Below, one piece after another: positions 1-64,000 of a stretch of DNA of 64,000 nucleotides (position 1 is the stretch's first letter; the number at the start of each line of letters is the position of its first letter). This DNA is from Clostridia bacterium. GTDB taxonomy: Bacteria; Bacillota; Clostridia; UMGS1883; UMGS1540. The stretch spans positions 864 through 64,863 of the forward strand of contig JAZNUV010000040.1 of the NCBI GenBank assembly GCA_045592445.1. The letters run 5' to 3'. The notes beneath the pieces were generated by a model. The model saw only the letters and a program-made list of their open reading frames with translations. It did not search any database and was not told the DNA's origin. The position numbers were made by a program, and so were the translations under genes.

Positions 1-546
1 CGGATATTTGGCATGACATTCTGCTTTTTGCAAGCCCGGAATTGAGCCAAATAAATTTTTAACTGCTGCTGTCATATCACAGAGCATATGTGTTTTCATT
101 CTTGCCATATTGACTATCAAATCCGCATTAGCAAGCGGTGTAATCACATTAAAATTGCTAAGTTTTTCTGATGTAACAGAGAGATTTAAGCTTGCACCGC
201 TGTTTTCCGCAGCAACCTTCATGCCTGTTGTTTCATAAATACGAGAAAGGAGTGTTGGGTGATATAATCCACCCGGTGAGTCTGCAATTTGAACATAGGC
301 ACCGCGTTCAACAAAAAAAAGTGCGGCGGTTTCTATCATGAGCGGATTCGATGTAACACCCATATCGGGTTTTCGATTTGCTAATAGATTTGGCTTGATG
401 ACAACTTTTTTGCCTGACCAATCCTCACTCATGTTATTATCAATTAAAAGATTTTTTAAAAGTGAAGGCAGATGCGCACTTGCTTCTATATAATTCTTCG
501 CGTGCAGAATATGAACTCGATTTGAAAAATTGATATTACGATTCAT
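1..546 (-). CDS. DUF362 domain-containing protein (N-terminal part; gene runs off window start)
   Basis: Minus-strand ATG at 546 preceded by AAAGGAG RBS. Hand translation MNRNINFSNRVHILHAKNYIEASAHL...VVIKPNLLANRKPDMGVTSNPLMIETAALFFVERGAYVQIADSPGG matches the DUF362 family pattern. Confidence 0.55.
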   Translation of the reverse strand, partial: MNRNINFSNRVHILHAKNYIEASAHLPSLLKNLLIDNNMSEDWSGKKVVIKPNLLANRKPDMGVTSNPLMIETAALFFVERGAYVQIADSPGGLYHPTLLSRIYETTGMKVAAENSGASLNLSVTSEKLSNFNVITPLANADLIVNMARMKTHMLCDMTAAVKNLFGSIPGLQKAECHAKYP

Positions 547-558
547 AAAGTTACTCCT

Positions 559-1206
559 TTATTTTTTCCACCAGTCCTGTTTTGCCAAGGTGCTCAATTC
601 ACCCAAATGACTGTTATCGCCATCTTTTATAATCCGAATCATGTCCCCTTCTGCCTTTAAGACTGTAACAGATGCATTGTCACACCATCCTTCATTAGGC
701 ATTTCAGAAAGAGGTATATTACGAATTTTGCATAGAAGAACACGAATTGCAGTACCATGTGTAACAACCGCAACATGCTTATCCCGGTTTGTTTCAATAA
801 TTGAGAAAATTGCATCTGATATTCGATCTTGAAACGCCTGCATACTTTCACCGTTTGGCATTTCTAAAAGATGTGGATAATGCAACCAATTATTATAACT
901 TTCTGCATATTCAATCGGTAATGTATCCCAGGGTACATCTTCCCATTTGCCGCCATGTATTTCACGGAGCTGCTTCATTTCCGTAATACGCAAATTCTTT
1001 TCTTCTGCAATAATGGCGGCAGTGTCCCGCGTTCTCTTTAAATCACTGCTGTAAATAGCATCAATTTTCGTACTTTGAAACCACATTCGAAGTCTTTGTA
1101 TCTGCTTTCTTCCGTTCTCTGTTAAATCCGAATCAAACCATCCATGAAATCTTCTTTCTATGTTTCCAGTTGCTTCACCGTGTCTTACCAAATAAAGCAT
1201 CGTCAT
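559..1206 (-). CDS. histidine phosphatase family protein (phosphoglycerate mutase / cobC-like)
   Basis: N-terminal LYLVRHGEATGN...RFHGW motif is the RHG catalytic signature of the histidine phosphatase superfamily; 215 aa. Confidence 0.75.
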   Translation of the reverse strand: MTMLYLVRHGEATGNIERRFHGWFDSDLTENGRKQIQRLRMWFQSTKIDAIYSSDLKRTRDTAAIIAEEKNLRITEMKQLREIHGGKWEDVPWDTLPIEYAESYNNWLHYPHLLEMPNGESMQAFQDRISDAIFSIIETNRDKHVAVVTHGTAIRVLLCKIRNIPLSEMPNEGWCDNASVTVLKAEGDMIRIIKDGDNSHLGELSTLAKQDWWKK

Positions 1207-1262
1207 AACTTAGCACCTGCTTATCATAATTTTATGAAAAGGACATGCATACGCATGTCCTT

Positions 1263-2171
1263 TTACTCTATAGATTCTTTGCGCAATGCATATAAAACCT
1301 TTTCGAATACCGACGGAAGTGGTGCAGAAAATTCCATTTTTTCGCCGGTGTTGGGATGAATGAATCCGATGATACCTGCATGCAGAAGTTGGCCATCCAA
1401 ATGAAATGCCTCTTTTTTAACGCCGTACGTTTTATCTCCAACAATCGGATGCCCAATATGGCGCATATGCACACGAATTTGATGTGTTCTGCCTGTTTCA
1501 AGTATACATTTCAAAAGCGTATACTTACCAAACCTCTCTAAAACCTCATAGTTTGTGACAGCGTCACGTCCACCGTTTTTAACAATGGCCATCTTTTTTC
1601 TGTCTGATGTGCTGCGACCAATCGGGGCATTAATCCGTCCGTTTTCTTCTGTAACATTTCCGTGGACTAGTGCAAAATACTGGCGTTTTAAAGTACGTGC
1701 TTTTAGTTGAGCAGATAAATGTTTATGTGACGCATCGCCCTTTGCTACAACCAAAAGACCTGTTGTATCTTTATCTATACGATGTACAATTCCCGGACGT
1801 TGTACGCCTCCTATTGTAGATAATGTGCTTCCACAATAATGTAAAAGTGCATTTACCAGTGTATGCTCATAATTGCCTGCTGCGGGATGTACTACCATAT
1901 CGGCAGGCTTATTGATAACTAAAAGAGCGTCGTCCTCATACACAACAGAAAGCGGTATATCTTGTGGTATGGCTTGCATAGGTTTAGGGGCAGGTACCGA
2001 AACCGATATTGCGTCAGCATCTCTGAGACGATAACCAGCTTTTGTTTTTTTACCATTAACGGTAATATGCCCTTCTTCAATGAGCTTTGCAATATAGGCA
2101 CGACTCATTTCACTATATAGTGCAGCTACCGCTTTATCAATTCGTTCACCTGAAAAAGCTTCAAAATCCAT
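1263..2171 (-). CDS. rluD: RluA-family 23S rRNA pseudouridine synthase (RluD-like) with N-terminal S4 domain
   Basis: HRIDKDTTGLLVVAKG catalytic motif, S4-like N-terminus, and conserved position after lspA. Confidence 0.85.
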   Translation of the reverse strand: MDFEAFSGERIDKAVAALYSEMSRAYIAKLIEEGHITVNGKKTKAGYRLRDADAISVSVPAPKPMQAIPQDIPLSVVYEDDALLVINKPADMVVHPAAGNYEHTLVNALLHYCGSTLSTIGGVQRPGIVHRIDKDTTGLLVVAKGDASHKHLSAQLKARTLKRQYFALVHGNVTEENGRINAPIGRSTSDRKKMAIVKNGGRDAVTNYEVLERFGKYTLLKCILETGRTHQIRVHMRHIGHPIVGDKTYGVKKEAFHLDGQLLHAGIIGFIHPNTGEKMEFSAPLPSVFEKVLYALRKESIE

Positions 2172-2626
2172 TATAAATTCTCTTCCGTACTTTTAAAAAT
2201 ATAGATACAAAAAAGTGCTGCGCCTATAACGACACATATATCCGCTACATTGAATATCGGGAAGTTGATGAATCGCATATCTAAAAAGTCAATTACATAT
2301 CCCATCGTTATGCGATCAACTAAATTTCCGATTGCGCCTGATAAAATGAGCGATACCGCTATGTTAAATATTTTGCTTTTTGGCTTTTTTACGATAATGT
2401 ACGCAATAAGAACTGCTACAATGAGAATCGTAGCGCATATTAAAAATGGGACTTTTCCTGCAAACAAACTCATTGCTGCACCATTATTCGTTTGAAAGGT
2501 AATGTGAAAAATATTTTTTATAATCGGTATGCTTTGTCGGATTTGCATATTTGCTTGTATAGATAATTTTGTCAATCTATCAAGCAAAAAAGAACCAATT
2601 CCGATTGCCACTGGAAGCCAAAGCAT
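2171..2626 (-). CDS. lspA: lipoprotein signal peptidase II
   Basis: Four-TM 151-aa protein with NNGAAMSLF and FNVADICVVIGA motifs; ileS-lspA-rluD synteny. Confidence 0.85.
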   Translation of the reverse strand: MLWLPVAIGIGSFLLDRLTKLSIQANMQIRQSIPIIKNIFHITFQTNNGAAMSLFAGKVPFLICATILIVAVLIAYIIVKKPKSKIFNIAVSLILSGAIGNLVDRITMGYVIDFLDMRFINFPIFNVADICVVIGAALFCIYIFKSTEENL

Positions 2627-2640
2627 AGTAATTTAATCTC

Positions 2641-5418
2641 CTACTCTTTAATAATGTCGGCGCAACGGGCACAAAGCGTTGGATGTGCCGCATCATCCCC
2701 CACTGTTTTGCTGTATATCCAACAACGTTCACACTTTTCGCCCTCGGGTTCAGTTACAAGTATTGAAAGACCTTCTGTTTCACCCGAAAAAGCTTCGCTC
2801 GGTGCCGCAGTTTCTTCAACGTGGACTGAGGAAACAATAAATAACGTTGTCAACGTATCGTCAAAGCTTCTTAAAAATTCTGCCATATCTGCGGATGCAT
2901 ACAGAATAACACCTGCACCCACCGAATTACCAATTTTTTTCTCAGCACGTGCGTTTTCAAGCGCTTTTGAAACATCGGCACGCACCGCGAGTAATTTATC
3001 CCATTTTTCAATAAACTTCGCATTGTATTGCACAGTATCTGTCTTTGGCATATCATTATATAAAATGCTGCGCTTATCATCCGAAGCTTTATGCGGCATA
3101 TGTTGCCAAATTTCTTCTGTTGTATAAACAAGTACAGGAGCCAGAAGGCGTACAATCGCATCCAACACATTGTACATAACACTTTGTGCGGCACGTCTTT
3201 CAGCACTATCTGATTTTTCTACATATAATCTGTCTTTTATTATATCAAGATAAAAATTACTCATGTCTACAACGCAGAAATTATGCACAGCATGATAAAT
3301 CATATGAAAATCATAACTTTCATATGCTGCAAGAACCTTTTTCACCATTTGGTCAAGCCGCATCATTGCCCATGTATCCAGCTCACCTAAATTTTCTCTA
3401 GCAACCATGTCTTTTTCGGGGGCAAAATCGTGGATATTCCCCAATATATATCGCGCCGTATTTCTGATTTTCCTGTAAACCTCAGACATTTGTTTTAAAA
3501 TATCTTTAGAAATACGCATGTCTGTTTTAAAGTCTGCAGACACAACCCAAAGGCGTAAAATATCCGCACCAAATTCTTTTATAATATCTTTAGGACTTAC
3601 ACCATTGCCACGTGATTTAGACATTTTTTGACCATCTGTATCCACAATCATGCCATGTGTGATAACAGTTTTATAGGGTGCCTGCCCTTTTGCTGCAATT
3701 GCAGTCAAAAGCGATGACTGGAACCAACCACGATATTGGTCATTTCCCTCTAAATACATATCTGCAGGGAATTCGAGTCCCTCTTTTACTTCTAAAACAC
3801 CCGCATGGCTGGAACCGGAATCAAACCAAACGTCCATAATGTCTTTTTCTTTTGTGAAATGCGTGTGTCCGCACTTACATTTTGTGCCGGCAGGCAGAAT
3901 TTCCTCTGCTTCCATTTCATACCATGCACCACTTCCCTTTTCACGGAATAATGCAGCTACGTTTCGAATGGTATCATCATTGATAAGAGGTTCACCGCAT
4001 TCAGCACAGTAGAAAATCGGAATTGGTACACCCCATGTACGTTGACGAGATATACACCAATCCGCCCTGTCAAGCACCATGCTTGTAATACGTTCCTCGC
4101 CCCATTTCGGAATCCAACGGACCTTACGAATTGCCTCTACTGCCGCATCTTTAATACTGTCAACCGATGCAAACCATTGTTCTGTTGCGCGGAATACAAT
4201 CGGTTCGTGGCAACGCCAGCAATGCGGATATTGATGTATGATTTCCTGCACAGCAAACAAAGCACCTACACTCTTGAGTTTTTCAAGAATGGCCGCGTTG
4301 GATTTTTCATAGTACATACCTGCAAATTCACCGGCAAGTTCGTTTAAATAGCCCTTACTGTCGACAGGAACCAAAATCGGAATTTCTTTGTACGGGCGGC
4401 AAGCAACATAGTCCTCCGCACCATGACCGGGTGCCGTATGCACACAACCTGTGCCGGCATCTAAGGTTACATGTTCACCTACAATTACAAGCGAACTTCT
4501 ATCCATGAAAGGATGCTTACACTTTATATATTCCAAATCTCGTCCGTAAAACGTGCCAACCTTCTCATATGTGGCAATACCGCCTGCTTGCATCACACTT
4601 TCGACAAGTTCTGATGCAATTACATACACTTCCCCATCCACTTTAATAAGGCTGTACTCAAAATCAGGATTAACAGCAATGGCTACATTTCCAGGGAGCG
4701 TCCATGTCGTTGTGGTCCAGATAACAAAATATACAGGCTCAGATATATTTTGAAACAAGCCTTTATCGTCTGAAACACAAAACTTTACAAATATAGAATT
4801 CGTCTTATCTTCGTTATATTCAATCTCCGCTTCTGCAAGCGCTGTTTCACAATCGGGGCACCAATAAATTGGCTTTAATCCTTTATAGATATAGCCTTTC
4901 TTTGCCATTTCGCCAAAAATCTCAATCTGTTTTGCTTCAAATAAGGGGTCTAATGTAACGTAGGAATTATCATAATCACCCAAGGCACCAAGACGGCGAA
5001 TCTGCGCTTTCTGATTCTCAACATAACCCATTGCAAACTCTTTGCATATCTCGCGGAACTGTGATATAGATACTTCACTGCGGTTAATCCCCAGTTTTTT
5101 TATCGCTTGCCGTTCTATCGGCAAACCATGCGTATCCCAACCATGAATATAAGGCGCACGGTATCCGCTCATATTCTTATATCGTACAACTATATCCTTT
5201 AATGTTTTGTTAAGCGCATGTCCCATATGCATATCGCCATTTGCATACGGTGGACCGTCATGTAAAATAAATAGCGGTTTTTCAGCATTCTTCTCCATAA
5301 GACCGCTGTATAAATCCATGTCATTCCACTTCTCCAGCGTTTCCGGCTCGCGTACGGGTAAATTACCACGCATCGGAAACTCTGTTTGCGGCAAATTTAA
5401 TGTTTTACTGTAATCCAT
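2641..5418 (-). CDS. ileS: isoleucine--tRNA ligase
   Basis: 925 aa with HMGHALN (HIGH) and KMSKSRGN (KMSKS) class-I motifs and C-terminal zinc-binding cysteines. Confidence 0.95.
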   Translation of the reverse strand: MDYSKTLNLPQTEFPMRGNLPVREPETLEKWNDMDLYSGLMEKNAEKPLFILHDGPPYANGDMHMGHALNKTLKDIVVRYKNMSGYRAPYIHGWDTHGLPIERQAIKKLGINRSEVSISQFREICKEFAMGYVENQKAQIRRLGALGDYDNSYVTLDPLFEAKQIEIFGEMAKKGYIYKGLKPIYWCPDCETALAEAEIEYNEDKTNSIFVKFCVSDDKGLFQNISEPVYFVIWTTTTWTLPGNVAIAVNPDFEYSLIKVDGEVYVIASELVESVMQAGGIATYEKVGTFYGRDLEYIKCKHPFMDRSSLVIVGEHVTLDAGTGCVHTAPGHGAEDYVACRPYKEIPILVPVDSKGYLNELAGEFAGMYYEKSNAAILEKLKSVGALFAVQEIIHQYPHCWRCHEPIVFRATEQWFASVDSIKDAAVEAIRKVRWIPKWGEERITSMVLDRADWCISRQRTWGVPIPIFYCAECGEPLINDDTIRNVAALFREKGSGAWYEMEAEEILPAGTKCKCGHTHFTKEKDIMDVWFDSGSSHAGVLEVKEGLEFPADMYLEGNDQYRGWFQSSLLTAIAAKGQAPYKTVITHGMIVDTDGQKMSKSRGNGVSPKDIIKEFGADILRLWVVSADFKTDMRISKDILKQMSEVYRKIRNTARYILGNIHDFAPEKDMVARENLGELDTWAMMRLDQMVKKVLAAYESYDFHMIYHAVHNFCVVDMSNFYLDIIKDRLYVEKSDSAERRAAQSVMYNVLDAIVRLLAPVLVYTTEEIWQHMPHKASDDKRSILYNDMPKTDTVQYNAKFIEKWDKLLAVRADVSKALENARAEKKIGNSVGAGVILYASADMAEFLRSFDDTLTTLFIVSSVHVEETAAPSEAFSGETEGLSILVTEPEGEKCERCWIYSKTVGDDAAHPTLCARCADIIKE

Positions 5419-5470
5419 CCTACCTTCAACCCCTTTAAATAATCAAATGCCCTATCCTATTGTCATAAAA

Positions 5471-6034
5471 TTAAGCATCAAGTTTTGGAATCTGTATAGT
5501 TGCTGCATCCATAGAAACATCCTGTATTGACGAAGATTTTATATCTACGGAAACAGGGGCAACTTTGACTTCACTTGCATGCTCCGAAATCATTCCGTTT
5601 AAAATTTCAATTTGTGCACGAAGCTGAGAAATTTGCCGTGCTGCAAATACATTGATGCATCGTTCAATGTCATGTTGTTTTTGCTGCATAGATTGCACAT
5701 TCTCTTCTGCTTCTTTTGCAATATACTGTGCCTTCATTTCTGCTTCTTTTGTAATATTCTGTGCCTTTTCCTGGGCAGCACGTACAGCAGCATCACTGCT
5801 TGTCTGTGCCAAAAGCAACGCATTTTGCAAGGAATCTTCCATTGCTTTGTATTTTTCGACTACGCTTTCAAGCATGGCAATTTTATCACGATTTGCAATA
5901 TTTTCTTTGTATAACGTTTCATAATCATTGCAAAGTTCGTGAAAAACTCCCTCTACGTCATCCTTTTTATACCCACCCATAAAGGCATTGCCAAATTCGA
6001 TTTTTTCGAGCTCTAAAGGTGTATACATATTCAC
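5471..6034 (-). CDS. divIVA: DivIVA domain cell-division protein
   Basis: N-terminal LTPLELEKIEF...GYKKDDVEGVF DivIVA motif; coiled-coil remainder; conserved position. Confidence 0.85.
   Translation of the reverse strand: MNMYTPLELEKIEFGNAFMGGYKKDDVEGVFHELCNDYETLYKENIANRDKIAMLESVVEKYKAMEDSLQNALLLAQTSSDAAVRAAQEKAQNITKEAEMKAQYIAKEAEENVQSMQQKQHDIERCINVFAARQISQLRAQIEILNGMISEHASEVKVAPVSVDIKSSSIQDVSMDAATIQIPKLDA
5705..5770. repeat. 33-bp imperfect tandem duplication inside divIVA coiled-coil region
   Basis: TTCTGCTTCTTTTGCAATATACTGTGCCTTCA then TTTCTGCTTCTTTTGTAATATTCTGTGCCTTTT; encodes KAQNITKEAE / KAQYIAKEAE. Confidence 0.6.
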
Positions 6035-6055
6035 CCATCCTTTGTATTCTATTTT

Positions 6056-6538
6056 TTACAGTGTCCAGGGAAAAAATCCTTTGTTTTTCAGCTCATCGCG
6101 TACATCTCCGGCAATGCTGACATTGTAAGGTGCAATTAAGAAAATACCACCGGAAACCTTTTGGATATTACCTTCTAATGCATAAACAACACCACTTATA
6201 AAATCAAGCACTTTAACTGCATCTTCTTTTGTTAAATCTTCAAGATTTACAACAACAGCCTTTTTTGCTTTCAGTCTGTCCGCAATTTCGCTTGCGTCTT
6301 CATATTCCGCCGGTTGTAAAACGGCAACCTCAAGTTGCGTAGTTGCTGTCATGCTGACAACTCTGTTTGTTCCCACCGAAGAATTTGAAGTCTTTTTGTA
6401 GCTTGTAAACATCTTAGGTTCACTCTTCGGTTTTACAAGTTCCTCTTCAACCTCGAATTCTTCAAACTCATCCTCTTCATTACCAAAGAAAATTTCGCCA
6501 AGCTTACCAAATATTTTTGCCACTTTTTTTACCTCCAT
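6056..6538 (-). CDS. sepF: cell division protein SepF
   Basis: C-terminal SepF core (VVNLEDLTKEDAVKVLDFISGVVYALEGNIQKV); synteny between yggS and divIVA. Confidence 0.85.
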   Translation of the reverse strand: MEVKKVAKIFGKLGEIFFGNEEDEFEEFEVEEELVKPKSEPKMFTSYKKTSNSSVGTNRVVSMTATTQLEVAVLQPAEYEDASEIADRLKAKKAVVVNLEDLTKEDAVKVLDFISGVVYALEGNIQKVSGGIFLIAPYNVSIAGDVRDELKNKGFFPWTL

Positions 6539-7218
6539 TCTCTATTTCCAAATATCGCACTACCAATTCGTACAATATTTGCGCCTTCTTCAATCGCGAC
6601 CATATAGTCACCACTCATCCCCATGGACAAATACTCCATGCAGCTATGCTTATATTTTTTCGCTGAAATTTTATCAAATAAAACGCGCATATTATAAAAC
6701 GCATTTCTTATTGTTGCTTGATCTGACGTGTGCGGGCCAATTGTCATTAGCCCTTTAATATGAACGTGATTTCTTTCCTCATTCTCTTCTATGATCGGCA
6801 GGACATCCGCATAGGAAACACCAAACTTGCTTTCCTCACCTGATGCGTTCACTTCTATAAGCACATCTTGAATTATCCCTATTTTTTTCGCTTCTTTCTC
6901 AATTACGTCTAAGAGTTTGGAACTGTCGACGGCATGGATTAGCGATGATTTTCCAACAATATACCGAACTTTATTTGTCTGTAAATGACCAATGAAATGC
7001 CAAATGGCATTTTGAACATGGTCATACTTATCCATAAATTCCTGTACACGGTTTTCTCCAATATACAAAAGACCTGCATCAATTGCCTCTTGTATACGAG
7101 GCGGAGAAACAGTTTTCGTTGCGCCAAGTAAACATATATCTTCTTTTTTTCGCCCTGCTTTTTGTGCTGCTTTTGCAATGTTTTCTTTAATTATAAAAAG
7201 ATTGTCTGAAATCACCAA
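6529..7218 (-). CDS. yggS: YggS/YlmE family pyridoxal-phosphate homeostasis protein
   Basis: 229-aa alanine-racemase-fold N-terminal domain pattern; conserved dcw-cluster position upstream of sepF. Confidence 0.85.
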   Translation of the reverse strand: MVISDNLFIIKENIAKAAQKAGRKKEDICLLGATKTVSPPRIQEAIDAGLLYIGENRVQEFMDKYDHVQNAIWHFIGHLQTNKVRYIVGKSSLIHAVDSSKLLDVIEKEAKKIGIIQDVLIEVNASGEESKFGVSYADVLPIIEENEERNHVHIKGLMTIGPHTSDQATIRNAFYNMRVLFDKISAKKYKHSCMEYLSMGMSGDYMVAIEEGANIVRIGSAIFGNREWR

Positions 7219-7235
7219 AATTACTTCCGCCTCCG

Positions 7236-8378
7236 TCAGAAAATTACCGTATCATAAAGACGCAAAGTACCGTTTTTAGCAGTATTTTCTTTTATAATGA
7301 CAGTAGATTCGTTTTCATATAAAATTTCAACAGGTTTAAAAACTTCATCTGTGACCGTTTTTACGTATACACCTTTCTCACCATTTTCAGTCTGTATTGC
7401 TTTTGATGATACTTTTAGCCCTTCATATCGCCCTAAAATAATATCTACATGCATTTTGCGACGTGATAAAAACCCTTCAGGAGTTTGATAAGAAGAAACA
7501 ACGACAGCAATTTTCCCATCTTCCGGTTGGGACACAGAAATAATATCTGTTGAAATAATGATTCCACCTAAGTCATGCACTCTGATTCTTAATGTTTTAC
7601 TTTTTCGAAGTAAATCTTGATGCCTTTCATCCGCCAAAAAAGCGAATCGCCATTCGCCGCTTTTCATAATTTTGCAGCTTGTCCCATTGCTATATGTAGT
7701 GTTTTCAAGTTTTGCGAATGTAGATGGTGTTATATTTTCCGATGCCTTTAAAGACATAGTTTCTTCGTACCCGTCCGCCTGCAAAAATAAGATGCCGGCT
7801 TCCGGACTATAGATTTCTTTAATATGATTCCCGATCTGTGGATGCAATGTGTCACGCCTTTCACTCAGCACATGCATCAAGTCATTCTTTTGTCCGTTTG
7901 CCGCAGTTTTTTCATCTTTGAAACGTAAAAGATCATCTTTCATCTTGCGAAGAGTTGATAGATCCCCCGTATCAGCTGCTACTGTAATTTCACGCGATAT
8001 ATTTGTTATTTGCTCATCCGTACGAAGTGTCTGCGTTTGTTCAACCATCGGCGCAATGCTATCCAATTTCTTCATTCTGTCTTCAATTCTAAGAAACTCA
8101 TATAAAGCACTTTCGTTTGTATCAGCCGTCAAAACCGCACCAATTCTTGCACCTTTTTTGATACGTTCACCGTCGCTTGCCATCGGTTTTAAAACGCCAT
8201 CATTCGTGGAGACCAAAATCTCATCCTTAAATAAATATGCCGTTGTGCTAAAAGTGTTTTCTAAGACACCATGATTTACCATTTCCGTGTCTGCCTGTCC
8301 AAAAAGCAGGATAATTAAATTGAAAACAATAAAAACAAGCCCCAGAACAAGCACCGAAATTTTAAATTTCTTTTTCAA
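7236..8378 (-). CDS. hypothetical N-terminally membrane-anchored protein (weak HlyD / membrane-fusion-like features)
   Basis: Single N-terminal TM segment followed by a 350-aa extracytoplasmic region; sits where ylmD is usually found, but has no DUF152/YlmD signature. Confidence 0.4.
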   Translation of the reverse strand: MKKKFKISVLVLGLVFIVFNLIILLFGQADTEMVNHGVLENTFSTTAYLFKDEILVSTNDGVLKPMASDGERIKKGARIGAVLTADTNESALYEFLRIEDRMKKLDSIAPMVEQTQTLRTDEQITNISREITVAADTGDLSTLRKMKDDLLRFKDEKTAANGQKNDLMHVLSERRDTLHPQIGNHIKEIYSPEAGILFLQADGYEETMSLKASENITPSTFAKLENTTYSNGTSCKIMKSGEWRFAFLADERHQDLLRKSKTLRIRVHDLGGIIISTDIISVSQPEDGKIAVVVSSYQTPEGFLSRRKMHVDIILGRYEGLKVSSKAIQTENGEKGVYVKTVTDEVFKPVEILYENESTVIIKENTAKNGTLRLYDTVIF

Positions 8379-9307
8379 TTTTTCGCTCCTTTGCCGTTTC
8401 GGAATGTGTGAACAATAAGCGAAACATTCTCATCCATATCCGCTTGCCCATTTAGCCAATGAATATTGGAATTTGCACGAAACCATGTCATTTGACGTTT
8501 TGCAAGTCTGCGTGTGTTACGCTTTATCAGGGAAATGGCTTCTCCATAGGTTGCTTTTCCATCCAAATACCAAAATAATTCCTTGTATCCAACGCCTTGT
8601 TTTGCAGTTACATTTTTTCCATGTAATTGTGCATGTAAAGCCTTCACTTCAGAGAGCAAACCATCTCTTTCCATTGCATCTACACGTCTATTTATTCTAT
8701 TATACAAAATTTCTCGCGGAAGTTCAAGTCCAAATATAAAATTATCGTAAATTTTTTCATATTTTTTTTCAGAATGCCAAGTTTTTGTTTTTCCCGTTGT
8801 TAAAAAAATTTCATGTGCACGCAAGATTCTGCGTTTTTCTGCCGGATGCAGTTTCGAAGCAGTCACAGAATCAATTTTTGCAAGCTCGGCATATAGCGTC
8901 TCTCCGCCTTCTTTTTCCCACCGTTCTTCCAGCATGTCCCGCACTTTTTGATTAAATGAATCCTGCGAAAGTAATCTATTTTCACAAACTGTATCTATAT
9001 AAAGACCTGTACCCCCTGCCAATATTGGAGTTTTACCACGAGAAACTACTTCCTTGATTGCAGTATGCGCCATTTTTGTAAACTGCTCTAAAGAAAAATT
9101 CTCATACGGTTCAACTACATCCAAAAGATGATGCGGTATACCTTGCATCTCCGTTTGATTTGGCTTTGCTGTTCCAATATTCATATTTCGATATACCTGC
9201 ATAGAATCAGCAGATATGATTTCACCATTTATGTGTTTTGCAACCTCTATTGCAAGCGCTGTTTTACCTGAGGCTGTCGGCCCCGTAATAACAAGAAGTG
9301 GTATCAT
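8375..9307 (-). CDS. miaA: tRNA dimethylallyltransferase
   Basis: ITGPTASGKT P-loop and SADSMQVY motif. The track's M1 is a TTG; start trimmed to the ATG (MIPLLVITGP) that has a GAGAGGAAAG RBS. Confidence 0.9.
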   Translation of the reverse strand: MIPLLVITGPTASGKTALAIEVAKHINGEIISADSMQVYRNMNIGTAKPNQTEMQGIPHHLLDVVEPYENFSLEQFTKMAHTAIKEVVSRGKTPILAGGTGLYIDTVCENRLLSQDSFNQKVRDMLEERWEKEGGETLYAELAKIDSVTASKLHPAEKRRILRAHEIFLTTGKTKTWHSEKKYEKIYDNFIFGLELPREILYNRINRRVDAMERDGLLSEVKALHAQLHGKNVTAKQGVGYKELFWYLDGKATYGEAISLIKRNTRRLAKRQMTWFRANSNIHWLNGQADMDENVSLIVHTFRNGKGAKN

Positions 9308-10046
9308 AGCTTTCCTCTCTGTCTTTTTCTGACACATAGCCAACGGGTGGTGTGACGGCAGCTGTTGCTGCTATAACCTGTGCAGCACCCGCTTTTTTCA
9401 AAATTCTTGCACAAACATCGAGCGTTGAACCGGTTGTTAAAATATCATCAACTAATAAAATGCATTGATTGCTTATATCTGTTTTACATGCGAATGAGAA
9501 CACATCTCGCAGTGCAATCATTCTATCTCTTCGATTTCTGGAAGATTGTGGCGGCGTATTCACACATTTTTTAATCATGGGCACGACAGGTATATTCAGT
9601 ATCTTTCCGATATTATTAGCCAAAAGCGCCGCTTGATTATAGCCACGTTCAGTTTCTTTTTTTGGATGCATGGGTACATAGGTAATTATATCAGGGCGTG
9701 GTGCACCCTCCTCACGCATATGCATTACAATAAATGACGCAAACGTCTCGCTACGCACTACCTTTCCATGGAACTTAAAACCAATCAACGCCTTTCTTAC
9801 TGAATCTTTATACAAAAGCGGTGCATACGCTTTTGTAAAGGCACGTTTATGGGTTTTACATGTAGTACAAATTTTATCTCCATACACAACATCTATCGGT
9901 GTATCGCATATTTTACAACGTATATTATAGTTATATGGTATATGTGGAAAGCATTTCTTACAAACAGAAAAACGGTCATTATCCACTAATGTACCACAAA
10001 AAATACATTTTGGCGGAAATAAAAAGCGTAAAAGCCACCTAAACAT
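9264..10046 (-). CDS. comFC: ComF family protein (ComFC-like phosphoribosyltransferase)
   Basis: N-terminal Cys4 zinc finger (CIFCGT...CKKC) and PRTase motif LLVDDILTTGSTL. Confidence 0.8.
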   Translation of the reverse strand: MFRWLLRFLFPPKCIFCGTLVDNDRFSVCKKCFPHIPYNYNIRCKICDTPIDVVYGDKICTTCKTHKRAFTKAYAPLLYKDSVRKALIGFKFHGKVVRSETFASFIVMHMREEGAPRPDIITYVPMHPKKETERGYNQAALLANNIGKILNIPVVPMIKKCVNTPPQSSRNRRDRMIALRDVFSFACKTDISNQCILLVDDILTTGSTLDVCARILKKAGAAQVIAATAAVTPPVGYVSEKDREESYDTTSCYYGADSLR

Positions 10047-12252
10047 TAAAAATACCTTCTATCTTTCGTGCAAGACCGGAAAACCGCGCAGTTTGGCGGT
10101 TATTGCTTATCATAGTCTCCATCGCATGCTCGCGGCCAATTAGAATTGCCAGTTTTTTTGCGCGTGTTACAGCCGTATACAACAAATTTCTGCACATAAG
10201 CTGTGGCGCAACAGGATACATTGGAATTATAACTGCTTCAAATTCACTACCCTGGCTTTTATGCACAGTTACGGCATACGCAAGCTCCAGTTCCTCCAGT
10301 TGTGTAAAGTCATAACGAATAATTCTTTCTCCGTCATAACAAACTTCTAAGTATTGCCCTTGTAAATTTACGTGTTGAATAATACCAACATCTCCGTTAA
10401 ATGCACCTTCACCGCTTAAGCTATTATCCGCATTGTGCCACATAATATCATAATTATTTCGCACTTGCATGACTTTATCTCCCTCACGGTATATCATTTC
10501 CCCTACTGTTTTTTCGTTTTTATCTGGCGAAGGCGGATTTAAACATGCCTGTAAATGTTTATTTAATACCGTAACCCCAAGCGCAGTTTTCTTAGAAGGG
10601 CAAATAACCTGAATTTGTGAAATAGCGTCAAAATTGTACGCGCGCGGCAAACGCACAGAGCAAAGATCTCCGATTATATTTTGAATATCTTTCGCATCCT
10701 CATGATGCATAAAAAAGAAATCCTTATTCTTTTGATTTAAAATCGGTCGTTCACCATTATTAATCTTATGCGCATTCACGACAATCATACTTTCTGCCGC
10801 TTGTCGATATATATCTGTTAATTTGCAAACCGGAACCTTTCCGCTTTGAATCATATCGCGGAGAACATTGCCCGCCCCTACAGACGTAAGCTGGTCTGCA
10901 TCACCAACCATAATCAGTCTACACCCAGGGCGTAAGGCACGTAAGAGAGCATACATGAGTTGTATGTCCACCATGCTCATTTCATCTACAATAATGACAT
11001 CTTCATCAAGCGGAACCTCTTCATTTCGCCCGAAAATTTGGTTTGTTCCTTCACCTGAGAAATTTAATTCCAAAAGGCGATGTACCGTTTTTGCATCCAT
11101 TCCGCATGTTTCTGCCAAACGCTTAGCAGCACGGCCGGTCGGCGCACAAAGTGCAACAGAAAGTCCAGCGGATTGCATAATATCTATCACTGCATTTATT
11201 ACTGTCGTTTTTCCAGTCCCAGGACCACCCGTAATAATAGCTGCGCCTTCATTCATCACAGAAACACAAGCTGAGCGCTGTTCTTTTGAGAGCGTTATGC
11301 CGCATCTTGATTCCGCAGATAACACAGCGGCCTCCGCCGATACACCAATCGAAGTTCTTTTCCCTTCCATAATGGCATAGAGTCTGCGTGCGACACCCAC
11401 TTCAGCATGGAAGAAAACAGGTAAATAAATAAATGTTTCATCGCCGCATACTTCTTGAATCAAGGCTCCGGTAAGGAGCATCCCGGAAATTGCATTTTCA
11501 ATCGCCGTCATATCTGCGCCGAGCATATCTTTTGCAATCCGAACAAGCTGTGCAAACGGTAAATACGTATGTCCGCTACCTGCACTCTCTTTTAAAACGA
11601 AAATAATTCCGCTTCGCATGCGGGATGCATCACATGCATCTACGCCCATTTGCATTGCTATTTTATCTGCTGTTTTAAACCCAATCCCATCTATGTCGCA
11701 TAAAACATATGGGTTTTTTTCGATTTCTGCAATTGCAGAAATGCCAAATTTTTTATATACTTTTACAGCAAAATTTGCTGTTACACCATAAGGTTGGAGA
11801 AACATAACCACACTCTGTACCGTCTGTTTCTCTAAAATAGACGCTTGCATCTCCTCAGCCTTTTTCCGACTAATTCCTTTTATTTTTGCAAGTTCATTCG
11901 GCATATCCCGTATGACCACAAGTGCATCCTCACCAAAGCGCGAAACGATTTTCTGCGCGGTAGCAGGTCCAATTCCTTTAATGATGCCCGATGATAAATA
12001 CATTAGAATTTGTTTTTTCCCCGTTGGCAAAATTCTTTCAAAAAAATCGACTTTAAACTGTTCTCCATATTCCGCATGGCTTGTCCATTTTCCGGTAAGC
12101 CGTACACTTTCACCCGGTGCAAGACCTGGCATATTGCCGACAGCAGTAGAAAAAACACCATCCACGTCAATATCGCAAACGGTATATCCGTTTGCGATAT
12201 TGGAAAATATGATTTCTTCTACTACTCCCTCTATGACGATGGTTTCCGCCAT
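10039..12252 (-). CDS. recD2: ATP-dependent RecD-like DNA helicase (RecD2)
   Basis: 737 aa with GGPGTGKTT Walker A, helicase motifs and a RecD2-type N-terminal extension. Confidence 0.9.
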   Translation of the reverse strand: MAETIVIEGVVEEIIFSNIANGYTVCDIDVDGVFSTAVGNMPGLAPGESVRLTGKWTSHAEYGEQFKVDFFERILPTGKKQILMYLSSGIIKGIGPATAQKIVSRFGEDALVVIRDMPNELAKIKGISRKKAEEMQASILEKQTVQSVVMFLQPYGVTANFAVKVYKKFGISAIAEIEKNPYVLCDIDGIGFKTADKIAMQMGVDACDASRMRSGIIFVLKESAGSGHTYLPFAQLVRIAKDMLGADMTAIENAISGMLLTGALIQEVCGDETFIYLPVFFHAEVGVARRLYAIMEGKRTSIGVSAEAAVLSAESRCGITLSKEQRSACVSVMNEGAAIITGGPGTGKTTVINAVIDIMQSAGLSVALCAPTGRAAKRLAETCGMDAKTVHRLLELNFSGEGTNQIFGRNEEVPLDEDVIIVDEMSMVDIQLMYALLRALRPGCRLIMVGDADQLTSVGAGNVLRDMIQSGKVPVCKLTDIYRQAAESMIVVNAHKINNGERPILNQKNKDFFFMHHEDAKDIQNIIGDLCSVRLPRAYNFDAISQIQVICPSKKTALGVTVLNKHLQACLNPPSPDKNEKTVGEMIYREGDKVMQVRNNYDIMWHNADNSLSGEGAFNGDVGIIQHVNLQGQYLEVCYDGERIIRYDFTQLEELELAYAVTVHKSQGSEFEAVIIPMYPVAPQLMCRNLLYTAVTRAKKLAILIGREHAMETMISNNRQTARFSGLARKIEGIFNV

Positions 12253-12269
12253 AAAATCCCTCTCTTTGG

Positions 12270-12542
12270 TTACTCTTTTCGTTCAATGCCAAAGCGTCTG
12301 CAAATTGCATTTATATATATGTTGTCTTGCCCTTTTACATATACACTTGCATTCTCAAAATATTTTTCTGCAAGCCGTTTGGCCGTTATAACTGCATTTT
12401 CCACATCCTCCGGAACATCATCGCCGCTTATGATAATCTCAACATATGTACGCGCCGGTACTGTGATTGCACGAATCAACAAAACGACGGTCCATACCAA
12501 AAGCAGGGTGATAAGGAGTGGTATTCCATACTGCATAAGCAT
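12270..12542 (-). CDS. small membrane protein, unknown function
   Basis: 90 aa with one N-terminal TM helix; strong GGAGG RBS 8 nt upstream of the ATG. Confidence 0.5.
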   Translation of the reverse strand: MLMQYGIPLLITLLLVWTVVLLIRAITVPARTYVEIIISGDDVPEDVENAVITAKRLAEKYFENASVYVKGQDNIYINAICRRFGIERKE

Positions 12543-12593
12543 ACTACTCGCCTCCTGCTTCTATTGTATGCATCAAAAGCTCGCTTGGTGTCT

Positions 12594-13757
12594 TTAGAGT
12601 AATGCGTCCTTAAGTGCATCAGCCATATCTGTCTTTTCCCACGGGTATGCAGAATTTCCAAAATGCCCGTATGCAGCGGTTTGTGCAAAAATCGGGCGAC
12701 GAAGTCCCAGTTTTTCAATCATTCCATCCGGCCGCATATCAAATAATGCACTAACTGTTTCTGTAAGTTTTTCTTCTGAAACCTTTCCTGTACCAAATGT
12801 ATCCACCCGAAGGGATACAGGGCGTGCAACGCCAATTGCATATGCTGCCTGTAATTCGCATCTGTCTGCAAGACCTGCCGCTGTGATATTTTTTGCAATA
12901 TAACGGAGCATGTATGCTGCTGTTCTATCTACTTTTGTTGCATCTTTTCCAGACAATGCTCCACCGCCGTGGCGTGCAAAGCCACCGTACGTATCAACAA
13001 TAATTTTACGCCCTGTAAGGCCGGTATCTCCATGCGGACCACCTACAACAAAACGACCGGTCGGGTTAATAAATATTTTCGTATTATCATCAAGAAGAGC
13101 GCCGGGCACAACAGGTTTTATAACGGTTTCATAAATATCCGCACGCAACTTTTCAATATCTACATCAGGGTCATGTTGCGCAGAAATAACAATTGCCTCC
13201 ACACGTTTTACAACATTGCCGTCATATTCTACTGTAACCTGACTTTTTCCGTCCGGTCTTAAATATAAAAGTGTTCCATCTTCCCGCACCGCGGAAAGAC
13301 GGCGTGTAAGCGCGTGTGCAAGTGCAATTGGAAGCGGCATAAATTCCTCTGTTTCATTGCAGGCATATCCAAACATAAGCCCTTGGTCACCCGCGCCAAG
13401 TTCTTGTATGCCACCCAGCTTTGATTCATATGAGTTATCTACGCCCATCGCAATATCAGGCGACTGCTCACGTATACAGTTTAAAACTGCACACGTTTCC
13501 GCGTCAAAACCATAACTTGCTTTGTTATAACCAATTTCTCGAATGGTTTGTCTTGCAATATTTGCAATATCCACATAACAGTTTGTCGTAATTTCTCCCA
13601 TAACCATCACAAGACCAGTTGTTGCTGCCACCTCACAAGCAACACGTGCGGTAGGGTCCTGTGCCAAGATAGCATCCAAAACGCTGTCCGATACTTTATC
13701 ACACAACTTATCGGGATGTCCCGCTGTTACAGATTCTGAAGTAAAATAGTGTTTCAT
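12594..13757 (-). CDS. metK: S-adenosylmethionine synthase (methionine adenosyltransferase)
   Basis: [16 protein letters not shown] signature and GGGAFSGKD motif. The track's M1 is GTG; trimmed to ATG ([10 protein letters not shown]) with a GAGAAAGAAGAG RBS. Confidence 0.95.
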
Positions 13758-13810
13758 AATGGTACTCTTCTTTCTCACAAATTAAATCGTATTTTATTCC
13801 ATACTTTTAT

Positions 13811-13842
13811 TTTATTATATCTTTTTTTACAGGAATTGTCAA
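13811..13842 (-). promoter_or_regulatory. sigma-A consensus promoter of metK (TTGACA-17-TATAAT)
   Basis: Minus-strand TTGACA at 13842..13837 and TATAAT at 13819..13814, with exact 17-nt spacing. Confidence 0.6.
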
Positions 13843-13951
13843 TCCTTTTACAGCAAAATATACTTATAGATTTTAATTAAAATTTCAAAAAATGTTTTCT
13901 TTTTAAAGAAGAAATGATATAATGAAAAAAAAGTCATGCGGAGGTTTATAT

Positions 13952-14788
13952 ATGTTTTATATTGGATGCCATTTATCATCATCTGATGGTTTCGCTGCCA
14001 TGGGTCGTACTGCCCTTTCCATTGGTGCAAATACCTTTCAGTTTTTTTCAAGAAATCCACGTGGCGGTGCAGCCAAACCAATGGATATAGAGGATGCCGC
14101 TGCACTCATGGCACTTTGTAAAGAAAATAATTTTGGCCCGCTTTTGGTTCATGCGCCATATACTTTAAACGCCTGCTCAAAGGATAATAAAATCCGTGAT
14201 TTCGCACGCCTTACATTTGAAGACGATTTAGCGAGACTTCAATATTTGCCCGGTAATCTATATAACTTCCATCCGGGCAGTCATGTTGGACAAGGCGTAG
14301 AAACGGGCATTATTCAAATTACGGAAATATTAAATGATGTCTTATTTAAAGAACAAAAAACCACTGTTCTTTTGGAAACAATGGCAGGCAAAGGTTCTGA
14401 AGTTTGCAGCAAATTCGAAGAAATACGCTCCATTATTGATGGTGTTACACTTTCTGACAAGCTCGGTGTATGCCTTGATACTTGCCATGTGTATGACGCT
14501 GGTTATGATATTGTTAATGATTTAAATGGTGTATTAGAAGAGTTTGACCGAATTATAGGCCTTTCCCGACTTCGTGCCATACACCTAAACGACAGCATGA
14601 ATCCCTTTTCAAGCCACAAAGACCGACACCAAAACATAGGACATGGTTCATTGGGGCTTGATGCGATACAGGCTATAATCAACCATCCCTTGCTTCGCCA
14701 TTTGCCTTTTTATTTGGAAACCCCTACAGATGATGCCGGGCATGGCGAGGAAATCGCTCTTTTGAAAACCTTATATAAAGATTCTTGA
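13952..14788 (+). CDS. nfo: deoxyribonuclease IV (endonuclease IV, AP endonuclease)
   Basis: TIM-barrel Nfo pattern (MFYIGCHLS...GANTFQFF...HAPY...HPGSH...LETMAGKG...CLDTCH). Start trimmed to ATG 13952 with a GCGGAGG RBS. Confidence 0.9.
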
Positions 14789-14800
14789 AAAAATATAACG

Positions 14801-14848
14801 ATAGCGCAGTAGATTGACAACTACTGCGCTATTTAATTTGTCTTTTAT
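14801..14848. terminator. bidirectional intrinsic terminator between nfo and the convergent secreted-protein gene
   Basis: Perfect 11-bp stem TAGCGCAGTAG / CTACTGCGCTA with T-rich tracts on both sides. Confidence 0.6.
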
Positions 14849-14861
14849 TTGTGGGTATACA

Positions 14862-15749
14862 CTAATCCCAGAAAAATGTCAATTGCATAATATCTTCATG
14901 TAAAATCAACAACGAAACTCGACGTTGTTCCAAATCATCAATCCGATACTGTTCATAGTCATGCATTGCCGCAGTTGCATCACCACCGGTACGTAGTGTT
15001 TCTGCCATTATCAACATTGTTTCACAGGCATACCGCATATTGACCATTGCCCACCACAGCTCCATGGCTGATTTATCAAAACCATAAGGTTCTTTGTATA
15101 CTTTATAAGCGTCAAACTGCTCTACCATTGTTTTATAAAAAGCCTTAAATGTATCTACTGTTTCCTGCTTGTAGACACCGCTTTGTACCATTTCCAAAAG
15201 AGGCTGCAACGCTCTGTCTCCTTGTGATAATAAAAGCAATCCTCCATAGAAATGCGAGCGAATATACTGGATTTCATCATCAAAGTATTCCGCGTCAAAG
15301 CAGTATACCTCGGCACTTTTATAGTTTGGGTCAAATTGTGCTTCCCCTACCATCGCAATATCACGAAGCCGTACCGCCGTTCTTCCTCCAATATTATAAG
15401 AGGGGATTTCCTTGTCTCGATAATATGTACGAATATCGGTTCTGTAAACATCAAACACTTTTTGCCCAACAGGTCTCGTTTCGCAAGTTGGTATTGTGGG
15501 CGTGACAGGCTTTGTGAAATCCCGATAAAAGTGCACTGTTTTTGTTTCTGCATCCCAATTAACAGTAAACCCAAAATTTTCGAGGTCGCGAACAAGAATC
15601 GCCGTATACCCGTCTATATTATAAGAAGGTACCATGAGGCAATCAATATATGCTTTTATATCGGTCGCATACCCTGTTCCAATAATTTCCGCCTGTACAG
15701 AAAATGGTAAAAGCACACACAAAAGGAGTATACACACTATTTTTTTCAT
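14862..15749 (-). CDS. secreted protein with two copper-amine-oxidase-N-terminal-like repeats and an uncharacterized C-terminal domain
   Basis: Cleavable signal peptide MKKIVCILLLCVLLPFSVQA; two roughly 35-aa repeats (IPSYNIDGYTAILVRDLENFGFTVNWDAETKTV and IPSYNIGGRTAVRLRDIAMVGEAQFDPNYKSAEV); AAGGAGAG RBS. Confidence 0.6.
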   Translation of the reverse strand: MKKIVCILLLCVLLPFSVQAEIIGTGYATDIKAYIDCLMVPSYNIDGYTAILVRDLENFGFTVNWDAETKTVHFYRDFTKPVTPTIPTCETRPVGQKVFDVYRTDIRTYYRDKEIPSYNIGGRTAVRLRDIAMVGEAQFDPNYKSAEVYCFDAEYFDDEIQYIRSHFYGGLLLLSQGDRALQPLLEMVQSGVYKQETVDTFKAFYKTMVEQFDAYKVYKEPYGFDKSAMELWWAMVNMRYACETMLIMAETLRTGGDATAAMHDYEQYRIDDLEQRRVSLLILHEDIMQLTFFWD

Positions 15750-15787
15750 AAAAATGCTCTCCTTGTTTTTCTTTTGTCATACTGACA

Positions 15788-17521
15788 TCATAAGCCCGTA
15801 TCAGACAGTTCTGGTTCCACCGGTTCCTCTGTTTCTGTCGGTTGCAAAGATGGTTCTGTCGTTTCTATTGGAGTCTCTTGCGGTCTTTCCTCCGTTGGCA
15901 ACTCTGTTGAAGGCGTTGGTGACGGTGAGGGTTCCGCCGTCGGTTCTAAGGGAGCAGGTTCACCTGTTCCAACACGTACTTCTTGTATGTTTCCGCGATA
16001 TACACTACGGGATAAATAGATGCGTTCCTCCTCTGCATTATCACGTTTTACAATTTTATACGTATCAACAATATAACCTGATGTGCCCTTTTTCTCTATT
16101 TTTTCTTCACCCTTCGGAAGCGTCGGATCTTCTATTTTCTTTATCGGCGGATCTGTGTGTCCGATTGTCTCTGTGTGAAATTCAACCTTAAGACTTTTAT
16201 CTTCTTTATAGCCTTGTACAGCAGTATACATAACGCCATTCTCTGCAGTACATACTATTTTTATCGGATATGCCGTACTATTTTTAAATTTAAAATCAAT
16301 ATTTCCGTAATCAACTGTTGCGTCTCTTCCGAGTGGAACATAAGAAACTGTCAATTGATGATTGAGTCGTTCTACAATTTCCAGGTTTGCATATACAACC
16401 GCATTGTAAAGTGTAGAAGATACTTGACAAATTCCGCCTCCAAGGCCATCCACGCTTTCACCATTTATATATACCTTGGCAGTTTGATATCCTTCGCTAT
16501 AGCTTCTTTCCCCAACTACATCATTATAGGAAAAAATTTCACCCGGTGCCAAAATTGTTCCATTTATTTTTTTTGATGCCAATGCAATATTTTTGGTACG
16601 GCCGACATCACCAGCATTGAATTTCGAAGAAAACTCACCAATTGTTTCACTAAAAAGTTTTTCTTCAATATCCTCCGTTGTAACGGAAGGTTTTTGTATG
16701 GAAAGTGGTATAACGAATTTTTCTCCATATCCACGGTGCGCCTCAATTAAGCGTTTTGCTTCATTCTTATCAAAGGTCATCCCGACAACATGCGGAGACA
16801 TCTTTACCTTTCCATCTTCAATCGTATAAAACGCATCTGATTTTTCCGCGTATATTGCATCAAATAATACATCGACATCAATTTCCGAAGGATTGCGCGT
16901 CTCTTTTTTAAATAGAATGGGTTTATGCGTTTCACCGACAGACAGCGCATGCAATATCGCATCAGAAACAGTTTTTGTATTTGGCAAAAGACCGGGCACG
17001 CCGGTTGTTACTGTTAGATTATCATTTTCAACAACATAGGAGTAATCGGTCACACAATCGTCGATACCATGCATAAGAGATGCAAGAACTGTATGGTAGG
17101 CTTCTTCATCGTAAGAAATCTGCGCCATTATATTTTTCTTTCCAAACCATGTACGCATCGCGGCTTTAATTCTTTGAAAATAGCTCCCTTCACGCGCATA
17201 ACGGCCTGCTAATTTAGCAGATTCCTCATAGTCATAGGATGCCAAGAATTCAGAAGGCTTAATTTCTTTTGTTATATCGCCTAATATAATTTGAATCGAT
17301 TTATCAAAAACAGACTCATCCATGTTATTTCGTAATTTTTCAGCCGCCTCATCTTCTGTAAGTCCCGATAATGATACATCTGCCACGGCCACGCCGCGAC
17401 AGATTTTATTACCACTGCCATACGCGCGGAACGTGGCCGCGCCCAAGAGAATGACCATAGCAAGTAAAAAAAGCAGTAAATATATCATCCATCTTTTAAA
17501 CTTCAAAATGTATACCCCCAT
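15788..17521 (-). CDS. VanW family protein, membrane-anchored, with C-terminal Pro/Thr/Glu-rich tail
   Basis: N-terminal TM segment; VanW core motif GGGICQVSSTLYNA; about 60-aa low-complexity tail. Confidence 0.75.
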   Translation of the reverse strand: MGVYILKFKRWMIYLLLFLLAMVILLGAATFRAYGSGNKICRGVAVADVSLSGLTEDEAAEKLRNNMDESVFDKSIQIILGDITKEIKPSEFLASYDYEESAKLAGRYAREGSYFQRIKAAMRTWFGKKNIMAQISYDEEAYHTVLASLMHGIDDCVTDYSYVVENDNLTVTTGVPGLLPNTKTVSDAILHALSVGETHKPILFKKETRNPSEIDVDVLFDAIYAEKSDAFYTIEDGKVKMSPHVVGMTFDKNEAKRLIEAHRGYGEKFVIPLSIQKPSVTTEDIEEKLFSETIGEFSSKFNAGDVGRTKNIALASKKINGTILAPGEIFSYNDVVGERSYSEGYQTAKVYINGESVDGLGGGICQVSSTLYNAVVYANLEIVERLNHQLTVSYVPLGRDATVDYGNIDFKFKNSTAYPIKIVCTAENGVMYTAVQGYKEDKSLKVEFHTETIGHTDPPIKKIEDPTLPKGEEKIEKKGTSGYIVDTYKIVKRDNAEEERIYLSRSVYRGNIQEVRVGTGEPAPLEPTAEPSPSPTPSTELPTEERPQETPIETTEPSLQPTETEEPVEPELSDTGL

Positions 17522-17684
17522 TGTTCATCTGTAGTATTTTATTCCTTCTTTTTTTATATTATAACAGTATTTTAAATGTAAGTAAATAAGTATTTCATAA
17601 AAAAATAATAATTTAATAAAATTTGTACAGTTTATTTAAAATACTGTTATAAATCAAAAATTTTTTAATGTAATTGTATTGTAA

Positions 17685-17717
17685 AGCGGATACATGCAAT
17701 ATAGCATACATCCGCTT
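17685..17717 (-). terminator. hairpin downstream of gatB (putative gatCAB terminator)
   Basis: AGCGGATACATGC / GCATACATCCGCT imperfect 13-bp stem; its outer arms match the 25-nt palindrome at 62446 and 62618. Confidence 0.45.
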
Positions 17718-17723
17718 CTCTTC

Positions 17724-19163
17724 CTATGCTTTCATTTCATTTAATATTTCACACAGTTTAGTCTGAATGATACCAGGATTCGCCTTCCCTTTTGATGCAC
17801 GCATAATTTGTCCTGTTAAAAAGCCAATTGCGCGCTCTTTTCCTGCATGATAATCTGCAACCGCTGCAGCATTTAATGCAAGCACCTCTTTGATGAGAGA
17901 CAAAATTGCACCTTCATCGCTGATTTGCGCAAGGCCTTCTGCTTCTACAATCTCCTTTGCCGAACAGGAAATATCAAACATTTTAGGAAGTACCTGTTTT
18001 GCAATTGTACCGCTTATTGTTCCACTTTCAATTAAAGATATCAGTTCTGCAAGTGCTTTTCCGCCAAAGGGAATTTCCGTTGCATCCATAAGGCGTTCAT
18101 TCATAATTTTACTGATTTCACCCAAAAGCCAGTTGGATACAATTTTGGGTTTTACGTTACACTGTACTGTTTCCTCAAATAAATCCGAAAGACCTTTGGA
18201 GGCACCGATAAGTGACGCATCATACGCAGGCAAATCAAATTCTGCCATATAACGCCGTTTTTTCTCCTGCGGTAATTCGGGTAAAGAATCTTTAATAGAA
18301 TCTATCCATGCTGTATCTACATGTATCGGCATTAAATCCGGTTCGGGGAAATATCTGTAATCTTGTGCTTCTTCTTTCGAACGCATCAAAATGCTCATGC
18401 CTTTTGCGTCATCCCACCGCCTGGTTTCTTGTTCAACTACGCCACCCGATTCAAGAATCGAAATTTGACGGTCACGCTCAAAACGGATAGCCCGTACAGC
18501 AGCTCGGAATGAGTTTACGTTTTTACATTCACTGCGAACGCCAAATTCTTTTTGACCAAACGGACGCACTGAAACATTGATATCACAGCGCAAAGAGCCT
18601 TCCTGCATCTTGCAATCAGATACACCTATGGCCTGCAAAATAGATTTAATCGATTCCAAAAACGCCATTGCCTCTTCCGGAGAGCGCATATCGGGTTCGC
18701 TAACAATTTCAATCAGCGGAACGCCGCCACGGTTATAGTCAACAAGCGAGAAGTTTCCACCTTCTGCATGTAAAAGTTTTCCGGCATCTTCCTCAATATG
18801 AATCCGTGTTATCCCTATTTTTTTTGTATCTTCTTCCGTATCAATTTCAACAAATCCATCATAGCACAAAGGCAAATCAAATTGGGAAATCTGGTATGCT
18901 TTCGGCAAATCCGGATAAAAATAGTTTTTTCTGTCCTGCTTACACGTGGTTGCAATATTGCAGTGCATCGCAAGGCCCGCCTTAATGGCATAGTCAGCTA
19001 CGCGCCGATTCAGCACCGGCAATGTACCCGGGAGGCCTATGCAAACCGGGCAACACCGTGTATTCGTGTCTCCACCGAATTGATTGGCACAACTACAATA
19101 TATTTTAGTTTCTGTTGCAAGTTCTGCATGTACTTCAAGACCGATTACTGTTTCATAATTCAT
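17724..19163 (-). CDS. gatB: Asp-tRNA(Asn)/Glu-tRNA(Gln) amidotransferase subunit B
   Basis: [16 protein letters not shown]-terminus and GatB/YqeY C-terminal domain; ATGA overlap with the gatA stop. Confidence 0.95.
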
Positions 19164-20626
19164 GCCAATTCCCCTCCTATCGGCAAAAACGCACCACATT
19201 GTTCAAGTGCATATGCAGCGTGTAATACTGTTGCATCATGCATTCTATCTCCAATCAGTTGTACACCGATTGGTAAACCTTTTGCATCACAGCCGCACGG
19301 TAAACTTAGTGCCGGCAACCCTGCTATGTTTACAGAAACGGTACATATATCTGCCAAATACATTTGCAATGGATCCTCTGACTTCTCTCCGAATTTCCAT
19401 GCCGTACAAGGAGATGTTGGTGTTAGAATCGTATCACATTTTTCGAACACACGAGAAAAATCTTTGCAAATAAGTGTACGCGCCTTTTGTGCCTTTTTAT
19501 AATATGCATCATAGTATCCGCTGCTCAGAACAAACGTACCCAGCATGATGCGACGTTTAACTTCATCCCCAAAGCCTTCGCTTCTTGTCTTTAAAAACAG
19601 TTCCTCTAAATCTTTGCAATTTTCAGCACGAAAACCGTAGCGAACACCATCATATCTAGCGAGATTTGAACTTGCTTCCGCAGAAGAAATCATATAATAC
19701 GTTTCTAATGCATGAGGTAACATCGGGAGTGAACATTCAATAATCTCAGCACCCATCTTTTCATATGCCCGAGCTGCGGCTAAAACGGTTTCCTTTATAT
19801 CCGCATCAATTGCGCCCTCTATGTATTCCTTTGGCAGACCAATTCGCATAGATTTGCAGTCGCTATTTAATGCGCTTGTAAAATCCATTCCATCATACGA
19901 AAGAGAGGTTGAGTCCTTTTCATCCTTACCTGCAATGGATTGTAACACGATTGCACAGTCCTGCACATCTTTCGTAAGCGGACCAATTTGGTCAAGCGAA
20001 GATGCAAATGCAACTAAACCATAACGCGAAACAAGGCCATATGTCGGTTTCATACCGACCACGCCACAAAGTGCAGCGGGTTGACGAATCGAACCACCTG
20101 TATCTGAGCCGAGAGCAAAAACTGCTTCATTTGCAGCAACTGCAGCCGCCGAACCACCGGAAGATCCGCCCGGAACACAGGCAGTATTTCTCGGATTTTT
20201 TGTTTTCTTAAAATAGGAATTTTCAGTCGAGGAGCCCATAGCAAACTCATCCATGTTTGCCTTTCCTACCATAACACAGTCTGCCGCTCGCAGTTTTTCA
20301 ACGACAGTTGCGTCATAGGGCGGAACATAGTTCTCAAGCATTTTAGATGCGCATGTCGTTGCTATACCGTTTGTTGAAATATTATCTTTAACTGCCATGG
20401 GTATACCTGCAAGCGGCGAAAGTGTCTCGCCATTTGCAATTTTTTTATCTACAGCATCTGCCGTCCGAAGCGCCTCTTCCTTTGTCAATGTAATAAGACT
20501 ATTTATATTTGGTTCTGTTGTTTCTATATGTTGCAAATGCGCTTTTGTAAGTTCAACCGCAGAAATTTCTCGGCTTTTTAACTTTTCGGACAAAGCGTGT
20601 GCTGTCATTTTACAAAGTGAATGCAT
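19160..20626 (-). CDS. gatA: Asp-tRNA(Asn)/Glu-tRNA(Gln) amidotransferase subunit A
   Basis: Amidase signature [13 protein letters not shown]; position between gatC and gatB. Confidence 0.95.
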
Positions 20627-20641
20627 CTCATATCGTCCTTT

Positions 20642-20929
20642 CTATTCAACTGTTTTCGGAACTACAAAACATCCCATCTCTGCCTCGGGCGCATTTTGCA
20701 AAATAGAGTCCGTATCCAATGATGGTTTTACTCTATCATCCCGAAAAACATTATACGTAGCCGATGCAAACATTGTAGGATCTTCAGAATCTGTGTCTAA
20801 TTCGGAAAGTTTATTTGCAAAATCGATGATTTGTGCCATTTCTGTTTGCAGTCTTGTTTTTTCCTCCGATGACAGTGCTAACTTTGACAATTTTGCAAGA
20901 TGTTCGATTTCTTGTATCGTAATCGCCAT
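20642..20929 (-). CDS. gatC: Asp-tRNA(Asn)/Glu-tRNA(Gln) amidotransferase subunit C
   Basis: 95-aa GatC pattern (IEHLAKLSKLALSSEEK...FANKLSELDTD). Confidence 0.9.
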   Translation of the reverse strand: MAITIQEIEHLAKLSKLALSSEEKTRLQTEMAQIIDFANKLSELDTDSEDPTMFASATYNVFRDDRVKPSLDTDSILQNAPEAEMGCFVVPKTVE

Positions 20930-20947
20930 ATTCTTCCCTCTTTCTGT

Positions 20948-21631
20948 TTATGATATTGAATCTATAATTTTGCGTGGCATAAAATGCAGATAATCAGCGG
21001 AAACTAATATATCACGGTCACTTTGTGGAAACTTGTCCCATGCAGATTTCCCATGTAAATGTCCAAATACACAATACGTCACGTCATATGTAGAAAGTAT
21101 ATCTGTAAAACCAACGTCCGGCGGATAATGCATCATAACAATACGTCGGTCCGAAAGTAAAGCGCCGGCTTTAAGGGATAATTCAAGACGTATCATCTCA
21201 CGCTCATATATTTTTTTATCCGCTTCAGAAAAACCTTGTTCAAATGGCGAACGCCATCCTCGACAAGCTGAAATTGCATATCCGTCCGCTAAAACGCTAT
21301 CATTATGTAAAAAAGTAATTGAATCCAGGTTATTTTCGTCCAAAAAAAGTTTCAATTTATTGGATGTTGTCCACCAATAATCGTGATTACCCTTAGAAAT
21401 AATCTTCTTACCTGGCAAACTTTGAATAAAACGAAAATCCGGCAATGCTTCTGCAAGATATGTTGCCCATGAAACATCACCGCAAATCAAAACCGTATCA
21501 GATTCCTGTACCGTTTTGTGCCAATTTTCCTGTATACGTTCTACATAATTTTCCCAACCCAAACCAAAGATGTCCATTGGTTTATGAATGCCGATTGGTA
21601 AATGTAAATCAGACATGGCAAAGATAGCCAT
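20948..21631 (-). CDS. metallophosphoesterase (calcineurin-like phosphoesterase)
   Basis: MAIFAMSDLHLP...GDVSWA...GNHDYWW...HYPP...GHLHG metal-binding motifs. The track's 5' extension is discarded; ATG 21631 has a GAGGGAG RBS, and the extension overlaps the convergent DUF1540 gene. Confidence 0.8.
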   Translation of the reverse strand: MAIFAMSDLHLPIGIHKPMDIFGLGWENYVERIQENWHKTVQESDTVLICGDVSWATYLAEALPDFRFIQSLPGKKIISKGNHDYWWTTSNKLKLFLDENNLDSITFLHNDSVLADGYAISACRGWRSPFEQGFSEADKKIYEREMIRLELSLKAGALLSDRRIVMMHYPPDVGFTDILSTYDVTYCVFGHLHGKSAWDKFPQSDRDILVSADYLHFMPRKIIDSIS

Positions 21632-21713
21632 ATGCAAATCTCCCTCAGAATATTTTTGCCGTTTTGCGCACATGCTATGATCGGACAGAATCAAAATAAA
21701 TGGAGGTATAAAA

Positions 21714-21905
21714 ATGAATAAGCAACAAAACGGTAATACTTTAGACAATGTCAAATGTGTTGTTGACAGCTGCTGTTTCAACACCTGTAACGGCGAATGT
21801 ACTGCAAATGCAATTGAAGTTAAGCCCCGCGGTGTATTCGGTGAAACAGGTACAGACTGCGCAACCTATATTAAACGCGAAGATAGCAAGGGATGTAGTC
21901 AGTAG
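21714..21905 (+). CDS. DUF1540-like small cysteine-rich protein
   Basis: 63 aa; strong GGAGGT RBS 7 nt upstream; two copies of the C-x-V-x-x-C...C-x-A motif (CVVDSCCFNTCNGECTANAIEV) typical of DUF1540 proteins from endospore formers. Confidence 0.6.
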   Translation: MNKQQNGNTLDNVKCVVDSCCFNTCNGECTANAIEVKPRGVFGETGTDCATYIKREDSKGCSQ

Positions 21906-21915
21906 CAAGTGGGCG

Positions 21916-21946
21916 CCCGAGATATATTTACTTCTCGGGCGGCAAC
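21916..21946. terminator. hairpin between DUF1540 gene and convergent thrC
   Basis: CGCCCGAG / CTCGGGCG 8-bp GC-rich stem with a 12-nt loop. Confidence 0.4.
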
Positions 21947-21953
21947 ATTACAT

Positions 21954-23435
21954 TTATAATGCAAGTAAAGATTGAATCATATCGCGCATGGCCGACGGCG
22001 CACAAGCATCGCTAAATCTTTCATTCTTTGTTTGCAATGCAGATAAGGATGCAGGAATCGGCATTCCGCTTTTTTCTTGTATTGCATCAAGTACAGCAAA
22101 ATCATCATCAATATCATTGCATCCAATCGCGTTTAATACGCTTTTCCCGAATTTATACGGACTCGCTGTAGATGCAAGAATTGTTTTTCTGTCATCACCT
22201 GTTTCCTTTACATATTCTTCATATACATAAAGGGCAACTGCTGTATGCGGGTCTGCCACATATCCATACTTATCAAAAGTTTTTTGGATTGTCTTTGTTG
22301 TAATAGCATCATCACAACTTCCCGCCCATAGTATTTCCTGCATTTTGGAGAGCGTTTCATGATCAACAGAATACTGCCCTTCCGTCGATAGCCTTTGCAT
22401 ATAGTCCTTAATTTTATCTGTATCTTTTCCGGTAATATCATACAAAAAGCGTTCCAAATTGCTGGAAATCAAAATATCCATAGACGGCGAAATCGTAGTT
22501 TTAAAACTTCTGTTTCGGTTATATACACCCGTACGGATAAAATCGCAAAGAACATCATTTGCATTCGAAGCACAAATAAGCTTACCAATTGGCACGCCGA
22601 GCTTGCCTGCATAATAGGCGGCTAAGATATTACCAAAATTACCCGTTGGAACAACAATGTTAATTTCTTCATTCGGCGAAATATCACCATTGTCAACCAT
22701 CGTTGCCCAAGAGGACATATAATATACAATTTGTGGAACCAACCGACCCCAATTGATTGAATTTGCAGAGGAAAGCACAATCCCATTTTCTTTCAGAAAT
22801 GCATTATATGCATCATCTGTAAAAATAGATTTTACTCCGTTTTGTGCGTCATCAAAATTACCATCAACTGCGCACACCCCAACATTTTCGCCTTCTTGCG
22901 TAACCATTTGAAGCCGTTGCATTCGGCTTACACCGTCGCGAGGGAAAAAGACCAATATGCGTGTTCCCGGAACATCTTTAAACCCTTCCAAAGCGGCTTT
23001 ACCTGTATCACCACTGGTGGCAACTAAAATCGTGACCTCCTCACGGATGCCGTTTTTTTTCATTGCCGTTGTCAAAAAATGCGGTAAGATTTGTAATGCC
23101 ATATCTTTGAAAGCGCATGTCGGGCCATGAAACAGTTCCAAAATATGCAACGAATCATTTAATTTACGAAGCGGCGCAATTTTATCAGATGAAAACTTTT
23201 CTGCTTTGTATGCGCGGGATACGCAGGTATCGATTTCCGCATCAGAAAAGTCCGATAAAAATGCAGACAGAATAATTTTTGCACGCTCCTGATATGTTCG
23301 ATTCGAAAGTGCATCAAACCCTATTTTTTTCGGAAAATACTCCGGTACATATAAACCACCATTTGGGGCAAGTCCTTTTACGATTGCTGTCGCAGCCGAA
23401 ACCATATCCCCGCCACGTGTGCTCTGATAATTCAT
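21954..23435 (-). CDS. thrC: threonine synthase (long form)
   Basis: MNYQSTRGG N-terminus, PLP-lysine region FHGPTCAFKD, 493 aa. Confidence 0.9.
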   Translation of the reverse strand: MNYQSTRGGDMVSAATAIVKGLAPNGGLYVPEYFPKKIGFDALSNRTYQERAKIILSAFLSDFSDAEIDTCVSRAYKAEKFSSDKIAPLRKLNDSLHILELFHGPTCAFKDMALQILPHFLTTAMKKNGIREEVTILVATSGDTGKAALEGFKDVPGTRILVFFPRDGVSRMQRLQMVTQEGENVGVCAVDGNFDDAQNGVKSIFTDDAYNAFLKENGIVLSSANSINWGRLVPQIVYYMSSWATMVDNGDISPNEEINIVVPTGNFGNILAAYYAGKLGVPIGKLICASNANDVLCDFIRTGVYNRNRSFKTTISPSMDILISSNLERFLYDITGKDTDKIKDYMQRLSTEGQYSVDHETLSKMQEILWAGSCDDAITTKTIQKTFDKYGYVADPHTAVALYVYEEYVKETGDDRKTILASTASPYKFGKSVLNAIGCNDIDDDFAVLDAIQEKSGMPIPASLSALQTKNERFSDACAPSAMRDMIQSLLAL

Positions 23436-23460
23436 AGTTTATTCCTTTCGCGGTAGAAAC

Positions 23461-23868
23461 TTATGCGTATGCCTTTACCTTGTCACTGACATTTGCAGGA
23501 TTTATGCTGATTGTAATCGCCATTTGGATATTAAATTTATCACAAAGTGCGTTTGCTTTATCTAAAAATTCTTCCATCTCCGCCGCATCACCATCAACAA
23601 TCTTCAAAAGACTGTCAACAAAAATATAGGACACGTCGTAATTTTGTGCAACTATGCCGCACAAAAGTCCATAAAAAGCGTCATAAGTATTCAATCCAAA
23701 CTCTGCCGTGTCAACAAGGCGAATTTTATGGCTTATGTCAAAAATATGACGATTTCCGTTGTTAATAAAAACAATAGAACCCTTTTCGCTATTCACCGCC
23801 TCATGCACACTATCAAGCAATGCCTTTGTCTTTCCTGTTCCTTTTTCACCGAGAATAACTCTTATCAT
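23461..23868 (-). CDS. uncharacterized 135-aa P-loop NTPase-like protein
   Basis: Walker A GEKGTGKT at residues 7-14; Walker-B-like YIFVDS near residue 85; AGGTGGAG RBS; 25-bp and 62-bp gaps to thrC and pgi. Confidence 0.55.
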   Translation of the reverse strand: MIRVILGEKGTGKTKALLDSVHEAVNSEKGSIVFINNGNRHIFDISHKIRLVDTAEFGLNTYDAFYGLLCGIVAQNYDVSYIFVDSLLKIVDGDAAEMEEFLDKANALCDKFNIQMAITISINPANVSDKVKAYA

Positions 23869-23930
23869 TTCGTCTCCACCTTTCGTCTTTTTATTGGCTG
23901 CAAAGCGCCATATTTATGTTACACTTCGTC

Positions 23931-25313
23931 TTATATAAGACGCTGTTGCAACGCATCGCGTTCTTTTTCGTAACCCGGTTTTCCTAAAAGAGCAAACATA
24001 TTTTTCTTGTATGCTTCAACGCCGGGTTGGTTGAAGGGATTTACACCTAGTATATATCCGCTTATACCGCACGCCTTTTCGAAGAAATATACGAGATGTC
24101 CAAAGTGATAGGCATCCGCCTTCTCTATTTCGATAACGATATTCGGAACACCACCGTCATTGTGTGCAAGTAATGTACCTAAAAATGCTTGTTTGTTCAC
24201 ATAATCAACACTCTTTCCGGCTAAAAACTGCAAACCGTCAAGCGACCCTTCTTGCGAAGGAATGATGACATCGTTTGTTGGATTTTTAATATGCAGAACC
24301 GTTTCAAAAATATTTCTTAAACCGTCCTGTATATATTGTCCCATTGAATGTAAATCTGTTGAAAAGTCTGCAGATGCAGGGAAAATACCTTTTTGATCTT
24401 TTCCTTCGCTTTCGCCAAAAAGTTGTTTCCACCATTCGGAAATAAAATGCATTTTCGGCTCATAATTTACAAGGATTTCAGTTGTTTTCCCTTTTCTGTA
24501 CAAAGCATTTCTTAAAATAGCGTATTGATAGCAATCATTTTTTTCTATGTTTGTATCGGAAAAAGCATGCATGGCGTCCAAAGCCCCTTGCATAATTTCC
24601 GAAATATCAATTCCTGCAGCTGCGATCGGCAAAAGACCGACAGGTGTAAGAACAGAATATCTGCCTCCAATATCATCCGGTATCACAAATCTTGTATACC
24701 CCTCAGATAAAGCCATTTGATAAAGTGCGCCCCGCGCTTTATCCGTTGTGACAAAAATACGTTCACGTGCACCGTCTTTGCCATACTTATTTTCTAAAAG
24801 CTCTTTAAAAAGACGAAATGCAATTGCAGGTTCTGTAGTCGTGCCCGACTTAGAAATAACGTTAACTGCACAAGATGCATTTTCGCAAAGTTCAAGTAAA
24901 TCATTTAAGTATTGAGAGCTGATACTGTTCCCCGCAAAATAGACTTTAACACCTTTTCTTTTATCAGCGGATAAAGCATTATGGAAGGAATTAGTCAGCA
25001 TATCAATTGCTGCCTTTGCACCCAAATAAGATCCACCAATCCCAATGACAATTAAAACATCTGCTGTCTGCTTTATTTTGTTTGCCGCATCTAAAATTCG
25101 TGCAAATTCTTCTTTGTCGTATTCCTGTGGCCAATCCACCCATCCTGTAAAATCATTTCCAAGCCCTGATTTTTCATGCAACATTCTATGCGCCGAAAGT
25201 GCCTGCTCATATAGTGCAGTTATTTCATCAGCGTTTACAAACCCTTTTGTATAATTGCAAGATAATTTCGTCAATTTTATCCCTCCTAAAGTTGTTTCAA
25301 AACACATACACAA
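23931..25313 (-). CDS. pgi: glucose-6-phosphate isomerase
   Basis: PGI family motifs ([19 protein letters not shown]-like, [11 protein letters not shown]). The true start is probably a few codons inside the track ORF, which overlaps the ispF stop. Confidence 0.9.
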
Positions 25314-25762
25314 GTTGCTGAGATTCCTTCTTCTCTGCCTTCAAACCCCATCCCTTCTGTTGTGGTTGCTTTAATGCTAACTCTATCCATATCAATCTGC
25401 AGAATATTCGAAATTTCACTCCGCATCGAATCAATAAATGTACTTAATCTTGGTTTTTGTGCAGTTACGGTTGCATCAATATTTCCAATTGCATACCCTT
25501 TTTCTGCTATAAGATTTCCGACATACTCCAACAAAAATGTACTTCGTATATCCTTGTATTTCATATCAGTGGGCGGAAAGATTTTTCCAATATCCCCAAG
25601 CGCCGCTGCACCGAGAAGTGCATCCATGATTGCATGTAACAAAACATCTGCATCGGAATGCCCCAAAAGCCCTTTATCATATGGTACTTTTATACCGCCA
25701 AGGTAAAGAGCACGTCCTTTTTCAAAGCGATGTGCATCATACCCGTATCCAATCCGTATCAT
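25286..25762 (-). CDS. ispF: 2-C-methyl-D-erythritol 2,4-cyclodiphosphate synthase
   Basis: [10 protein letters not shown]...[12 protein letters not shown] signature. Confidence 0.95.
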
Positions 25763-26460
25763 AGTTTATGTTTCCTTTTATATAATACTGTTTCTGCTAT
25801 TGTTAAATCAAGCGGTGTTGTGATTTTTATATTCTCGTAGCTTCCCATTTCAATTGCCACAGGGATTCCTGCATATTCCAATGCTGATGCATCATCTGTC
25901 AATTCCATATTTCCATTTCCCAGTGCATCTGTTAGTAAATCAGATTGAAACACCTGTGGTGTTTGTGCACACCATAAAGCACTTCGCTCAAGCGTTTTTT
26001 CAATTTGCATGTTATGCGCAACTTTAATGGTATCAACAGCCGGGACTGCAGCAATGGCCGCACCCGTTTCGAAAGCTTTATGAATTGTGCGTACCAAAAT
26101 ATCTTCTGTCAACAGGGCTCTTGCCGCGTCATGCACAACAATAAAATCGGCATTTTGCGCCTCTTGAACGCCTATACAAACTGATTCTGCACGCGTGCTT
26201 CCACCGCGAACAATGCTTTGGACCTTGCTATATCCTTCAAGCTTTACAATTTCATTCAAGGAAAAAATGTCTTTTTCGCTTGCTACTAAGATAACACGGT
26301 GCACAAGTGGACAATGTTCAAAGACATCTAATGTAAAGGCTAATATTGGACGCCCCATGATTTCCAGCAGAATCTTATTGGTATTTGCGCCCATGCGGCT
26401 TCCGCTACCTGCAGCAGGGATAACCGCAACAACTCTTTGTTCCATTTGATTTTTCCGCAT
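25759..26460 (-). CDS. ispD: 2-C-methyl-D-erythritol 4-phosphate cytidylyltransferase
   Basis: VIPAAGSGSRMG nucleotide-binding motif; 4-nt overlap with ispF. Confidence 0.9.
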   Translation of the reverse strand: MRKNQMEQRVVAVIPAAGSGSRMGANTNKILLEIMGRPILAFTLDVFEHCPLVHRVILVASEKDIFSLNEIVKLEGYSKVQSIVRGGSTRAESVCIGVQEAQNADFIVVHDAARALLTEDILVRTIHKAFETGAAIAAVPAVDTIKVAHNMQIEKTLERSALWCAQTPQVFQSDLLTDALGNGNMELTDDASALEYAGIPVAIEMGSYENIKITTPLDLTIAETVLYKRKHKL

Positions 26461-26493
26461 GCTGAAACTGTATCAGTCAGCACATCTCCTTTA

Positions 26494-26973
26494 TTATTGT
26501 TGAAATGCGGCATCAAACATGGTTTCAATTTCTTCCTGCGATATATTCTTAGCAAGAACAAGCTCACTGATTAAGATTTGTTTCGCACTGGAAAGCATTT
26601 TTTTCTCGCCTGTAGAAAGGCCTTTCGCCCGATCCCTTGTCATCAGCATTTTAACTACTCGGGCAACTTCGTAAATGTCTCCACCCTTAATCTTGACCAT
26701 ATTTTCGCGATAGCGTTTATTCCAACTCAAATCACAATCTATATTGATTGCAGAAAACTCTTCCAAAACCTTGTCAGCCTCGTGTACATCAATTACATTT
26801 CGAATGCCAATCTTTTCAGCATTGAGCATCGGAATCATTACCTTCATATCGCCCATCGGCATCTTCATAACATAATATTTATTTATGACGCCCTGGAATT
26901 CCTGTTCCTCAATCGCCTCGATAATTCCCGCACCGTACATGGGGTAAACCACCTTGTCGCCGATGCTATACAT
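26494..26973 (-). CDS. carD: CarD/CdnL family transcriptional regulator
   Basis: IGDKVVYPMYGAGIIEAIEE RNAP-interacting domain. Track M1 is TTG; an ATG two to three codons inside the track ORF (near 26973-26976) is preferred, with an AGGAGG RBS. Confidence 0.85.
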   Translation of the reverse strand: MYSIGDKVVYPMYGAGIIEAIEEQEFQGVINKYYVMKMPMGDMKVMIPMLNAEKIGIRNVIDVHEADKVLEEFSAINIDCDLSWNKRYRENMVKIKGGDIYEVARVVKMLMTRDRAKGLSTGEKKMLSSAKQILISELVLAKNISQEEIETMFDAAFQQ

Positions 26974-27043
26974 ATATCTCAACGCCTCCTGCCCAGTCTT
27001 TCGACTTTCTATATTTGTATTATACTACATTTTGCTAATTTTG

Positions 27044-27721
27044 TCAAGTAAGATTTGGTATCTGCCAATCAATCGGACTTTGTACCTGCTCGATTAAAAA
27101 TGTATTCGTTTTTTGAAAATGTCCGCATCCGAAAAATCCATTATAAGCAGACAAAGGACTTGGATGCGGTGCTGTCAGACATAAATGACGCGTTCTGTCA
27201 ACACGCTCAGCTTTTTCTCGCGCATTTGCGCCCCACAAAAGAAAAACAATGGGTTTTTCTCGTTCGTTTAGGGCATCAATCACTGCATCTGTAAACTGTT
27301 CCCAGCCCTTCTTACGATGCGAATTTGCCATGCCTGCCCTTACGGTGAGCACAGTATTCAATAGTAACACGCCCTGCTCTGCCCACGGCATTAAGCAGCC
27401 GTTATTTGGGATAAAGCCACCTGTTTCCTCTGCAATTTCTTTAAAAATATTTATCAATGATGGAGGTATTTCGACATCCTTGTGCACTGAAAAGCACAGT
27501 CCGTTTGCCTGATTGGGGCCATGATACGGATCTTGCCCTAAAATCACAACTTTAACTGCATGATACGGCGTAGCCTTCAGCGCAGCAAATATATTATACA
27601 TATCCGGATATACCGTATGTGACACATATTCTTCTTTTAAAAAATTGCGAAGATTCGTATAGTACGGTTTGCAAAATTCTCCGCCAATAATTGCATCCCA
27701 ATCATTCCCGATTTTAGGCAC
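27044..27721 (-). CDS. ung: uracil-DNA glycosylase
   Basis: VVILGQDPYHGPNQANGLCFSV catalytic motif and HPSPLS motif. Confidence 0.95.
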   Translation of the reverse strand: MPKIGNDWDAIIGGEFCKPYYTNLRNFLKEEYVSHTVYPDMYNIFAALKATPYHAVKVVILGQDPYHGPNQANGLCFSVHKDVEIPPSLINIFKEIAEETGGFIPNNGCLMPWAEQGVLLLNTVLTVRAGMANSHRKKGWEQFTDAVIDALNEREKPIVFLLWGANAREKAERVDRTRHLCLTAPHPSPLSAYNGFFGCGHFQKTNTFLIEQVQSPIDWQIPNLT

Positions 27722-27739
27722 TTGGCCACCTTCTTTACA

Positions 27740-28393
27740 TTATGAAATAAGCTTTAAGATATCTTCAGGCTTCTCTGCAATAAAATCAGCACCTGCTTCT
27801 TCCAATTCTTTTCGGTCACGAAATCCCCACAAAACGCCGATTGTATAAAAGCCTGCATTTTTACCTGTTTCCATATCTACTGCCGTATCCCCGACATACA
27901 GGCATGCGGAAGGGCTACATTCCAGTTCTTTTGCAATACCAAGTGCTGCCTGCGGATTCGGCTTTATTGGCACGCCTTCACGCGCGCCATAGCATACAGA
28001 AAATCTATCTTCAAAAAAAGCCTGAATAATTGGCGCTGTTGCTTCGTGTGGTTTATTTGACAAAACAGCCATACGCATATTCTTTTCCAAAAGCGAATCC
28101 AAAAGAGGCAAAATGCCGTCGTAGTATGTTGTTTTATAGGTTTTATCTGCATTATATAGTTTTATGTAGTGCTCATACATGGCTTGAAATCGTATCGGAT
28201 CCATCGCATCTCGGCCACGCAGCATAGATTCTACCAGGTTTTTAGCACCTTTGCCAACCATATGTTTATATTCATTCTTTTCGTATGGCAAAAATCCATA
28301 TGCCCGAAGCGTTTCATTACAATAGTACGAAAGTGTTTCCAGTGTATCCAAAAGTGTTCCGTCTAAATCAAAAATAATGCCTTGAAATCGCAT
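27740..28393 (-). CDS. HAD-superfamily hydrolase (phosphoglycolate-phosphatase-like)
   Basis: IIFDLDGTLLDT motif I and later HAD motifs. Confidence 0.8.
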   Translation of the reverse strand: MRFQGIIFDLDGTLLDTLETLSYYCNETLRAYGFLPYEKNEYKHMVGKGAKNLVESMLRGRDAMDPIRFQAMYEHYIKLYNADKTYKTTYYDGILPLLDSLLEKNMRMAVLSNKPHEATAPIIQAFFEDRFSVCYGAREGVPIKPNPQAALGIAKELECSPSACLYVGDTAVDMETGKNAGFYTIGVLWGFRDRKELEEAGADFIAEKPEDILKLIS

Positions 28394-28395
28394 TT

Positions 28396-29112
28396 TTATA
28401 TCTCCGTTTCGTATAAAATGTTCCCTGCTGTAACAAGTGCTGCCGTTTCTGTTCGCAAAATGCGACGACCAAGCGTTACTGCATGTATATTGTTTTTGGC
28501 GGCAATTTCAATTTCATAAGTTGAAAAACCACCTTCCGGCCCAATTATTACCGAAACATTTTTCGGCCTTTTCCCGCTTAATATACTTTTTAGGCTAACT
28601 TCCTTTTCACATTCATAGGGTATGATAGAAAGGTCAGCAGTCTTTGCCGCTTTTACAGCCTCAGCAAAAGAAATTGTCTCTCCCACCTTCGGCACAATGC
28701 CACGTCCTGCTTGTTTCGCCGCCTCGAGTGCAATACGTGAAAGCCGCTCCGTCTTCACTTCTCCTTTTGCAACGACGCGTTCCGTTTCTACAGGAATAAT
28801 ACGACAGACACCCACTTCTACGCACTTTTGCACAATATAATCCATCTTTGCACCCTTCGGTATGCCTTGATATACAGAGATTTTACATTCAGGCTCACAT
28901 ATATTTTGATTTTTTTCAATAATATGAGCCATAACTCGTGTTTTCTCAATTGTTTTTATACTGCACTCATAGTCATGCGCTGTACCGTCACACACTGTTA
29001 TTGTATCCCCTTGCCTCATACGAAGCACACGGCTTATATGTAAAACGTCTTCACCTTCTATGCATACAGTATCCCCAATTATCCGATCTGACGATACAAA
29101 AAAACGTGCCAT
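28396..29112 (-). CDS. rsmE: 16S rRNA (uracil1498-N3)-methyltransferase
   Basis: MARFFV N-terminus with PUA-like domain and SPOUT C-terminus; prmA-rsmE adjacency. Confidence 0.85.
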   Translation of the reverse strand: MARFFVSSDRIIGDTVCIEGEDVLHISRVLRMRQGDTITVCDGTAHDYECSIKTIEKTRVMAHIIEKNQNICEPECKISVYQGIPKGAKMDYIVQKCVEVGVCRIIPVETERVVAKGEVKTERLSRIALEAAKQAGRGIVPKVGETISFAEAVKAAKTADLSIIPYECEKEVSLKSILSGKRPKNVSVIIGPEGGFSTYEIEIAAKNNIHAVTLGRRILRTETAALVTAGNILYETEI

Positions 29113-29114
29113 TT

Positions 29115-30068
29115 TTATTCCTTCCCAGACAAGATAGCCCACCATTCGCCGTCTTGTTCTTTTGCATGAATTTTGAACCCGTTTGCTTTTAAGGCTGCCA
29201 CAACATCATCTACCCTATCATTGATAATACCCGAGCATAGAAATAAACCATCCGGTAATAAATACGCCCCAACCTTTTCTGAGAGTGGTATGATTACATC
29301 TGCAACGATATTGGCAACCACAACATCAAATTTTTGATTTGTTACCGCAGATTCCAACACATTCCCACAAAGCACAGTATATCTATCTTTTGATATGCCG
29401 TTTAATTCTGCATTTTCCATGGCAATTCTTGGCGCTGCATGATCAATATCAACAGCAAGTGCCTTTTCCGCGCCGAGCATCAGCGATAAGATAGATAAAA
29501 TACCGCTGCCACACCCTACATCAAAAACAGTCTGACTTGGTTTTATTATTTTTTCAAGCATAGTCATGCAAAGACGCGTTGTATTGTGGCTTCCTGTTCC
29601 AAATAACATACCTGGATTGATGCGAAGTGTTATATCTCCTCCAGAAAAATCCTCCCATGCCGGAACAACTGTAATCCGTTCTCCGATACGGAAAGGTTTA
29701 TAATACTGTTTCCACGCTTCAAACCAATCATTTTCGCCAATGTTTTCAATTTGGATTTCTAAGCTGCCTACTGAATCATCTTCCTGTCGAAGCCGCGCCG
29801 CATTCTCTTTTAAAAGCAGCAGTGTATCTCGCCCGTTTTCGTCATCCCGTACATATACACTGACTCTTGTCGGGGCCTTCTTTTCTTCACGAAGTGTTTC
29901 ATCAACATAATCCCAATACTGCGTGTTGTTCAAAAGAAATTGTTCAAAATCACTTTCATCGGCAATCTCTGCGCCCTCAATCCCCATAGAGAGCAACATG
30001 CCATAAAGAGGTTCAATACCCTCTGTTTTTGTAAATATATTTATTTTTAACCACGTATCTCCGCTCAT
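29115..30068 (-). CDS. prmA: ribosomal protein L11 methyltransferase
   Basis: PrmA pattern with SAM-binding motif VFDVGCGSGILSI. Confidence 0.9.
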   Translation of the reverse strand: MSGDTWLKINIFTKTEGIEPLYGMLLSMGIEGAEIADESDFEQFLLNNTQYWDYVDETLREEKKAPTRVSVYVRDDENGRDTLLLLKENAARLRQEDDSVGSLEIQIENIGENDWFEAWKQYYKPFRIGERITVVPAWEDFSGGDITLRINPGMLFGTGSHNTTRLCMTMLEKIIKPSQTVFDVGCGSGILSILSLMLGAEKALAVDIDHAAPRIAMENAELNGISKDRYTVLCGNVLESAVTNQKFDVVVANIVADVIIPLSEKVGAYLLPDGLFLCSGIINDRVDDVVAALKANGFKIHAKEQDGEWWAILSGKE

Positions 30069-30379
30069 AATGCCTCCAACTTGCTCCGCAATGTCGCTTC
30101 CTGTATAGCACCTATGAATCTGTCTTTCTCCATGCCATCAACAAAAATCATAAACGTCGGAATACTGATTATGCCAAAGCCGGCAGCCAGTGCACCATCA
30201 TTATCCGTATTTACTTTGTAAACATCAACGCGACCGTCAAACTCTGCTGCTAATTTTTCTACAATCGGCAACATCATTTTGCAAGGGCCACACCAATCTG
30301 CATAAAAATCTACAAGTACCGGGTTCTTTGCCTTCAGGACTTTTTCCTCAAAATTTGTAGCTGTAATAATTTCTGCCAT
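30065..30379 (-). CDS. trxA: thioredoxin
   Basis: 104 aa with WCGPCK active site. Confidence 0.95.
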   Translation of the reverse strand: MAEIITATNFEEKVLKAKNPVLVDFYADWCGPCKMMLPIVEKLAAEFDGRVDVYKVNTDNDGALAAGFGIISIPTFMIFVDGMEKDRFIGAIQEATLRSKLEAL

Positions 30380-30547
30380 CTATATCGCCTTCCTTTCATA
30401 ATTTATCCTTTACATTCAGCTTATTTTTATACAATTATTATACACTGTTTTCCGTAAAATGTCAATTGAAACAGAATTTATTTTTCTTTTAGATTTTACC
30501 ATTAAACTTTTCTTTTTTTATATTTTTTTATGATTTTTAAAAAAAAC

Positions 30548-30576
30548 TTGTAAAAAACGAAAAAATGTGGTACAAT
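30548..30576 (+). promoter_or_regulatory. sigma-A promoter of secG with extended -10 (TTGTAA-17-TGgTACAAT)
   Basis: -35 TTGTAA 30548..30553; TG 30568..30569; -10 TACAAT 30571..30576; about 30 nt upstream of the RBS GGGAGG. Confidence 0.5.
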
Positions 30577-30609
30577 ACAAATTGAAAATTTGATTGGGAG
30601 GTGTAATAC

Positions 30610-30852
30610 ATGGATTGGAAGCTGGTATGTACAATCGTACATATAATCGTCACAATCGGTTTGATTGTAACGGTTTTATTGCAAGACGGCAAGGATGCCG
30701 GTATGTCAGGCGCCATTGCAGGCAGTAGCTCCGATACATTTTTCGGAAAGAATAAGGGCAGAACATTAAACGGCATGTTGGAAAAGTTAACTTCTATTAT
30801 TGCTGTATTGTTCATTGTTTTATCTGTTGTACTCGCTGTTGTTTTTGACTGA
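30610..30852 (+). CDS. secG: preprotein translocase subunit SecG
   Basis: 80 aa, two TM helices flanking the glycine-rich loop LLQDGKDAGMSGAIAG; GGGAGG RBS. Confidence 0.85.
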   Translation: MDWKLVCTIVHIIVTIGLIVTVLLQDGKDAGMSGAIAGSSSDTFFGKNKGRTLNGMLEKLTSIIAVLFIVLSVVLAVVFD

Positions 30853-30881
30853 TTGTGCTTTCAGATGAAAACGATTGGGGC

Positions 30882-30940
30882 TGTCGCATTAAAGCAGATT
30901 TCTGCATATTAATACGGCAGCCTTGTATTTTAAAGATGAT
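30882..30940 (+). terminator. intrinsic terminator after secG
   Basis: GGCTGTCG...CGGCAGCC stem followed by TTGTATTTT. Confidence 0.45.
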
Positions 30941-30954
30941 AAAGGAGACGGATT

Positions 30955-32640
30955 TTGAACAGAACAGAAAAAGTATATGCTTTCTTAAAGAACCAAGCAA
31001 AAGTACCGCTTTTAGCAGACGAAATCGCATCTATGCTTTGTGTTCCTGCTTCGGAACGTGACTCTTTTTATGCTATATTAGATACACTGGTTACGGAAAA
31101 ACGCGTATATTGTCACAGCGGCAGATATAGCGTAGTCCAAAAACCTGATATCAATCGTTTTCTTTCTAATGTCTTTGCCGCACATGGTTTTCAAGCTACT
31201 TTTCCTGCTTCTGTACTGACTGCGGCACAAAAACTTCCCACCGAAGTGCATATCCCAAAAGGCAGACGTGACCTGCGTGATTTACTCACCTTTACAATTG
31301 ATGGCGCGGACGCACGCGATTTTGATGATGCGATTTCAATTGAAAAAACCGAAGTAGGATTTTGCCTTTATGTTCATATTGCGGATGTTTCACACTATGT
31401 TCAAAACAATGATATAATTGATAAAGAAGCCTATTTGCGCGGGACAAGTTGTTATTTACCTGACCGCGTTGCTCCCATGTTGCCACTACCGATTTCAAAC
31501 GGAATTTGCAGTTTGTCTCCGCATGTTGACAGACTTACAATTACAACGGTAATGCATATTGACCAAAACGGTATAGTTACAGATTTTGATGTCTTTGAAT
31601 CTGTAATCTGTTCCGATTATCGTCTTATATACGATGATGTTTCTGACATGCTTGCTAAAGATACATGTCCGCCTTCATACAGTGCTGTCTTTCCGGCCTT
31701 AAAGACACTGGCATCTTTATGCATTCTATTGCATGCAAATCGAAAAGCTGCAGGCAATTTGGAATTTAACATTCCTGAACCTATCCCTGTTTTGAATCAA
31801 GAAGGGCAAGTTACAGAAATCAAGTCCGAAGCAAACGGAATTGCCAATCAAATGATCGAAGATTGCATGGTGCTTTGCAATCAAGTTATTGCTGAATTTA
31901 TATATCACATAGATGCACCTTTTATTTATCGAGTGCATGAAGCACCCGACCGCGAGAAAACCGCACGTCTTACAAATCAGCTCGCTACTTTAAACATTCC
32001 TTTTTCCGGGAAAATATCTGCTGCAAAAGTAAATTCGATTATAGATAAAGTGCAGAATACACCCCGTGCATTCATTGTAAATACACTTTTATTACGCGCA
32101 ATGATGAAAGCAAAATACAGTCATGAAAATCTTGGCCATTTTGGTCTTGCACTCAAGTATTACTGTCATTTTACATCTCCGATACGTCGTTATCCGGATT
32201 TAATGTGTCATCGGGTTGTAAAAGCTATTTTGCACGGCGAAGATGCATCCAAATTTGCAAAGAAAATACGGTATGCTGCACAAGACGCATCAGAGCGCGA
32301 GGAACAAGCCGTCGAAGCTGAACGAGATGGGTTGCGTTTTTTCTCCTGTCTTTACATGGCTTCACACATTGGCGAAACATACTCTGCTGTTATCTCTTCT
32401 GTCTTGGATTTTGGTTTCTTTGTTACGCTGCCATTTCCTGTGGAAGGGCTTGTACATGTGAATACACTCTCGGATGATTATTATATTTTTGACGAAAATA
32501 ATGTGTCACTCTGCGGCAAGCATACAAAAAAGTGTTATCATCTCGGAGACGTTGTATATGTTCGTCTTGTAAATGTAGATTGTTCCCTTTTACACATAGA
32601 CTTTGTTTTAGTTGAAAACGATGGTGAGATTGGAGTTTAA
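30955..32640 (+). CDS. rnr: RNase II/R family 3'-5' exoribonuclease (compact RNase R: HTH + RNB + S1, no canonical cold-shock domains)
   Basis: TTG start 30955 with AAAGGAG RBS at 7-nt spacing; RNB motifs ([19 protein letters not shown]...[18 protein letters not shown]); C-terminal S1 domain; rnr-smpB adjacency. Confidence 0.85.
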
Positions 32641-32641
32641 A

Positions 32642-33094
32642 ATGGAAAAAATAATTGCACAAAATAAAAAAGCAAGACATGATTTCTTTGTTGAAGAAAC
32701 CTTAGAAGCTGGCATTGTTTTATTTGGAACGGAAGTAAAATCTGTCCGTGGTGGCAAAGTATCTTTAAAGGATAGCTATGCCTCCGTAAAAAACAATGAG
32801 CTATATGTGCACGGTTTACATATCAGTCCATACGAACAAGGAAACATTTTTAATAAAGACCCGCTTCGAGACAGAAAACTCCTGATGCACAAAAAAGAAA
32901 TACGTCGTTTGCACGCCGCTGTCATGCAAAGCGGATACACCCTTGTTCCGCTTGATTTACATTGGAGTGGCTCAAATGTCAAGCTTTCGCTCGGTCTGTG
33001 CAAAGGCAAAAAACTATACGACAAGCGTGAAAGCGCCGCAAAACGTGACGCCATGCGAAACATGGATAGGATTTTAAAGGAGCGACAAGCATGA
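32642..33094 (+). CDS. smpB: SsrA-binding protein
   Basis: [12 protein letters not shown]...GTEVKS SmpB signature; starts 2 nt after the rnr stop. Confidence 0.95.
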
Positions 33095-34398
33095 ACAAAG
33101 CGGTTGTATACTCAGTTTCACCTGATAGCGAAGCGCATGACGCAGGAATTGTGCCCGGTGACATCATTGAATCAGTTAATAACCATGTCCCCGCAGATGA
33201 ATTAGACTTTCGTTTTTACGCCTGTGCCGACACAGTCACCCTTCGCGTATTAAAAAAAGATAAAAGCCGGGAAATTATTGAATTTATTTCACCCGAAAGT
33301 CCTGACCTGGGTATTCGGTTTGAAAGTGCCTTGTTTGGTAATGCAAAACGCTGTTCTAACGCTTGCATATTTTGTTTTATAGATCAATTGCCCAGCGGAA
33401 TGCGCGATACACTTTATTTTAAGGACGATGACGCGCGTCTTTCCTTTCTTACAGGCAATTATGTCACGCTAACCAATCTTCGCGATTCGGATATAGATAA
33501 AATTATCAAAATGCGTCTTGAGCCAATCAACATCTCCATACATACAACTGACCCGGCGCTCCGATGTAAAATGCTCCGCAATCGACACGCCGGTCATGCA
33601 CTGCGCCACATGAAAAAACTCTATGACGGGCATATTCATATGAATGGTCAGATTGTTTTGGTTCGGGATGTAAACGATGGTGATGCACTCAATAAAACGT
33701 TACAGGACTTAACAGAATATAGTCCTTATTTAACAAGCGTTTCCGTAGTTCCGGTAGGAATTACGAAATATCGGGATGGTCTTTTTCCTCTCACCCCGTT
33801 TGATAAGGAAAGTGCATCGGATGTCCTTGATCAAATTGAAAATTGGCAAAAAAGATTTTTGAAGGAATTCGGCACGCGTTTTGTATATGCTGCAGATGAA
33901 TTTTATCTTTTAGCAGAACGCGATACCCCCAAAGAGGAAGAGTATGAAGGCTATGCACAAATTGAAAACGGCGTGGGTCTTTTGCGTAGTTTGGAAACAG
34001 AGTTTTTTGAGGCTATGGAACAAAAGCCGTCTTGTGATGGACGGAATATATCTATCGTAACCGGCAAAGCAGCCTATCCGCTAATGTTTCGGCTTTCCCA
34101 AGAGGCTATGCGACGACATCCCACATTATCCATTCGTGTATACGATATCACAAACCATTTTTTCGGAGAAAAAATCACGGTTGCCGGATTGATTACAGGA
34201 CAGGATATTGCATCACAGCTTGCAGGTGTATCGCTTGGAGATGCAGCATATATACCAGAAGTCATGTTAAGGGACAATACAGATGTATTTTTGGATGATA
34301 TGACTCTATCAGAGCTTTCAGAAAAATTACATGTGCCCTTCCATACTGTCAAATGTAATGGATATGATTTATGGGATAAACTCAGAAAGGAAGTATAA
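33091..34398 (+). CDS. DUF512 domain protein with N-terminal PDZ-like domain
   Basis: ATG 33091 with AAAGGAG RBS; Cys cluster CSNACIFCF; conserved position immediately upstream of der, as in Clostridia. Confidence 0.7.
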
Positions 34399-34399
34399 T

Positions 34400-35725
34400 A
34401 TGACAAAACCAATTATAGCCGTTGTCGGCCGTCCGAATGTCGGTAAATCTACTTTATTTAATAAAATAATCGGGCAACGTCTTTCTATTGTTGAAGATAC
34501 CCCTGGTATTACACGTGATAGAATTTACGCTGATGCAGAATGGTTCGGACACAGTTTTTCCATTATTGATACCGGCGGCATAGAACCTGCCGGCAAGGAT
34601 ATAATTTTAAAAGAAATGCGTTTGCAGGCACAACTTGCTATTGATTCGGCCGATGTTATTTTATTTGTAACAAATCTGCACGAGGGTGTGACTGCAAATG
34701 ATGCAGACATTGCATCAATCTTGCAAAAATCAGGCAAGCCCGTACTTTTGGTTGTAAATAAAGCTGATGCGCCCGGCGAAACGCCTGTTGGAGCTTATGA
34801 ATTTTATACGCTGGGACTTGGCGACCCCTACCCCGTTTCCTCCCTTCACGGCATGGGCGTTGGCGATGTATTGGAAGCGGCAATATCATATTTCCCGTCG
34901 CAAGAAGAAAATAATGAGGACGCAGATACCATTCGTGTCGCCATCGTCGGAAAGCCGAATGCAGGAAAAAGTTCCCTCGTTAATCATATTCTTGGCGAAA
35001 ACCGCATGATTGTCAGTGACATTCCCGGCACGACGCGTGATGCAATTGATAGTCATGTATTGCGTGATGGTCAGCGTTTTACGCTCATTGATACTGCAGG
35101 TATGCGCCGCAAGAACAAGGTAGATGATACAATTGAACGATACAGTGTGATGCGTTCTCTAGCGGCAGTAGAACGATGCGATGTTGCGATATTGATGATT
35201 GATGCACATACAGGAATCAGTGAACAGGATGCAAAAATTGCAGGCTATGTGCATGAGGCAGGAAAATCCTGTATTATTGCTGTTAATAAATGGGACTTAA
35301 TTGAAAAGGATACCAAAACAATGCAAACCTTTCAAAATGAGGTTTATGATACGTTAAGTTTTATGACCTACGCACCTATGCTCTTTATTTCAGCAAAAAC
35401 CGGACAACGTACAGAAAAACTTTTCCCGCTCATTAAATCCGTTTTTGCACAAAATTGTATGCGGATAACAACAGGCATGCTAAACGAGGTATTGACGGAT
35501 GCCGTAGAAAAGGTGCAGCCACCCTCTGATAAAGGTAAACGCTTAAAGATTTTTTACGGAACACAAGGTGGTATTCAACCCCCAACATTTGTGCTTTTTG
35601 TAAACGACCGTGAACTTGCTCACTTTTCCTATATTCGATATTTGGAAAATCGGATTCGTGAAACATTTGGTCTTACCGGCACGCCCGTTCGTTTTATTAT
35701 CAGACAACGGAATGAAAAACAATAA
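34400..35725 (+). CDS. der: ribosome biogenesis GTPase Der (EngA)
   Basis: Two GTPase domains, each with GRPNVGKS/GKPNAGKS P-loops and DTAG motifs, plus C-terminal KH-like domain. Confidence 0.95.
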   Translation: MTKPIIAVVGRPNVGKSTLFNKIIGQRLSIVEDTPGITRDRIYADAEWFGHSFSIIDTGGIEPAGKDIILKEMRLQAQLAIDSADVILFVTNLHEGVTANDADIASILQKSGKPVLLVVNKADAPGETPVGAYEFYTLGLGDPYPVSSLHGMGVGDVLEAAISYFPSQEENNEDADTIRVAIVGKPNAGKSSLVNHILGENRMIVSDIPGTTRDAIDSHVLRDGQRFTLIDTAGMRRKNKVDDTIERYSVMRSLAAVERCDVAILMIDAHTGISEQDAKIAGYVHEAGKSCIIAVNKWDLIEKDTKTMQTFQNEVYDTLSFMTYAPMLFISAKTGQRTEKLFPLIKSVFAQNCMRITTGMLNEVLTDAVEKVQPPSDKGKRLKIFYGTQGGIQPPTFVLFVNDRELAHFSYIRYLENRIRETFGLTGTPVRFIIRQRNEKQ

Positions 35726-35755
35726 CACATTTATAAAGAAAGGTTGTAACAAAAC

Positions 35756-36334
35756 ATGCCATATATAATTTGTGCTATATTCGGCTATCTCCTTGGGAGC
35801 ATAAATGCCTCCGTTATCTATTCGCATTTTAAAGGACGTGATATTCGCACTGTCGGCAGCGGAAATGCAGGGGCAACAAACACCTTGCGTACGTTCGGAA
35901 AAAAGGCGGCACTTTTTGTCGTTTTTGTAGATATTCTAAAAGGTGTTATAGCCGTTTTGCTCGCGCGTACCTTCGGTAATACATATTGTGCCTATTGCGC
36001 AGGATTTGCAGCAATACTTGGTCATAATTTTCCGCTTTATTTTGGTTTTCGCGGCGGAAAAGGTATCATTACGTCTCTTGCCGTTATGTGCATGACGGCA
36101 CCCCAAGAGGCGTTCATTGCACTTTTTGCAGCAATTCTTGTTATAGCCGTGACGCGCTACGTCTCACTCGGGTCAGTTTTGGGTTCACTCCTCTTTGGTA
36201 TTCTCTCAATTATTCGCTCGCAGGACATATACTTTACAGTCTTTGTTGTTCTTGTTGTTTTATTGGCTATCATTCGTCACCATTCAAATATCAGTCGCCT
36301 TATACGCGGCACAGAAAGGAAGCTCGGAAAATGA
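35756..36334 (+). CDS. plsY: glycerol-3-phosphate acyltransferase PlsY
   Basis: LGSINASVIYS...GSGNAGATN signature; multi-TM. Confidence 0.95.
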   Translation: MPYIICAIFGYLLGSINASVIYSHFKGRDIRTVGSGNAGATNTLRTFGKKAALFVVFVDILKGVIAVLLARTFGNTYCAYCAGFAAILGHNFPLYFGFRGGKGIITSLAVMCMTAPQEAFIALFAAILVIAVTRYVSLGSVLGSLLFGILSIIRSQDIYFTVFVVLVVLLAIIRHHSNISRLIRGTERKLGK

Positions 36335-37323
36335 AAATATCAATTATCGGTTCCGGCGGTTGGGGCACAGCGATTGCTTCACTGCTTTGCCAAAACGAAC
36401 ATGACGTAACGCTTTGGTCATGGAAAAAAGAAGAAAGTGAGGCATTGGCACTTCATCATGAAAATAAAGAATTTCTTCCTGGTATAAAACTATCGGAAAG
36501 TATTTCATTTACAGATAATCTTGCTTGCGTTGCTACAGCAGAAATGGTTGTAATCGCAACGCCTTCAAAAGCATTAGAAAATACTGTACAAGCATTTTCG
36601 TCCCATCTTTCTCCAAATACGATTTTAGTAAATCTCACAAAAGGATTATGTGAAAACACATTGGAACGCTTTAGCGAGGTTATCGCACGTATATGCCCCC
36701 ATAATCCTATTGTTGTACTCAGTGGCCCATCGCACGCAGAAGAAGTTGGTAAAAAAATACCGACTGCAGTTGTTGCTGCTTCCGCAGATATAGCTGCCGC
36801 CAAGCTTGTTCAAGATGCTTTTATGACACCATCTTTCCGTGTGTATACGGCGTCAGATGTTGTAGGTGTTGAGCTCGGTGCTGCACTCAAAAATGTAATT
36901 GCACTTTGTGCCGGTATTATGGACGGGCTTGGGCTCGGTGATAATACTAAAGCCGCCCTTATGACACGCGGTCTTTCCGAAATGATGAGACTGGGTGTTT
37001 CCATGGGGGCAGATGCTTCAACCTTTTCGGGGCTTTCCGGCATTGGGGATTTAATCGTCACTTGCACGAGTATGCACAGCAGGAACCGACGTGCCGGCAT
37101 CTTAATCGGGCAAGGGAAAACAGCCGAAGAGGCCATTGCAGAAGTACATATGGTTGTGGAGGGCTATTATGCAGCCAAGAGCGCCTATGCACTTTCTAAA
37201 AAATACAATGTAGATATGCCCATTGCGCATGCTGCATATAGCGTTCTTTTCGAAAATGCATCCCCTGCCGATGCCGTCAAAACATTGATGACACGAGAAA
37301 AAAAATCAGAAGCAGAATTTTAA
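36331..37323 (+). CDS. gpsA: NAD(P)H-dependent glycerol-3-phosphate dehydrogenase
   Basis: MKISIIGSGGWGTA Rossmann start; ATGA overlap with plsY. Confidence 0.95.
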   Translation: MKISIIGSGGWGTAIASLLCQNEHDVTLWSWKKEESEALALHHENKEFLPGIKLSESISFTDNLACVATAEMVVIATPSKALENTVQAFSSHLSPNTILVNLTKGLCENTLERFSEVIARICPHNPIVVLSGPSHAEEVGKKIPTAVVAASADIAAAKLVQDAFMTPSFRVYTASDVVGVELGAALKNVIALCAGIMDGLGLGDNTKAALMTRGLSEMMRLGVSMGADASTFSGLSGIGDLIVTCTSMHSRNRRAGILIGQGKTAEEAIAEVHMVVEGYYAAKSAYALSKKYNVDMPIAHAAYSVLFENASPADAVKTLMTREKKSEAEF

Positions 37324-37357
37324 GAATGATCAAGATACAAATTAAAATTTTTACAGA

Positions 37358-37398
37358 AAAAAGAACCTTCAAATTTCTAATTTGAAGGTTCTTTTATT
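37358..37398. terminator. bidirectional intrinsic terminator between gpsA and fba
   Basis: GAACCTTCAAA / TTTGAAGGTTC 11-bp stem flanked by an A-run (5') and TTTTATT (3'), so it can act on both strands. Confidence 0.7.
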
Positions 37399-37407
37399 GT
37401 AAGTTAA

Positions 37408-38355
37408 TTATTTCAGTTCAGAAGCTTTGCCGTTACAGCCAAGAACATTAACCAGCTTATGCTTTACAAGACCTTTAATAGCTTCACGTGCAGGTTTCAA
37501 GTACTGTCTCGGATCAAAATGGTCGGGGCTTTCTGCAAAATGCTTACGGATGCTGCCTGTCATTGCAAGACGAAGGTCAGAGTCAATATTGATTTTGCAA
37601 ACGCTCATGGAAGCAGCTTTACGAAGCATGTCCTCAGGAATACCAATTGCATCGGGCATTTTACCGCCGTTTGCATTGATCATTTCTACAAATTCCGGAA
37701 TAACAGAAGAAGCACCATGCAAAACGATCGGGAAACCGGGCAGCTTTTCGCTTACTTTTTCGAGAATATCAAAACGAAGTTGCGGCTTCTGACCGGGCTT
37801 AAATTTATAAGCACCATGGCTTGTACCAATTGCAATCGCCAAAGAGTCAACACCTGTGCGCTCTACAAATTCGATAACCTGAGCAGGGTCAGTATAGGAA
37901 GCATCTTCTGCGGAAACATTTACTGCATCCTCAATGCCGGCCAAACGACCAAGTTCACCTTCTACAACAACACCCTTATCGTGTGCATATTCAACAACCT
38001 GTTTTGTCAATTTAATATTATCTTCAAAACTATGATGTGAGCCGTCAATCATTACAGAAGTAAAACCGCCGTCGATACAGGATTTGCAAAGTTCAAATGT
38101 ATCACCATGGTCAAGGTGTACACAGATGGGCAAATCTGTTTCGATGATTGCAGCCTCAATCAGTTTCATGAGATATGTGTGGTTTGCGTACTTACGTGCG
38201 CCTGCGGAAACCTGGAGAATTAAGGGTGCATCTTCTTCTTTTGCAGCCTCTGTAATCCCCTGGATGATTTCCATGTTGTTCACGTTGAAAGCACCGATTG
38301 CGTAGCCGCCGTCATATGCTTTTTTGAACATTTCCTTTGATGTTACTAATGCCAT
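37408..38355 (-). CDS. fba: class II fructose-1,6-bisphosphate aldolase
   Basis: 315 aa, class II aldolase pattern (GAFNVNNME...HLDHG...EGELG). Confidence 0.95.
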   Translation of the reverse strand: MALVTSKEMFKKAYDGGYAIGAFNVNNMEIIQGITEAAKEEDAPLILQVSAGARKYANHTYLMKLIEAAIIETDLPICVHLDHGDTFELCKSCIDGGFTSVMIDGSHHSFEDNIKLTKQVVEYAHDKGVVVEGELGRLAGIEDAVNVSAEDASYTDPAQVIEFVERTGVDSLAIAIGTSHGAYKFKPGQKPQLRFDILEKVSEKLPGFPIVLHGASSVIPEFVEMINANGGKMPDAIGIPEDMLRKAASMSVCKINIDSDLRLAMTGSIRKHFAESPDHFDPRQYLKPAREAIKGLVKHKLVNVLGCNGKASELK

Positions 38356-38569
38356 TTAAAATCTCTCCCTTTCCATATCATTATGCATTTTATAATATCA
38401 TACCATACTTTGTAAGTCAAGATAAAATTGCATATTTTTTCAAAAAAAAATAAAGATTTTTTCTATATTTTATGTGTATCGTTTAAAACAAGTAGATTTT
38501 TATTTATTTTTGTATTTTCTTATATCAATCGGAAACACTATAGTATACTACTGCATTTTGGGAGGAACT

Positions 38570-41500
38570 ATGAGACAAAGCATTAAAAAAAGTTTTTTTC
38601 AAATCAAAAAAACATATTTATCACTAAAAACCGAAAACAAAACAATGAAATCAGGCTCAGATGCCGAATGGCTTTCTGATAATTTCTATATTTTTGAACA
38701 GGAATATCTGGCAGTAAAAACCATACATCCAAAAGGTTTAAATGCTAAAAAAGCAGTCCAAACCATGTCCAGATTTATTGAATCTTTTTTTGCAAAGCAT
38801 GATTATCTTTTAGAGGAAAGTTCGTTAAAATCCGCGCTTGATGAAGCACAAAAAACATCATATTTCTCCTCCTGTGCACTACGTATGCTTCCTTATTGCA
38901 TACGTAAAGCCCTTCTGACGCGGGCAGCAGTTTTATGCCGTACGCCGCAAAAGGACGGATTGTTTAAAAATATAATTTTCTCTTTCCTTGCACTCCGTAA
39001 TATCAATATGGAAAAGATTTTTGCTTCGCATTCTGTCGTTGATTCCATATTCTCCACTGATTTAATATATGAAGAAATGACAGAAAACACAAAAGAAACC
39101 TATCGAAAAATTATAACAAATCTTGCTTTGAAAAGTAAAAAAAGCGAACATGATGTAGCCAACGCCGTAGTATCCTTAACAAAAAAGAAAAAAGGGTCTG
39201 CAGCACACGTTGGCTTTTTTCTGATTGGTAACGGCAGAGATGAATTGCAGGATGTTCTTCATTTGAAACGGCAAAAAAAAATAAACAAGTCACTCATATA
39301 CATTCTGTCTGTTCTTTCCCTTACGCTTTTAACGGGTCTTTCTCTTTTTTATATAACAAGGCAAATACTATGGACGCTTTTATCTTTGATTCCCATTTCT
39401 GAAATTATAGTCACTCTTTTACAGTATGTTGTACTAAAATCAACACCTGTGCGCGAACTGCCGGCAATCAAATCAGAAAATTGTGTTTCTGAACCCGTTC
39501 TTATTGTGTACCCTACTCTTCTTTCCTCTGCAAAAAAAGCTGAAGAAATGGCAAAAAAACTGGAAACTGCATATCTTGCAAATTGCAATCATAATCTTCA
39601 TTTTGCAATTTTAGGTGATTTTAAAGATGCAAATGAGAAAAACGAGGATACCGCTATACCGAATGCTGCCTCAAACGCCATCCGTAATCTGAATGCACAA
39701 TATGGTGACCGCTTTTATTTTCTGCATCGATCACAAGTTTACAGTAAAGCACAAAAAAAGTGGATGGGATGGGAGCGAAAACGTGGTGCGCTTTCGGATT
39801 TAAACAATTTTTTACGTGGAGAATATACATTTGAGTACACAGAAGGACGTATACAAAATCTCCAAAATCTCCAAAATATAAACTATGTTTTAACGCTTGA
39901 CGATGATACACTTCTACCGCCGGATTCCGTTACACGCCTTTTAGGCATTGCCCTGCATCCGCTTAATAAGCCAATTATACAAAATGGCATTGTAACAAAT
40001 GGCTATGGTATTATTCAGCCTCGCATCTGTGTTCGCATTGAAAGTGCATGGAAAACCTTATTTTCACGTATATTCGCAGGGCAAGGCGGAATCGATACCT
40101 ATCACACGTCTGTATCTGAATTTTACATGGATTTATTTGGTGAGACTGTTTTTACAGGGAAAGGTCTTTATCATGTAGATACATTCCGAAAGTGCATGTC
40201 TATCCCACCTGATACGGTTTTAAGCCATGACCTTTTAGAAGGCAACTATGTCCGTTGTGCATTGGCATCTGATGTACAAGTTTTCGACGGATTCCCGCAC
40301 CGATTCCCTGCGTATGTAATTCGCCAACATCGTTGGATTCGCGGTGATTGGCAAATTATGCCGTGGTTATTTAAATTTGTACGGACTGAAAATGGCGATA
40401 AGGTTAAAAACCCACTGTCGGTTCTGTCTAAATGGAAAATATTTGAGAATTTACGGCGTAGTGTTACACCGATTTTTCAACTTATACTCATCTTATTTGG
40501 GAATCCGCTCTCGGTTCTCACTGCATTTGCCTCTCTCCTTTTTCCAATGCTTTTATACTGTATCGATGCAATCTTACAAAAAAGCTTTTTGTATATGGGA
40601 GAAAAGATATACACTTTCCTCATCTATGGATTTCGAGGCATTCTTTATCAATTCACGCTTTCCGTTGCCTTTCTTGCACAAAACGCGTATTATGCATTTC
40701 ATGCAGTTGTAACAGGCATTTATCGCACAATTACTCATAAAAAAACATTGGAATGGGTAACTGCTGCAGATGCAGATACAAACGGTATTTTTACCCTTGC
40801 CTCCTCCTGCATTTTTATGCTACCTTCTGTTGTTATTGGTCTTATATGCCTTCTTTTGGTTTTAAATGGTTTTTTTGAGAGCGGCATTAAACTTATACTT
40901 GGCATAGTTTTTATTATTGCGCCCGTCCTTCTCTATATTACCGGACAGGAAAGCGAAACGAAAACGCCCGTACTTTCAAAAAAAAGAGAGATGCTTTTAC
41001 GCGAAACTGCAAAGCACACTTGGAATTTCTTTCGGGATTATATGACAGAAGAAGACCATTTTTTACCTCCCGACAATATACAAATAAAACCATATAAAGG
41101 AATTGCGCACAGAACAAGTCCGACCAACATTGGATTTGGTATGATTGCATGTCTTTGTGCCTATCATCTTTCATTTATCACAGCACAGGAACTGGAAACA
41201 CGACTTACAAGAACCATTGATACAATTGAATCTCTTGACAAATGGAAGGGGCATTTGTATAACTGGTATGACACAAAAACGCTTTCTCCACTCTCTCCGC
41301 GTTATATTTCCACTGTGGACAGCGGCAATTTCGTTTGCTATTTAATTGTCGTAATGATGGGGATTTCCTCTATATTTGACAAATCACATCCCCTTATAAA
41401 ACGACTGCAACGCTTAATTGAAAATACAAATTTTATCCCGCTTTATAATGCAAAGAAAAATCTTTTTGCCATTGGTTTTTCGGTTGACGAAAACAAGCTT

Positions 41501-44500
41501 TCTTCTGCTTATTATGATTTTCTTGCCAGTGAGGCAAGACAAGCAAGTTTTATTGCCATTGCGCTTGGGCAAATTCCCGCAAAGCACTGGTTCTCTTTGG
41601 GGCGCGGATTAACTGCATCGGATGGATATAAAGGGCTTATGTCTTGGTCAGGCACTATGTTTGAGTATTTTATGCCGCTTCTCATTATGAGAACATACCG
41701 TGGTACGCTTTTAGACGAAACCTATCGCTTTGCTTTAAATTGCCAGAAACGGTATGGCAGGCGGAGACGTATTCCGTGGGGTGTATCTGAATCCGGATTT
41801 TTTGGATTTGATTCTGACGGGAGCTACCAATACAAAGCATTTGGTGTGCCTTCGCTCGGTCTTGTCCGTCAGACAGATGATGATGTCGTTATCGCCCCTT
41901 ACGCAACTCTTTTAGCGCTGATGATAGACCCCCGTACCGCACTACAAAATATGTCTCTGCTAAAAAAGGCAGGCGTATATGGTGAGTATGGCTTTTATGA
42001 AGCAGTAGATTATACGCCTTCTCGCATGCACGGAAATATGCGCCGCGGTATTGTTAAAAGTTATATGGCGCACCACGCAGGCATGTCTTTAGCTGCGATT
42101 ACAAACGTTTTGGCTGATAATATTCTGCAGCAATATTTTCATGCATATCCAAAAGTGCATGCATATGAGCCATTTTTAAAGGAACGTATACCCTTGCGCA
42201 CACAGGTTATGCAAGCACGAAACGAGCGCGTTCTGCCTGTCCGTTCACGTTATAAAGCACAAAACACATGTGTACGTTCATTTATGCGTTCAGATACACT
42301 TCCCCGCCCCATTACGTTTTTGTCAAACGGCAGTTATCATCTTTTAATAGACAGTTCAGGTTTCGGCTACAGTTCACTTGACACGGTTCAATTTAACAAA
42401 TTTTATCCCGCTCGTGGTGGTGGAGAATCTGTGTATGTTGTAAATCCTACGACTCATGACGTATGGGACGGATACGGAGAACGATGTACCTTTTCGGGAC
42501 ATGCTGCGGAATACTTTGGTTCGCATGGTAATATCGAAACTGTATTATCTGTCACAGTATGTCCTGATGATAATTGTGCTTCACGCCGCATTACAATTAT
42601 CAATAAATCTGGAAAAAGACGCGTTTTTGAAGTTTATTATTATACGGATATCTGTTTAACTGTTCCCTCCGCCGCACTTGCACACAACACCTTCTCAAAT
42701 CTATTTGTCACAACAAAAATGGAAGCAGATGTTCTATATGCAGAAAGACGGCAAAGAAGTAATAACGAAAAAACATTTATTGGCTTTTTGACTGCATATA
42801 CAGAGGGTAACTCCATCGGAGAAATTCAATTCGATACAGACAGATTGTCATTTTGTGGGCGTGAGGGCATTTCACCCATGACATTTGAAGGAACGGATAT
42901 CCTCGCAGGCAGACAAGGTATTGTGTTAGACCCTTGTTTTGCCGTAAAGCTTCGAATTTCTATAGAAAGCGGTGAAAGCGGCTCCGTCACCTTCCTTTCG
43001 GGCATGGCGGAAACACATGAAAAAGCAGCTTCTATTACGAAAAAATATAAAAAAAATCCAATAAATTTCAAAGAAGCAGCTGCATTGTACGTTAAGAATA
43101 ACTTACCTGTAAATTTCAAAGAGAGCGAAGAAATTGATATTATGCATATTGCAGGCTATATGCTCTATGGTAATAATCCCGACCTATCTCTGTACAGAGA
43201 GAAAAACACGAAAATGCGAAATACCTTGTGGAAAATGGGGATATCGGGCGACTATCCAATCTTAACGGTAAAAATTAGTAAAGAAGAAAATGCAGAAATT
43301 TTATCTACGCTTGTAAAAGCGCAAAAATATTGGCTGTATAACGGGTTCCGAACTGACCTTGTTGTTTTTTGTGATGAACCCGGCGGCTACACGATGCCAA
43401 TTTACCAAATGGCAAGTAAAATGAAAAATACAGGCATATTTATCTTGAAACGATGCGATGTAGATGCAGGCGATATAAATTTTTTATATGCTGTCTCCTC
43501 TGTGTATATTGATAGTGAAAAAAACGGAATCAAAAATATTCCACCCTATCCTGCTATCCCCCAAAAACGTTTGCCTTTAAAAGAGAATCACCACGATAAA
43601 AAACCTGATATACCCCCACTTGTCTATATGAACGGATACGGCGGGTTTCATAAAGAAAATTCCGAATACGTTATAATACAAACAAAAGGCGGTTCCACAC
43701 CCATGCCCTGGGTCCATGTTATTGCAAATCCGTCTTTTGGGTTTATAGCAGGCGAATCAGGCGGCGGTAACACTTGGTGCGATAACAGTCATGCCTTCCG
43801 TATATCACCTTGGTATAACGATGCAGTATTAGACCCAATGGGAGAACGACTTTTTCTCTTTGACGAAAATGATATTTGGTCACCCATGGCAGGCACATTC
43901 CGTGAGGAAGGCCATTTTATGACGCGCTACGGCTTTGGCTATGCAGTATATACACGTATTACGCGCGATTTATTTCATGAGGCGACACTCTTCACACCCC
44001 CTACGGGCAAGAAAAAAATCATTTGTCTGCATATCCGAAACGAGGGTAAATCTACACGCCGATTTCATGTACAATATGAATTTGTGCCCGTACTTGGCGT
44101 GATCGAAAAAGCGGATGATATAAAAATCAAAGTTGAAAAAAACTGTGTTTATGCAGAAAACGCAATGACAAATCCGAATCTATCCGTATATCTTTCGGGT
44201 GGAGATGACTCGATATGCAATGGCGACGGGCATCTTGTCCGGGCAAAAAAAGAAATTGAACTAAAACCCAATGAAACAGCAGAAGTTGTTTTTGTACTCG
44301 GTGCAGACAACACTCCTATCGTGAATGCGGAAACGGCCCTGTCCGAAACCAAAGCATGGTGGAAAAATCTTCTCAGCGGTATTTCTGTGGAAACAGATAC
44401 AGTTGCAGATGACCTTTTGCTTTCCGGATGGCTCTTGTACCAGACGGTAGCCTGTCGTTTATTTGCAAAGTCAGCATTCTATCAGTCTGGAGGTGCCACA

Positions 44501-45811
44501 GGATTCCGCGACCAGTTGCAAGATGCTCTGGCACTTTTGTATACGGCACCCGAAATGGTTAAACAACAAATACTCTATCATGCAGCCTATCAATTTCAGG
44601 AAGGCGATGTGTTTCATTGGTGGCATCACGACGAACGAGGTGTTCGCACAAGATTTACGGATGACAGATTATGGCTTCCTTATACACTCTGTCGCTATCT
44701 CGAGGTGACAGAGGATGAAAGTATCTTGGATGCCCCTGTTTCCTTTATAATAGAGCCGCCTTTAGAACCCCACGAGGAAGAACGCTATACGTTTGTAAAA
44801 GAAAGAACTGCACCCCATCCCCTATATGAGCATGCTGTAAGAGCAATTGAAATTTCTCTTTCAAAAGGACAACACGGCTTACCGCTTATGGGTGGCGGAG
44901 ATTGGAATGACGGCATGAACGCTGTCGGCATACGCGGTGAAGGAGAAAGTGTTTGGCTAGGTTGGTTTTTAAAACACGTACTTGAACTTTTTATTCCAAT
45001 CGCCGAAAAACGTGGTGATATTGAACGTGCCAAAAGGTACAAACACGAAATGCATTTACTCTTAGAAGCGCTTGAAGCAACCTGGGATAATACACATTAT
45101 GCACGTGCATATTTTGACAGCGGCGCACCTCTCGGCACCTCCGACTCTACGGAATGTTCGATTGATGCCATCAGTCAGGCATGGGCAGTCATTGCAGGCG
45201 GCGGGCGTGTCTCCAGACAAAAAACTGCAATGGATACTCTTTACAGCACGCTTGTAGACCGTGAGAAAGGAATTATACGGCTTCTTGCTCCACCCTTTCA
45301 AAACAGCAAAGAAAGCCCCGGCTACATTCAAAGCTATCCTGCCGGCATACGAGAAAATGGCGGTCAATATACGCATGGGGCAATATGGGTTGCCATAGCA
45401 TTTGCAATGCTTGGAAATCCTGCTCGGGCTTTGGAATTGTTTCGAATGTTAAATCCTGTTTTAAGGTCGGAAACCCGTGTAAGTGCAAATATATATAAAG
45501 CTGAGCCTTATGTAATGACAGCGGATATCTACACGGCAAGAGATCATGTCGGACGCGGTGGCTGGAGTTGGTATACGGGTGCCGCGTCATGGATGTATCA
45601 GCTTGGCATACAATATATACTTGGCTTTAAAAAACAGGGAAATATTGTTTCCTTTAAACCTTGCCTCCCTCCTGAAAAATTAGGGTTTACGCTTCGATAT
45701 CGTTACAAATCTTCTATGTATATTTTCCACGTGCACGGCAATTCCGAAGATCCCATTGTACTTTCGGATGATGGAAAAACACATGAAATTACAATTGGTA
45801 AAAAAGAATAA
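38570..45811 (+). CDS. giant multidomain glycosyltransferase/glycoside-hydrolase-like protein resembling cyclic beta-1,2-glucan synthase (TM - GT84-like - TM - (alpha/alpha)6 glucoamylase-like - GH94-like)
   Basis: ATG 38570 with GGGAGGA RBS; the track's GTG extension is discarded. Processive-GT motifs LTLDDDT and QHRWIRGDWQIMPW; at least six predicted TM helices; PTNIGFG...YNWYDT middle domain; C-terminal GGATGFRDQLQDALAL...DVFHWWH and GGGDWNDGMN motifs. Confidence 0.8.
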   Translation: MRQSIKKSFFQIKKTYLSLKTENKTMKSGSDAEWLSDNFYIFEQEYLAVKTIHPKGLNAKKAVQTMSRFIESFFAKHDYLLEESSLKSALDEAQKTSYFSSCALRMLPYCIRKALLTRAAVLCRTPQKDGLFKNIIFSFLALRNINMEKIFASHSVVDSIFSTDLIYEEMTENTKETYRKIITNLALKSKKSEHDVANAVVSLTKKKKGSAAHVGFFLIGNGRDELQDVLHLKRQKKINKSLIYILSVLSLTLLTGLSLFYITRQILWTLLSLIPISEIIVTLLQYVVLKSTPVRELPAIKSENCVSEPVLIVYPTLLSSAKKAEEMAKKLETAYLANCNHNLHFAILGDFKDANEKNEDTAIPNAASNAIRNLNAQYGDRFYFLHRSQVYSKAQKKWMGWERKRGALSDLNNFLRGEYTFEYTEGRIQNLQNLQNINYVLTLDDDTLLPPDSVTRLLGIALHPLNKPIIQNGIVTNGYGIIQPRICVRIESAWKTLFSRIFAGQGGIDTYHTSVSEFYMDLFGETVFTGKGLYHVDTFRKCMSIPPDTVLSHDLLEGNYVRCALASDVQVFDGFPHRFPAYVIRQHRWIRGDWQIMPWLFKFVRTENGDKVKNPLSVLSKWKIFENLRRSVTPIFQLILILFGNPLSVLTAFASLLFPMLLYCIDAILQKSFLYMGEKIYTFLIYGFRGILYQFTLSVAFLAQNAYYAFHAVVTGIYRTITHKKTLEWVTAADADTNGIFTLASSCIFMLPSVVIGLICLLLVLNGFFESGIKLILGIVFIIAPVLLYITGQESETKTPVLSKKREMLLRETAKHTWNFFRDYMTEEDHFLPPDNIQIKPYKGIAHRTSPTNIGFGMIACLCAYHLSFITAQELETRLTRTIDTIESLDKWKGHLYNWYDTKTLSPLSPRYISTVDSGNFVCYLIVVMMGISSIFDKSHPLIKRLQRLIENTNFIPLYNAKKNLFAIGFSVDENKLSSAYYDFLASEARQASFIAIALGQIPAKHWFSLGRGLTASDGYKGLMSWSGTMFEYFMPLLIMRTYRGTLLDETYRFALNCQKRYGRRRRIPWGVSESGFFGFDSDGSYQYKAFGVPSLGLVRQTDDDVVIAPYATLLALMIDPRTALQNMSLLKKAGVYGEYGFYEAVDYTPSRMHGNMRRGIVKSYMAHHAGMSLAAITNVLADNILQQYFHAYPKVHAYEPFLKERIPLRTQVMQARNERVLPVRSRYKAQNTCVRSFMRSDTLPRPITFLSNGSYHLLIDSSGFGYSSLDTVQFNKFYPARGGGESVYVVNPTTHDVWDGYGERCTFSGHAAEYFGSHGNIETVLSVTVCPDDNCASRRITIINKSGKRRVFEVYYYTDICLTVPSAALAHNTFSNLFVTTKMEADVLYAERRQRSNNEKTFIGFLTAYTEGNSIGEIQFDTDRLSFCGREGISPMTFEGTDILAGRQGIVLDPCFAVKLRISIESGESGSVTFLSGMAETHEKAASITKKYKKNPINFKEAAALYVKNNLPVNFKESEEIDIMHIAGYMLYGNNPDLSLYREKNTKMRNTLWKMGISGDYPILTVKISKEENAEILSTLVKAQKYWLYNGFRTDLVVFCDEPGGYTMPIYQMASKMKNTGIFILKRCDVDAGDINFLYAVSSVYIDSEKNGIKNIPPYPAIPQKRLPLKENHHDKKPDIPPLVYMNGYGGFHKENSEYVIIQTKGGSTPMPWVHVIANPSFGFIAGESGGGNTWCDNSHAFRISPWYNDAVLDPMGERLFLFDENDIWSPMAGTFREEGHFMTRYGFGYAVYTRITRDLFHEATLFTPPTGKKKIICLHIRNEGKSTRRFHVQYEFVPVLGVIEKADDIKIKVEKNCVYAENAMTNPNLSVYLSGGDDSICNGDGHLVRAKKEIELKPNETAEVVFVLGADNTPIVNAETALSETKAWWKNLLSGISVETDTVADDLLLSGWLLYQTVACRLFAKSAFYQSGGATGFRDQLQDALALLYTAPEMVKQQILYHAAYQFQEGDVFHWWHHDERGVRTRFTDDRLWLPYTLCRYLEVTEDESILDAPVSFIIEPPLEPHEEERYTFVKERTAPHPLYEHAVRAIEISLSKGQHGLPLMGGGDWNDGMNAVGIRGEGESVWLGWFLKHVLELFIPIAEKRGDIERAKRYKHEMHLLLEALEATWDNTHYARAYFDSGAPLGTSDSTECSIDAISQAWAVIAGGGRVSRQKTAMDTLYSTLVDREKGIIRLLAPPFQNSKESPGYIQSYPAGIRENGGQYTHGAIWVAIAFAMLGNPARALELFRMLNPVLRSETRVSANIYKAEPYVMTADIYTARDHVGRGGWSWYTGAASWMYQLGIQYILGFKKQGNIVSFKPCLPPEKLGFTLRYRYKSSMYIFHVHGNSEDPIVLSDDGKTHEITIGKKE

Positions 45812-45897
45812 AAAAATTTTTTATACCGGGCATGTTTTTTTGAAAAAAGTAAATACTGATATTGTATTATCAATTTTAAATGGGAGGATGTGTGAAA

Positions 45898-46080
45898 ATG
45901 ACACCAAAAGAACTTCTTTATCTCGAAGATTCCCTCGGCATGGAAGAGCAACTTCAAACCAAATGCAACGATTACGCTTCCAAAATCCAGGACGAGTCCT
46001 TAAAAAACACATTAACACAGCTTGCATCTCAGCATCAGCAACACTATAATTGTCTTTTATCACAACTAAAATCTAATTAA
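45898..46080 (+). CDS. CotF-related small spore coat protein (short form)
   Basis: 61 aa; GGGAGG RBS; pattern LxxED...EEQLQTKCNDYASKIQD..LKNTLTQLASQHQQHYNCLLSQL resembles the N-terminal half of the Coat F domain. Confidence 0.55.
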   Translation: MTPKELLYLEDSLGMEEQLQTKCNDYASKIQDESLKNTLTQLASQHQQHYNCLLSQLKSN

Positions 46081-46096
46081 AGAAAGGGTGATTTTT

Positions 46097-46357
46097 ATGG
46101 CAGCAAAGCAAAATATGACGGACCGCGAGTATATGGATGATATACTTTTAACCTCCAAAACACTTTCTAATCTTTATCACTACGCAGTGCAGGAATCGCC
46201 CACGGATAAACTGCATTATGAGTTTAAAAACATTTTAAATCAATCACTTGAAATGCAGCATAATATTTATTCGGTGATGACAGATAAGGGTTGGTATCAA
46301 ACCACACAGGCACCCGAGCAGCAAATCAATCAGGTTATTACGAAATTTTCAAACTAA
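46097..46357 (+). CDS. cotF: spore coat protein F (Coat F domain)
   Basis: 86 aa: MTDREYMDDILLTSKTLSNLYHYAVQES...LEMQHNIYSVMTDKGWY matches the Coat F domain consensus. Confidence 0.65.
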   Translation: MAAKQNMTDREYMDDILLTSKTLSNLYHYAVQESPTDKLHYEFKNILNQSLEMQHNIYSVMTDKGWYQTTQAPEQQINQVITKFSN

Positions 46358-46365
46358 CCATATGC

Positions 46366-46412
46366 AGAACAAAAGGCGGCAGAACAATTTATGTTCCGCC
46401 GCCTTACCGTTT
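46366..46412. terminator. bidirectional terminator between cotF and convergent dedA
   Basis: AAGGCGGC...GCCGCCTT stem followed by ACCGTTTATTT. Confidence 0.5.
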
Positions 46413-46449
46413 ATTTAGCAAATCAATGACATGCATTCTCGCAAATCTG

Positions 46450-47058
46450 TTACTTGCGTCCTTTTTTCCTTTTTACAAAAAACCAAATCGCAACTATGAT
46501 AACAACCAATAAAATGACTGCCTTTAAAATCCATTCAATATATATCATTCCTTGTTCCCATGCTTCACCGCATAAGGAACCGGCGATCGATAAAATGGTA
46601 TTCCAAACAGCGCTTCCCAAAAAAGTCAATATCAAAAAAGAACTAAGATTCATTTCTGATATACCGGCAGGAATAGAAATCAAACTCCGCACAATCGGAA
46701 TACAACGACAAAGCAACACTGCTTTGTGCTCATATCTTACAAAAAAACGGTCCGCCTTTTCAATGTGTTCTGCATTTATATGCAATAATTTACCAACTTT
46801 CCCTGCACACAACTTTTTCAGCCGTTCTTTTTTGAGCGCCTTTCCTATGTAGTACAAAAGCAAAGCCCCGAAAAGAGACCCAACGCTGGCTGCAAACGCA
46901 ACTCCAAACACATTCATATTCGTATGCGTTGTCATAAAGCCACCAAATACTAAAACAAGTTCTGACGGAATTGGCGGGAAAATGTTTTCAACGAAAATCA
47001 AAAGACCGATTCCCAAATATCCATATGTATTGATTAACTCGATTAAAAAATCCTGCAT
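46450..47058 (-). CDS. DedA family membrane protein
   Basis: LGIGLLIFVENIFPPIPSELVLVFGGF DedA signature. Confidence 0.85.
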   Translation of the reverse strand: MQDFLIELINTYGYLGIGLLIFVENIFPPIPSELVLVFGGFMTTHTNMNVFGVAFAASVGSLFGALLLYYIGKALKKERLKKLCAGKVGKLLHINAEHIEKADRFFVRYEHKAVLLCRCIPIVRSLISIPAGISEMNLSSFLILTFLGSAVWNTILSIAGSLCGEAWEQGMIYIEWILKAVILLVVIIVAIWFFVKRKKGRK

Positions 47059-47086
47059 GACTTTCTCCGCTATACGCTTACCTTTC

Positions 47087-47707
47087 TCAGGTGTTTTTCA
47101 TAATAACACTTTCAATTATGTCCACTACGTCCTCGCAAGCATCCAGGCATAGCTCTAAATGCTCATAAATATCCGTCCATACAAAAAGTTCTCTATCGGA
47201 TGCATTGGATACCGATAGCTCGCGAATGCCATCAACCAAAAGCTTATCGCCTTCACTTTCGCAGTTATTTACAGCTACAATTTTCTCTTTTATAGTTTGC
47301 GAATGCTTAAAGTTTTTAAACTCGGCAAGTACGCCATCAAGTTCTTTTGCGCACTTTATAATGCTGTCAGCAAATAAAATAGCATCCTTACGAATATCCT
47401 GAATGTTAAACATATAAATGCGAAGCAATACATCTTCCAAATAGTCAACAACCGTATCCATCTGTTGCGCTAATGAAACAATATCCTCTCGTTCTATGGG
47501 TGTAATAAATTCATGCGCGAGCATAGCCGTCATTTCATGTCTTGTGCAGTCAGCACGATGCTCAATTTCATGAAGTGTATCAAGCTTTTCTTGCAAGGAA
47601 TTTGAATCAAATTCATGAAGGGCAGTATGTAAATACTCCGCACCCTCACAAATGATTTCTGAAACCTCTTTAAAATAGTTAAAATAGTCAAATCTCTTTT
47701 TAGCCAT
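47087..47707 (-). CDS. DUF47 (PhoU-like) phosphate-transport regulator family protein
   Basis: 206-aa helical protein adjacent to the PiT transporter gene, in the classic pit/DUF47 pairing. Confidence 0.7.
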   Translation of the reverse strand: MAKKRFDYFNYFKEVSEIICEGAEYLHTALHEFDSNSLQEKLDTLHEIEHRADCTRHEMTAMLAHEFITPIEREDIVSLAQQMDTVVDYLEDVLLRIYMFNIQDIRKDAILFADSIIKCAKELDGVLAEFKNFKHSQTIKEKIVAVNNCESEGDKLLVDGIRELSVSNASDRELFVWTDIYEHLELCLDACEDVVDIIESVIMKNT

Positions 47708-47732
47708 GTTTATTTCTCCTTTATGTAAAAAT

Positions 47733-48785
47733 TTAGAATATTATCAAGAATAATTTTACCATAAAATACGCCAAAAGACCGCAACCGGGAAATGTTAAGA
47801 CCCACGTCATAACCATCTCCCCAACTATTTTCCAATTCACGGCAGAAGCACGTTTAGAAAATCCGACACCCATAATAGAAGAGGTTTTTGTATGCGTTGT
47901 GCTGACAGGAATACCGGTCAGGGATGCTAAAAGCAAACAAAACGCTGCACTCGTGTCCGCTGCAAAGCCTTGATACGTCTTAAGCCGTACCATATCCATA
48001 CCGACGGATTTTATAATTTTATATCCACCCATTGATGTGCCAAGTGCCATAACAATGGAGCAAACTGCCATCAGCCAAAGCGGGATATCAAACTCTGATG
48101 CGCCACTTTGCCCGCCGCTAAGTGCAGATCCAAGCAAAAATACACCCATAAACTTTTGCCCGTCCTGTGCACCATGCATAAAAGCCATTGCGGCACCACC
48201 GCAGTTTTGCGCAATACGAAAGCCTTTATTCGCTTTCATTCTGTCACATCTCGAAAAAAGTTTTTCGACAACGCGAAGCATAACAAAACCAACCAAAAAT
48301 CCCAAAATAGTGGACAAAACCAAACCATAAATTACCTTTATCCACTCACTGCCGCTAATGCCGTCAATACTGCCATGAATCGCAATCGCAGCGCCTGAAA
48401 GGCCGGCAATCAATGCATGACTCTCACTTGTCGGAATTCCAAATTTCCACGCAGCTGTCGCCCATACAACAATCGCAAAAAGTGCAGCACAAAGCCCTGT
48501 TGTAGCCTCGGTTGGATTGCTCCCAAAATCCACCATTTTACTGATGGTTTCTGCAACCCGCCCGTTAATCATCGTCATAACAAACACACCGAGAAAATTA
48601 AATACAGCTGCCATAATAATAGCACTTCTTGGTTTTATAGATCTTGTGGACACGCAAGTTGCAATCGCGTTTGGTGCATCGGTCCATCCATTTACAAGAA
48701 TTACACCCAAAGTTAAAAGTGCGGTAATAATAGCAAGAGGGTTTCCTTTTACTGATTCAATATATTGTAAAATACCCGTTGTCAT
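47733..48785 (-). CDS. pit: inorganic phosphate transporter, PiT family
   Basis: PHO4 signature GWTDAPNAIAT repeated in both halves (GAQDGQKFMG). Confidence 0.9.
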   Translation of the reverse strand: MTTGILQYIESVKGNPLAIITALLTLGVILVNGWTDAPNAIATCVSTRSIKPRSAIIMAAVFNFLGVFVMTMINGRVAETISKMVDFGSNPTEATTGLCAALFAIVVWATAAWKFGIPTSESHALIAGLSGAAIAIHGSIDGISGSEWIKVIYGLVLSTILGFLVGFVMLRVVEKLFSRCDRMKANKGFRIAQNCGGAAMAFMHGAQDGQKFMGVFLLGSALSGGQSGASEFDIPLWLMAVCSIVMALGTSMGGYKIIKSVGMDMVRLKTYQGFAADTSAAFCLLLASLTGIPVSTTHTKTSSIMGVGFSKRASAVNWKIVGEMVMTWVLTFPGCGLLAYFMVKLFLIIF

Positions 48786-48932
48786 CCTCTCCTTTGTGAA
48801 AAAATATTTTTATGTAAAGTTGTTTCCAACATTATTATAAAATAAAAATTTACATATAAATTTTCTTTTTGATTTTATCATACAGGACAATATAAGTCAA
48901 GAATTTTATATTGATTCCCGTGAAAATTATTC

Positions 48933-48976
48933 TTGTCAATATTTCTTTTATATGCTATACTGAAAAAGAAATATTG
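48933..48976 (+). promoter_or_regulatory. tetR-family gene promoter (TTGTCA-17-TATACT) overlapped by 12-bp inverted repeat (candidate autoregulatory operator)
   Basis: -35 48933..48938, -10 48956..48961. Inverted-repeat arms CAATATTTCTTT 48937..48948 and AAAGAAATATTG 48965..48976. Confidence 0.5.
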
Positions 48977-48996
48977 ATATTTGATGAGGTGCACTT

Positions 48997-49497
48997 ATGG
49001 CAAATGTAGAAATCACGAAATATGCTATGGCACATTCCATGCAACAGCTTATGGAAACGGTGCCTTTTTCAAAAATTAGCATATCCGATATTTGCCGTCA
49101 AATCGGCATGAGTCGTAAGAGTTTTTATTATCATTTTAAAGATAAATATGACATGATGATCTGGATTTTCAATACAGAATGTTTTTCCAAATGTGAAAGT
49201 AAAGCATCTTGGGATAAATTAGAATATATTTGCACCTATCTTTATAAAAACCGCACCTTTTATGCAAAAGCGCTTTCTGTGGAAGGTCAAAATTCTCTAA
49301 GTGAATATTTTGCGCAAATTATGCTCCCGCATATGGCTTATATGAAGGAGGAAAACGATGGGAAAACTCCTACTGTTTTCGAGTTTTATAAAGATGCGCT
49401 CTTGTTGTCACTCCGAAAGTGGTTAACTATATATAAAGCGGTCACCCCTGAAGCATATGTACTTTTTTTAAAAGGTATTTTTTCCAATCTTTCATAA
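48997..49497 (+). CDS. TetR/AcrR family transcriptional regulator (DhaS-like subgroup)
   Basis: HTH with FYYHFKDKYDMMIWIF motif; GAGGTG RBS. Confidence 0.8.
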   Translation: MANVEITKYAMAHSMQQLMETVPFSKISISDICRQIGMSRKSFYYHFKDKYDMMIWIFNTECFSKCESKASWDKLEYICTYLYKNRTFYAKALSVEGQNSLSEYFAQIMLPHMAYMKEENDGKTPTVFEFYKDALLLSLRKWLTIYKAVTPEAYVLFLKGIFSNLS

Positions 49498-49504
49498 GAA
49501 AAGG

Positions 49505-49533
49505 TTGACATTGCGATAAGAAAGCAATATAAT
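49505..49533 (+). promoter_or_regulatory. perfect sigma-A consensus promoter upstream of ddl (TTGACA-17-TATAAT)
   Basis: TTGACA 49505..49510, 17-nt spacer, TATAAT 49528..49533. Confidence 0.6.
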
Positions 49534-49599
49534 TATTGGATAGAAAGCATGATATTTTATTCTGTGCATAAAATAAATAAAAAACAGGAGCGATACACT

Positions 49600-50676
49600 A
49601 TGCAAAACAAGCTGACTCTTTGTGTTGTTTTCGGCGGCCAATCACCCGAGCATGATATTTCCTGCCGTTCTGTTGTATCTGTATTAGAACATCTGAATTC
49701 AGAAAAATACACTGTACATACAATTGGTATAACAAAAAGCGGTGCATGGTATTTATATACAGGCAGTCCCGAACATATTGCTGACGGCACCTGGTCCAAA
49801 CGAAATGACGAGCTGAAAAAAGCTCTGATTTCCCCCGATGCACAAGAAAAATCTATTTTGGTTTTAGAAGATCATCGTGTTGAAATGATTTATCCTGATG
49901 TGGTCTTCCCTGTTTTACATGGCGAACATGGTGAGGATGGTACAATACAAGGTCTTTTGGAACTTGCAAATATGAAATATGTTGGCATGGGCGTCTTGTC
50001 CTCTGCAAACTGTATGGATAAAACTTTCACAAAAATTATTCTGCAACATGCAGGTATCCCACAAGCCGCTTGGGTTACCGTCAACACCTGGGAAACAGAT
50101 CGCTTTGAGGCATATATGGATAGAATTGAAAATGAACTCGGCTATCCATGCTTTGTAAAACCTGCTACCACCGGTTCTTCTGTTGGTGTTGGTAAAGCAC
50201 ATTCCCGCCGCGAGCTCGCTGCACTTTTGGAGAATGCCGCGAGATATGCACGCAAAATTTTAGTTGAAGAAAATATCGACGGACGTGAAGTTGAATGTTC
50301 TATATTGGGTAATGAGAATCCGCTTGCTGCTGAAGTTGGCGAGATTCTTCCCACTGTTGAATTTTATGATTTTGATGCAAAATATAATGATACATCCACC
50401 AAGCTTGAAATCCCCGCGAATATCCCTGAGAATACGCGTGAAGAAATTCGGTCTTTAGCCATTCGTGCATTTCGGGCAATGGATGGCGCAGGTCTTTCTC
50501 GAATTGATTTCTTTATACGACATTCTGACGGTGCTATTATTTTAAATGAAATTAATACCATGCCCGGTTTTACCAGTATCAGCATGTATCCAAAGCTTTG
50601 GCAGGCGGCAGGGCTTTCTTATGACGCGCTTTTGGATAAACTGATAGAACTTGCGCTAATTAGCAAAAAACAGTAG
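49600..50676 (+). CDS. ddl: D-alanine--D-alanine ligase
   Basis: MQNKLTLCVVFGGQSPEHDIS start with ACAGGAG RBS; ATP-grasp motifs. Start coordinate is uncertain by 1 nt because my reading of this line disagrees with the track frame. Confidence 0.9.
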   Translation: MQNKLTLCVVFGGQSPEHDISCRSVVSVLEHLNSEKYTVHTIGITKSGAWYLYTGSPEHIADGTWSKRNDELKKALISPDAQEKSILVLEDHRVEMIYPDVVFPVLHGEHGEDGTIQGLLELANMKYVGMGVLSSANCMDKTFTKIILQHAGIPQAAWVTVNTWETDRFEAYMDRIENELGYPCFVKPATTGSSVGVGKAHSRRELAALLENAARYARKILVEENIDGREVECSILGNENPLAAEVGEILPTVEFYDFDAKYNDTSTKLEIPANIPENTREEIRSLAIRAFRAMDGAGLSRIDFFIRHSDGAIILNEINTMPGFTSISMYPKLWQAAGLSYDALLDKLIELALISKKQ

Positions 50677-50691
50677 TTTGAGAGGTTTGAA

Positions 50692-51501
50692 ATGGATAAC
50701 AGATGCATCGGAGTTTTTGATTCCGGTCTTGGCGGTTTGACTGCAGTCCGGGAAATCATGGAAGTACTTCCGCATGAAAATATTGTATATTTCGGTGATA
50801 CAGGTCGTGTTCCTTATGGAACGCGCGGCAGAGATACCATTATAAAGTATGCAGAGCAAGATATTCGTTTTTTAGAAAGCTTTCATGTAAAACAGATTGT
50901 TGTTGCTTGCGGTACAGTTAGCGCCGTTGCCTTACCCCAATTATACGGCAAAACAAACATACCGCTTATCGGTGTTGTAGACGCAACCGCTTGGGCTGCA
51001 GCGAATGCAACAAAGTCAAAGCGTATTGGTATTTTGGGTACTTCGGGCACAATAAAAAGCCATGCTTTTCAAAACGCTTTGCAAAACATAGATAAAGATA
51101 TTGTAACTTATTCTAAATCATGCCCGCTTTTTGTCCCGCTTGTAGAAAATGGTCACACGAATTCAGAAGTTGCACGCCTGATTGCAAAAGAATATCTGCA
51201 AGAGATTTTGTCCTTTGATGTAGACACTTTGATTTTAGGATGCACGCATTATCCGCATTTGAAGGATGTAATCTCAGAAATCATGGGTAACGATGTCTCT
51301 CTTATTGACCCGGGCGTGGAGGTCGCAAAATATTTAAAACAAAAATTAGAAAAAGAAAATCTTTTATCCGATATATCATCAGAAGGTCAATATCGTTTCT
51401 ATGTAAGTGATGACGTAAATGATTTTTCAAACCTTGGTTCTATCTTTTTGCGACGTAACATTTGTGGACAAATCAAAAAAATAGATATTGAAAAGTTTTA
51501 A
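50692..51501 (+). CDS. murI: glutamate racemase
   Basis: IGVFDSGLGGLT and GCTHYP motifs. Confidence 0.95.
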   Translation: MDNRCIGVFDSGLGGLTAVREIMEVLPHENIVYFGDTGRVPYGTRGRDTIIKYAEQDIRFLESFHVKQIVVACGTVSAVALPQLYGKTNIPLIGVVDATAWAAANATKSKRIGILGTSGTIKSHAFQNALQNIDKDIVTYSKSCPLFVPLVENGHTNSEVARLIAKEYLQEILSFDVDTLILGCTHYPHLKDVISEIMGNDVSLIDPGVEVAKYLKQKLEKENLLSDISSEGQYRFYVSDDVNDFSNLGSIFLRRNICGQIKKIDIEKF

Positions 51502-51507
51502 TCATGA

Positions 51508-51537
51508 TAGAAACCGCGACTTTTGTCGCGGTTTCAG
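51508..51537. terminator. bidirectional terminator between murI and trmL
   Basis: AAACCGCGAC-TTTT-GTCGCGGTTT perfect 10-bp stem with A/T tracts on both sides. Confidence 0.65.
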
Positions 51538-51558
51538 ACATTTTCATATATAATCTTT

Positions 51559-52047
51559 TTACTGCTTTGCAAAGATACCTGCTGTCTTTAAATTTTCATA
51601 TTCCGTCTGTCGAAGAGCCTCGTAAAGCATCACGGCAACGGAGTTTGATAAATTCAGGCTGCGTGCCTCCTCTATCATCGGTATACGAACTGCATGGTCA
51701 AGATGTTTACAAATTAAATCCTCAGGAAGACCCTTGGTCTCTTTTCCAAAAACCAAAAAATCACCATCCTGATATCTAACATCGCTATGGCGTTGAGGCG
51801 CTTTTGTAGATGCTAAAAACATTCTTGCACCACTGTTTTTCTCCAAAAATTCATCAAAATTTTCATAATACTGTACGCCTAAAAGATGCCAATAATCAAG
51901 CCCCGCACGTTTTAATTTCTTATCATCTATCGAAAAACCCATCGGTTTTACGATATGCAGTTTTGTTCCCGTTGCTGCACAAGTTCTTGCAATATTGCCT
52001 GTATTTTGCGGAATCTCAGGCTCGACCAACACAATATGAAAAGCCAT
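51559..52047 (-). CDS. trmL: tRNA (cytidine/uridine-2'-O-)-methyltransferase TrmL (SpoU family)
   Basis: HIVLVEPEIPQNTGNIARTCAATG SPOUT motif; 162 aa. Confidence 0.9.
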   Translation of the reverse strand: MAFHIVLVEPEIPQNTGNIARTCAATGTKLHIVKPMGFSIDDKKLKRAGLDYWHLLGVQYYENFDEFLEKNSGARMFLASTKAPQRHSDVRYQDGDFLVFGKETKGLPEDLICKHLDHAVRIPMIEEARSLNLSNSVAVMLYEALRQTEYENLKTAGIFAKQ

Positions 52048-52155
52048 TTTCCCCTCCGAACGTATTTTTTATCAGTATAACAGAAAAAAATATAAATTTC
52101 AATACAAAAAAGCAAAATACTCTTTACATATTCCTCTTTTTTTAGTAAAATATAA

Positions 52156-54140
<1,985 letters not shown>

Positions 54141-54141
<1 letters not shown>

Positions 54142-54866
54142 TGCAAAAAGTTTTAAGCTTTGTTCGCCGTGCGGTGGACGATTATCATATGATTGAGGAT
54201 GGCGACCGGATTGCCGTCGGCGTTTCAGGCGGCAAAGATAGCGTAACACTCGCGCTTGCACTCCATGCACTTCGTCGTTTTTATCCGAAAAAATTTGAAA
54301 TTGTTCCAATTACACTTGCAATGGGTTTTGAAACAATGGATTTTACGCCGCTTATCGAATATTTCGCCAAAGTCGGTATGGATTTAATTGTGCAGAAAAC
54401 AAATATTGCAGAAATTTTATTTGATATTCGCCACGAATCCAATCCATGCTCCCTTTGTGCAAAACTAAGGCGCGGTGCATTGCATGATGCTGCAATTGAA
54501 CATGGTTGTAACAAGGTCGCACTCGGCCATCATAATGACGATGTATTGGAAACCTTTATTTTATCACTGTTCTATGAGGGGCGATTGCATTGCTTTAGTC
54601 CCGTTACATATTTAGACCGTAAAAAATTGCATCTTATTCGCCCGATGATATATATGAGGGAGCAGGATGTTATAGGCTTTATAAATCGAAGTGGTGCCTC
54701 AATCATTCACAACCCCTGCCCCGCCAATGGTTATACGAAAAGACAATATGCAAAAGAATTACTTACATCATTAAGCCGCGAGAACCGCGGCCTCAAAGAA
54801 CGCATGTTCACAGCACTTTCCACATCACTTGAAAATTGGAGAAAGGATGAGAAAAATGAAAATTAA
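54141..54866 (+). CDS. PP-loop ATPase, TtcA-like tRNA 2-thiocytidine synthetase family
   Basis: SGGKDS PP-loop and CxxC cysteines (CSLCAKLRRG...NPCPANG). Confidence 0.75.
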
Positions 54867-55731
54867 AAAGGCAGTTATCCCCGCCGCGGGGCTTGGTACA
54901 CGTTTCTTACCTGCAACAAAGGCAGTTCCGAAGGAGATGCTCCCCATTGTCGACACCCCTACCTTACAGTATATTGTTGAAGAGGCAGCAAGCTCAGGCA
55001 TTGAGGATATTCTGATTATCACAGGACGTGGCAAACGTGCAATCGAGGACCATTTTGACAAATCATATGAGCTTGAAAACGAGCTTGCACGTGCGGGAAA
55101 AACAGATTATATAGAAGGACTTGAGTATATTTCTTCGCTTGCAAACATTCACTATGTACGTCAAAAACAGGCACTTGGGCTTGGCCATGCAATCTATTGT
55201 GCTAAATCATTTGTCGGCAAAGAGCCGTTTGCTGTTTTGCTTGGTGACGATATTGTCCGTGCAGAAACACCATGCCTCAAACAGATGATTGATGTGTATG
55301 AAAAATACGGTGCAGGTATCTTGGGTGTTCGCGAAGTTGCGGATAAGGATGTTTCAAAATATGGTATCGTAGATGCAGAATTTGTAGAGGAAAGTATTTA
55401 TCGCGTACTGGATATGGTTGAAAAACCCGCGCTATCTGAAGCCCCCAGTAACATTGCGGTTTTAGGCAGATACATTATAACACCTGAAATCTTTACTATT
55501 TTAGAAAACACACGTCCCGGCGCAGGCGGCGAAATTCAACTTACCGATGCTTTGCGTACTCTTGCTAAGATGCAACCGATGTATTGCTATACCTTCGAAG
55601 GAAAACGCTATGATGTTGGCAGTAAAATCGGATTTTTGCAAGCTACGGTAGAATATGCACTTTCTCGCGGGGATATTGGCGCAGATTTTCTGCAATATTT
55701 AAAAGATACACTCGAGGCATACCGCGCATGA
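54856..55731 (+). CDS. galU: UTP--glucose-1-phosphate uridylyltransferase
   Basis: KAVIPAAGLGTRFLPATKAVPKEMLPIVD signature; ATG 54856 with GGAGAAAGGA RBS. Confidence 0.9.
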   Translation: MKIKKAVIPAAGLGTRFLPATKAVPKEMLPIVDTPTLQYIVEEAASSGIEDILIITGRGKRAIEDHFDKSYELENELARAGKTDYIEGLEYISSLANIHYVRQKQALGLGHAIYCAKSFVGKEPFAVLLGDDIVRAETPCLKQMIDVYEKYGAGILGVREVADKDVSKYGIVDAEFVEESIYRVLDMVEKPALSEAPSNIAVLGRYIITPEIFTILENTRPGAGGEIQLTDALRTLAKMQPMYCYTFEGKRYDVGSKIGFLQATVEYALSRGDIGADFLQYLKDTLEAYRA

Positions 55732-56576
55732 TCACACTAAAGGCACATGCAAAAATCAACTTATCTCTTGATATTATAGGAAAGCGCGAGGACGGTTACC
55801 ACGACCTTTGCACTGTTATGCAATCCATAAAGCTTGCCGACGATATTACATTACGTCATGCACACGAAATCAGTGTATGCTGTGACCTTAAATTTTTACC
55901 GTGTGATGACAGAAATATTGCCTGGCGTGCAGCAAAGCTTTTTATGGATGAAATTTCCTCCCATTCTGGTGTTTCGATACAAATTCGAAAACGCATTCCT
56001 GTTGGCGGCGGCATGGGTGGAGGTAGTGCAGATGCAGCAGCCGTTTTAATGGGGCTTAACAAACTATATCATTATCCTGTTCCGTTTACACGTCTTACGG
56101 AACTTGGTTTGATGTGTGGCGCGGACGTTCCATTTTGTATGACAGGCGGTACCTGTTTGGCAGAGGGGCTCGGCGAAATACTGACTCCGCTTTCTCCGTT
56201 GCCGCATTGTTATATTCTGCTTATAAAGCCTCGTTTTTCGCAAAGCACAAAAAAACTTTTTTCACGTGTTTCCATGCAGAAAATCACGTGTCACCCTGAT
56301 ACACATGGTCTTATAAACTCCCTGCATAACCGTGACCTGAAAGGTATATGTGTTCGTCTTTATAATGTATTGGAAACCTTTACAGATAAGCCCGAAATAG
56401 AAAACTATAAAGTTCTTCTTCGGCAGTGTGGCGCTTTGGGCGTTTTAATGACCGGTAGCGGATCTGTGGTTTATGGCATTTTTCATTCTTTTGAAAAAGC
56501 AAAAGATGCACGGGAAATTTTTTCAAAATTGCCTGTACACACCTATATTACCACTCCCGTTTCTTCAATTTTTTAA
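55728..56576 (+). CDS. ispE: 4-(cytidine 5'-diphospho)-2-C-methyl-D-erythritol kinase
   Basis: AKINLSL and GHMP-kinase motif PVGGGMGGGSADAAA. Confidence 0.9.
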   Translation: MITLKAHAKINLSLDIIGKREDGYHDLCTVMQSIKLADDITLRHAHEISVCCDLKFLPCDDRNIAWRAAKLFMDEISSHSGVSIQIRKRIPVGGGMGGGSADAAAVLMGLNKLYHYPVPFTRLTELGLMCGADVPFCMTGGTCLAEGLGEILTPLSPLPHCYILLIKPRFSQSTKKLFSRVSMQKITCHPDTHGLINSLHNRDLKGICVRLYNVLETFTDKPEIENYKVLLRQCGALGVLMTGSGSVVYGIFHSFEKAKDAREIFSKLPVHTYITTPVSSIF

Positions 56577-56597
56577 AAATGATGTTATTTTTGTATA

Positions 56598-56630
56598 TTC
56601 CCCGCAATGAAAGTGAATACTTCTCATTGA
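56598..56630 (+). promoter_or_regulatory. candidate forespore sigma-F/G-type promoter for spoIIR (GTATA-N15-GTGAATACT)
   Basis: GTATA at 56598..56602 and a GnnAATAnT-like -10 element 15 nt downstream; spoIIR is sigma-F dependent in Bacillus subtilis. Confidence 0.35.
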
Positions 56631-56640
56631 GGTGAATTAT

Positions 56641-57276
56641 ATGAAAAAAATTATGATTGCAATTTGTTCAGGGTTTATTGTTACACTTGCCCTTTCTCTA
56701 TATTCCAATACAATTCAATCCGAAATTTCGGACAGTGTATTACGTCTGCATGTCCTTGCAAACAGCGACTCTGCGGCTGACCAAGCGTTAAAATTAAAGG
56801 TACGTGACAGGTTGCTTGCAGAAAGTCGCGATTTATTCCAAAATTGCACTTCGCCCTCGGAAGCACGTGCAGTTTTTTCTGAAAATCATGATAAGTTGCA
56901 AGAAGCAGCAGCGGCAGAAATTAAAAAAGAAGGCTTCACATACCCCGTTTCTATCGCATTAAATCAAAGCTATTTCCCTACTCGGCATTATGGTAATGTT
57001 TCCTTGCCTGCAGGCGAATACGAGGCAGTCCGTGTTGAAATTGGTAATGCTTCCGGAAAAAATTGGTGGTGTGTGATGTTCCCGCCGTTATGTTTTGTGG
57101 ATGGCAGTGTGGATGGTGCTGATGCAAAAGGTACAGAAATGATACAAGAACAACTTGGTGACAATGCGGATATCATAACAAAAGACGGCACCATTGACTT
57201 AAAGCTTCGTTTTAAACTTGTGGATATATTCCAAAGCACATCCCACGCTATACGGGAAGTATTTAAAAAAGCATAA
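56641..57276 (+). CDS. spoIIR: stage II sporulation protein R
   Basis: VLRLHVLANSDSAADQALKLKVRDRLL SpoIIR signature; signal/TM N-terminus; ATG 56641 with GAGGTGA RBS. Confidence 0.85.
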   Translation: MKKIMIAICSGFIVTLALSLYSNTIQSEISDSVLRLHVLANSDSAADQALKLKVRDRLLAESRDLFQNCTSPSEARAVFSENHDKLQEAAAAEIKKEGFTYPVSIALNQSYFPTRHYGNVSLPAGEYEAVRVEIGNASGKNWWCVMFPPLCFVDGSVDGADAKGTEMIQEQLGDNADIITKDGTIDLKLRFKLVDIFQSTSHAIREVFKKA

Positions 57277-57281
57277 AAAAT

Positions 57282-57320
57282 GGCTATCTTACCATCAAGT
57301 AAGATAGCCTGTTTTAATTT
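57282..57320. terminator. bidirectional intrinsic terminator between spoIIR and serA
   Basis: GGCTATCTTAC / GTAAGATAGCC 11-bp stem; TGTTTTAATTTTT on plus, ATTTTTTAT on minus. Confidence 0.7.
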
Positions 57321-58481
57321 TTACTTTATAATTCGAACTGCTAAAACTCCGTCAATCTTTTTTATTGTATCAATAATTGAGTCGGGAACTTCATGTGCTG
57401 TATCAATGATGGTATATGCGCATTCCCCTTTATTCTTATTCACCATATTTTCTACGTTTTTATCCTGCAAAAGACCTAAGAACTGACTCAACATATTTGG
57501 CACATTTTTGTGTGCAATGGTAATACGCACGCATCCCGCACGCGCACATTCACAGTTCGGGAAATTAACAGAATTATGAATGTTTCCGTTTTCAATAAAG
57601 TCTACCATTTGTTTTGCCGCCATGATAGCACAGTTATCCTCTGCTTCCGGCGTAGATGCGCCAAGATGTGGTAGTGCTATTACATTTTTCATGCTCAGCA
57701 CTTCATCGTTGGGGAAATCCGTTACATAAACTGCCAATTTGCCTTCTTCCAACGCCGAGCCAACCGCCGCATTATCAACAAGGTCACCGCGCGAGAAATT
57801 CAAAAGGCGCGCGCCATCCTTCATATTCTGGATTGCTGTCGAATTGATCATGCCTTTTGTATCCGGCGTAAGCGGAACATGTAAAGTGATATAATCTGCT
57901 TGCGCCATTGCTTCTTCCATTGATTGTGCCACATGTACGTGACGTGATAAGCTAAGCGCCGCCTTGACGGACAAATACGGGTCATAACCGATAACATCCA
58001 TCCCTAAAGCATAAGCGGTATTCGCAACCATTGCCCCAATTGCACCAAGACCAATAACCGCAAGCTTTTTGCCTTCAATCTCGGGACCTGCGTATGTAGA
58101 CTTTCCTTTTTCCACCATTTTGGCAACATCCGGTCCGTTCCCTTCCAGTGTTCTTGCCCACAAAATGCCATCCACAACTTTTCGAGAAGCCAAGAGGAGA
58201 CCTGTAATAACTAATTCTTTTACTGCATTCGCATTTGCGCCGGGTGTGTTAAATACTACAATACCACGTTCCGTGCACTTATCTACAGGAATATTATTGA
58301 CACCTGCGCCAGCACGACCAATTGCCAAAAGCGAACTCGGCAGCTCCATTTCGTGCATGGAAAAACTGCGTAAAATAATGCCATCCGGATTATCACAATC
58401 TGTCGTGACCTTGTATGTATCTTCTTTAAAGTATTTAAGACCACAATCTGCAATTTTATTCAGTGGTTTTATTGTATACAT
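57321..58481 (-). CDS. serA: D-3-phosphoglycerate dehydrogenase (short form)
   Basis: D-isomer 2-hydroxyacid dehydrogenase NAD-binding motif GLGAIGAMVA; adjacent to serC. ATG (MYTIK) with AAAGGG RBS preferred over the track's GTG. Confidence 0.85.
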   Translation of the reverse strand: MYTIKPLNKIADCGLKYFKEDTYKVTTDCDNPDGIILRSFSMHEMELPSSLLAIGRAGAGVNNIPVDKCTERGIVVFNTPGANANAVKELVITGLLLASRKVVDGILWARTLEGNGPDVAKMVEKGKSTYAGPEIEGKKLAVIGLGAIGAMVANTAYALGMDVIGYDPYLSVKAALSLSRHVHVAQSMEEAMAQADYITLHVPLTPDTKGMINSTAIQNMKDGARLLNFSRGDLVDNAAVGSALEEGKLAVYVTDFPNDEVLSMKNVIALPHLGASTPEAEDNCAIMAAKQMVDFIENGNIHNSVNFPNCECARAGCVRITIAHKNVPNMLSQFLGLLQDKNVENMVNKNKGECAYTIIDTAHEVPDSIIDTIKKIDGVLAVRIIK

Positions 58482-58493
58482 ATATCTCACCCT

Positions 58494-59582
58494 TTACTGA
58501 TTATTTTCTTCAAACTTCTGCATGAAGGCAACTAATTTTTTTACACCTTCAATTGGCATTGCATTGTAAATACTTGCGCGCATTCCGCCTACGCTGCGAT
58601 GTCCCTTTAAGTTTACAAGCCCTTCTGCAGCTGCTGCTTTTACAAATGCCGCATCACACTCTTTATCACCCGTGACAAAGGTAACGTTCATTAGAGAACG
58701 GTCCTCCTTTTCTACCGGCGTTTTAAAGAGCTTACTGCTATCTAAAAACGCATATAAAAGATCCGCTTTTTCGCGATTCATTTTTTCCATAACAGAAATG
58801 CCGCCCAGATCACGAAGCCACTCAAGCACAAGCTTGCACATATAGATACTATATGTCGGCGGTGTATTGTACATGGAGCCATTTTCAACATGTGTTTTAT
58901 AGGTCAGCATTGTGGGTGTACCCAAAAGAGGTTCCCCAACTAAATCGTCACGAATAATTACAACTGTAAGACCGGCTGGACCCATATTCTTTTGTGCACC
59001 TGCGTATAAAAGTCCAAATTTTGAAACGTCAATTTTTTCAGAAAGAATAATGGAGGATGTATCAGCAACAAGCGGAACATTGCCCGTATCAGGAATGGAT
59101 GTAAATCTTGTTCCGAATATTGTATTATTATATGTAATATGGCAGTAATCCGCCTCCGGGTCAAACGCGCTTTTTTCTACCTTCGGAATGTATGAGAATG
59201 TTTTATCCGCACTGGATGCCACACGATTTACCGTACCATACTTCTCGCATTCTTCCGCTGCTTTTTTGGCAAATTGCCCTGTAATAATATAATCAGCTTT
59301 TTTATTTTTAGTAAGCAAATTCATGGGTACCATAGCAAACTGTGTTGAGGCACCGCCTTGCAAAAATAAAACTTTATAGTTTTCAGGAATTTCCATAATT
59401 TCGCGCAAAAGCGCTTCAGCTTCTTCTATAATTGCTTCATACGGCTTGGAACGATGGCTCATTTCCATAACGCTCATTCCCGCATCTTTGTATGCAAGCA
59501 TTTCATCCGCCGCTTTCTTCAATGCATATTCCGGTAGCATGGAAGGTCCGGCTGAAAAATTATACACTCTCTCAATTGCCAT
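58494..59582 (-). CDS. serC: phosphoserine aminotransferase
   Basis: YNFSAGPSMLP N-terminus; class V aminotransferase; 362 aa. Confidence 0.95.
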   Translation of the reverse strand: MAIERVYNFSAGPSMLPEYALKKAADEMLAYKDAGMSVMEMSHRSKPYEAIIEEAEALLREIMEIPENYKVLFLQGGASTQFAMVPMNLLTKNKKADYIITGQFAKKAAEECEKYGTVNRVASSADKTFSYIPKVEKSAFDPEADYCHITYNNTIFGTRFTSIPDTGNVPLVADTSSIILSEKIDVSKFGLLYAGAQKNMGPAGLTVVIIRDDLVGEPLLGTPTMLTYKTHVENGSMYNTPPTYSIYMCKLVLEWLRDLGGISVMEKMNREKADLLYAFLDSSKLFKTPVEKEDRSLMNVTFVTGDKECDAAFVKAAAAEGLVNLKGHRSVGGMRASIYNAMPIEGVKKLVAFMQKFEENNQ

Positions 59583-59771
59583 TTTTACTTCCTCCTATTT
59601 GTTTATCTTTTTATTATATATCATATGGAATGAATTGTCAAGGAGAAAAAGCGTTTAAATCTATTCTTTAAACTTTATTTTTGCAATTCTGCAATATTTT
59701 TTCTCAAAGTCATCAAAATACTTGATTTTTGCAACGTAATTGTGTATAATATTTTTGAAAGGATGATTGCT

Positions 59772-60395
59772 ATGGCCTTTGATAAAGTTGTGTTTGGTAA
59801 ACGGCTTCGCTCTCTTATGCAGGAATTCGGAGATACGATTTATACAGTATCGGATTATTTGCAGATGAAGCCAAGCACGATTTCTCGCTACACAAACGGC
59901 TTATATGTCCCTAAAGCACCCACAATGGATGCATTGGCAAAACGTTACGGCGTCTCCTCAGCTTGGCTTATGGGAGAATCTTCTCAAAAATATGCCCAAT
60001 CTTTTAATGTTGAGATGCGTACAGTCCCTATCTTAGGTGTAGTTGCGGCGGGGCTCCCCATTTGGGCAGAGGATAATTTTGAAGGCTATACCGCTATTGA
60101 TGCGGCGGAAAATATTGATTTTGTTTTACGCGTCAAAGGTGACAGTATGATAAACGCCCGTATTTATGATGGGGATTTCGTTTATGTTCGCAAACAGCCG
60201 GACGTTGAAAACGGTGAAGTCGCTGTTGTTCTAATTGATAACGAAGCCACAGTAAAACGTGTTTTTAAATATCCGAATATGTTAATTCTGCGTCCTGAAA
60301 ATCCTGCCTATTCCGAAATGATTTATCGAAAAAACGATGCGAAGGACATACGTATACTGGGTAAGGTTTTATACGTTAAAGGTGCTGTTCGTTAA
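59772..60395 (+). CDS. lexA: LexA repressor
   Basis: N-terminal wHTH and C-terminal S24 peptidase (VKGDSM Ser, ...KRV Lys dyad). Start trimmed to ATG 59772 with AAAGGA RBS. Confidence 0.9.
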   Translation: MAFDKVVFGKRLRSLMQEFGDTIYTVSDYLQMKPSTISRYTNGLYVPKAPTMDALAKRYGVSSAWLMGESSQKYAQSFNVEMRTVPILGVVAAGLPIWAEDNFEGYTAIDAAENIDFVLRVKGDSMINARIYDGDFVYVRKQPDVENGEVAVVLIDNEATVKRVFKYPNMLILRPENPAYSEMIYRKNDAKDIRILGKVLYVKGAVR

Positions 60396-60467
60396 CCTGT
60401 AATATAAATGTAACTTCTCTTATATATACATTATGTGTATACTATATGAGAATGGTGGTGTTTCAAT

Positions 60468-61067
60468 ATGAAATTTGAAAAGATAGGCGAAAATAAAATT
60501 AAAGTTTCAGTTTCTCAGGAGGATTTGCTGTTGCATGGCATTAGTTTTGAAAGTTTTGCCATCGGCACACCTGCTGTGCAGGATTTTTTTCGTGATTTAA
60601 TGAAAAAAGCCGAGTATGAAACTGATTTTGTTGTAGACGGAGGCCGCGTCATGATCGAAGCTATGCATCTCCAAAATGAAGGCTTTGTTATTTTTATTAC
60701 AAAACCGGATGTTTTGGCCGCACCGCAAAAAGTGCGCCGCATACGATATCGTGCCCGTCCTCGTAACGCAGTTGGGCATCGCAAAGAACTTATGTATCGG
60801 TTTGATAATTTTGATGACCTTTGTTCTTTTGCTGTAAAGTGGCGTTTTCAAGGTGAAGGTAGTAGTCTTTACAAGCTGAATTCCTCCTATATTTTATTGC
60901 TTTCCTTCCCTTTAGAAGCATACGATAAGAATTATGTAGAAGCACAAGTTTTAGAATTTGGCACACCCGTGCCAGCACTTAAAAAATCATATTTAGAAGA
61001 ACATGGGAAAAAAATATGTGATGGAGATGCCATCGCCTCAATTCTAAAATATTTTGACAGGAAGTAA
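60468..61067 (+). CDS. mecA: adaptor protein MecA
   Basis: MKFEKIGENKIKVSVSQEDLLLHGI N-terminus typical of MecA; 199 aa. Confidence 0.85.
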   Translation: MKFEKIGENKIKVSVSQEDLLLHGISFESFAIGTPAVQDFFRDLMKKAEYETDFVVDGGRVMIEAMHLQNEGFVIFITKPDVLAAPQKVRRIRYRARPRNAVGHRKELMYRFDNFDDLCSFAVKWRFQGEGSSLYKLNSSYILLLSFPLEAYDKNYVEAQVLEFGTPVPALKKSYLEEHGKKICDGDAIASILKYFDRK

Positions 61068-61071
61068 GAAA

Positions 61072-61353
61072 ATGAAAGAATCTAAGGACTTAGACGCATT
61101 GTATCAAGCTATTTTATCTTTACAAACGCCGGAAGAGTGTAAAAAATTTTTTGACGATTTATGCACAATACCCGAACTGCACTCTTTAGCACAACGCTGG
61201 GCTGTTGCAAAGCTTTTGCACGAAGGCAGTACATTCAATGAAATCATGGCAAAGCTTGGAGCTTCGTCTGCGACTATTTCGCGTGTAAATCGTTGCCTTC
61301 ACTACGGTAGCGGGGGCTATCAAACACTTTTAAATCGAAAAAAAATTGATTGA
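61072..61353 (+). CDS. YerC/YecD family TrpR-related protein
   Basis: 94-aa helical protein with ELHSLAQRWAVAKLL...TFNEI...ATISRVNRCL pattern. Confidence 0.75.
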   Translation: MKESKDLDALYQAILSLQTPEECKKFFDDLCTIPELHSLAQRWAVAKLLHEGSTFNEIMAKLGASSATISRVNRCLHYGSGGYQTLLNRKKID

Positions 61354-61371
61354 AGAAAGCTGGATTTTCGC

Positions 61372-61899
61372 ATGCGAAATTTTTGGGGACACCTTTGTAC
61401 TATTACAAAACATCGGCACATGGTAATACGCCATGCCTGGTACTGTGGCATCTTTTGGCAAGGACTTCGGCACGATTTATCCAAGTACAGTCCTTCAGAA
61501 TTCTGGACGGGTGTGCGCTATTTTAAAGGCTCGAAAAGCCCCAACGAAGGCGAACGAGAAACATATGGTTACTCCATTGCATGGATGCATCATAAAGGTC
61601 GGAACAAACATCATTTTGAGTATTGGACGGATTATGACCGTGTAACACGCGCCATGTCCCCTGTCAAAATGCCCCTTTGCTACGTAAAAGAAATGTTTTG
61701 TGACCGAGTTGCCGCGAGTAAAGTTTATCAAGGAGAGGCATATACGAACGCACATCCTCTTTCCTATTTTCATCGTGGAAAGGCCAATCGTTCCATTCAC
61801 CCAGAAACTTCTGCTCTTTTAGAATCATGGCTGACTATATTGGCTGAATCAGGAGAGGGTGCCGCCTTTTCTGAAATTCGAAACTGCACACACTATTAG
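61372..61899 (+). CDS. hypothetical protein, DUF5662-like (His-rich HDLSKYS motif)
   Basis: 175 aa; FWGHLCTITKHR...HDLSKYSPSEF...GYSIAWMHHKGRNKHHFEYW resembles the uncharacterized DUF5662 family as I recall it. Confidence 0.5.
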   Translation: MRNFWGHLCTITKHRHMVIRHAWYCGIFWQGLRHDLSKYSPSEFWTGVRYFKGSKSPNEGERETYGYSIAWMHHKGRNKHHFEYWTDYDRVTRAMSPVKMPLCYVKEMFCDRVAASKVYQGEAYTNAHPLSYFHRGKANRSIHPETSALLESWLTILAESGEGAAFSEIRNCTHY

Positions 61900-61917
61900 C
61901 AAAAGAAGGTGTTCCTT

Positions 61918-62439
61918 ATGAAAAATACAAGAAAAACAATAATGGCAGCATTGTTTGCTGCACTTTGCTGTGTATCAACTATTGCTATTGTGATTCCTTC
62001 TCCTATGGATGGATATGTTAATCTTGGCGATTGCTTTGTTCTTTTATCAGGTTGGTTTCTTGGTCCTTTATACGGCGGTCTTGCCGCAGGAATTGGTTCA
62101 TTCTTGTCAGATGTGTTTACAGGTTATTTGCATTATGCGCCCGCCACACTGATTATAAAAGGCTTGATGGGCATTTTGGCAGCTTCTTTATATCGGTTGT
62201 TTCATCGGCTCTTGCACCTTCACAAAAAAAATATCTATGCTGTTTTTTTAAGCGCATTTTTGAGTGAGTGTTTTATGGTTTTCGGTTATTTTTTGTATGC
62301 TGCACTTCTTTTAGGAAATGGATTGGCGGCTACGGCAAGCATTCCCGGCAATCTCATGCAGGGTACAATCGGAATCATTGCATCTCTCCTTTTATTCAGT
62401 GCAATCAAAAATATATTTCCCTCTGATTTTACAAAATGA
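61918..62439 (+). CDS. ECF transporter S component (substrate-capture subunit, specificity unknown)
   Basis: Five to six TM helices with ECF-S pattern (LGDCFVLLSGWFLGPLYGGLAAGIGSFLSDV...ATLIIKG). ATG 61918 with GAAGGTG RBS; the track's GTG extension is trimmed. Confidence 0.7.
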   Translation: MKNTRKTIMAALFAALCCVSTIAIVIPSPMDGYVNLGDCFVLLSGWFLGPLYGGLAAGIGSFLSDVFTGYLHYAPATLIIKGLMGILAASLYRLFHRLLHLHKKNIYAVFLSAFLSECFMVFGYFLYAALLLGNGLAATASIPGNLMQGTIGIIASLLLFSAIKNIFPSDFTK

Positions 62440-62445
62440 AAATAG

Positions 62446-62499
62446 CGGATACATAAACTGTATCCGCTCAGCGTGTCGATAAAGTCTCGACACGCTGAG
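62446..62499 (+). terminator. tandem hairpins downstream of the ECF-S gene (25-nt palindrome plus 14-bp hairpin)
   Basis: AGCGGATACA-TAAAC-TGTATCCGCT followed directly by GCTCAGCGTGTCGA-TAAAGTC-TCGACACGCTGAGC; the T-tract is displaced by about 20 nt. Confidence 0.4.
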
Positions 62500-62642
62500 C
62501 GAGACATCGAAAAACGCAGTTATATTTTTTGATATACAGAATGGAAAAATCCATTCCCTGCAAAATTGTGGTTATGATGACTTTTCTTGCGGTAGAACAA
62601 GTTTTTCGACAGTCTTAGCGGATACATAAACTGTATCCGCTA
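62446..62642. repeat. pair of identical 25-nt perfect palindromes flanking a structured 150-nt spacer
   Basis: Copies at 62446..62470 and 62618..62642. Long-range complementarity TCGAAAAAC (62511..62519) / GTTTTTCGA (62601..62609). Confidence 0.7.
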
Positions 62643-62650
62643 TTTTTATG
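62618..62650 (+). terminator. second copy of the 25-nt palindrome followed by a T-tract
   Basis: Identical AGCGGATACATAAACTGTATCCGCT followed by ATTTTTATG. Confidence 0.5.
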
Positions 62651-62662
62651 CTACCTGTATTT

Positions 62663-62911
62663 TTAATCTTCTCCTATGATTTCATACATAGAAGATGCCG
62701 ATTCCTTGGTCACATGTTCCGAAAGCGCTAACACACGAACACAAACCTTTTTCTCTCCAAAACCAATTTCAACAATATCACCGATTTTGACGTCAGCACC
62801 TGCCTTTACAGGCTTCCCGCCTATGTGGACGCGACCTTGTGCACACGCTTCGTTTGCGACGGTGCGACGCTTTATCAATCTCGATACCTTTAAAAATTTA
62901 TCAATTCGCAT
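62663..62911 (-). CDS. S4-domain RNA-binding protein (Hsp15/YabO-like)
   Basis: 82 aa; MRIDKFLKVSRLIKRRTVANEACAQGRVHIGGKPVKAG is a canonical S4 fold signature. Confidence 0.8.
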   Translation of the reverse strand: MRIDKFLKVSRLIKRRTVANEACAQGRVHIGGKPVKAGADVKIGDIVEIGFGEKKVCVRVLALSEHVTKESASSMYEIIGED

Positions 62912-62919
62912 GTCCTCAC

Positions 62920-64000
62920 CTATGCTTCAATGCCAAGCAGTGTATTCACATTCTCTGCTATAGCCGAAATTTTTGCCTCTAAATTGCCGCGTGCAACACC
63001 TGCGTACACCTTGAATTTCGGTTCCGTTCCTGACGGACGAAATGCAATCCAGCTTTTATCCTCAAGTTCAAAGCGCAGCACATTCGATTTTGGAAACTCC
63101 ACAACTTTTTCTGTCCCCGAAACTAAATCAAACCGCTTTCCAACACTGTAATCCGTGTAGGCAACAACACGCGACCAGCCAATTACATCCGGTATGTTAT
63201 CTCTAAGGTTTGCCATCAAATTTTGTATTTTTTCAATACCGTCTACGCCTTCAAAATAAATATTATTTGTCCATTCTTTGTGAATGCCATACTTTGCATA
63301 AAGTTCCCGCATAACGTCGCAAAGTGACATATCACGCGTTTGGTACCATGCCGCCATTTCAGCAATCAAAAGAGAAGCAGAAACAGCATCCTTATCTCGC
63401 GTATAGCTCCCCACGAGATATCCATAACTCTCCTCAAAGCCAAACACATAATTTGCGTCACCTTTTTCCTCGTGGTTCTTTATGGTGTCAGCTATATACT
63501 TAAAACCAGTCAAAACGTCAATGAGCTCCACACCATAATAATCTGTTACAGCACGGACCATTTCAGAGGTTACCACAGTTTTAATGACATAGGGATTTTC
63601 AGGCAAAAGACCGAGAACTGTTTTTTGTGAGAGAATATACTCCGTCAAAAGTACACCCGTCATATTTCCTGTCAAAGCAACAAAAGTGCCATCCTTCTCG
63701 CGTGCCAAAACACCAACGCGGTCCGAATCAGGGTCTGTTCCAATAATCAGGTCCGCATCAACCTTATTTGCAAGTTCAATTGCCAACGCAAATCCTTCTT
63801 TATTTTCGGGATTCGGGCTCTTAACTGTTGGGAAGGCGCCGTCCGGTTGCTCTTGTTCAGCGACAACATAAACTTTTTTAAATCCGGCGCGATGTAAAAT
63901 TTCTTTTACAGGAACAGCGCCCGCACCATGAAATGGTGTGTAAACGATTTTAAGTTCTGCTGCTGTTTTATGCAGGTCTTTATGGATTTGTTGCGAAAGA
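62920..64000 (-). CDS. phosphoglucomutase/phosphomannomutase family protein (C-terminal about 360 aa; gene continues beyond window end)
   Basis: Track ORF starts at an internal TTG. Hand translation upstream continues without a stop (…KIVYTPFHGAGAVPVKEILHRAGF…SPNPENKEGFALAIELANKVDADLIIGTDPDSDRVG), which is the PGM domain II/III signature. Confidence 0.8.
   Translation of the reverse strand, partial: LSQQIHKDLHKTAAELKIVYTPFHGAGAVPVKEILHRAGFKKVYVVAEQEQPDGAFPTVKSPNPENKEGFALAIELANKVDADLIIGTDPDSDRVGVLAREKDGTFVALTGNMTGVLLTEYILSQKTVLGLLPENPYVIKTVVTSEMVRAVTDYYGVELIDVLTGFKYIADTIKNHEEKGDANYVFGFEESYGYLVGSYTRDKDAVSASLLIAEMAAWYQTRDMSLCDVMRELYAKYGIHKEWTNNIYFEGVDGIEKIQNLMANLRDNIPDVIGWSRVVAYTDYSVGKRFDLVSGTEKVVEFPKSNVLRFELEDKSWIAFRPSGTEPKFKVYAGVARGNLEAKISAIAENVNTLLGIEA

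Follow-up and report, generated by a model that had tools for sequence, protein, structure and literature searches.

Gene X, on the minus strand at positions 23461..23868 of the 64,000-nt stretch of Clostridia DNA that we analyzed (the window), encodes a 135-aa stand-alone minimal RecA/KaiC-like P-loop protein. It is best described as an uncurated, truncated, stand-alone RecA/KaiC-class P-loop core; we call it an uncurated variant of this class because it falls outside every curated family whose membership tests we tried. Our preferred explanation of its function, to which our analysis assigns a probability of about 0.45, is that it may act as a cytosolic ATP-binding, slowly hydrolyzing mini-RecA switch with nucleotide-dependent self-association or partner binding and a housekeeping role. 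The probability left after this explanation and the alternatives weighed below belongs to something else that we did not consider.

The evidence shows gene X to be genuine and under strong purifying selection. It starts with an ATG at 23866-23868 and ends with a TAA at 23461-23463, and a ribosome-binding site read from the intergenic sequence (GGTGGAG, 23874..23880, minus strand) lies 5 nt 5′ of the start codon. An earlier sequence-only reading had placed a 135-aa open reading frame with a good ribosome-binding site here; the coordinates and the binding site stand, and the frame is to be corrected to the minus strand. The product reads as a soluble, acidic protein; it has a mass of 14.8 kDa and a pI of 5.07 and contains no transmembrane segment (maximum 19-residue hydropathy, 1.07). 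A word-indexed search gathered 53 homologs, nearly all 135 to 137 aa long, at 30 to 90% identity, which disposes of the concern raised in that reading that the frame might not be conserved in relatives. Gene X is small, and its region is overlapped by several antisense open reading frames, as might be expected of a chance frame or of a larger ATPase gene in decay, whether fragment or pseudogene. The conservation data already refute this alternative, to which we leave next to no probability: comparison with the 90%-identical ortholog L008 gives a dN/dS of 0.05, the start Met is kept in 69 of 73 diverse family members, and the length stays at 133 to 145 aa across thousands of clusters. Relatives in at least 572 species-representative genomes and the good ribosome-binding site speak against it as well, and the truncated pseudogene that the sequence-only reading had named as a possible refutation is excluded.

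The family is large. HMMER, run exhaustively over 1.84 billion representatives, recovered 1242 clusters (50% identity) at an E value of ≤1e-3 and 607 at ≤1e-10, nearly all of them 133 to 145 aa long and matched from end to end, and with a profile search the number of clusters at 90% identity exceeded 4000. One member alone was found on 632 contigs. In the longer members, a truncated X is fused to the C-terminal piece of some other, unrelated gene (NADH Fe-S, ALS small subunit, HPF); they were treated as assembly or frameshift chimeras, and no recurrent domain fusion was found among them. All 80 genome loci that we kept belong to Clostridia/Bacillota, including cultured Flintibacter, Lawsonibacter, and Pseudoflavonifractor. 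These loci were gathered with a narrower alignment (A1), so the sample is biased toward relatives of the query, a bias partly offset by six look-ups of more distant members. Residue counts given below as fractions of 73 refer to a second alignment (A2) of 73 diverse family sequences with 27 to 69% identity. The family is among the more abundant unannotated ones of gut Clostridia, including cultured Lachnospiraceae and Oscillospiraceae.

Sequences of this family are already in the databases, uncharacterized, covered by no curated model, and frequently misnamed PilT. Their public names are “hypothetical protein” and, in NCBI and UniRef entries from several Lachnospiraceae and Oscillospiraceae, “twitching motility protein PilT,” while one distant member is called “KaiC/GvpD/RAD55 family RecA-like ATPase” in IMG; literature searches found no published study of the family. 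If the PilT name carried by P0020, P0228, P0267, P0269, P0275, and P0305 were correct, gene X would encode a type IV pilus retraction ATPase. Yet neither gene X nor any of the 73 members matches T2SSE (PF00437), and the family profile matched PilT/PilU chains over the Walker A region only, with E values of 0.3 to 0.9. PilT/GspE proteins, of some 340 aa or longer, are marked by an N-terminal domain plus Asp and His boxes, features that gene X does not have; a solved PilT chain has 343 aa compared with the 135 aa of gene X. No pilus genes lie near gene X in any locus examined. The PilT alternative is effectively refuted, and we read the label as a misannotation passed on from entry to entry. In practical terms, work on gene X would allow the annotation to be corrected and a new model of the family to be built.

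Judging from our searches, gene X is covered by no curated sequence family, which agrees with its earlier description as a minimal NTPase core of unassigned family; Pfam, NCBIfam, PDB sequences, PHROGs, and PADLOC returned nothing above threshold. The top Pfam match, nSTAND_NTPase5, spans the Walker A only (E value, 0.0014; 18.9 bits versus a cutoff of 34 bits). Used as a single sequence, gene X had no significant match in NCBIfam or among PDB sequences, and a profile of the 73 members retrieved from the PDB sequences only matches centered on the Walker A, at E values of ≥0.014, with KaiC not among them. The KaiC model (PF06745) did not match gene X at an E value of ≤10 and so stayed short of its Pfam threshold. 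Across the 73 members, Pfam gave scattered weak matches to generic P-loop families: ATPase_2 in 13, AAA_14 in 11, AAA_24 in 10, AAA_22 in 8, and KaiC in 1. The best AAA_24 match had an E value of 1.2e-7 and the single KaiC match one of 0.0035, and none of the 10 most divergent members scanned for AAA_24 matched it. The precomputed Pfam domains of the family include nothing but one spurious PF00158. PHROGs gave no match, and PADLOC gave only Nhi (E value, 0.0098). Antiphage defense and phage ATPases are recognized by a PADLOC or PHROG match and a mobile context; gene X sits among core genes, and no mobile, phage, defense, pilus, or recombination genes lie beside it in the loci examined.

The structural model is more informative on the fold. 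AlphaFold2, run with a 33-sequence alignment, gave a mean pLDDT of 87.8 and a pTM of 0.84, with no segment below 50. The model consists of strand 1 (residues 2 to 7), the P-loop, a helix (13 to 27), strand 2 (31 to 36), an edge strand (49 to 53), a helix (62 to 75), the Walker B strand (79 to 84), a short helix (87 to 90) and a longer one (95 to 112), the sensor strand (115 to 122), and a C-terminal helix (129 to 132). Foldseek matched it to KaiC with an E value of 2.7e-5 and a TM score of 0.73; KaiC, Rad51, and DnaB were the top structural matches, and a viral structure library gave the same class of matches. The predicted fold is therefore that of the RecA superfamily, closest to KaiC, with a three-dimensional core similar to those of its solved members. 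The sequence-only reading had held the protein too small for a canonical RecA/AAA+ fold with lid domains; in the model, its size does not keep it from being RecA-like.

Profile comparison leads in the same direction with less force. We aligned the family profile with the KaiC CI sequence (identical to PDB 3s1a_A, residues 1 to 254) by hhalign; the similarity is weak (pairwise E value, 0.005; probability, 7%) yet collinear. Walker A pairs with Walker A, the “RlI” edge strand of gene X with “FILD” of KaiC, and “IfID” with the Walker B element of KaiC (D145), followed by helix 3. The alignment ends ahead of the sensor strand and leaves the C-terminal third of KaiC uncovered.

RecA-superfamily ATPases have their catalytic Glu after strand 2 and a polar sensor residue at the end of the strand that comes after Walker B; the trans-acting Arg/Lys finger belongs to the C-terminal part of the domain, as do the strands covering the P-loop strand. 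Gene X terminates after its sensor strand and short helix, and the C-terminal third of a RecA-type domain is absent, including the covering strands and the finger. What the model shows is a RecA/KaiC-class core of which four core strands and a single edge strand are left. It shares its element order from Walker A to Walker B and the following helix with KaiC-type domains (KaiC CI/CII; archaeal PH0284/UPF0273, FlaH/ArlH, and SSO2452; COG0467), which are about 220 to 250 aa long. Unlike them, it lacks the C-terminal hairpins with the arginine finger, the CII phosphorylation sites, and a large part of the hexamer interface, as well as the EE catalytic pair, which is replaced by N36-N37. Gene X may show how far a RecA/KaiC-type domain can be reduced with its nucleotide site intact under strong selection, and it bears on minimal or ancestral P-loop proteins and on how a RecA-class ATPase might work without the half that carries the arginine finger.

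The nucleotide site itself is well preserved. The Walker A motif (GEKGTGKTK, residues 7 to 15; 23824..23850, minus strand) was read from the sequence and joins strand 1 to helix 1. In A2, G10 and K13 never vary, and G7, G12, T14, and K15 are conserved in at least 90% of sequences, with T14 in 71/73. The Walker B strand (YIFVDS, residues 81 to 86; 23611..23628, minus strand), also read from the sequence, overlaps the strand modeled at residues 79 to 84; its D85 is present in all 73 sequences and is the hhalign counterpart of KaiC CI D145. Gene X carries both hallmarks of P-loop NTPases, a GxxxxGK[ST] Walker A and an hhhhD Walker B at the end of a core strand. Both motifs had been pointed out before, in a stand-alone P-loop protein with GEKGTGKT and a Walker B-like YIFVDS, and both prove genuine and conserved in A2.

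The position after strand 2 differs. N36 (23761..23763, minus strand), at the C-terminal end of this strand, occupies the place of the catalytic Glu of RecA/KaiC-type ATPases, and the expected Glu directly after strand 2 is missing from the gene X of the window. Elsewhere in the family, the column is often acidic (D or E in 51 of the 73 A2 sequences), and its identity follows the clades: N in 19/24 loci with the order pgi-X-thrC, E in 22/30 loci with pgi-X, and D in Lachnospiraceae. With D or E at this position in most clades, full ATPase competence is conceivable for many members of the family, which speaks against the explanation that we prefer. Two further residues might contribute to catalysis. 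D44 (23737..23739, minus strand), in the loop after strand 2, is a candidate alternative catalytic or Mg-water-positioning carboxylate; the position is D in 47 and E in 17 of the 73 sequences, and D or E in all 89 locus sequences. R50 (23719..23721, minus strand), in the edge strand that aligns to KaiC “LFILD,” is conserved in 70/73 and is a candidate trans-acting or phosphate-sensing arginine. S121 (23506..23508, minus strand; Ser in 60/73) ends the last core strand at a sensor-1-like polar position. Away from the nucleotide motifs, G67, F68, G71, N/D76, and D78 (23635..23637, minus strand, before the Walker B strand; conserved in 72/73) form a conserved patch at a helix end, a candidate interface.

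Our preferred explanation, the slow ATP-dependent switch, builds on these features. The protein would bind ATP-Mg via K13, T14, and D85. With N36 in place of the D/E of other members, hydrolysis would be slow or would depend on stimulation; D/E44 and R50 are candidate catalytic helpers that could substitute for the missing acid. With the covering strands missing, the sheet edge beside the P-loop strand is predicted to be exposed and open to self-association or partner docking. The protein could then act as a nucleotide-state switch, with the exposed P-loop edge strand and the G67/G71/D78 patch as candidate surfaces, and would be neither a motor nor a recombinase.

Some of the structural neighbors of gene X do act on DNA, and RAD51 paralogs, DMC1, UvsX, RecA, and RadB are all strong matches to the model. 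Gene X could accordingly be a core-only DNA transaction mediator resembling RecA, RadB, or Sak4, binding single-stranded DNA or modulating RecA. The P-loop, of the GE.G.GKT type, we take to resemble that of RadA/Rad51. The weak matches to AAA_24, the Sak4-type model, in 10/73 members and the proximity of ligA (the gene next upstream in 4 loci, and no more than about 1.5 kb away in another 3) would fit such a role. “Core-only RecA” proteins are documented (PMC5928155). Archaeal RadB, phage Sak4/AAA_24 proteins, XRCC2, and RAD51C/D have a RecA core without flanking domains, as gene X does, but these core-only paralogs are about 200 to 330 aa long, with a full eight-strand core, DNA-binding loops, and recombination contexts, whereas gene X is about 40% shorter, with a pI of about 5, metabolic or cell envelope contexts, and no PHROG match. 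Gene X has no counterpart of the region in which the L2 DNA-binding loop and the C-terminal strands would lie. Recombination, repair, and SSB genes are not recurrent nearby. The gene X of the window lacks the AAA_24 (PF13479) match, and its context is chromosomal housekeeping instead of the phage recombination context of Sak4. The whole family is acidic (median pI, 5.1; no pI above 7 among 89 locus proteins) and free of hydrophobic segments, which argues against DNA binding and against membrane insertion. We regard a role as DNA mediator as very improbable.

The genomic neighborhood places gene X among core genes, all on the minus strand and identified by Pfam, in the order carD, ispD, ispF, pgi, X, thrC, metallophosphoesterase, and gatC-gatA-gatB; the sequence-only reading had spoken of a core metabolic and translation-factor operon, and translation factors are not among these neighbors. 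The upstream partner, pgi (23931..25313, minus strand; Pfam PGI), encodes glucose-6-phosphate isomerase; its listed TTG start probably lies some 14 codons too far in the 5′ direction, as orthologs have 446 aa. Threonine synthase is encoded by the downstream neighbor, thrC (21954..23435, minus strand; Pfam Thr_synth_N/PALP/THR4_C). The gaps of 62 nt from the pgi stop to X and of 25 nt from X to the thrC start make cotranscription of pgi-X-thrC plausible. Promoter and terminator scans around gene X gave results at or below shuffle expectation, and the whole window contains no Rfam element.

To see how general this order is, we counted neighbors in 86 nonredundant loci, taking as informative those with enough flanking sequence. 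The pgi gene lies directly upstream of X on the same strand in 53/78 informative loci, with gaps of about 35 to 330 bp, and thrC lies directly downstream in 32/82. Beyond these two, the surroundings vary and include genes that we identified from their sequences as encoding SmpB, LigA, class I fumarate hydratase subunits, and galactokinase-like, Veg-like, and YigZ-like proteins. The pgi-X arrangement behaves as a conserved but not obligatory pair amid shuffled surroundings. In the closest ortholog, L008 (90% identity), ispF is directly upstream and pgi is not nearby, so the adjacency may partly reflect inherited gene order instead of function. The conserved thrC-X-pgi slot proposed earlier is partly upheld by these counts but is specific to a lineage, since the context in Lachnospiraceae is different. 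In that branch (about 33% identity; e.g., Laedolimicola), four independent loci carry PBP2, minC/D/E, rodA, mgsA, and usually an S11 peptidase gene, followed by X; downstream come an HlyD-like gene and then ylmE, sepF, and ylmH, or else unrelated genes. No obvious common pathway unites the neighbors in the window with those seen elsewhere (pgi, thrC, ligA, fumarate hydratase, mgsA, and DD-carboxypeptidase), a point against our preferred explanation.

Metabolic neighbors such as pgi, thrC, and mgsA, together with a galactokinase-like gene at +2 in 4 loci, could suggest that gene X is an enzyme of small-molecule metabolism, a kinase or a nucleotidyl- or adenosyltransferase whose compact RecA-like core would recall thymidine kinase 1, the ATP:corrinoid adenosyltransferase CobA/BtuR, or CobU. 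Among substrates related to its neighbors, one might think of a sugar phosphate of the Pgi node or of homoserine, which comes upstream of ThrC; thrB is not adjacent to thrC in the loci examined. Nearly invariant D/E44, R50, E/D56, D78, K89, and S121 could form a substrate pocket. However, the model contains no lid, lasso, or substrate-binding domain, such as the Zn-lasso/lid of the enzymes named, and the TK, CobA_CobO_BtuR, and CobU models match none of the 73 members and have no Pfam or NCBIfam counterpart in gene X. The best structural matches are the oligomeric KaiC, Rad51, and DnaB, with thymidine kinase (score, 11.2) and CobA (10.4) below KaiC and Rad51; the corresponding scores for PilT and SulA were 10.3 (rank 31) and 8.9. 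The carboxylate at position 36, a natural general base, is not conserved. Partner genes, finally, differ between lineages (pgi in one, rodA-mgsA-S11 in another), which argues against a single pathway substrate. We consider a kinase or transferase unlikely; the sequence-only reading had named regulators and kinases as frequent roles of mini P-loop proteins of this size. The more specific idea that gene X replaces homoserine kinase where thrC lacks an adjacent thrB was down-weighted, as the persistent partner is pgi and the Lachnospiraceae branch has neither.

In another alternative, which the place of gene X amid division and elongation genes in Lachnospiraceae would fit, the protein could be a nucleotide-binding but catalytically dead adaptor or pseudo-ATPase subunit that completes or caps the sheet of a partner through its P-loop edge strand or inhibits a partner in the way SulA inhibits FtsZ. 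Replacement of the catalytic acid by N36 in the clade of the window's gene X, and the missing arginine finger hairpin and strands covering strand 1, would agree with this. In contrast, the Walker A Lys and Thr and the Walker B Asp are kept (K13 and D85 in 73/73; T14 in 71/73), which is unexpected for a dead ATPase, these residues being lost in SulA and Elp4-6, and most clades retain D/E at position 36. SulA, a cell division inhibitor of RecA fold, has no P-loop, whereas that of gene X is invariant; the two show no sequence similarity and occur in different taxa, and no SOS context was seen for gene X. We judge a dead adaptor improbable.

Returning to the slow ATP-dependent switch, the two neighborhoods (pgi in the Oscillospirales-type loci and PBP2-minCDE-rodA-mgsA-(DD-carboxypeptidase) in Lachnospiraceae) weakly suggest a link between the hexose-phosphate node and cell envelope growth. 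In these hard-to-study organisms, the tight pgi-X pairing and the alternative place at the end of an elongation/division cluster provide concrete starting points from which a housekeeping function can be tested. A bolder form, which we hold to be quite improbable, is that the family represents a Clostridia-specific class of ATP-gated mini-RecA switches in which ATP occupancy would gate docking of the edge strand and the G67/G71/D78 patch onto a partner in envelope growth or division, much like a P-loop-bearing SulA or an ArlH-like modulator. Were this true, the hexose-phosphate branch point (Pgi, MgsA) would be coupled to peptidoglycan synthesis (RodA/PBP2, DD-carboxypeptidase, and Min/SepF), and gene X would be, among natural stand-alone NTPases of the RecA class, the smallest to have a cellular role.

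Our picture of a switch and of oligomers is drawn by analogy with RecA-superfamily proteins, to which, as for KaiC, the sequence links are weak. The gene for an S11 D-Ala-D-Ala carboxypeptidase also lies within about 2 kb of X in 15 loci, in three arrangements (X-S11, S11-pgi-X, and S11-X), and its recurrence spans two taxonomic orders. In a third clade, gene X overlaps a DUF1294 gene.

The pgi gene, which separates ispF from the gene for the 135-aa P-loop protein (here, X) in the window, is not an obligatory element of this neighborhood. The closest relative of X, encoded at locus L008, is 90% identical to it, and there X is directly preceded by ispF, with a gap of 127 nt (around 5870-6405); pgi was not found within 6 kb of X in L008. 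The locus otherwise keeps the synteny of the window, with carD-ispD-ispF on one side and thrC-metallophosphoesterase-gatCA on the other. Because pgi is missing from this slot in L008 and the remaining gene order is intact, the comparison of the two loci indicates that pgi was gained or lost very recently at the slot upstream of X. The metagenome-assembled genome RGIG9115 carries two different pgi-X-thrC loci, L038 and L075, in which X shares 46% and 41% identity, respectively, with the protein of the window; these represent either a genuine duplication of the pgi-X-thrC unit or a mixed bin.

In the window, the mechanical ORF listing places the 5' end of pgi at a TTG codon, giving a product of 460 aa and a 28-nt overlap with the end of ispF (25286-25313, minus strand). 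Since its orthologs are called at 446 aa, the true start probably lies about 14 codons downstream of the listed TTG. Beyond X, a 63-aa Cys-rich ORF (21714-21905, plus strand) lies between thrC and the metallophosphoesterase gene and runs in the opposite direction to these two genes. In two homologous loci, L001 and L002, the gene at the corresponding position is called with Pfam DUF1540.

Other gene contexts occur in more distant relatives. In L004, a DUF1294 gene of 92 aa begins before the stop of X, the two genes sharing 14 nt (3505-3518), which suggests that X is translationally coupled to this DUF1294 protein of unknown function. The overlap is also present in L005 and L006, within a Christensenellales-type clade about 30% identical. 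Four Lachnospiraceae loci (L088, L090, L094, and L096) share a morphogenesis cluster, PBP2-minC/D/E-rodA-mgsA-(S11 carboxypeptidase), with the methylglyoxal synthase gene (mgsA) inside it. In L088 and L090, X is followed by an HlyD-like gene (PF26018, 445-485 aa) and then by ylmE-sepF-(ylmH).

Six family members of 135-157 aa (P0020, P0228, P0267, P0269, P0275, and P0305) bear the NCBI/UniRef name "twitching motility protein PilT." We rejected this identity, as it is backed by no PilT/GspE family match, domain architecture, or pilus context; the name looks like a propagated misannotation. Three proteins of the representative library (P0194, P0159, and P0125) look like fusions in which the N-terminal ~100-120 residues of X are followed by a C-terminal fragment of another protein: an NADH Fe-S protein, the small subunit of acetolactate synthase, or HPF. 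The likeliest explanation is that they are chimeras created by misassembly or frameshifts in metagenome gene calls.

Follow-up and report, generated by a model that had tools for sequence, protein, structure and literature searches.

A compact cyclic glucan synthase-like protein with a candidate forespore-type promoter in uncultured endospore-forming Clostridia

Within the analyzed window, a stretch of 64,000 nucleotides of genomic DNA to which all positions refer, we identified a gene whose product is almost certainly an enzyme of the cyclic glucan synthase (Cgs) family. It represents a compact form of this family and is preceded by a sigmaF/sigmaG-type promoter-like element, which is conserved in related loci. 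The best explanation of the data as a whole, which we regard as likely, is a compact Cgs that would make cyclic beta-1,2-glucan and would be transcribed in the forespore. The finding comprises a known enzyme family, a new compact variant of it, and a testable link to sporulation.

The gene and the domains of its product

The longest open frame at the cgs locus spans positions 38474–45811. An earlier note on this DNA had placed an ORF at 38570–45811 on the plus strand, and this ORF is real: it is unbroken, consists of 2,413 codons plus a stop codon with zero internal stops, and its ATG follows a GGGAGG ribosome binding site, of which GGAGG is kept in the aligned orthologous upstream regions (Table 1). 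The 214-bp upstream region described in the note was also found; this intergenic region (38356–38569) is bounded by a divergent class II fructose-bisphosphate aldolase gene (fba). All seven motifs that had been quoted were located in the translated ORF, namely LTLDDDT (residues 441–447), QHRWIRGDWQIMPW (586–599), PTNIGFG (851–857), and YNWYDT (897–902), followed in the C-terminal half by GGATGFRDQLQDAL (1974–1987), VFHWWH (2014–2019), and GGGDWNDGMN (2108–2117). The GC content of cgs was 0.406 compared to 0.404 for the window. With a dN/dS of 0.07–0.09 against the closest relative, cgs is under purifying selection. Frameshifts breaking the ORF into several genes in related genomes, a possibility raised by the note, were not encountered, as an identical protein exists (P0001) and a further 15 cluster representatives (2,391–2,492 aa) are full length.

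Four Pfam domains stand in the order expected for Cgs, with scores of 33 bits for Glyco_trans_2_3, 83 bits for Glycoamylase, 237 bits for the GH94 supersandwich domain, and 365 bits for the GH94 catalytic domain. The glycosyltransferase (GT), glucoamylase-like, and GH94 domains proposed earlier were thus all matched, although the GT domain scored weakly on the generic Pfam GT2 model PF13632 (32.8 bits versus a cut-off of 27). A sequence search of the PDB retrieved Agrobacterium tumefaciens Cgs (8RF0/8RF9; E = 0, 1,355 bits) in five collinear stretches over query residues 134–2378, and the cyclization domain of the Thermoanaerobacter italicus enzyme (TiCGS; 8WY1) with E = 8e-142. Together with the Pfam order, the collinear match upholds the Cgs/NdvB/ChvB domain order read from the sequence in the earlier note. 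Since no matching model was found in the NCBIfam search of the protein, the family assignment rests on the Pfam, PDB sequence, and fold matches.

The AlphaFold model of the N-terminal domain (NTD) had a pLDDT of 92, and its only significant PDB matches were to the NTD of A. tumefaciens Cgs (TMq 0.76–0.79). Transmembrane (TM) segments were detected at residues 241–263, 265–289, ~632–670 (two segments), and 738–794 (two segments), indicating a small TM domain of six helices, two of them before and four after the GT domain; this count is based on hydropathy only and agrees with the six or more helices expected from the note. The model of the cyclization (CY) domain (pLDDT 82, pTM 0.86) matched 8WY1 in Foldseek with TMq 0.87 and TMt 0.68, and 8RF0/8RF9 with TMq 0.85–0.87. 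A structural comparison of the kind suggested in the earlier note, here with A. tumefaciens Cgs and TiCGS, thus shows Cgs folds for both domains.

Residue roles were taken from the published work on A. tumefaciens Cgs (PMC10901819) and TiCGS (PMC10834661) and mapped by alignment. The GT domain contains D350 (UDP-binding), R403, D444/D446 (DxD), the primer tyrosine Y511, the catalytic base D554, and the motif QHRWIRGD (Q586-H-R588-W589, then R591). In the CY domain we located D917, E988 (acid/base), E1032 (pKa-tuning), E1074 (nucleophile), and H1168/H1169, and in the GH94 half D1981 and the catalytic acid D2114. All 17 functionally tested or proposed residues, which cover priming, elongation, cyclization, and phosphorolysis, are invariant in the 16 clade members. 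Y511, located in GGIDTY and aligned with GIDPY of A. tumefaciens Cgs, where the autoglucosylated tyrosine (Y694) sits in the IF1-homology loop, is invariant in 43 of 43 aligned sequences. Judging from these sequence features, the protein probably makes cyclic beta-1,2-glucan.

Table 1 Features of the compact cgs locus (positions in the window)
Feature	Position	Strand	Basis
sigmaF/sigmaG-type promoter-like element: -35 GTATT (38512–38516), 14-nt spacer, -10 GGAAACACTA (38531–38540)	38512–38540	+	Pattern match and conserved distance
Ribosome binding site GGGAGG, 4 nt before ATG at 38570	38560–38565	+	Read from sequence
cgs, compact cyclic glucan synthase ORF	38570–45811	+	Frame, Pfam, PDB matches, homologues, dN/dS
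N-terminal domain, trimmed, all-helical (residues 1–240)	38570–39289	+	Mapped missing blocks; AlphaFold model
TM helices 1–2 (residues 241–289)	39290–39436	+	Kyte-Doolittle windows ≥1.6
GT84 (GT2-like) glycosyltransferase domain	39467–40444	+	PF13632 over residues 439–661; alignment to A. tumefaciens Cgs
TM helices 3–6 with interface and gating region (residues 626–794)	40445–40951	+	Hydropathy; collinear alignment with A. tumefaciens Cgs
GH189 cyclization domain, (alpha/alpha)6 barrel without four-helix insert	40952–42214	+	PF10091; 8WY1 (8e-142)
GH94-type phosphorylase half: GP1, Rossmann-fold-like region, GP2, catalytic domain (residues 1896–2413)	42215–45808	+	PF06165 in two stretches; PF17167 over residues 1930–2352
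Second forespore-type promoter-like element, GCATG-N14-GTAAATACTG	45830–45858	+	Relaxed pattern match; precedes small-ORF pair
60-aa ORF, yraG/yraE-like partner of Coat_F ORF	45898–46080	+	Conserved beside compact cgs
85-aa Coat_F-domain ORF, yraF/yraD-like	46100–46357	+	PF07875, 62 bits versus cut-off 25.7
G+C-rich hairpin, probable terminator	46373–46405	.	Between converging Coat_F ORF and uptA/dedA-like gene

The compact form and its relatives

The compact form comprises at least 24 representative clusters with 2,371–2,502 aa. It lacks the ~160-aa four-helix dimerization insert of the cyclase domain, and its NTD is ~180 aa shorter than in the long forms. The missing CY block, 155–166 alignment columns after residue 937–939, corresponds to the ~120-residue four-helix dimer motif of A. 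tumefaciens Cgs and to the "additional alpha-helices" of TiCGS. Smaller deletions in the window protein follow residues 1299, 1618, 1881, 1915, and 2393, and the deletion boundaries are the same in all 16 full-length cluster representatives. The CY insert is missing in 16 of 16 clade members, in the protein of locus L016, and in most medium-length forms (2,657–2,730 aa); the assumption that its loss is unique to the compact clade was therefore rejected. Because the insert lies outside the active site, its absence is a subfamily difference and no reason for excluding the protein from the Cgs family. From the loss of the four-helix insert and of ~180 N-terminal residues we infer that the compact Cgs probably acts as a monomer. 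As a natural minimal Cgs that keeps every catalytic residue, the compact form would be useful for structural work and for the engineering of cyclic-glucan production.

Sequence identity to long-form Cgs is ~37–40%. The nearest GTDB representative is a fragmented "Clostridia bacterium" MAG (74–76% identity), and all nearest relatives of cgs are Clostridia, with relatives labelled Oscillospiraceae/Ruminococcaceae. The statement in the earlier note that such genes are rare in Firmicutes was wrong, as more than 1,770 matches were obtained among 8,000 candidates scored, and the 3,886 homologous representatives (50% identity clusters) at E ≤ 1e-30 included many from Clostridia. Named top matches came from Herbivorax, Oxobacter, Anaerovirgula, Caloramator, Tepidibacter, Pseudobacteroides, and Desulfosporosinus. 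A synthase of 2,400–3,000 aa is carried by thousands of other bacteria, many Clostridia among them. The actual distinguishing features of the gene, its compact architecture and the conserved forespore-type promoter element, had been missed by the author of the note.

The upstream element, its context, and a possible role in the forespore

The SigF consensus of Bacillus subtilis is GYATA-N14/15-GGnnAnAHTR (PMC11599450). The element upstream of cgs, whose 5' and 3' ends lie 58 and 29 nt before the ATG, agrees with this consensus at four of five -35 positions and at all ten -10 positions. Of the 13 compact-form loci, which are related and not phylogenetically independent, 10 matched a strict pattern, G[ACT]AT[ATG]-N14-15-GG..A.A[ACT]T[AG], at 58–62 nt from the ATG on its upstream side. 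This pattern was found before only 3 of 322 other ORFs of the same loci and upstream of long-form or medium-form cgs in none of 40 loci; p-values for these comparisons overstate independence owing to the relatedness of the loci. The other three compact loci carry degenerate copies, with one -10 mismatch in L071, two in L070, and the sequence GGATA-N14-GGGTAAAATA ~25 nt further upstream in L059. The motif accompanies the compact form also in L016, which is 34% identical, and the upstream gene varies across the motif-bearing compact loci (fba, AP_endonuc_2, atpC, or a CLIPPER-like gene). Invariant positions upstream of compact cgs are the A at position 3 of the -35 and A5, A7, T9, and A/G10 of the -10. 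Our results show that the promoter motif is conserved in the compact-form loci. It resembles mapped forespore promoters of Clostridioides difficile, e.g. that of spoVT (Table S6 of PMC3789822), and the same motif type precedes spoIIR in the window (56593–56622).

Strict matches in the whole window numbered two on both strands versus 1.6 expected, which places a single match at chance level. Since a single match is insignificant alone, the case for a promoter rests on the position of the element and its conservation among related loci. The 20-mer GGGCAAAATAAAGCANACTA gave eight chance matches in JGI metagenome contigs, none before cgs and none with a -35, and the element is therefore not a dispersed repeat. 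A sigma-70 consensus scan revealed a good promoter for the divergent fba only and none for cgs. Patterns for sigmaA, sigmaE, and sigmaK were not conserved upstream of compact cgs, where the best sigmaA-like scores reached 7–9 of 12 at positions differing per locus, and Rfam and tRNA scans gave no match anywhere in the window, so that cgs is not preceded by any known riboswitch or leader.

Downstream of cgs, the second promoter-like element precedes a pair of small ORFs, and equivalent elements precede this pair in L056, L057, L058, and L071. Homologues of the 60-aa ORF (E = 4e-35 to 4e-27) occur in L002, L055, L056, and L057, and the Coat_F ORF lies downstream of compact cgs in L002, L055–L058, L070, and L071. 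The fba-cgs-(yra-like pair) arrangement is conserved across the clade, so that the housekeeping neighbourhood, which had been called unexpected in the earlier note, is no oddity of one genome. The note's assignment of the host to the spore formers stands: a SpoIIR equivalog (TIGR02837, 177 bits versus a cut-off of 151.9) together with MecA, DivIVA, and SepF identifies an endospore-forming Firmicute. The organism is represented solely by metagenome assemblies. It has a GalU equivalog (394 bits), encoded 9 kb downstream of cgs, from which no more than the capacity to form the donor substrate follows. No ABC_membrane gene was present among the window ORFs scanned, and no linked ChvA/NdvA/Cgt-type exporter, a typical though not a defining part of the proteobacterial systems, is conserved nearby across the related loci; only L053, L070, and L071 have half-transporter genes in the vicinity of cgs, at positions that are not conserved.

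In this reading, the six TM helices would anchor the protein so that every catalytic domain faces the cytoplasm. The GT84 domain would glucosylate its own Tyr511 and extend a beta-1,2-glucan from UDP-glucose, the GH94 domain would trim the chain by phosphorolysis, and the GH189 domain would release the ring via transglycosylation, with Glu1074 as the nucleophile and Glu988 as the acid/base. In this clade of uncultured endospore-forming Clostridia, compact cgs would most likely be transcribed from a sigmaF/sigmaG (forespore) promoter, and the glucan would then be produced in the developing spore.

A fairly unlikely alternative is an ordinary Cgs of vegetative cells, which would supply a glucan for osmoadaptation, the envelope, or a matrix as in Proteobacteria, whereas the upstream element would be a site for another regulator or for a sigmaB-like or ECF sigma factor. 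Osmoadaptation and host interaction are indeed the known roles of cyclic beta-1,2-glucans. SigmaB-type promoters share the geometry of sigmaF/sigmaG promoters, with a G-rich -10 about 14 nt past the -35, and both the degenerate motifs in 3 of 13 loci and the chance-level frequency of one strict match per window would fit this alternative. However, the positions that never vary belong to the SigF/SigG consensus, and a sigmaB-type GTTT/GGGTAT promoter would not keep them; the sigmaA-like candidates are not conserved. The motif type also occurs before spoIIR and the yra-like pair, the B. subtilis counterparts of which are forespore-specific, and it is missing upstream of the long-form cgs in other Clostridia that form spores. 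Considering the promoter motif and its conservation, we find it reasonably likely that compact cgs is expressed in the forespore.

The loss of ~160 aa of the CY domain and ~180 aa of the NTD could also mean that the compact enzyme yields another product, such as linear beta-1,2-glucan or other ring sizes, as much of the N-terminal scaffold lining the primer chamber is gone: the NTD of A. tumefaciens Cgs holds the Tyr-linked primer and touches every other domain, and its CY insert mediates dimerization. Against this stand the invariant residues E988, E1032, E1074, H1168, H1169, and D917 in a barrel that is predicted to be intact, the cyclization activity of the isolated TiCGS CY domain, the outward orientation of the missing helices relative to the active site in A. 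tumefaciens Cgs, and the absence of the insert from medium-length forms, which together make such a product improbable. A nonfunctional copy, such as a pseudogene in the making or a recent acquisition from Proteobacteria, might be suspected from a protein ~400 aa shorter than the characterized Cgs enzymes and from an isolated gene that has beside it neither the exporter nor the nucleotide-sugar partner genes found in other cases. Yet this is extremely improbable. Pseudogene status was rejected on the basis of the intact 7.2-kb frame, the low dN/dS, and residue conservation, and the identical deletion boundaries in 16 full-length cluster representatives also argue against decay. Recent horizontal transfer was rejected because the GC content equals that of the surroundings, the nearest relatives are all Clostridia, and the fba-cgs-yra synteny is kept.

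Work on cyclic beta-1,2-glucans has dealt almost wholly with Proteobacteria, in which they are studied as osmoprotectants of the periplasm and for their part in virulence or symbiosis. For the compact subfamily, expression from a forespore-specific promoter is a concrete and cheaply testable hypothesis. We tentatively suggest that non-reducing cyclic glucans of ~3 kDa might be made inside the developing spore. If this were true, the glucan might be a solute or protectant of the core while the spore dehydrates, or store glucose for germination; if exported, it might be osmotically active in the periplasm-like intermembrane/cortex space. Endospores would thereby gain a constituent of a new class, and Cgs would for the first time have a physiological role assigned to it in a monoderm bacterium. 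Forespore expression would thus add a carbohydrate component to spore biology and a monoderm role to the enzyme family; should the promoter reading fail, the protein would be just one more routine member of a large family that is already characterized.

Comparison with known systems

The closest full-length reference is A. tumefaciens Cgs/ChvB, for which structures are available (8RF0, 8RF9; Sedzicki et al. 2024, PMC10901819), and the orthologues of which are Brucella Cgs and rhizobial NdvB. The window protein shares with it the order NTD, two TM helices, GT84, four TM helices, CY, and a phosphorylase (GP) part with a Rossmann-fold-like region, all within the collinear match at E = 0. Shared residues are the primer Tyr (Y694 in A. 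tumefaciens, Y511 in the window protein), D527, D624, D626, D739, R773, R776, and R586 of the GT domain and D1104 and E1300 of the CY domain (A. tumefaciens numbering), and D2393 and D2528 of the GP part, which equal D1981 and D2114 of the window protein. In contrast, the window protein is ~400 aa shorter, without the CY four-helix dimerization motif and ~180 aa of the NTD; its host is monoderm and has no periplasm, a ChvA/NdvA-type exporter is not linked to the gene, and the predicted promoter is of the sporulation type. In A. tumefaciens Cgs, the four-helix motif mediates back-to-back dimers with its helices protruding away from the active site, whereas the NTD binds the Tyr-linked primer and touches all other domains (PMC10901819).

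For the middle domain, the closest solved structure (8e-142, with high similarity in the aligned parts; TMq 0.87) is the cyclization domain of TiCGS (8WY1), also from a Firmicute, which is the founding member of GH189 (Tanaka et al. 2024, PMC10834661). This domain cyclizes on its own and bears "additional alpha-helices unique to CGSs" (PMC10834661). Its residues E1356, E1400, E1442, H1536, and H1537 equal E988, E1032, E1074, H1168, and H1169 of the window protein, which lacks the additional helices (chain residues ~148–310); TMt is only 0.68. The (alpha/alpha)6 barrel is also shared with the GH144 and GH162 endo-beta-1,2-glucanases (Chitinophaga CpSGL, 5GZH; Talaromyces TfSGL, 6IMU; TMq 0.69–0.73). 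Without the insert, the CY domain is close to these enzymes in size, with 12–18% sequence identity. Their catalytic machinery is different: GH144 and GH162 members hydrolyse with inversion, whereas GH189 acts as a transglycosylase that retains the configuration (PMC10834661). The GH94 phosphorylases (cellobiose phosphorylase, 3RRS/2CQS; 1,2-beta-oligoglucan phosphorylase) match the catalytic domain at 1e-54 to 1e-58, and the Asp of GDWNDG is kept, but these enzymes are soluble and stand-alone, whereas the domain found here is built into the C terminus of a membrane synthase.

Our literature search found no glycosyltransferase or glucan synthase of the Cgs kind in a forespore regulon and no paper tying Cgs or beta-1,2-glucan to sporulation; three co-occurrences of the terms were incidental. 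With the B. subtilis SigF/SigG regulon, the compact cgs loci share the promoter architecture GYATA-N14/15-GGnnAnAHTR, and membership in such a regulon is predicted from sequence only. The pair formed by the 60-aa and Coat_F ORFs resembles the yraG/yraF or yraE/yraD pairs of the B. subtilis yraG-yraF-adhB-yraE-yraD operon, and the yra genes of B. subtilis are sigmaG-controlled and forespore-specific (PMC6878958).

An intact cyclic glucan synthase gene

[quoted passage not shown] The coding sequence is open throughout, and all motifs quoted in that note were found where expected. Its own ribosome-binding site (RBS) and 214-bp upstream region are likewise present, the latter bordered on its other side by a divergent class II fructose-bisphosphate aldolase gene (fba). 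The GC content of cgs was 0.406 compared with 0.404 for the window, and dN/dS against the closest relative was 0.07–0.09.

The enzymatic reading was borne out by the order of the Pfam domains and by PDB sequence searches, in which the product matched the cryo-EM structure of the Agrobacterium tumefaciens enzyme (At Cgs, 8RF0/8RF9; E = 0, 1,355 bits, five collinear stretches), the cyclization (CY) domain of the Thermoanaerobacter italicus enzyme (TiCGS, 8WY1; 8e-142) and GH94 phosphorylases (~1e-55). Functional residues, with roles experimentally shown or proposed by Sedzicki et al. (PMC10901819) and Tanaka et al. (PMC10834661), were mapped onto the window protein, and 17/17 were invariant across 16 clade members. 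Hydropathy indicated a 2 + 4 layout of transmembrane helices. The glycosyltransferase (GT), Glycoamylase and GH94 domains were all found by Pfam, and no frameshifted versions were found among related proteins. On these data, the cgs product is an intact member of the Cgs family that is under purifying selection and has the full catalytic machinery.

Judged by a SpoIIR equivalog (TIGR02837, 177 bits), the host is an endospore-forming Firmicute, as the earlier note had held. The window also codes for MecA, DivIVA, SepF and a DUF512-der-plsY-gpsA cluster, and a gene for a GalU equivalog is found 9 kb 3' of cgs. Within the cluster, gpsA as listed overlaps plsY by ~250 nt; its true start is probably near 36330, because the Pfam match begins at residue 83. 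A 288-aa ORF, of interest for glucose-1-phosphate supply, has matches solely to the C-terminal domains of phosphoglucomutase or phosphoglucosamine mutase; it may be a gene fragment or an ORF called too short.

Features of the window and of the cgs product
Feature	Position	Strand	Details
cgs, from start ATG	38570–45811	+	2,413 codons plus stop; 0 internal stops
cgs RBS	38560–38565	+	GGGAGG
Glyco_trans_2_3	residues 439–661		Pfam
Glycoamylase	residues 981–1192		Pfam
GH94 supersandwich			Pfam; 2 copies, between Glycoamylase and GH94 catalytic domain
GH94 catalytic domain	residues 1930–2352		Pfam, 365 bits
GT residues	D350, D444/D446, D554, R588/W589, R591, R403		mapped from cited papers
Primer tyrosine	Y511		mapped from cited papers; autoglucosylated in characterised enzyme
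CY residues	D917, E988, E1032, E1074, H1168/H1169		mapped from cited papers; E988 acid/base, E1074 nucleophile
GH94-type phosphorylase residues	D1981, D2114		mapped from cited papers
yra-like pair element	45830–45858	+	promoter-like, related to cgs element
yra-like pair	45898–46357	+	60-aa ORF and 85-aa Coat_F-domain ORF; yraG/yraF- or yraE/yraD-like
DedA/VTT-family gene	46450–47058	-	convergent with Coat_F ORF
spoIIR element	56593–56622		GTATA-N15-GTGAATACTT; promoter-like, near-consensus SigF type
spoIIR	56642–57276		from ATG to ORF end
Other strict match	6512–6540	-	GAATG-N14-GGCAAAAATA; overlaps RBS/start region of sepF
plsY	35756–36334	+	
gpsA as listed	36088–37323	+	GTG start 36088
288-aa ORF	62920–63786	-	

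Abundance and compact architecture

The claim that Firmicute homologues are rare did not hold. More than 1,770 matches at E ≤ 1e-10 came from a word-indexed search, the named top matches being mostly from Clostridia. When the first 1,200 residues were searched exhaustively, 3,886 representatives at 50% identity were obtained (E ≤ 1e-30). Genome matches range over Clostridia, Verrucomicrobia, Planctomycetes, Acidobacteria, Bacteroidota and Chloroflexi. The finding of a Cgs gene alone is ordinary.

Compact proteins of 2,391–2,492 aa, from MAGs of uncultured ‘Clostridia bacterium’ or Oscillospiraceae, form a clade with the window protein, to which they are 44–60% identical; typical Firmicute Cgs have 2,800–3,000 aa and 37–40% identity. 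In the alignment, the whole clade lacks ~180 aa of the N-terminal domain (NTD), in blocks of 57–66, 9, 85, 12 and 10 residues, and 155–166 columns of the CY domain after residue 937–939, with minor gaps after residues 1299, 1618, 1881, 1915 and 2393. The missing CY block is the counterpart of the four-helix dimer motif of At Cgs (~120 residues) and of the TiCGS ‘additional alpha-helices ... unique to CGSs’. AlphaFold modeled the CY domain (residues 795–1240) with pLDDT 82 and pTM 0.86, matching 8WY1 (TMq 0.87, TMt 0.68) and At Cgs (TMq 0.85–0.87), and the predicted barrel is intact, with the loss limited to the insert. The trimmed NTD model (pLDDT 92) had the At Cgs NTD as its sole significant PDB match (TMq 0.76–0.79). 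From the deletions we infer that the compact form does not build the At-type dimer. Loss of the CY insert as a clade-specific trait was rejected, as forms of 2,657–2,730 aa also lack it. A second compact form (L016, 2,387 aa) is 34% identical. Among the best 150 representatives, at least 24 have lengths of 2,371–2,502 aa and give a single continuous alignment starting at the N-terminus.

Gene neighbourhood

The cgs gene has no operon partners, and a conserved ChvA/NdvA-like exporter was not found near cgs in the loci compared. The divergent fba lies directly upstream in the window and in the related loci L056, L057, L058 and L060. In L070 and L071 it is separated from cgs by one gene, and in L054 by 6 kb. 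Eight compact loci (the window, L002, L055–L058, L070 and L071) carry an adjoining downstream pair of a 59–69-aa ORF and an 85–87-aa Coat_F-domain ORF. The split CotF-like pairs yraG/yraF and yraE/yraD of B. subtilis are sigmaG-controlled forespore genes (PMC6878958).

Further genes were observed near cgs. The window DedA/VTT-family gene scored 151 and 119 bits against NCBIfam models of the undecaprenyl-phosphate transporter UptA, both under the curated cut-offs (300 and 250). A glycerate kinase gene lies on the opposite strand directly 3' of cgs in L054, L055, L057, L058 and L070 and is absent from the window, and L058 has spoIVA and yunB within 5 kb of fba-cgs. Long-form Clostridia loci carry, just 5' of cgs, a fused gene of ~830 aa (sugar-1-phosphate nucleotidyltransferase, left-handed beta-helix and phosphoglucomutase domain; L003 6535–9045, L005 6624–9143, also L004, L029, L046 and L010). 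It was seen in long-form and medium-form loci, compact loci being without it, and presumably provides a dedicated NDP-glucose supply.

A candidate forespore promoter and its meaning

When six compact-form loci were compared 5' of cgs, only a ~45-nt block adjoining the RBS could be aligned; its conserved pattern is G(T/C/A)ATA-N14/15-GGnnAnA(A/C)TA. At the sequence level this block corresponds to the SigF consensus (-35 GYATA, -10 GGnnAnAHTR; for example GAATA-N14-GGTAAAAATA; PMC11599450), and the mapped forespore promoters of C. difficile, that of spoVT for instance, are closely similar to it (Table S6, PMC3789822). No conserved sigmaA-, sigmaE- or sigmaK-type element was found upstream of compact cgs.

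Counted by strict regular expression, the element stood 58–62 nt 5' of the ATG in 10/13 compact-form loci, compared with 3/322 other ORFs of ≥100 aa in the same loci and 0/40 long-form or medium-form cgs loci (in the medium form L010, a match stands at -99). The gene upstream of the ten differs (fba, AP_endonuc_2, atpC or CLIPPER-like). The element is degenerate in L071 (one mismatch), L070 (two mismatches) and L059 (GGATA-N14-GGGTAAAATA, further upstream). Fisher tests on 11 compact-form loci (10/11 with the element; the second test against 0/33 long-form loci) gave 8e-16 and 4e-9; the relatedness of the loci makes these values look more significant than they are. Across its two strands, the window holds a total of two strict matches against 1.6 expected; a single match is thus at chance level and the promoter argument is comparative. 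The match near sepF is most likely due to chance. The canonical sigmaF gene spoIIR, with its own element, served as internal positive control for this motif type in the genome. The element of the yra-like pair also occurs in L056, L057, L058 and L071.

By analogy with the At and Ti enzymes, GT84 would elongate a Tyr511-primed chain from UDP-glucose, GH94 phosphorolysis would trim its length and GH189 transglycosylation would close the ring, all at the cytoplasmic face of the membrane. If, as the promoter suggests, sigmaF/sigmaG RNA polymerase transcribes compact cgs, the glucan would be synthesized in the forespore, where one may speculate on roles as core solute or protectant, intermembrane osmotic agent if exported, or germination reserve. 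Our literature search found no paper linking Cgs to sporulation. The link to forespore regulation is unexpected and, as a prediction, well supported comparatively. The enzyme family itself was already known; what appears to be new is a compact form under predicted sporulation-type control.

Follow-up and report, generated by a model that had tools for sequence, protein, structure and literature searches.

In Bacillus subtilis, the yraG-yraF-adhB-yraE-yraD operon is controlled by sigmaG and expressed specifically in the forespore, and the function of its yra genes is uncharacterised (PMC6878958). CotF has been proposed to derive from two yra-type genes that became fused, and an apparent relevance of the Coat F domain in the forespore has been noted (PMC6878958); as it matures, the CotF protein itself is cleaved by the protease YabG (PMC13553755). 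The B. subtilis cotF gene and the CD0596-cotF-cotCB genes of C. difficile are mother-cell genes, which depend on sigmaK or, in C. difficile, on sigmaE. Half-ferritins (the encapsulated ferritins EncFtn/EncB) and four-helix bundles of the rubrerythrin type are also counted among the closest known systems. The cyclic glucan synthases (Cgs) that have been characterised are composed of a GT, a GH144-like (GH189) cyclization domain and GH94 (PMC10901819, PMC10834661), and their known roles are in host interaction and osmoadaptation in Proteobacteria.

The stretch of DNA analysed here as a whole, which we call the window, comprises 64,000 nucleotides from a Clostridia bacterium (GCA_045592445.1 JAZNUV010000040.1:864-64863) and contains, on its plus strand, a giant gene (CGS, 38570-45811) with GT2, Glycoamylase, GH94 supersandwich and GH94 catalytic domains (Pfam). 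Its start codon (ATG at 38570) is backed by the N-termini of the orthologues (MK/RxSIKKSF). The protein matches the A. tumefaciens Cgs (PDB 8rf9/8rf0) along its full length, over 4 stretches (E=0, 1355 bits for 8rf9), and the cyclization domain of T. italicus (8wy1) with E=8e-142. With the same domains in the same order as the characterised enzymes and full-length homology to them, CGS is predicted by homology and architecture to be a cyclic glucan synthase. Its stop codon (TAA, 45809-45811) is separated by 86 bp (45812-45897) from ORF1 (45898-46080, plus strand), which codes for a protein of 60 aa and whose start is set by an N-terminus, MTPKEL, that is invariant among 27 homologues. ORF2 (46097-46357, plus strand, 86 aa) starts 16 nt after the stop codon of ORF1. 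Read off the sequence, the RBS of ORF1 is GGGAGGA (45883-45889, plus strand, 8-9 nt 5' of the gene) and that of ORF2 is AAAGGGTGA (46083-46091, plus strand).

A previous description of this locus, made from its sequence alone (the sequence-only reading), had pointed out these two small ORFs 86 bp after the giant gene, each with its own RBS; coordinates and conservation agree that they are real, and the 61 aa that it gave for ORF1 correspond to the 60 aa plus the stop codon. It had also seen no convincing terminator between the giant gene and the pair, and this observation stands: the scan of the 86-bp gap detected no canonical terminator, and its RNA fold, which is weak and A/U-rich (-15.6 kcal/mol, z=-1.5), is no better than those of shuffles. 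By contrast with the gap, the region 3' of ORF2 contains a strong bidirectional intrinsic terminator (46373-46405, both strands; 14-bp stem with 8 G-C pairs), common to the pair and to a convergent DedA/UptA-like gene on the minus strand (46450-47058). The genes that flank the pair in the window are housekeeping genes, and neither the Rfam scan nor the tRNA scan of the window gave any hit.

ORF2 matches the Pfam family Coat_F (PF07875) over positions 1-62 of the 63 of the model (E=6.2e-17, 62.0 bits, for a gathering cutoff of 25.7), and all of its 116 homologues are 79-105 aa long and contain PF07875; where they have been named, they are called 'spore coat protein (CotF)'. ORF1 shows a sub-threshold match to Coat_F (E=0.027, 15.1 bits, for the same cutoff of 25.7) and other weak matches to DUF2383 (E=0.006) and DUF892 (E=0.033), the three being families of the ferritin-like clan. 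Such weak matches recur among 28 members of the ORF1 family, with DUF2383 in 21 of them, DUF892 in 16 and Coat_F in 14 (E<0.1, the best 7e-4). ORF1 had been described as a truncated CotF, left with its N-terminal part only, a description that has to be abandoned because the protein covers nearly the whole of the 63-position Coat_F model (positions 5-46) and is thus a full small hairpin protein. On account of its sub-threshold Pfam score and of the hhalign comparison between the ORF1 and ORF2 families, which was not significant (P=0.02-0.08, with shallow or broad alignments), ORF1 should be filed as 'ferritin-clan-like hairpin, CotF-associated' and not as a member of Coat_F. The ORF1 family is large and well conserved, and is made up of stand-alone proteins of about 57-65 aa (65 close homologues; 426 clusters at 50% identity, among whose names the sole informative label is 'Coat F domain-containing protein', from Caldanaerobius). 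The conservation of both small ORFs is far above chance, and protein searches with ORF1 and ORF2 returned only Clostridia relatives, of 57-105 aa. Profile searches of the PDB gave only chance matches for the ORF1 family and none for the ORF2 family, the published 'CotF-like' entry 2RBD not being usable. As candidates for natural ORF1-ORF2 fusions, the longer matches among 150 representatives were discarded, since they only had Q/G/Y-rich tails or mis-called starts.

AF2 predicts two helices for ORF1 (3-29 and 33-58, pLDDT 93.8) and three for ORF2 (9-33, 37-63 and 74-85, pLDDT 73), so that both proteins are predicted helical hairpins, the second with an additional C-terminal helix, and their geometry would be able to give a four-helix bundle. 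[quoted passage not shown] ORF2 keeps the residues E/D52-x-x-H55, with an invariant H55. ORF1 carries A43 at the Glu position, and its H46 is replaced in distant members of the family, which makes an intact di-metal site in the pair unlikely; a complete E / ExxH / E / ExxH set of metal ligands was not found in the ORF1 and ORF2 sequences.

A scan with the ORF1 alignment, using one genome per species, yielded 80 loci, almost all of them from Clostridia or Oscillospiraceae MAGs. A homologue of ORF2 was detected by tblastn directly 3' of ORF1, on the same strand, in 75 of the 80 loci, and in 3 more ORF2 is too diverged for the tblastn threshold and is obvious by ORF inspection. The other 2 loci end at a contig edge and were left out of the count. 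Every one of the 78 testable loci thus contains the pairing of an ORF1-type with an ORF2-type gene, and the two genes are 15 nt apart in the median. The contexts of the pair are independent (between two minus-strand genes, PIN7 and trpA, in loci L005-L007, behind a glycerate-kinase gene of the minus strand in L001-L004, L168, L171, L175, L177 and L180, and elsewhere, near spoVT and gerA, in L172). The combination of a short and a fuller CotF protein, which had been considered unusual in itself, is consequently the regular state of these genes, and it was already known from yraG-yraF and yraE-yraD in B. subtilis (PMC6878958).

As in these yra pairs, a short hairpin gene is located just 5' of a Coat_F gene on the same strand, and a promoter control of the forespore type, like that of the yra operon, is predicted for the pair from sequence at the family level. 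The yra operon has two such pairs, with adhB inserted between them, while each locus examined here has only one; moreover, the yra genes belong to Bacilli and the pair to Clostridia. The proteins of the pair, of 60 and 86 aa, are smaller than the Yra proteins, which are of about 65-81 and 99-122 aa, and the motif 'V(K/Q)DPxL(K/R)' is presumably shared with Yra and CotF. The proposed equivalence of the pair to the yra genes is based on architecture, domain content and regulation, and not on direct alignment. ORF2 has in common with CotF the Coat_F domain, and the split pair resembles the two halves of CotF, in view of the proposed origin of the latter by fusion of two yra-type genes and of its cleavage by YabG; in C. 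difficile, moreover, a small gene (CD0596) precedes cotF. On the other hand, CotF is the coat product of a mother-cell gene, whereas the pair has a predicted promoter of the forespore type, without a sigmaE/K motif.

All the promoters considered here are sequence predictions from the C. difficile and B. subtilis consensus, and the host genomes of the relatives are uncultured MAGs, in which the forespore reading is drawn from sequence. In the 130 nt 5' of ORF1 of 81 non-identical loci, a two-block motif is recurrent, G[CT]AT[AG]-N17/18-[ACG]A[AT]A[ACT]TA (that is, GYATR-N17/18-vAwAhTA). It is perfect in 29 of these 81 upstream regions (0.21 in dinucleotide shuffles) and matched at 11 or more of its 12 positions in 57 (6.4 in shuffles), while the reverse-complement control gave 1 perfect site and 9 with at least 11/12. 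The median distance from the end of the -10 element to the ATG is 36 nt (IQR 33-43). Three bases 5' of this element there is a strongly conserved G, and the site keeps its position, 29-48 nt before the ATG, in the relatives of the window. In relatives down to 41% identity, the motif is about 100-fold more frequent than in shuffles and stays at a fixed distance from the ATG. The search for a sigmaE or sigmaK promoter, which the sequence-only reading had suggested, revealed no enrichment: neither the sigmaK consensus (AC-N16/17-CATAnnnTA) nor that of sigmaE has a perfect match in the 81 upstream regions, and the counts of near-perfect matches are within the expectation from shuffles. The sigmaA consensus is not enriched in these 81 regions either.

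Because the motif was partly derived from the pair's own upstream regions, it was tested on an independent set, the C. difficile promoters that Saujet et al. 2013 mapped experimentally (Tables S6/S7; PMC3789822), in which 20 of 44 sigF/sigG promoters reach at least 11/12 positions, as against 6 of 70 sigE/sigK promoters. With a position weight matrix (PWM) trained only on these 44 mapped sigF/sigG promoters, the best scores average 12.7 bits in the 81 upstream regions of the pair and 5.7 bits in shuffles, and 53 of the 81 are above the 99th percentile; the median score of the mapped C. difficile forespore promoters themselves is 10.3 bits, and many of them score lower. Since the specificities of sigmaF and sigmaG overlap (PMC3789822), no choice between these two factors is made here.

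In most relatives the pair must, on this sequence evidence, be transcribed independently, as the gene that precedes it is either unrelated or encoded on the opposite strand. From the promoter motif, its products are probably forespore proteins and not mother-cell coat proteins. The presence of a forespore-type motif, together with the lack of sigmaE/sigmaK enrichment, argues against mother-cell expression, against a location in the coat and against the 'spore-surface glucan' that had been deduced from them. The alternative idea, that the pair has a sporulation promoter of its own, survives in part, as the conserved site of the relatives supports such a promoter, but one of the forespore type and not dependent on sigmaE or sigmaK.

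A CGS gene near the pair is restricted to the closest clade (ORF1 identity of at least about 74%), and the two are directly adjacent on the same strand only in the window, L008, L009 and L013. A minus-strand glycerate-kinase gene is inserted between them in L001-L004, L011, L012, L016, L168, L175-L177 and L180, and a serpin gene plus a glycerate-kinase gene in L171. CGS is absent within 10 kb of the pair in L014, L015, L017 and L172, which are in the same range of identity, and in all the more distant loci, and the pair was found at 0 of 80 distant metagenome CGS loci. The ancestral order of the clade is fba(-) / CGS(+) / glxK(-) / pair(+), and the intervening glycerate-kinase gene is absent from the window. 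The conservation of the cgs-cotF adjacency in related genomes had been set beforehand as a test able to refute a functional link, and what was found is an adjacency of the nearest clade only, often interrupted, so that a functional cgs-cotF operon is not conserved. The proximity of CGS is, on this evidence, a clade-specific accident of synteny, which in this window may have given rise to a read-through unit.

In the window, the candidate for the pair's own forespore-type promoter appears degraded (45830-45858, plus strand). It is composed of GCATG (45830-45834), a 17-nt spacer and AATACTG (45852-45858), 39 nt before the ATG, and it matches 11 of the 12 consensus positions, yet it reaches 7.2 PWM bits, a score equalled by 28% of shuffled gaps. 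This candidate would be unconvincing alone, and it is its positional orthology that supports it, the orthologous sites of the relatives having 11.2-16.8 bits. Against the mother-cell consensus sequences, the gap matches 9/11 positions for sigmaK and 8/11 for sigmaE. The weakest pair promoters among the near relatives are those of the window (7.2 bits), L013 (8.5) and L008 (9.0), in all of which the pair directly follows CGS. Scores of 11.2-16.8 bits are reached in all of the 13 loci in which CGS and the pair are apart or in which CGS is not seen next to it (among them L179, with only 189 nt of upstream sequence). L009 is an exception, with direct CGS adjacency and a strong pair promoter (12.8 bits), and in L008, a 95%-identical relative, the gap between CGS and the pair contains a strong hairpin with a T-run after it. 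For these reasons, the pattern comes down to about two independent events, and as a sign of promoter decay through read-through it is only suggestive. A weak pair promoter and a gap devoid of terminator would fit a promoter that relaxes as read-through from CGS supplies transcription.

CGS has its own candidate promoter of the forespore type (sigmaF/sigmaG-like; 38511-38541, plus strand), TGTATTT-N12-CGGAAACACTAT, which is located 29 nt before the ATG at 38570 and contains a putative -35 element, GTATT (38512-38516), and a -10 element, (GG)AAACACTA, whose 7-mer occupies 38534-38540. With the PWM of the mapped C. difficile sigF/sigG promoters it scores 12.9 bits, and there are only 9 sites of at least 12.5 bits on both strands of the whole 64-kb window. 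No sigmaA-like promoter was found on the plus strand 5' of CGS. A box 3' of the CGS -10 element, AAGCATACTA(T/A)GG, was considered as a mother-cell -10 and rejected, because it lacks a suitably spaced -35.

Among nine CGS orthologues (those of the window, L168, L012, L009, L013, L016, L175, L177 and L180), six have a site at the same position, 28-32 nt before the start codon, that exceeds the 99th percentile of shuffles, and the mean score of the orthologues was reached by 0 of 500 shuffles; the sites of L175 (8.0 bits) and L177 (6.1 bits) are poor. A metagenome scan with the CGS N-terminus retrieved mostly distant homologues (25-40% identity, from many phyla) and not further orthologues. None of 80 metagenome CGS regions contains a perfect motif, although automatic start codons are unreliable in this set, which is a crude negative control. 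When the six distant CGS loci with the lowest GC were re-examined by hand, strong forespore-type sites (each p<=0.006) were found in four of them, L110 (17.3 bits), L116 (16.2), L120 (13.2) and L089 (12.1), with a plausible RBS and start codon lying 31-45 nt 3' of the site. Two of these loci are from Clostridia, as indicated by neighbouring proteins that gave exact matches (EF-Tu and EF-G in L110, and LL-diaminopimelate aminotransferase in L120). The known Cgs roles, in host interaction and osmoadaptation in Proteobacteria, differ from what a predicted forespore-type promoter suggests for CGS of the window and of other Clostridia, and none of the papers searched links CGS to sporulation. The proposal that the glucan synthase and the two small genes are co-expressed in sporulation is thus kept in one respect, by the predicted forespore-type promoter of CGS and the lack of a terminator, and lost in another, since the compartment would not be the mother cell. 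CGS and the pair may be co-expressed in sporulation and, if so, in the forespore, with a glucan inside the spore and not on its surface; with a CGS promoter of the forespore type, a weak pair promoter and no terminator, co-expression of the three genes in the forespore is plausible in this window.

From these data, we consider it rather likely that the pair is an autonomous bicistronic unit of Clostridia, coding for CotF/ferritin-like hairpins and preceded by a forespore promoter, and that its adjacency to CGS is a matter of local synteny. ORF1 and ORF2 would be tightly linked in a split arrangement like those of yraG-yraF and yraE-yraD, and the ancestral unit would extend from its own sigmaF and/or sigmaG promoter, about 36 nt 5' of ORF1, to an intrinsic terminator. 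We infer that the motifs are used by sigmaF or sigmaG and that the proteins act in the forespore; given the type of promoter, the products would be made inside the developing spore and, despite their annotation, would probably not be coat components. The two hairpins probably pair to form a four-helix, ferritin-like heterodimer, as suggested by their obligatory linkage, their near-coupled translation, the analogy with full-length CotF, the precedent of half-ferritins and the predicted fold. In the window, the pair would probably be expressed both from this weak internal promoter and by read-through from the CGS promoter. More tentatively, and with somewhat less than an even chance of being correct, CGS and the split pair could constitute a forespore transcription unit in which cyclic beta-1,2-glucan is made on the forespore side, a reading suggested by the CGS sites of six of the nine orthologues and by those of four of the six low-GC distant homologues (12.1-17.3 bits), two of them from Clostridia. 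The glucan would then be located in the cytoplasm of the forespore or at its inner membrane or, in case of export, between the membranes or in the cortex space.

In a different interpretation, that of the sequence-only reading, the pair codes for mother-cell spore coat proteins under sigmaE/sigmaK, either co-transcribed with CGS (whose product would be a surface glucan) or expressed from a promoter in the gap. The Coat_F domain of ORF2, the name 'spore coat protein CotF' of its homologues, the dependence of B. subtilis cotF and C. difficile CD0596-cotF-cotCB on sigK or sigE and the absence of a terminator between CGS and the pair are all in agreement with it. However, no perfect sigmaK/sigmaE site exists in the 81 upstream regions (in the window, 9/11 and 8/11), and both the conserved motif of the pair and the candidate promoter of CGS are of the forespore type, so that we regard this interpretation as quite improbable. 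It is less improbable, while still unlikely, that CGS, ORF1 and ORF2 are essentially one operon transcribed from the CGS promoter, the motif in the gap being a non-functional relic. The score of the gap site (7.2 bits, equalled by 28% of shuffles), the 12.9 bits of the CGS candidate, the lack of a terminator in the gap and the fact that the weakest pair promoters are those of directly adjacent loci speak for a single operon, which would need, however, a read-through transcript of 7.3 kb, so far putative. Moreover, the gap site still has 11/12 positions at the exactly orthologous distance (39 nt), the median score of the mapped forespore promoters of C. difficile is itself only 10.3 bits, many falling below it, and the 95%-identical L008 has a strong hairpin and T-run in its gap.

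Finally, the pair could be unrelated to sporulation and code for vegetative ferritin-like or DUF892/DUF2383-type stress proteins, with the motif being a coincidence or the target of another regulator. The best Pfam matches of ORF1 (DUF2383 and DUF892) are indeed to general ferritin-clan families, the flanking genes in the window are housekeeping genes, and the host genomes are uncultured and their sporulation unproven. We consider this to be very improbable, since it has to account for a motif about 100-fold over shuffles that keeps a fixed distance to the ATG down to 41% identity, that fits mapped forespore promoters and not mother-cell ones, and that is accompanied by no sigmaA-like enrichment; in addition, the unit of L172 adjoins spoVT and gerA, and the yra analogues are sigmaG-dependent. 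The autonomous, forespore-type bicistronic unit is therefore the reading that we prefer.

The pair belongs, then, to a known kind of genes, the split CotF-like forespore genes, which are ordinary for Clostridia and have been mis-described as 'coat protein'. The small 'spore coat protein CotF' genes of gut Clostridia are split, paired units with predicted forespore expression, whose B. subtilis equivalents are the uncharacterised yra genes, and their short partner is 'hypothetical' in most annotations; such pairs are not to be taken as coat markers or as evidence of surface glycans. The most interesting result is the predicted forespore promoter of CGS, which comes from sequence only. To our knowledge, cyclic beta-1,2-glucan is known only from host-associated Proteobacteria, and we know of no report of it as a spore constituent in Bacillus or C. 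difficile. If it is true that forespore sigma factors transcribe CGS in Clostridia, cyclic beta-1,2-glucan would be a candidate component of the spores of anaerobes that abound in the gut and the rumen, in which it could act as a compatible solute, as a glass-former or as a glucan associated with the germ cell wall.

The giant cyclic-glucan-synthase gene (CGS, window 38570-45811, + strand) is preceded by a gene for a class II fructose-bisphosphate aldolase (fba, 37408-38355) on the opposite strand, which has a good σA-like promoter of its own with an extended -10 element (TTGACT-17-TATTAT, 38420-38392, - strand). The two genes are directly divergent in the window and in the locus L168, and in L175 and L177 a gene encoding an AP_endonuc_2 protein (xylose isomerase-like TIM barrel) lies between them. 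A candidate forespore-type (σF/σG-like) promoter of CGS was identified by its sequence motif at 38511-38541 (+ strand). Sites of this type scoring above the 99th percentile of shuffled sequences are found 5' of CGS in six of nine orthologues (the window, L168, L012, L013, L016 and L180), and four of six distant low-GC CGS homologues (L110, L116, L120 and L089) also have significant ones. Between the predicted -10 element and the ribosome-binding site there is a second conserved box, AAGCATACTA(T/A)GG (38541-38556; TAGTATACTACTG in the window), which is kept at the equivalent position in L009, L012, L013 and L016. This box resembles a CATACTA-type -10 element, no -35 element was found at a suitable spacing from it, and it may correspond to the transcription start region, a 5'-UTR element or a regulator site. 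CGS itself is broken into two to four consecutive ORFs in some assemblies (L176, 1553-8764; L110, 9164-17327; L116, 1494-9639), indicating frameshifts that come from either pseudogenisation or assembly errors.

The predicted promoter of the two small CotF-like genes directly downstream of CGS (the pair) is located at 45830-45858 in the window and, together with those of L008 and L013, has the lowest scores (7.2-9.0 bits, using a matrix trained on mapped C. difficile sigF/sigG promoters). These three belong to the four loci in which the pair lies directly 3' of CGS, whereas at 13 other loci, where CGS is separated from the pair or was not seen adjoining it, the pair promoter reaches 11.2-16.8 bits, suggesting, from approximately two independent events, that this promoter could be decaying under read-through from CGS.

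On the other side of the pair, three genes on the opposite strand (46450-48785, - strand) encode a homologue of DedA/UptA-like undecaprenyl-phosphate transporters, a PhoU_div (DUF47) protein and a PHO4/Pit phosphate transporter; their adjacency to the pair is not kept in relatives and they are unrelated to it. Despite the presence of smpB (32612-33094), ARAGORN and Rfam searches of the full 64-kb window detected no tmRNA, tRNA or other RNA family.

The pair is also present in records labelled as non-spore-forming taxa, namely NZ_CP188040.1 (L059, 'Alloiococcus sp. CFN-8') and bins assigned to a 'Bacteroidaceae bacterium' (L083) and to 'Phascolarctobacterium succinatutens' (L086). The L083 locus is nearly identical to a Clostridiales locus (L082), and therefore binning contamination or mislabelling is the likely source of such an occurrence. 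In a relative with 82% identity (L172, 12938-15480), spoVT and an operon for a gerA-type germinant receptor are found approximately 2.5 kb away from the pair, a proximity that supports the view that the lineages carrying the pair are spore-formers.

Follow-up and report, generated by a model that had tools for sequence, protein, structure and literature searches.

A structured spacer between convergent genes of a Clostridia bacterium probably contains a small mobile element flanked by copies of its target terminator hairpin

Between the gene for an ECF-transporter S component and the convergent gene of an S4-domain protein, the DNA analyzed here (64,000 nucleotides, referred to as the window) contains a spacer of 223 bp in which palindromes are unusually dense. 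Of about 12 perfect hairpins with a stem of at least 9 bp in the 64 kb, 3 are found inside 200 bp of this spacer. This raises the question of what such an island is: a small RNA gene, a mobile palindromic insertion, a regulatory 3' untranslated region (3' UTR), or a pair of terminators.

Structure of the spacer and its duplicated hairpin

The genes and the duplicated sequence are arranged as follows.

61918-62439, + strand: ECF-transporter S-component (ECF-S) gene (Pfam ECF-ribofla_trS), whose predicted terminator is the target
62443-62468: target copy 1, a 25-nt palindrome (10-bp stem, loop TAAAC) plus one T
62616-62641: target copy 2, matching copy 1 over 26 nt, with the loop oriented alike
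62663-62911, - strand: S4-domain gene (82 aa), convergent; the predicted target terminator is common to both genes

A sequence-only reading had described the spacer as devoid of plausible open reading frames (ORFs) and unusually rich in structure, and both descriptions are borne out. All ORFs in the spacer are of 35 aa or less, and none is gene-like. A hidden small protein or type I toxin was rejected, as the island ORFs of 31 to 35 aa are not hydrophobic and one begins in a hairpin loop; the 85-aa ORF called in a related locus (L015) is an open-ended artifact that reads through hairpins. The spacer folds at -91 kcal/mol, versus -45 kcal/mol for shuffled sequences (z = -11.3 on the + strand and -10.9 on the - strand, or about -11 on both).

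The same reading had placed two identical palindromes, with a 10-bp stem and a 5-nt loop, at 62446 and 62618. The copies, stem, and loop are as described, and the positions are corrected here to 62444-62468 and 62617-62641. The 25-mer, AGCGGATACATAAACTGTATCCGCT, forms an exact direct repeat of 26 nt when the extra T is included. The number of chance matches expected from a shuffled window is 0, and the window harbors 2 copies, a count that is unchanged when up to 3 mismatches are allowed. The exact 25-mer is absent from the JGI metagenomes and IMG/VR, and its stem, with the loop left free, retrieves 13 unrelated single hairpins from 185,579 GTDB representative genomes, in which homology to the 25-mer stops at the stem. 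The suggestion that the 25-mer might be a dispersed repeat is thus ruled out by the searches of the window, GTDB, the JGI metagenomes, and IMG/VR.

Rather, the palindrome has the features of a bidirectional terminator, that is, a G+C-containing stem-loop with a T-tract and an upstream A-tract for the reverse direction, and its predicted stability is -14 to -16 kcal/mol. Copy 2 resembles a terminator in the direction of the ECF-S gene, because TTTTTAT directly follows the palindrome on the + strand, and copy 1 resembles one in the direction of the S4 gene, because ATTTTCATTTT directly follows the palindrome on the - strand. In a terminator scan, copy 2 passed on the + strand and copy 1 on the - strand, in the outward directions only, and the T-tract is retained solely on the outer side of each copy. 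As the outer flanks, ATGAAAAT and ATTTTTAT, are mutually complementary, deletion of the DNA between the copies together with one copy would restore a textbook bidirectional terminator, and the empty site reconstructed in this manner is perfect. Judged from its sequence and flanks, the 25-mer is a duplicated target site, namely the local terminator that is predicted to act in both directions, for the ECF-S gene and for the S4-domain gene.

A third hairpin with the same outer stem (AAGCGGAT...ATCCGCTT), in which AGCGGATACAT is common to the 25-mer, is present at 17684-17717, just downstream of gatB (17724-19199, - strand). As about 7 such 11-mer matches are expected, the match is probably a coincidence and the hairpin an ordinary terminator.

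The putative inserted element and its family

The DNA between the two target copies consists of the following parts, in the order of the + strand.

62469-62616, - strand: inserted element of 147 or 148 bp; base 62616 is ambiguous and may belong to the element or to the duplication
62469-62497, - strand: terminal hairpin CAGCGTGTCGA-N7-TCGACACGCTG, the signature of the family
62469-62535, - strand: conserved 3' block (profile positions 180-244, E = 2.7e-12)
62498-62501, - strand: linker, AGCG as read on the + strand, 4 nt directly inside the terminal hairpin
62507-62515: closing stem, strand one (TCGAAAAAC), pairing with 62601-62609; family columns 6-16 / 220-230
62523-62528: deletion junction with AATATA microhomology, where L015 has 100 extra bp
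62539-62556: 7-bp GAATGGA/TCCATTC hairpin in the variable, A-rich interior of the element
62567-62615, - strand: conserved 5' block (profile positions 2-50, E = 2.2e-5)
62601-62609: closing stem, strand two (GTTTTTCGA), pairing with 62507-62515

On the - strand, the element runs from 5' (A)AGACTGTCGAAAAAC to TCGACACGCTG 3'; the start is also given as (C)AGACTGTCGAAAAA, and the end is the terminal hairpin. The outer arm of this hairpin is the terminal inverted repeat: 8 of 11 positions agree between the 5' end, CAGACTGTCGA, and the reverse complement of the 3' end, CAGCGTGTCGA. The hairpin had been noticed before as a perfect 14-bp hairpin fused to the first palindrome. It is indeed perfect, and its stem is of 15 bp (62465-62479 / 62487-62501, with a 7-nt loop) and overlaps copy 1 by 4 nt, the first 4 nt of the stem (CGCT, 62465-62468) being the last 4 nt of copy 1. 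The extension to 15 bp is due to the linker AGCG, which complements CGCT of the flanking target copy. A long-range stem of about 13 bp had also been proposed; a stem is present at this position, with 9 perfect pairs and a further GAC/GTC past a bulge, and corresponds to the closing helix conserved in the family. Its 5' strand lies in the conserved 5' block together with a CCGCAAG motif, and its 3' strand lies in the conserved 3' block together with the terminal hairpin. The GAATGG/CCATTC hairpin reported inside this stem is longer by one pair (7 bp); it is shared with L015 and absent from other family members.

The family was collected by searching metagenome contigs for the arms CAGCGTGTCGA-N7-TCGACACGCTG, a pattern of 22 specified bases. 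This gave 31 exact matches, all of them in homologous context and all scoring against the family profiles in nhmmer searches; they represent 26 distinct loci with different flanks, 5 of which were encountered twice in different samples. Two types can be distinguished: type A elements of 151 to 164 bp in contigs of 57 to 66% G+C, the full-length copies of which score at E = 1e-28 to 1e-49 (nhmmer), and type B elements of 235 to 252 bp in contigs of 42 to 51% G+C. Full-length copies start with CAGACTGTC(A/G)AAAAA, and the terminal hairpin is their last feature. The ends are short, imperfect inverted repeats of 11 nt, CAG(A/C)(C/G)TGTCGA, kept in both types. A type B profile built from four copies, with the window and L015 left out, matched L015 over its full length (E = 1.8e-37, nhmmer) and the window in two pieces, positions 180-244 at 62535-62469 on the - strand and positions 2-50 at 62615-62567 (E values as listed above). 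This two-piece match indicates that what remains in the island is the two ends of a type B element on the - strand, part of its middle having been deleted. The window contains this one copy and no further one in its 64 kb.

The sequence-only reading had held that a 25-mer unique in the genome, in a region neither conserved nor expressed, would mean an ordinary tandem terminator. The 25-mer is unique to the locus, and template switching can also generate perfect palindromes; both would suit a duplicated terminator that arose locally, through duplication or template switching, and owes nothing to a mobile element. We nevertheless consider this explanation very improbable, since elements homologous to the intervening segment, with the same ends, occur at 26 other, unrelated loci, and a local duplication would copy the whole unit and not the hairpin alone. 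The same reading had also allowed for a REP- or MITE-like insertion with target duplication. The MITE-like character and the duplication hold, the likeness to REP does not, and the parts exchange roles: the 25-mer is the apparent duplicated target and not a repeat family, and the "14-bp hairpin" is the conserved terminus of a dispersed element. The dispersed part is the inner 147/148 bp, which belongs to a widespread and apparently undescribed family.

Most members carry a locus-specific linker of 3 to 7 nt just inside the terminal hairpin, usually complementary to the bases with which the flank begins; examples are CGCT/AGCG (window), GCCTGT/ACAGGC (L025), and GCCCTT/AAGGGC (L027). Stem-extending linkers were also noted in L044, L046, L048, and L053. 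This complementarity may derive from a "perfecting" of palindromes by template switching or from the chemistry of insertion. Many family copies are located within a few hundred base pairs of contig ends, as expected of a multicopy repeat.

Several partial copies were observed as well. L034 contains a mini-element of 42 bp (12968-13009) in which the 5' end is joined to the 3' end, and L039 (313-341; also L045) contains a solo terminal hairpin of 29 bp set between complementary flanks; both are deletion derivatives. A truncated type A copy adjoins a hairpin in L032 (4848-4917). A motif seemingly common to L021 was not significant, and a loose match in the viral scan, L054, was a chance match. 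Naive ORF calls around the insertions were unreliable in the high-G+C contigs. No similarity to plasmids or phages was found, and a search of the collected family loci, plasmids, phages, and IMG/VR for an autonomous element or a transposase bearing these ends gave none.

Duplication of hairpins at putative insertion sites

At 16 other loci and in the window, 17 in total, a locus-specific hairpin of 21 to 39 bp is directly repeated around the element, one copy abutting the conserved 5' end and the other located at an offset of 0 or at most 4 nt from the 3' end. The duplication is perfect in the window (26/26), L040 (28/28), L051 (30/30), L036 (32/32), and L043 (34/34). All 17 long duplications are hairpins of unrelated sequence, many with flanking T- or A-tracts, and the length of the duplication is that of the target hairpin plus 0 to 3 nt. 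At a site that is not a hairpin, L026 (met a second time as L037), the element is flanked by a repeat of just 4 to 5 bp, (A/G)GTAT. A clear two-sided duplication is missing at about 10 loci.

By nucleotide comparison it can be shown that in the window the putative insertion lies at the base of the terminator hairpin, with a 26-bp target-site duplication that places the whole hairpin on either side. The ancestral spacer would have contained a single bidirectional terminator, AAAAT, AGCGGATACA-TAAAC-TGTATCCGCT, ATTTTT. A transposase may have made its usual short staggered cut, of about 4 to 5 bp, across the base of the extruded cruciform, and repair would then leave a duplication consisting of the hairpin and a few bases. 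Such a short, fixed stagger across the cruciform base would account for the copying of the whole palindrome to both sides with the loop in direct orientation, as observed. The window copy later lost 100 internal bp.

With respect to known systems, the family has the attributes of MITEs: its members are small and noncoding, have terminal inverted repeats (short and imperfect) and target-site duplications, and are found at unrelated loci. Like Correia, RUP, ERIC, Nezha, and Chunjie, they occur in many copies with stable predicted folds and internal-deletion derivatives (PMC3184786). Unlike those MITEs, which have fixed duplications of 2 to 9 bp, the family has a duplication that varies from 21 to 39 bp with the target hairpin, and its inverted repeat is only 11 nt and is doubled back to back as a hairpin at the right end. 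Type B elements, with their internal terminator-like hairpin, are also similar to SPRITE, the dispersed pneumococcal repeat that resembles Rho-independent terminators; in SPRITE the repeat itself is terminator-like, whereas the terminators flanking the family elements are duplicated host sequence.

For the IS1182 family, direct repeats of 0 to 60 bp are given in the ISfinder tables, and ...TGTC.AAAA is a frequent reading of IS5/IS1182-type ends. The targeting of stem-loops without sequence preference, as seen in our family, is a property of IS1272 and TnSha1, staphylococcal members of the IS1182 family, which insert into inverted repeats with no sequence consensus, many of which are confirmed terminators just downstream of genes (PMC5678879, PMC4923244). 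In one branch of the published stem-loop model, joining at the 5' feet of the cruciform duplicates the whole stem-loop, whereas the observed behavior of IS1272 is to delete or replace the stem-loop with no duplication (PMC5678879, PMC4923244). The family keeps the stem-loop whole on both sides, in agreement with the hypothetical "pathway b" (PMC5678879) and not with what IS1272 has been observed to do. It further differs from IS1272 in its size of 150 to 250 bp and in having no transposase gene, and the two are likened by targeting and not by sequence.

A REP/REPIN element mobilized by a RAYT tyrosine transposase would likewise be an extragenic palindrome at gene 3' ends, frequently where two genes converge, as in this spacer, whose two palindrome copies can pair as a long hairpin. 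The island is almost certainly not of this kind. REP elements have one conserved sequence within a genome, present in hundreds of copies with no target duplication, whereas here the palindrome is different at every locus, target duplication is present in the family, and the 64 kb contain no third copy of the 25-mer. Y1/HUH transposases of the IS200/IS605 and RAYT group carry out single-strand transposition, without target duplication. Class C bacterial group II introns home to positions directly behind the stem-loops of intrinsic terminators. They are ribozymes that measure 600 nt or more and generally come with a reverse transcriptase, and unlike the family they are not known to duplicate hairpins; Rfam scans of the window and the family elements gave no group II intron match.

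Taken together, the evidence suggests that the island is very probably one copy of a small, noncoding, MITE-like transposable element inserted at the foot of a hairpin. Counted against this are the failure to find an autonomous partner or an exact empty-site allele, the single copy in 64 kb, the roughly 10 loci without a clear two-sided duplication, and the fact that IS1272 itself deletes the stem-loop. The family would then consist of small nonautonomous elements with structure-directed targeting, of which the duplication of whole hairpins is the unusual feature. This interpretation accounts for the odd structured spacer with no need of a new RNA gene and reveals a family of small elements in uncultured anaerobes, in contigs of 42 to 66% G+C, and the 17 insertions with hairpin-length duplications would provide in-genome evidence that transposition machinery meets palindromes as extruded structures. 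The 21- to 39-bp direct repeats that result invite deletion, insertions of this family break metagenome assemblies, and copies are at risk of being annotated as small RNA genes or tandem terminators.

Relatives of the locus, transcript overlap, and RNA-based readings

Relatives of the locus were reached via the S4 and DUF5662 proteins. In the protein collection the source contig is a singleton, with ECF-S homologues following at no more than about 60% identity, and homologues at that level are found in contexts unrelated to that of the window. L015, from a close strain, is 98.7% identical over 1.35 kb of the flanking genes and contains the same insertion plus 100 bp, which form two strong hairpins within the long-range stem, one of them resembling a bidirectional terminator. 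As L015 carries a full-length copy, the window copy has lost 100 internal bp, and the comparison shows that a terminator-like hairpin belonging to the element went with the lost segment. An inversion or an invertible promoter was rejected, because the window and L015 have collinear interiors and directly oriented loops. L014 and L020 (about 80% DNA identity) have neither the island nor the ECF-S gene; in both, DUF5662 converges on the S4 gene over 79 nt with one different bidirectional terminator. L022 retains the DUF5662-ECF-S pair, which there faces rplQ with two ordinary terminators. The comparison of these four loci indicates that the island is confined to one species-level lineage. No exact empty-site allele was found among the relatives of this locus, the closest island-free ones, L014 and L020, also being without ECF-S.

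The gap between DUF5662 and ECF-S is 18 nt both in the window (gene pair at 61372-62439) and in L022, a tight coupling. The absence of ECF-S between DUF5662 and S4 in L014 and L020 suggests that the transporter gene was gained or lost at this junction. L018 and L019, from different assemblies, are 99.4% identical to the window and both stop exactly at 61977 inside the ECF-S gene; this common break may be due to structural variation of the gene among strains. L015, which shares its sample with L019, stops at 62477 inside the terminal hairpin, a break that is consistent with a multicopy repeat.

An insertion of this kind would alter the 3' ends of both host genes. Each transcript would first meet a hairpin without a U-tract and would reach the copy with a U-tract about 170 nt later. 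As the near hairpin lacks a U-tract, the convergent transcripts probably overlap over about 200 fully complementary, structured nucleotides. Such insertions would thus turn a common terminator into overlapping convergent 3' UTRs. In L015, the internal terminator-like hairpin would limit the overlap, and the window allele has lost that hairpin.

This predicted arrangement, in which only the far copy has a U-tract for each gene, also fits a host regulatory device, whereby long overlapping 3' UTRs of about 200 complementary nucleotides would couple expression of ECF-S and S4 via antisense pairing and cleavage of double-stranded RNA. We regard such a device as quite unlikely, because the arrangement follows automatically from insertion, because the internal bidirectional terminator-like hairpin of the full-length copy in L015 would block most of the overlap, and because the relatives have ordinary terminators (in L014 and L020 one that both genes share, in L022 two that are separate).

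The structure itself raises the possibility of a noncoding RNA gene, or of an RNA that serves the mobility of the element, with the island a damaged copy and the helices under selection. Guide RNAs serve mobility in other IS families. The type B consensus contains 57 pairs, of which 21 have compensatory changes, including pairs of the long-range closing stem, and type A contains 7 covarying pairs. One covarying type B hairpin, with TTGCTTTTT behind it and an A-rich run ahead of it, resembles a bidirectional terminator. Across hosts of 42% to 66% G+C, the terminal hairpin has the same 22 arm bases, an invariance that is partly due to ascertainment since the search required those bases. Several observations nevertheless make this reading unlikely. 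No promoter-like site is present in or next to the island. The island, L015, and 13 family loci do not reach the gathering threshold of any family in Rfam 15, and permissive scans of type A and type B elements gave no match at threshold, so that a known RNA family of Rfam 15 was rejected. When the two strands were compared by G-U versus A-C counts and folding energies, type A was equal on both and type B was more stable on the opposite strand, an ambiguity to be expected of double-stranded palindromes. The window copy persists despite the loss of 100 bp of structure, and an RNA alone leaves the duplicated hairpins unexplained.

The covarying internal hairpins are not obligatory for a purely selfish element and could instead have an RNA function. 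An extension of the mobile-element interpretation, which we offer tentatively and hold to be improbable as a whole, is that the family documents naturally occurring, structure-specific transposition into cruciforms extruded in vivo and that its module is an RNA or single-stranded DNA cofactor of mobility or an insulator of host genes. The transposase would read the four-way junction at the foot of the terminator, so that the hairpin and not the enzyme would set the duplication at 21 to 39 bp. The conserved, covarying multihelix module may travel in the element, and type B may additionally carry its own bidirectional terminator. If true, this would be a so far undescribed kind of terminator-hopping element, perhaps with a novel partnership between a transposase and a nucleic acid.

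Elsewhere in the 64-kb window, no Rfam family reached its gathering score, no tRNA, rRNA, or riboswitch was detected, and the region upstream of the ECF-S gene likewise gave no riboswitch. The window also encodes a 2,445-aa ORF (38474-45811, + strand) with GT2, glucoamylase-like, and GH94 domains, a domain architecture that is that of cyclic beta-1,2-glucan synthase.
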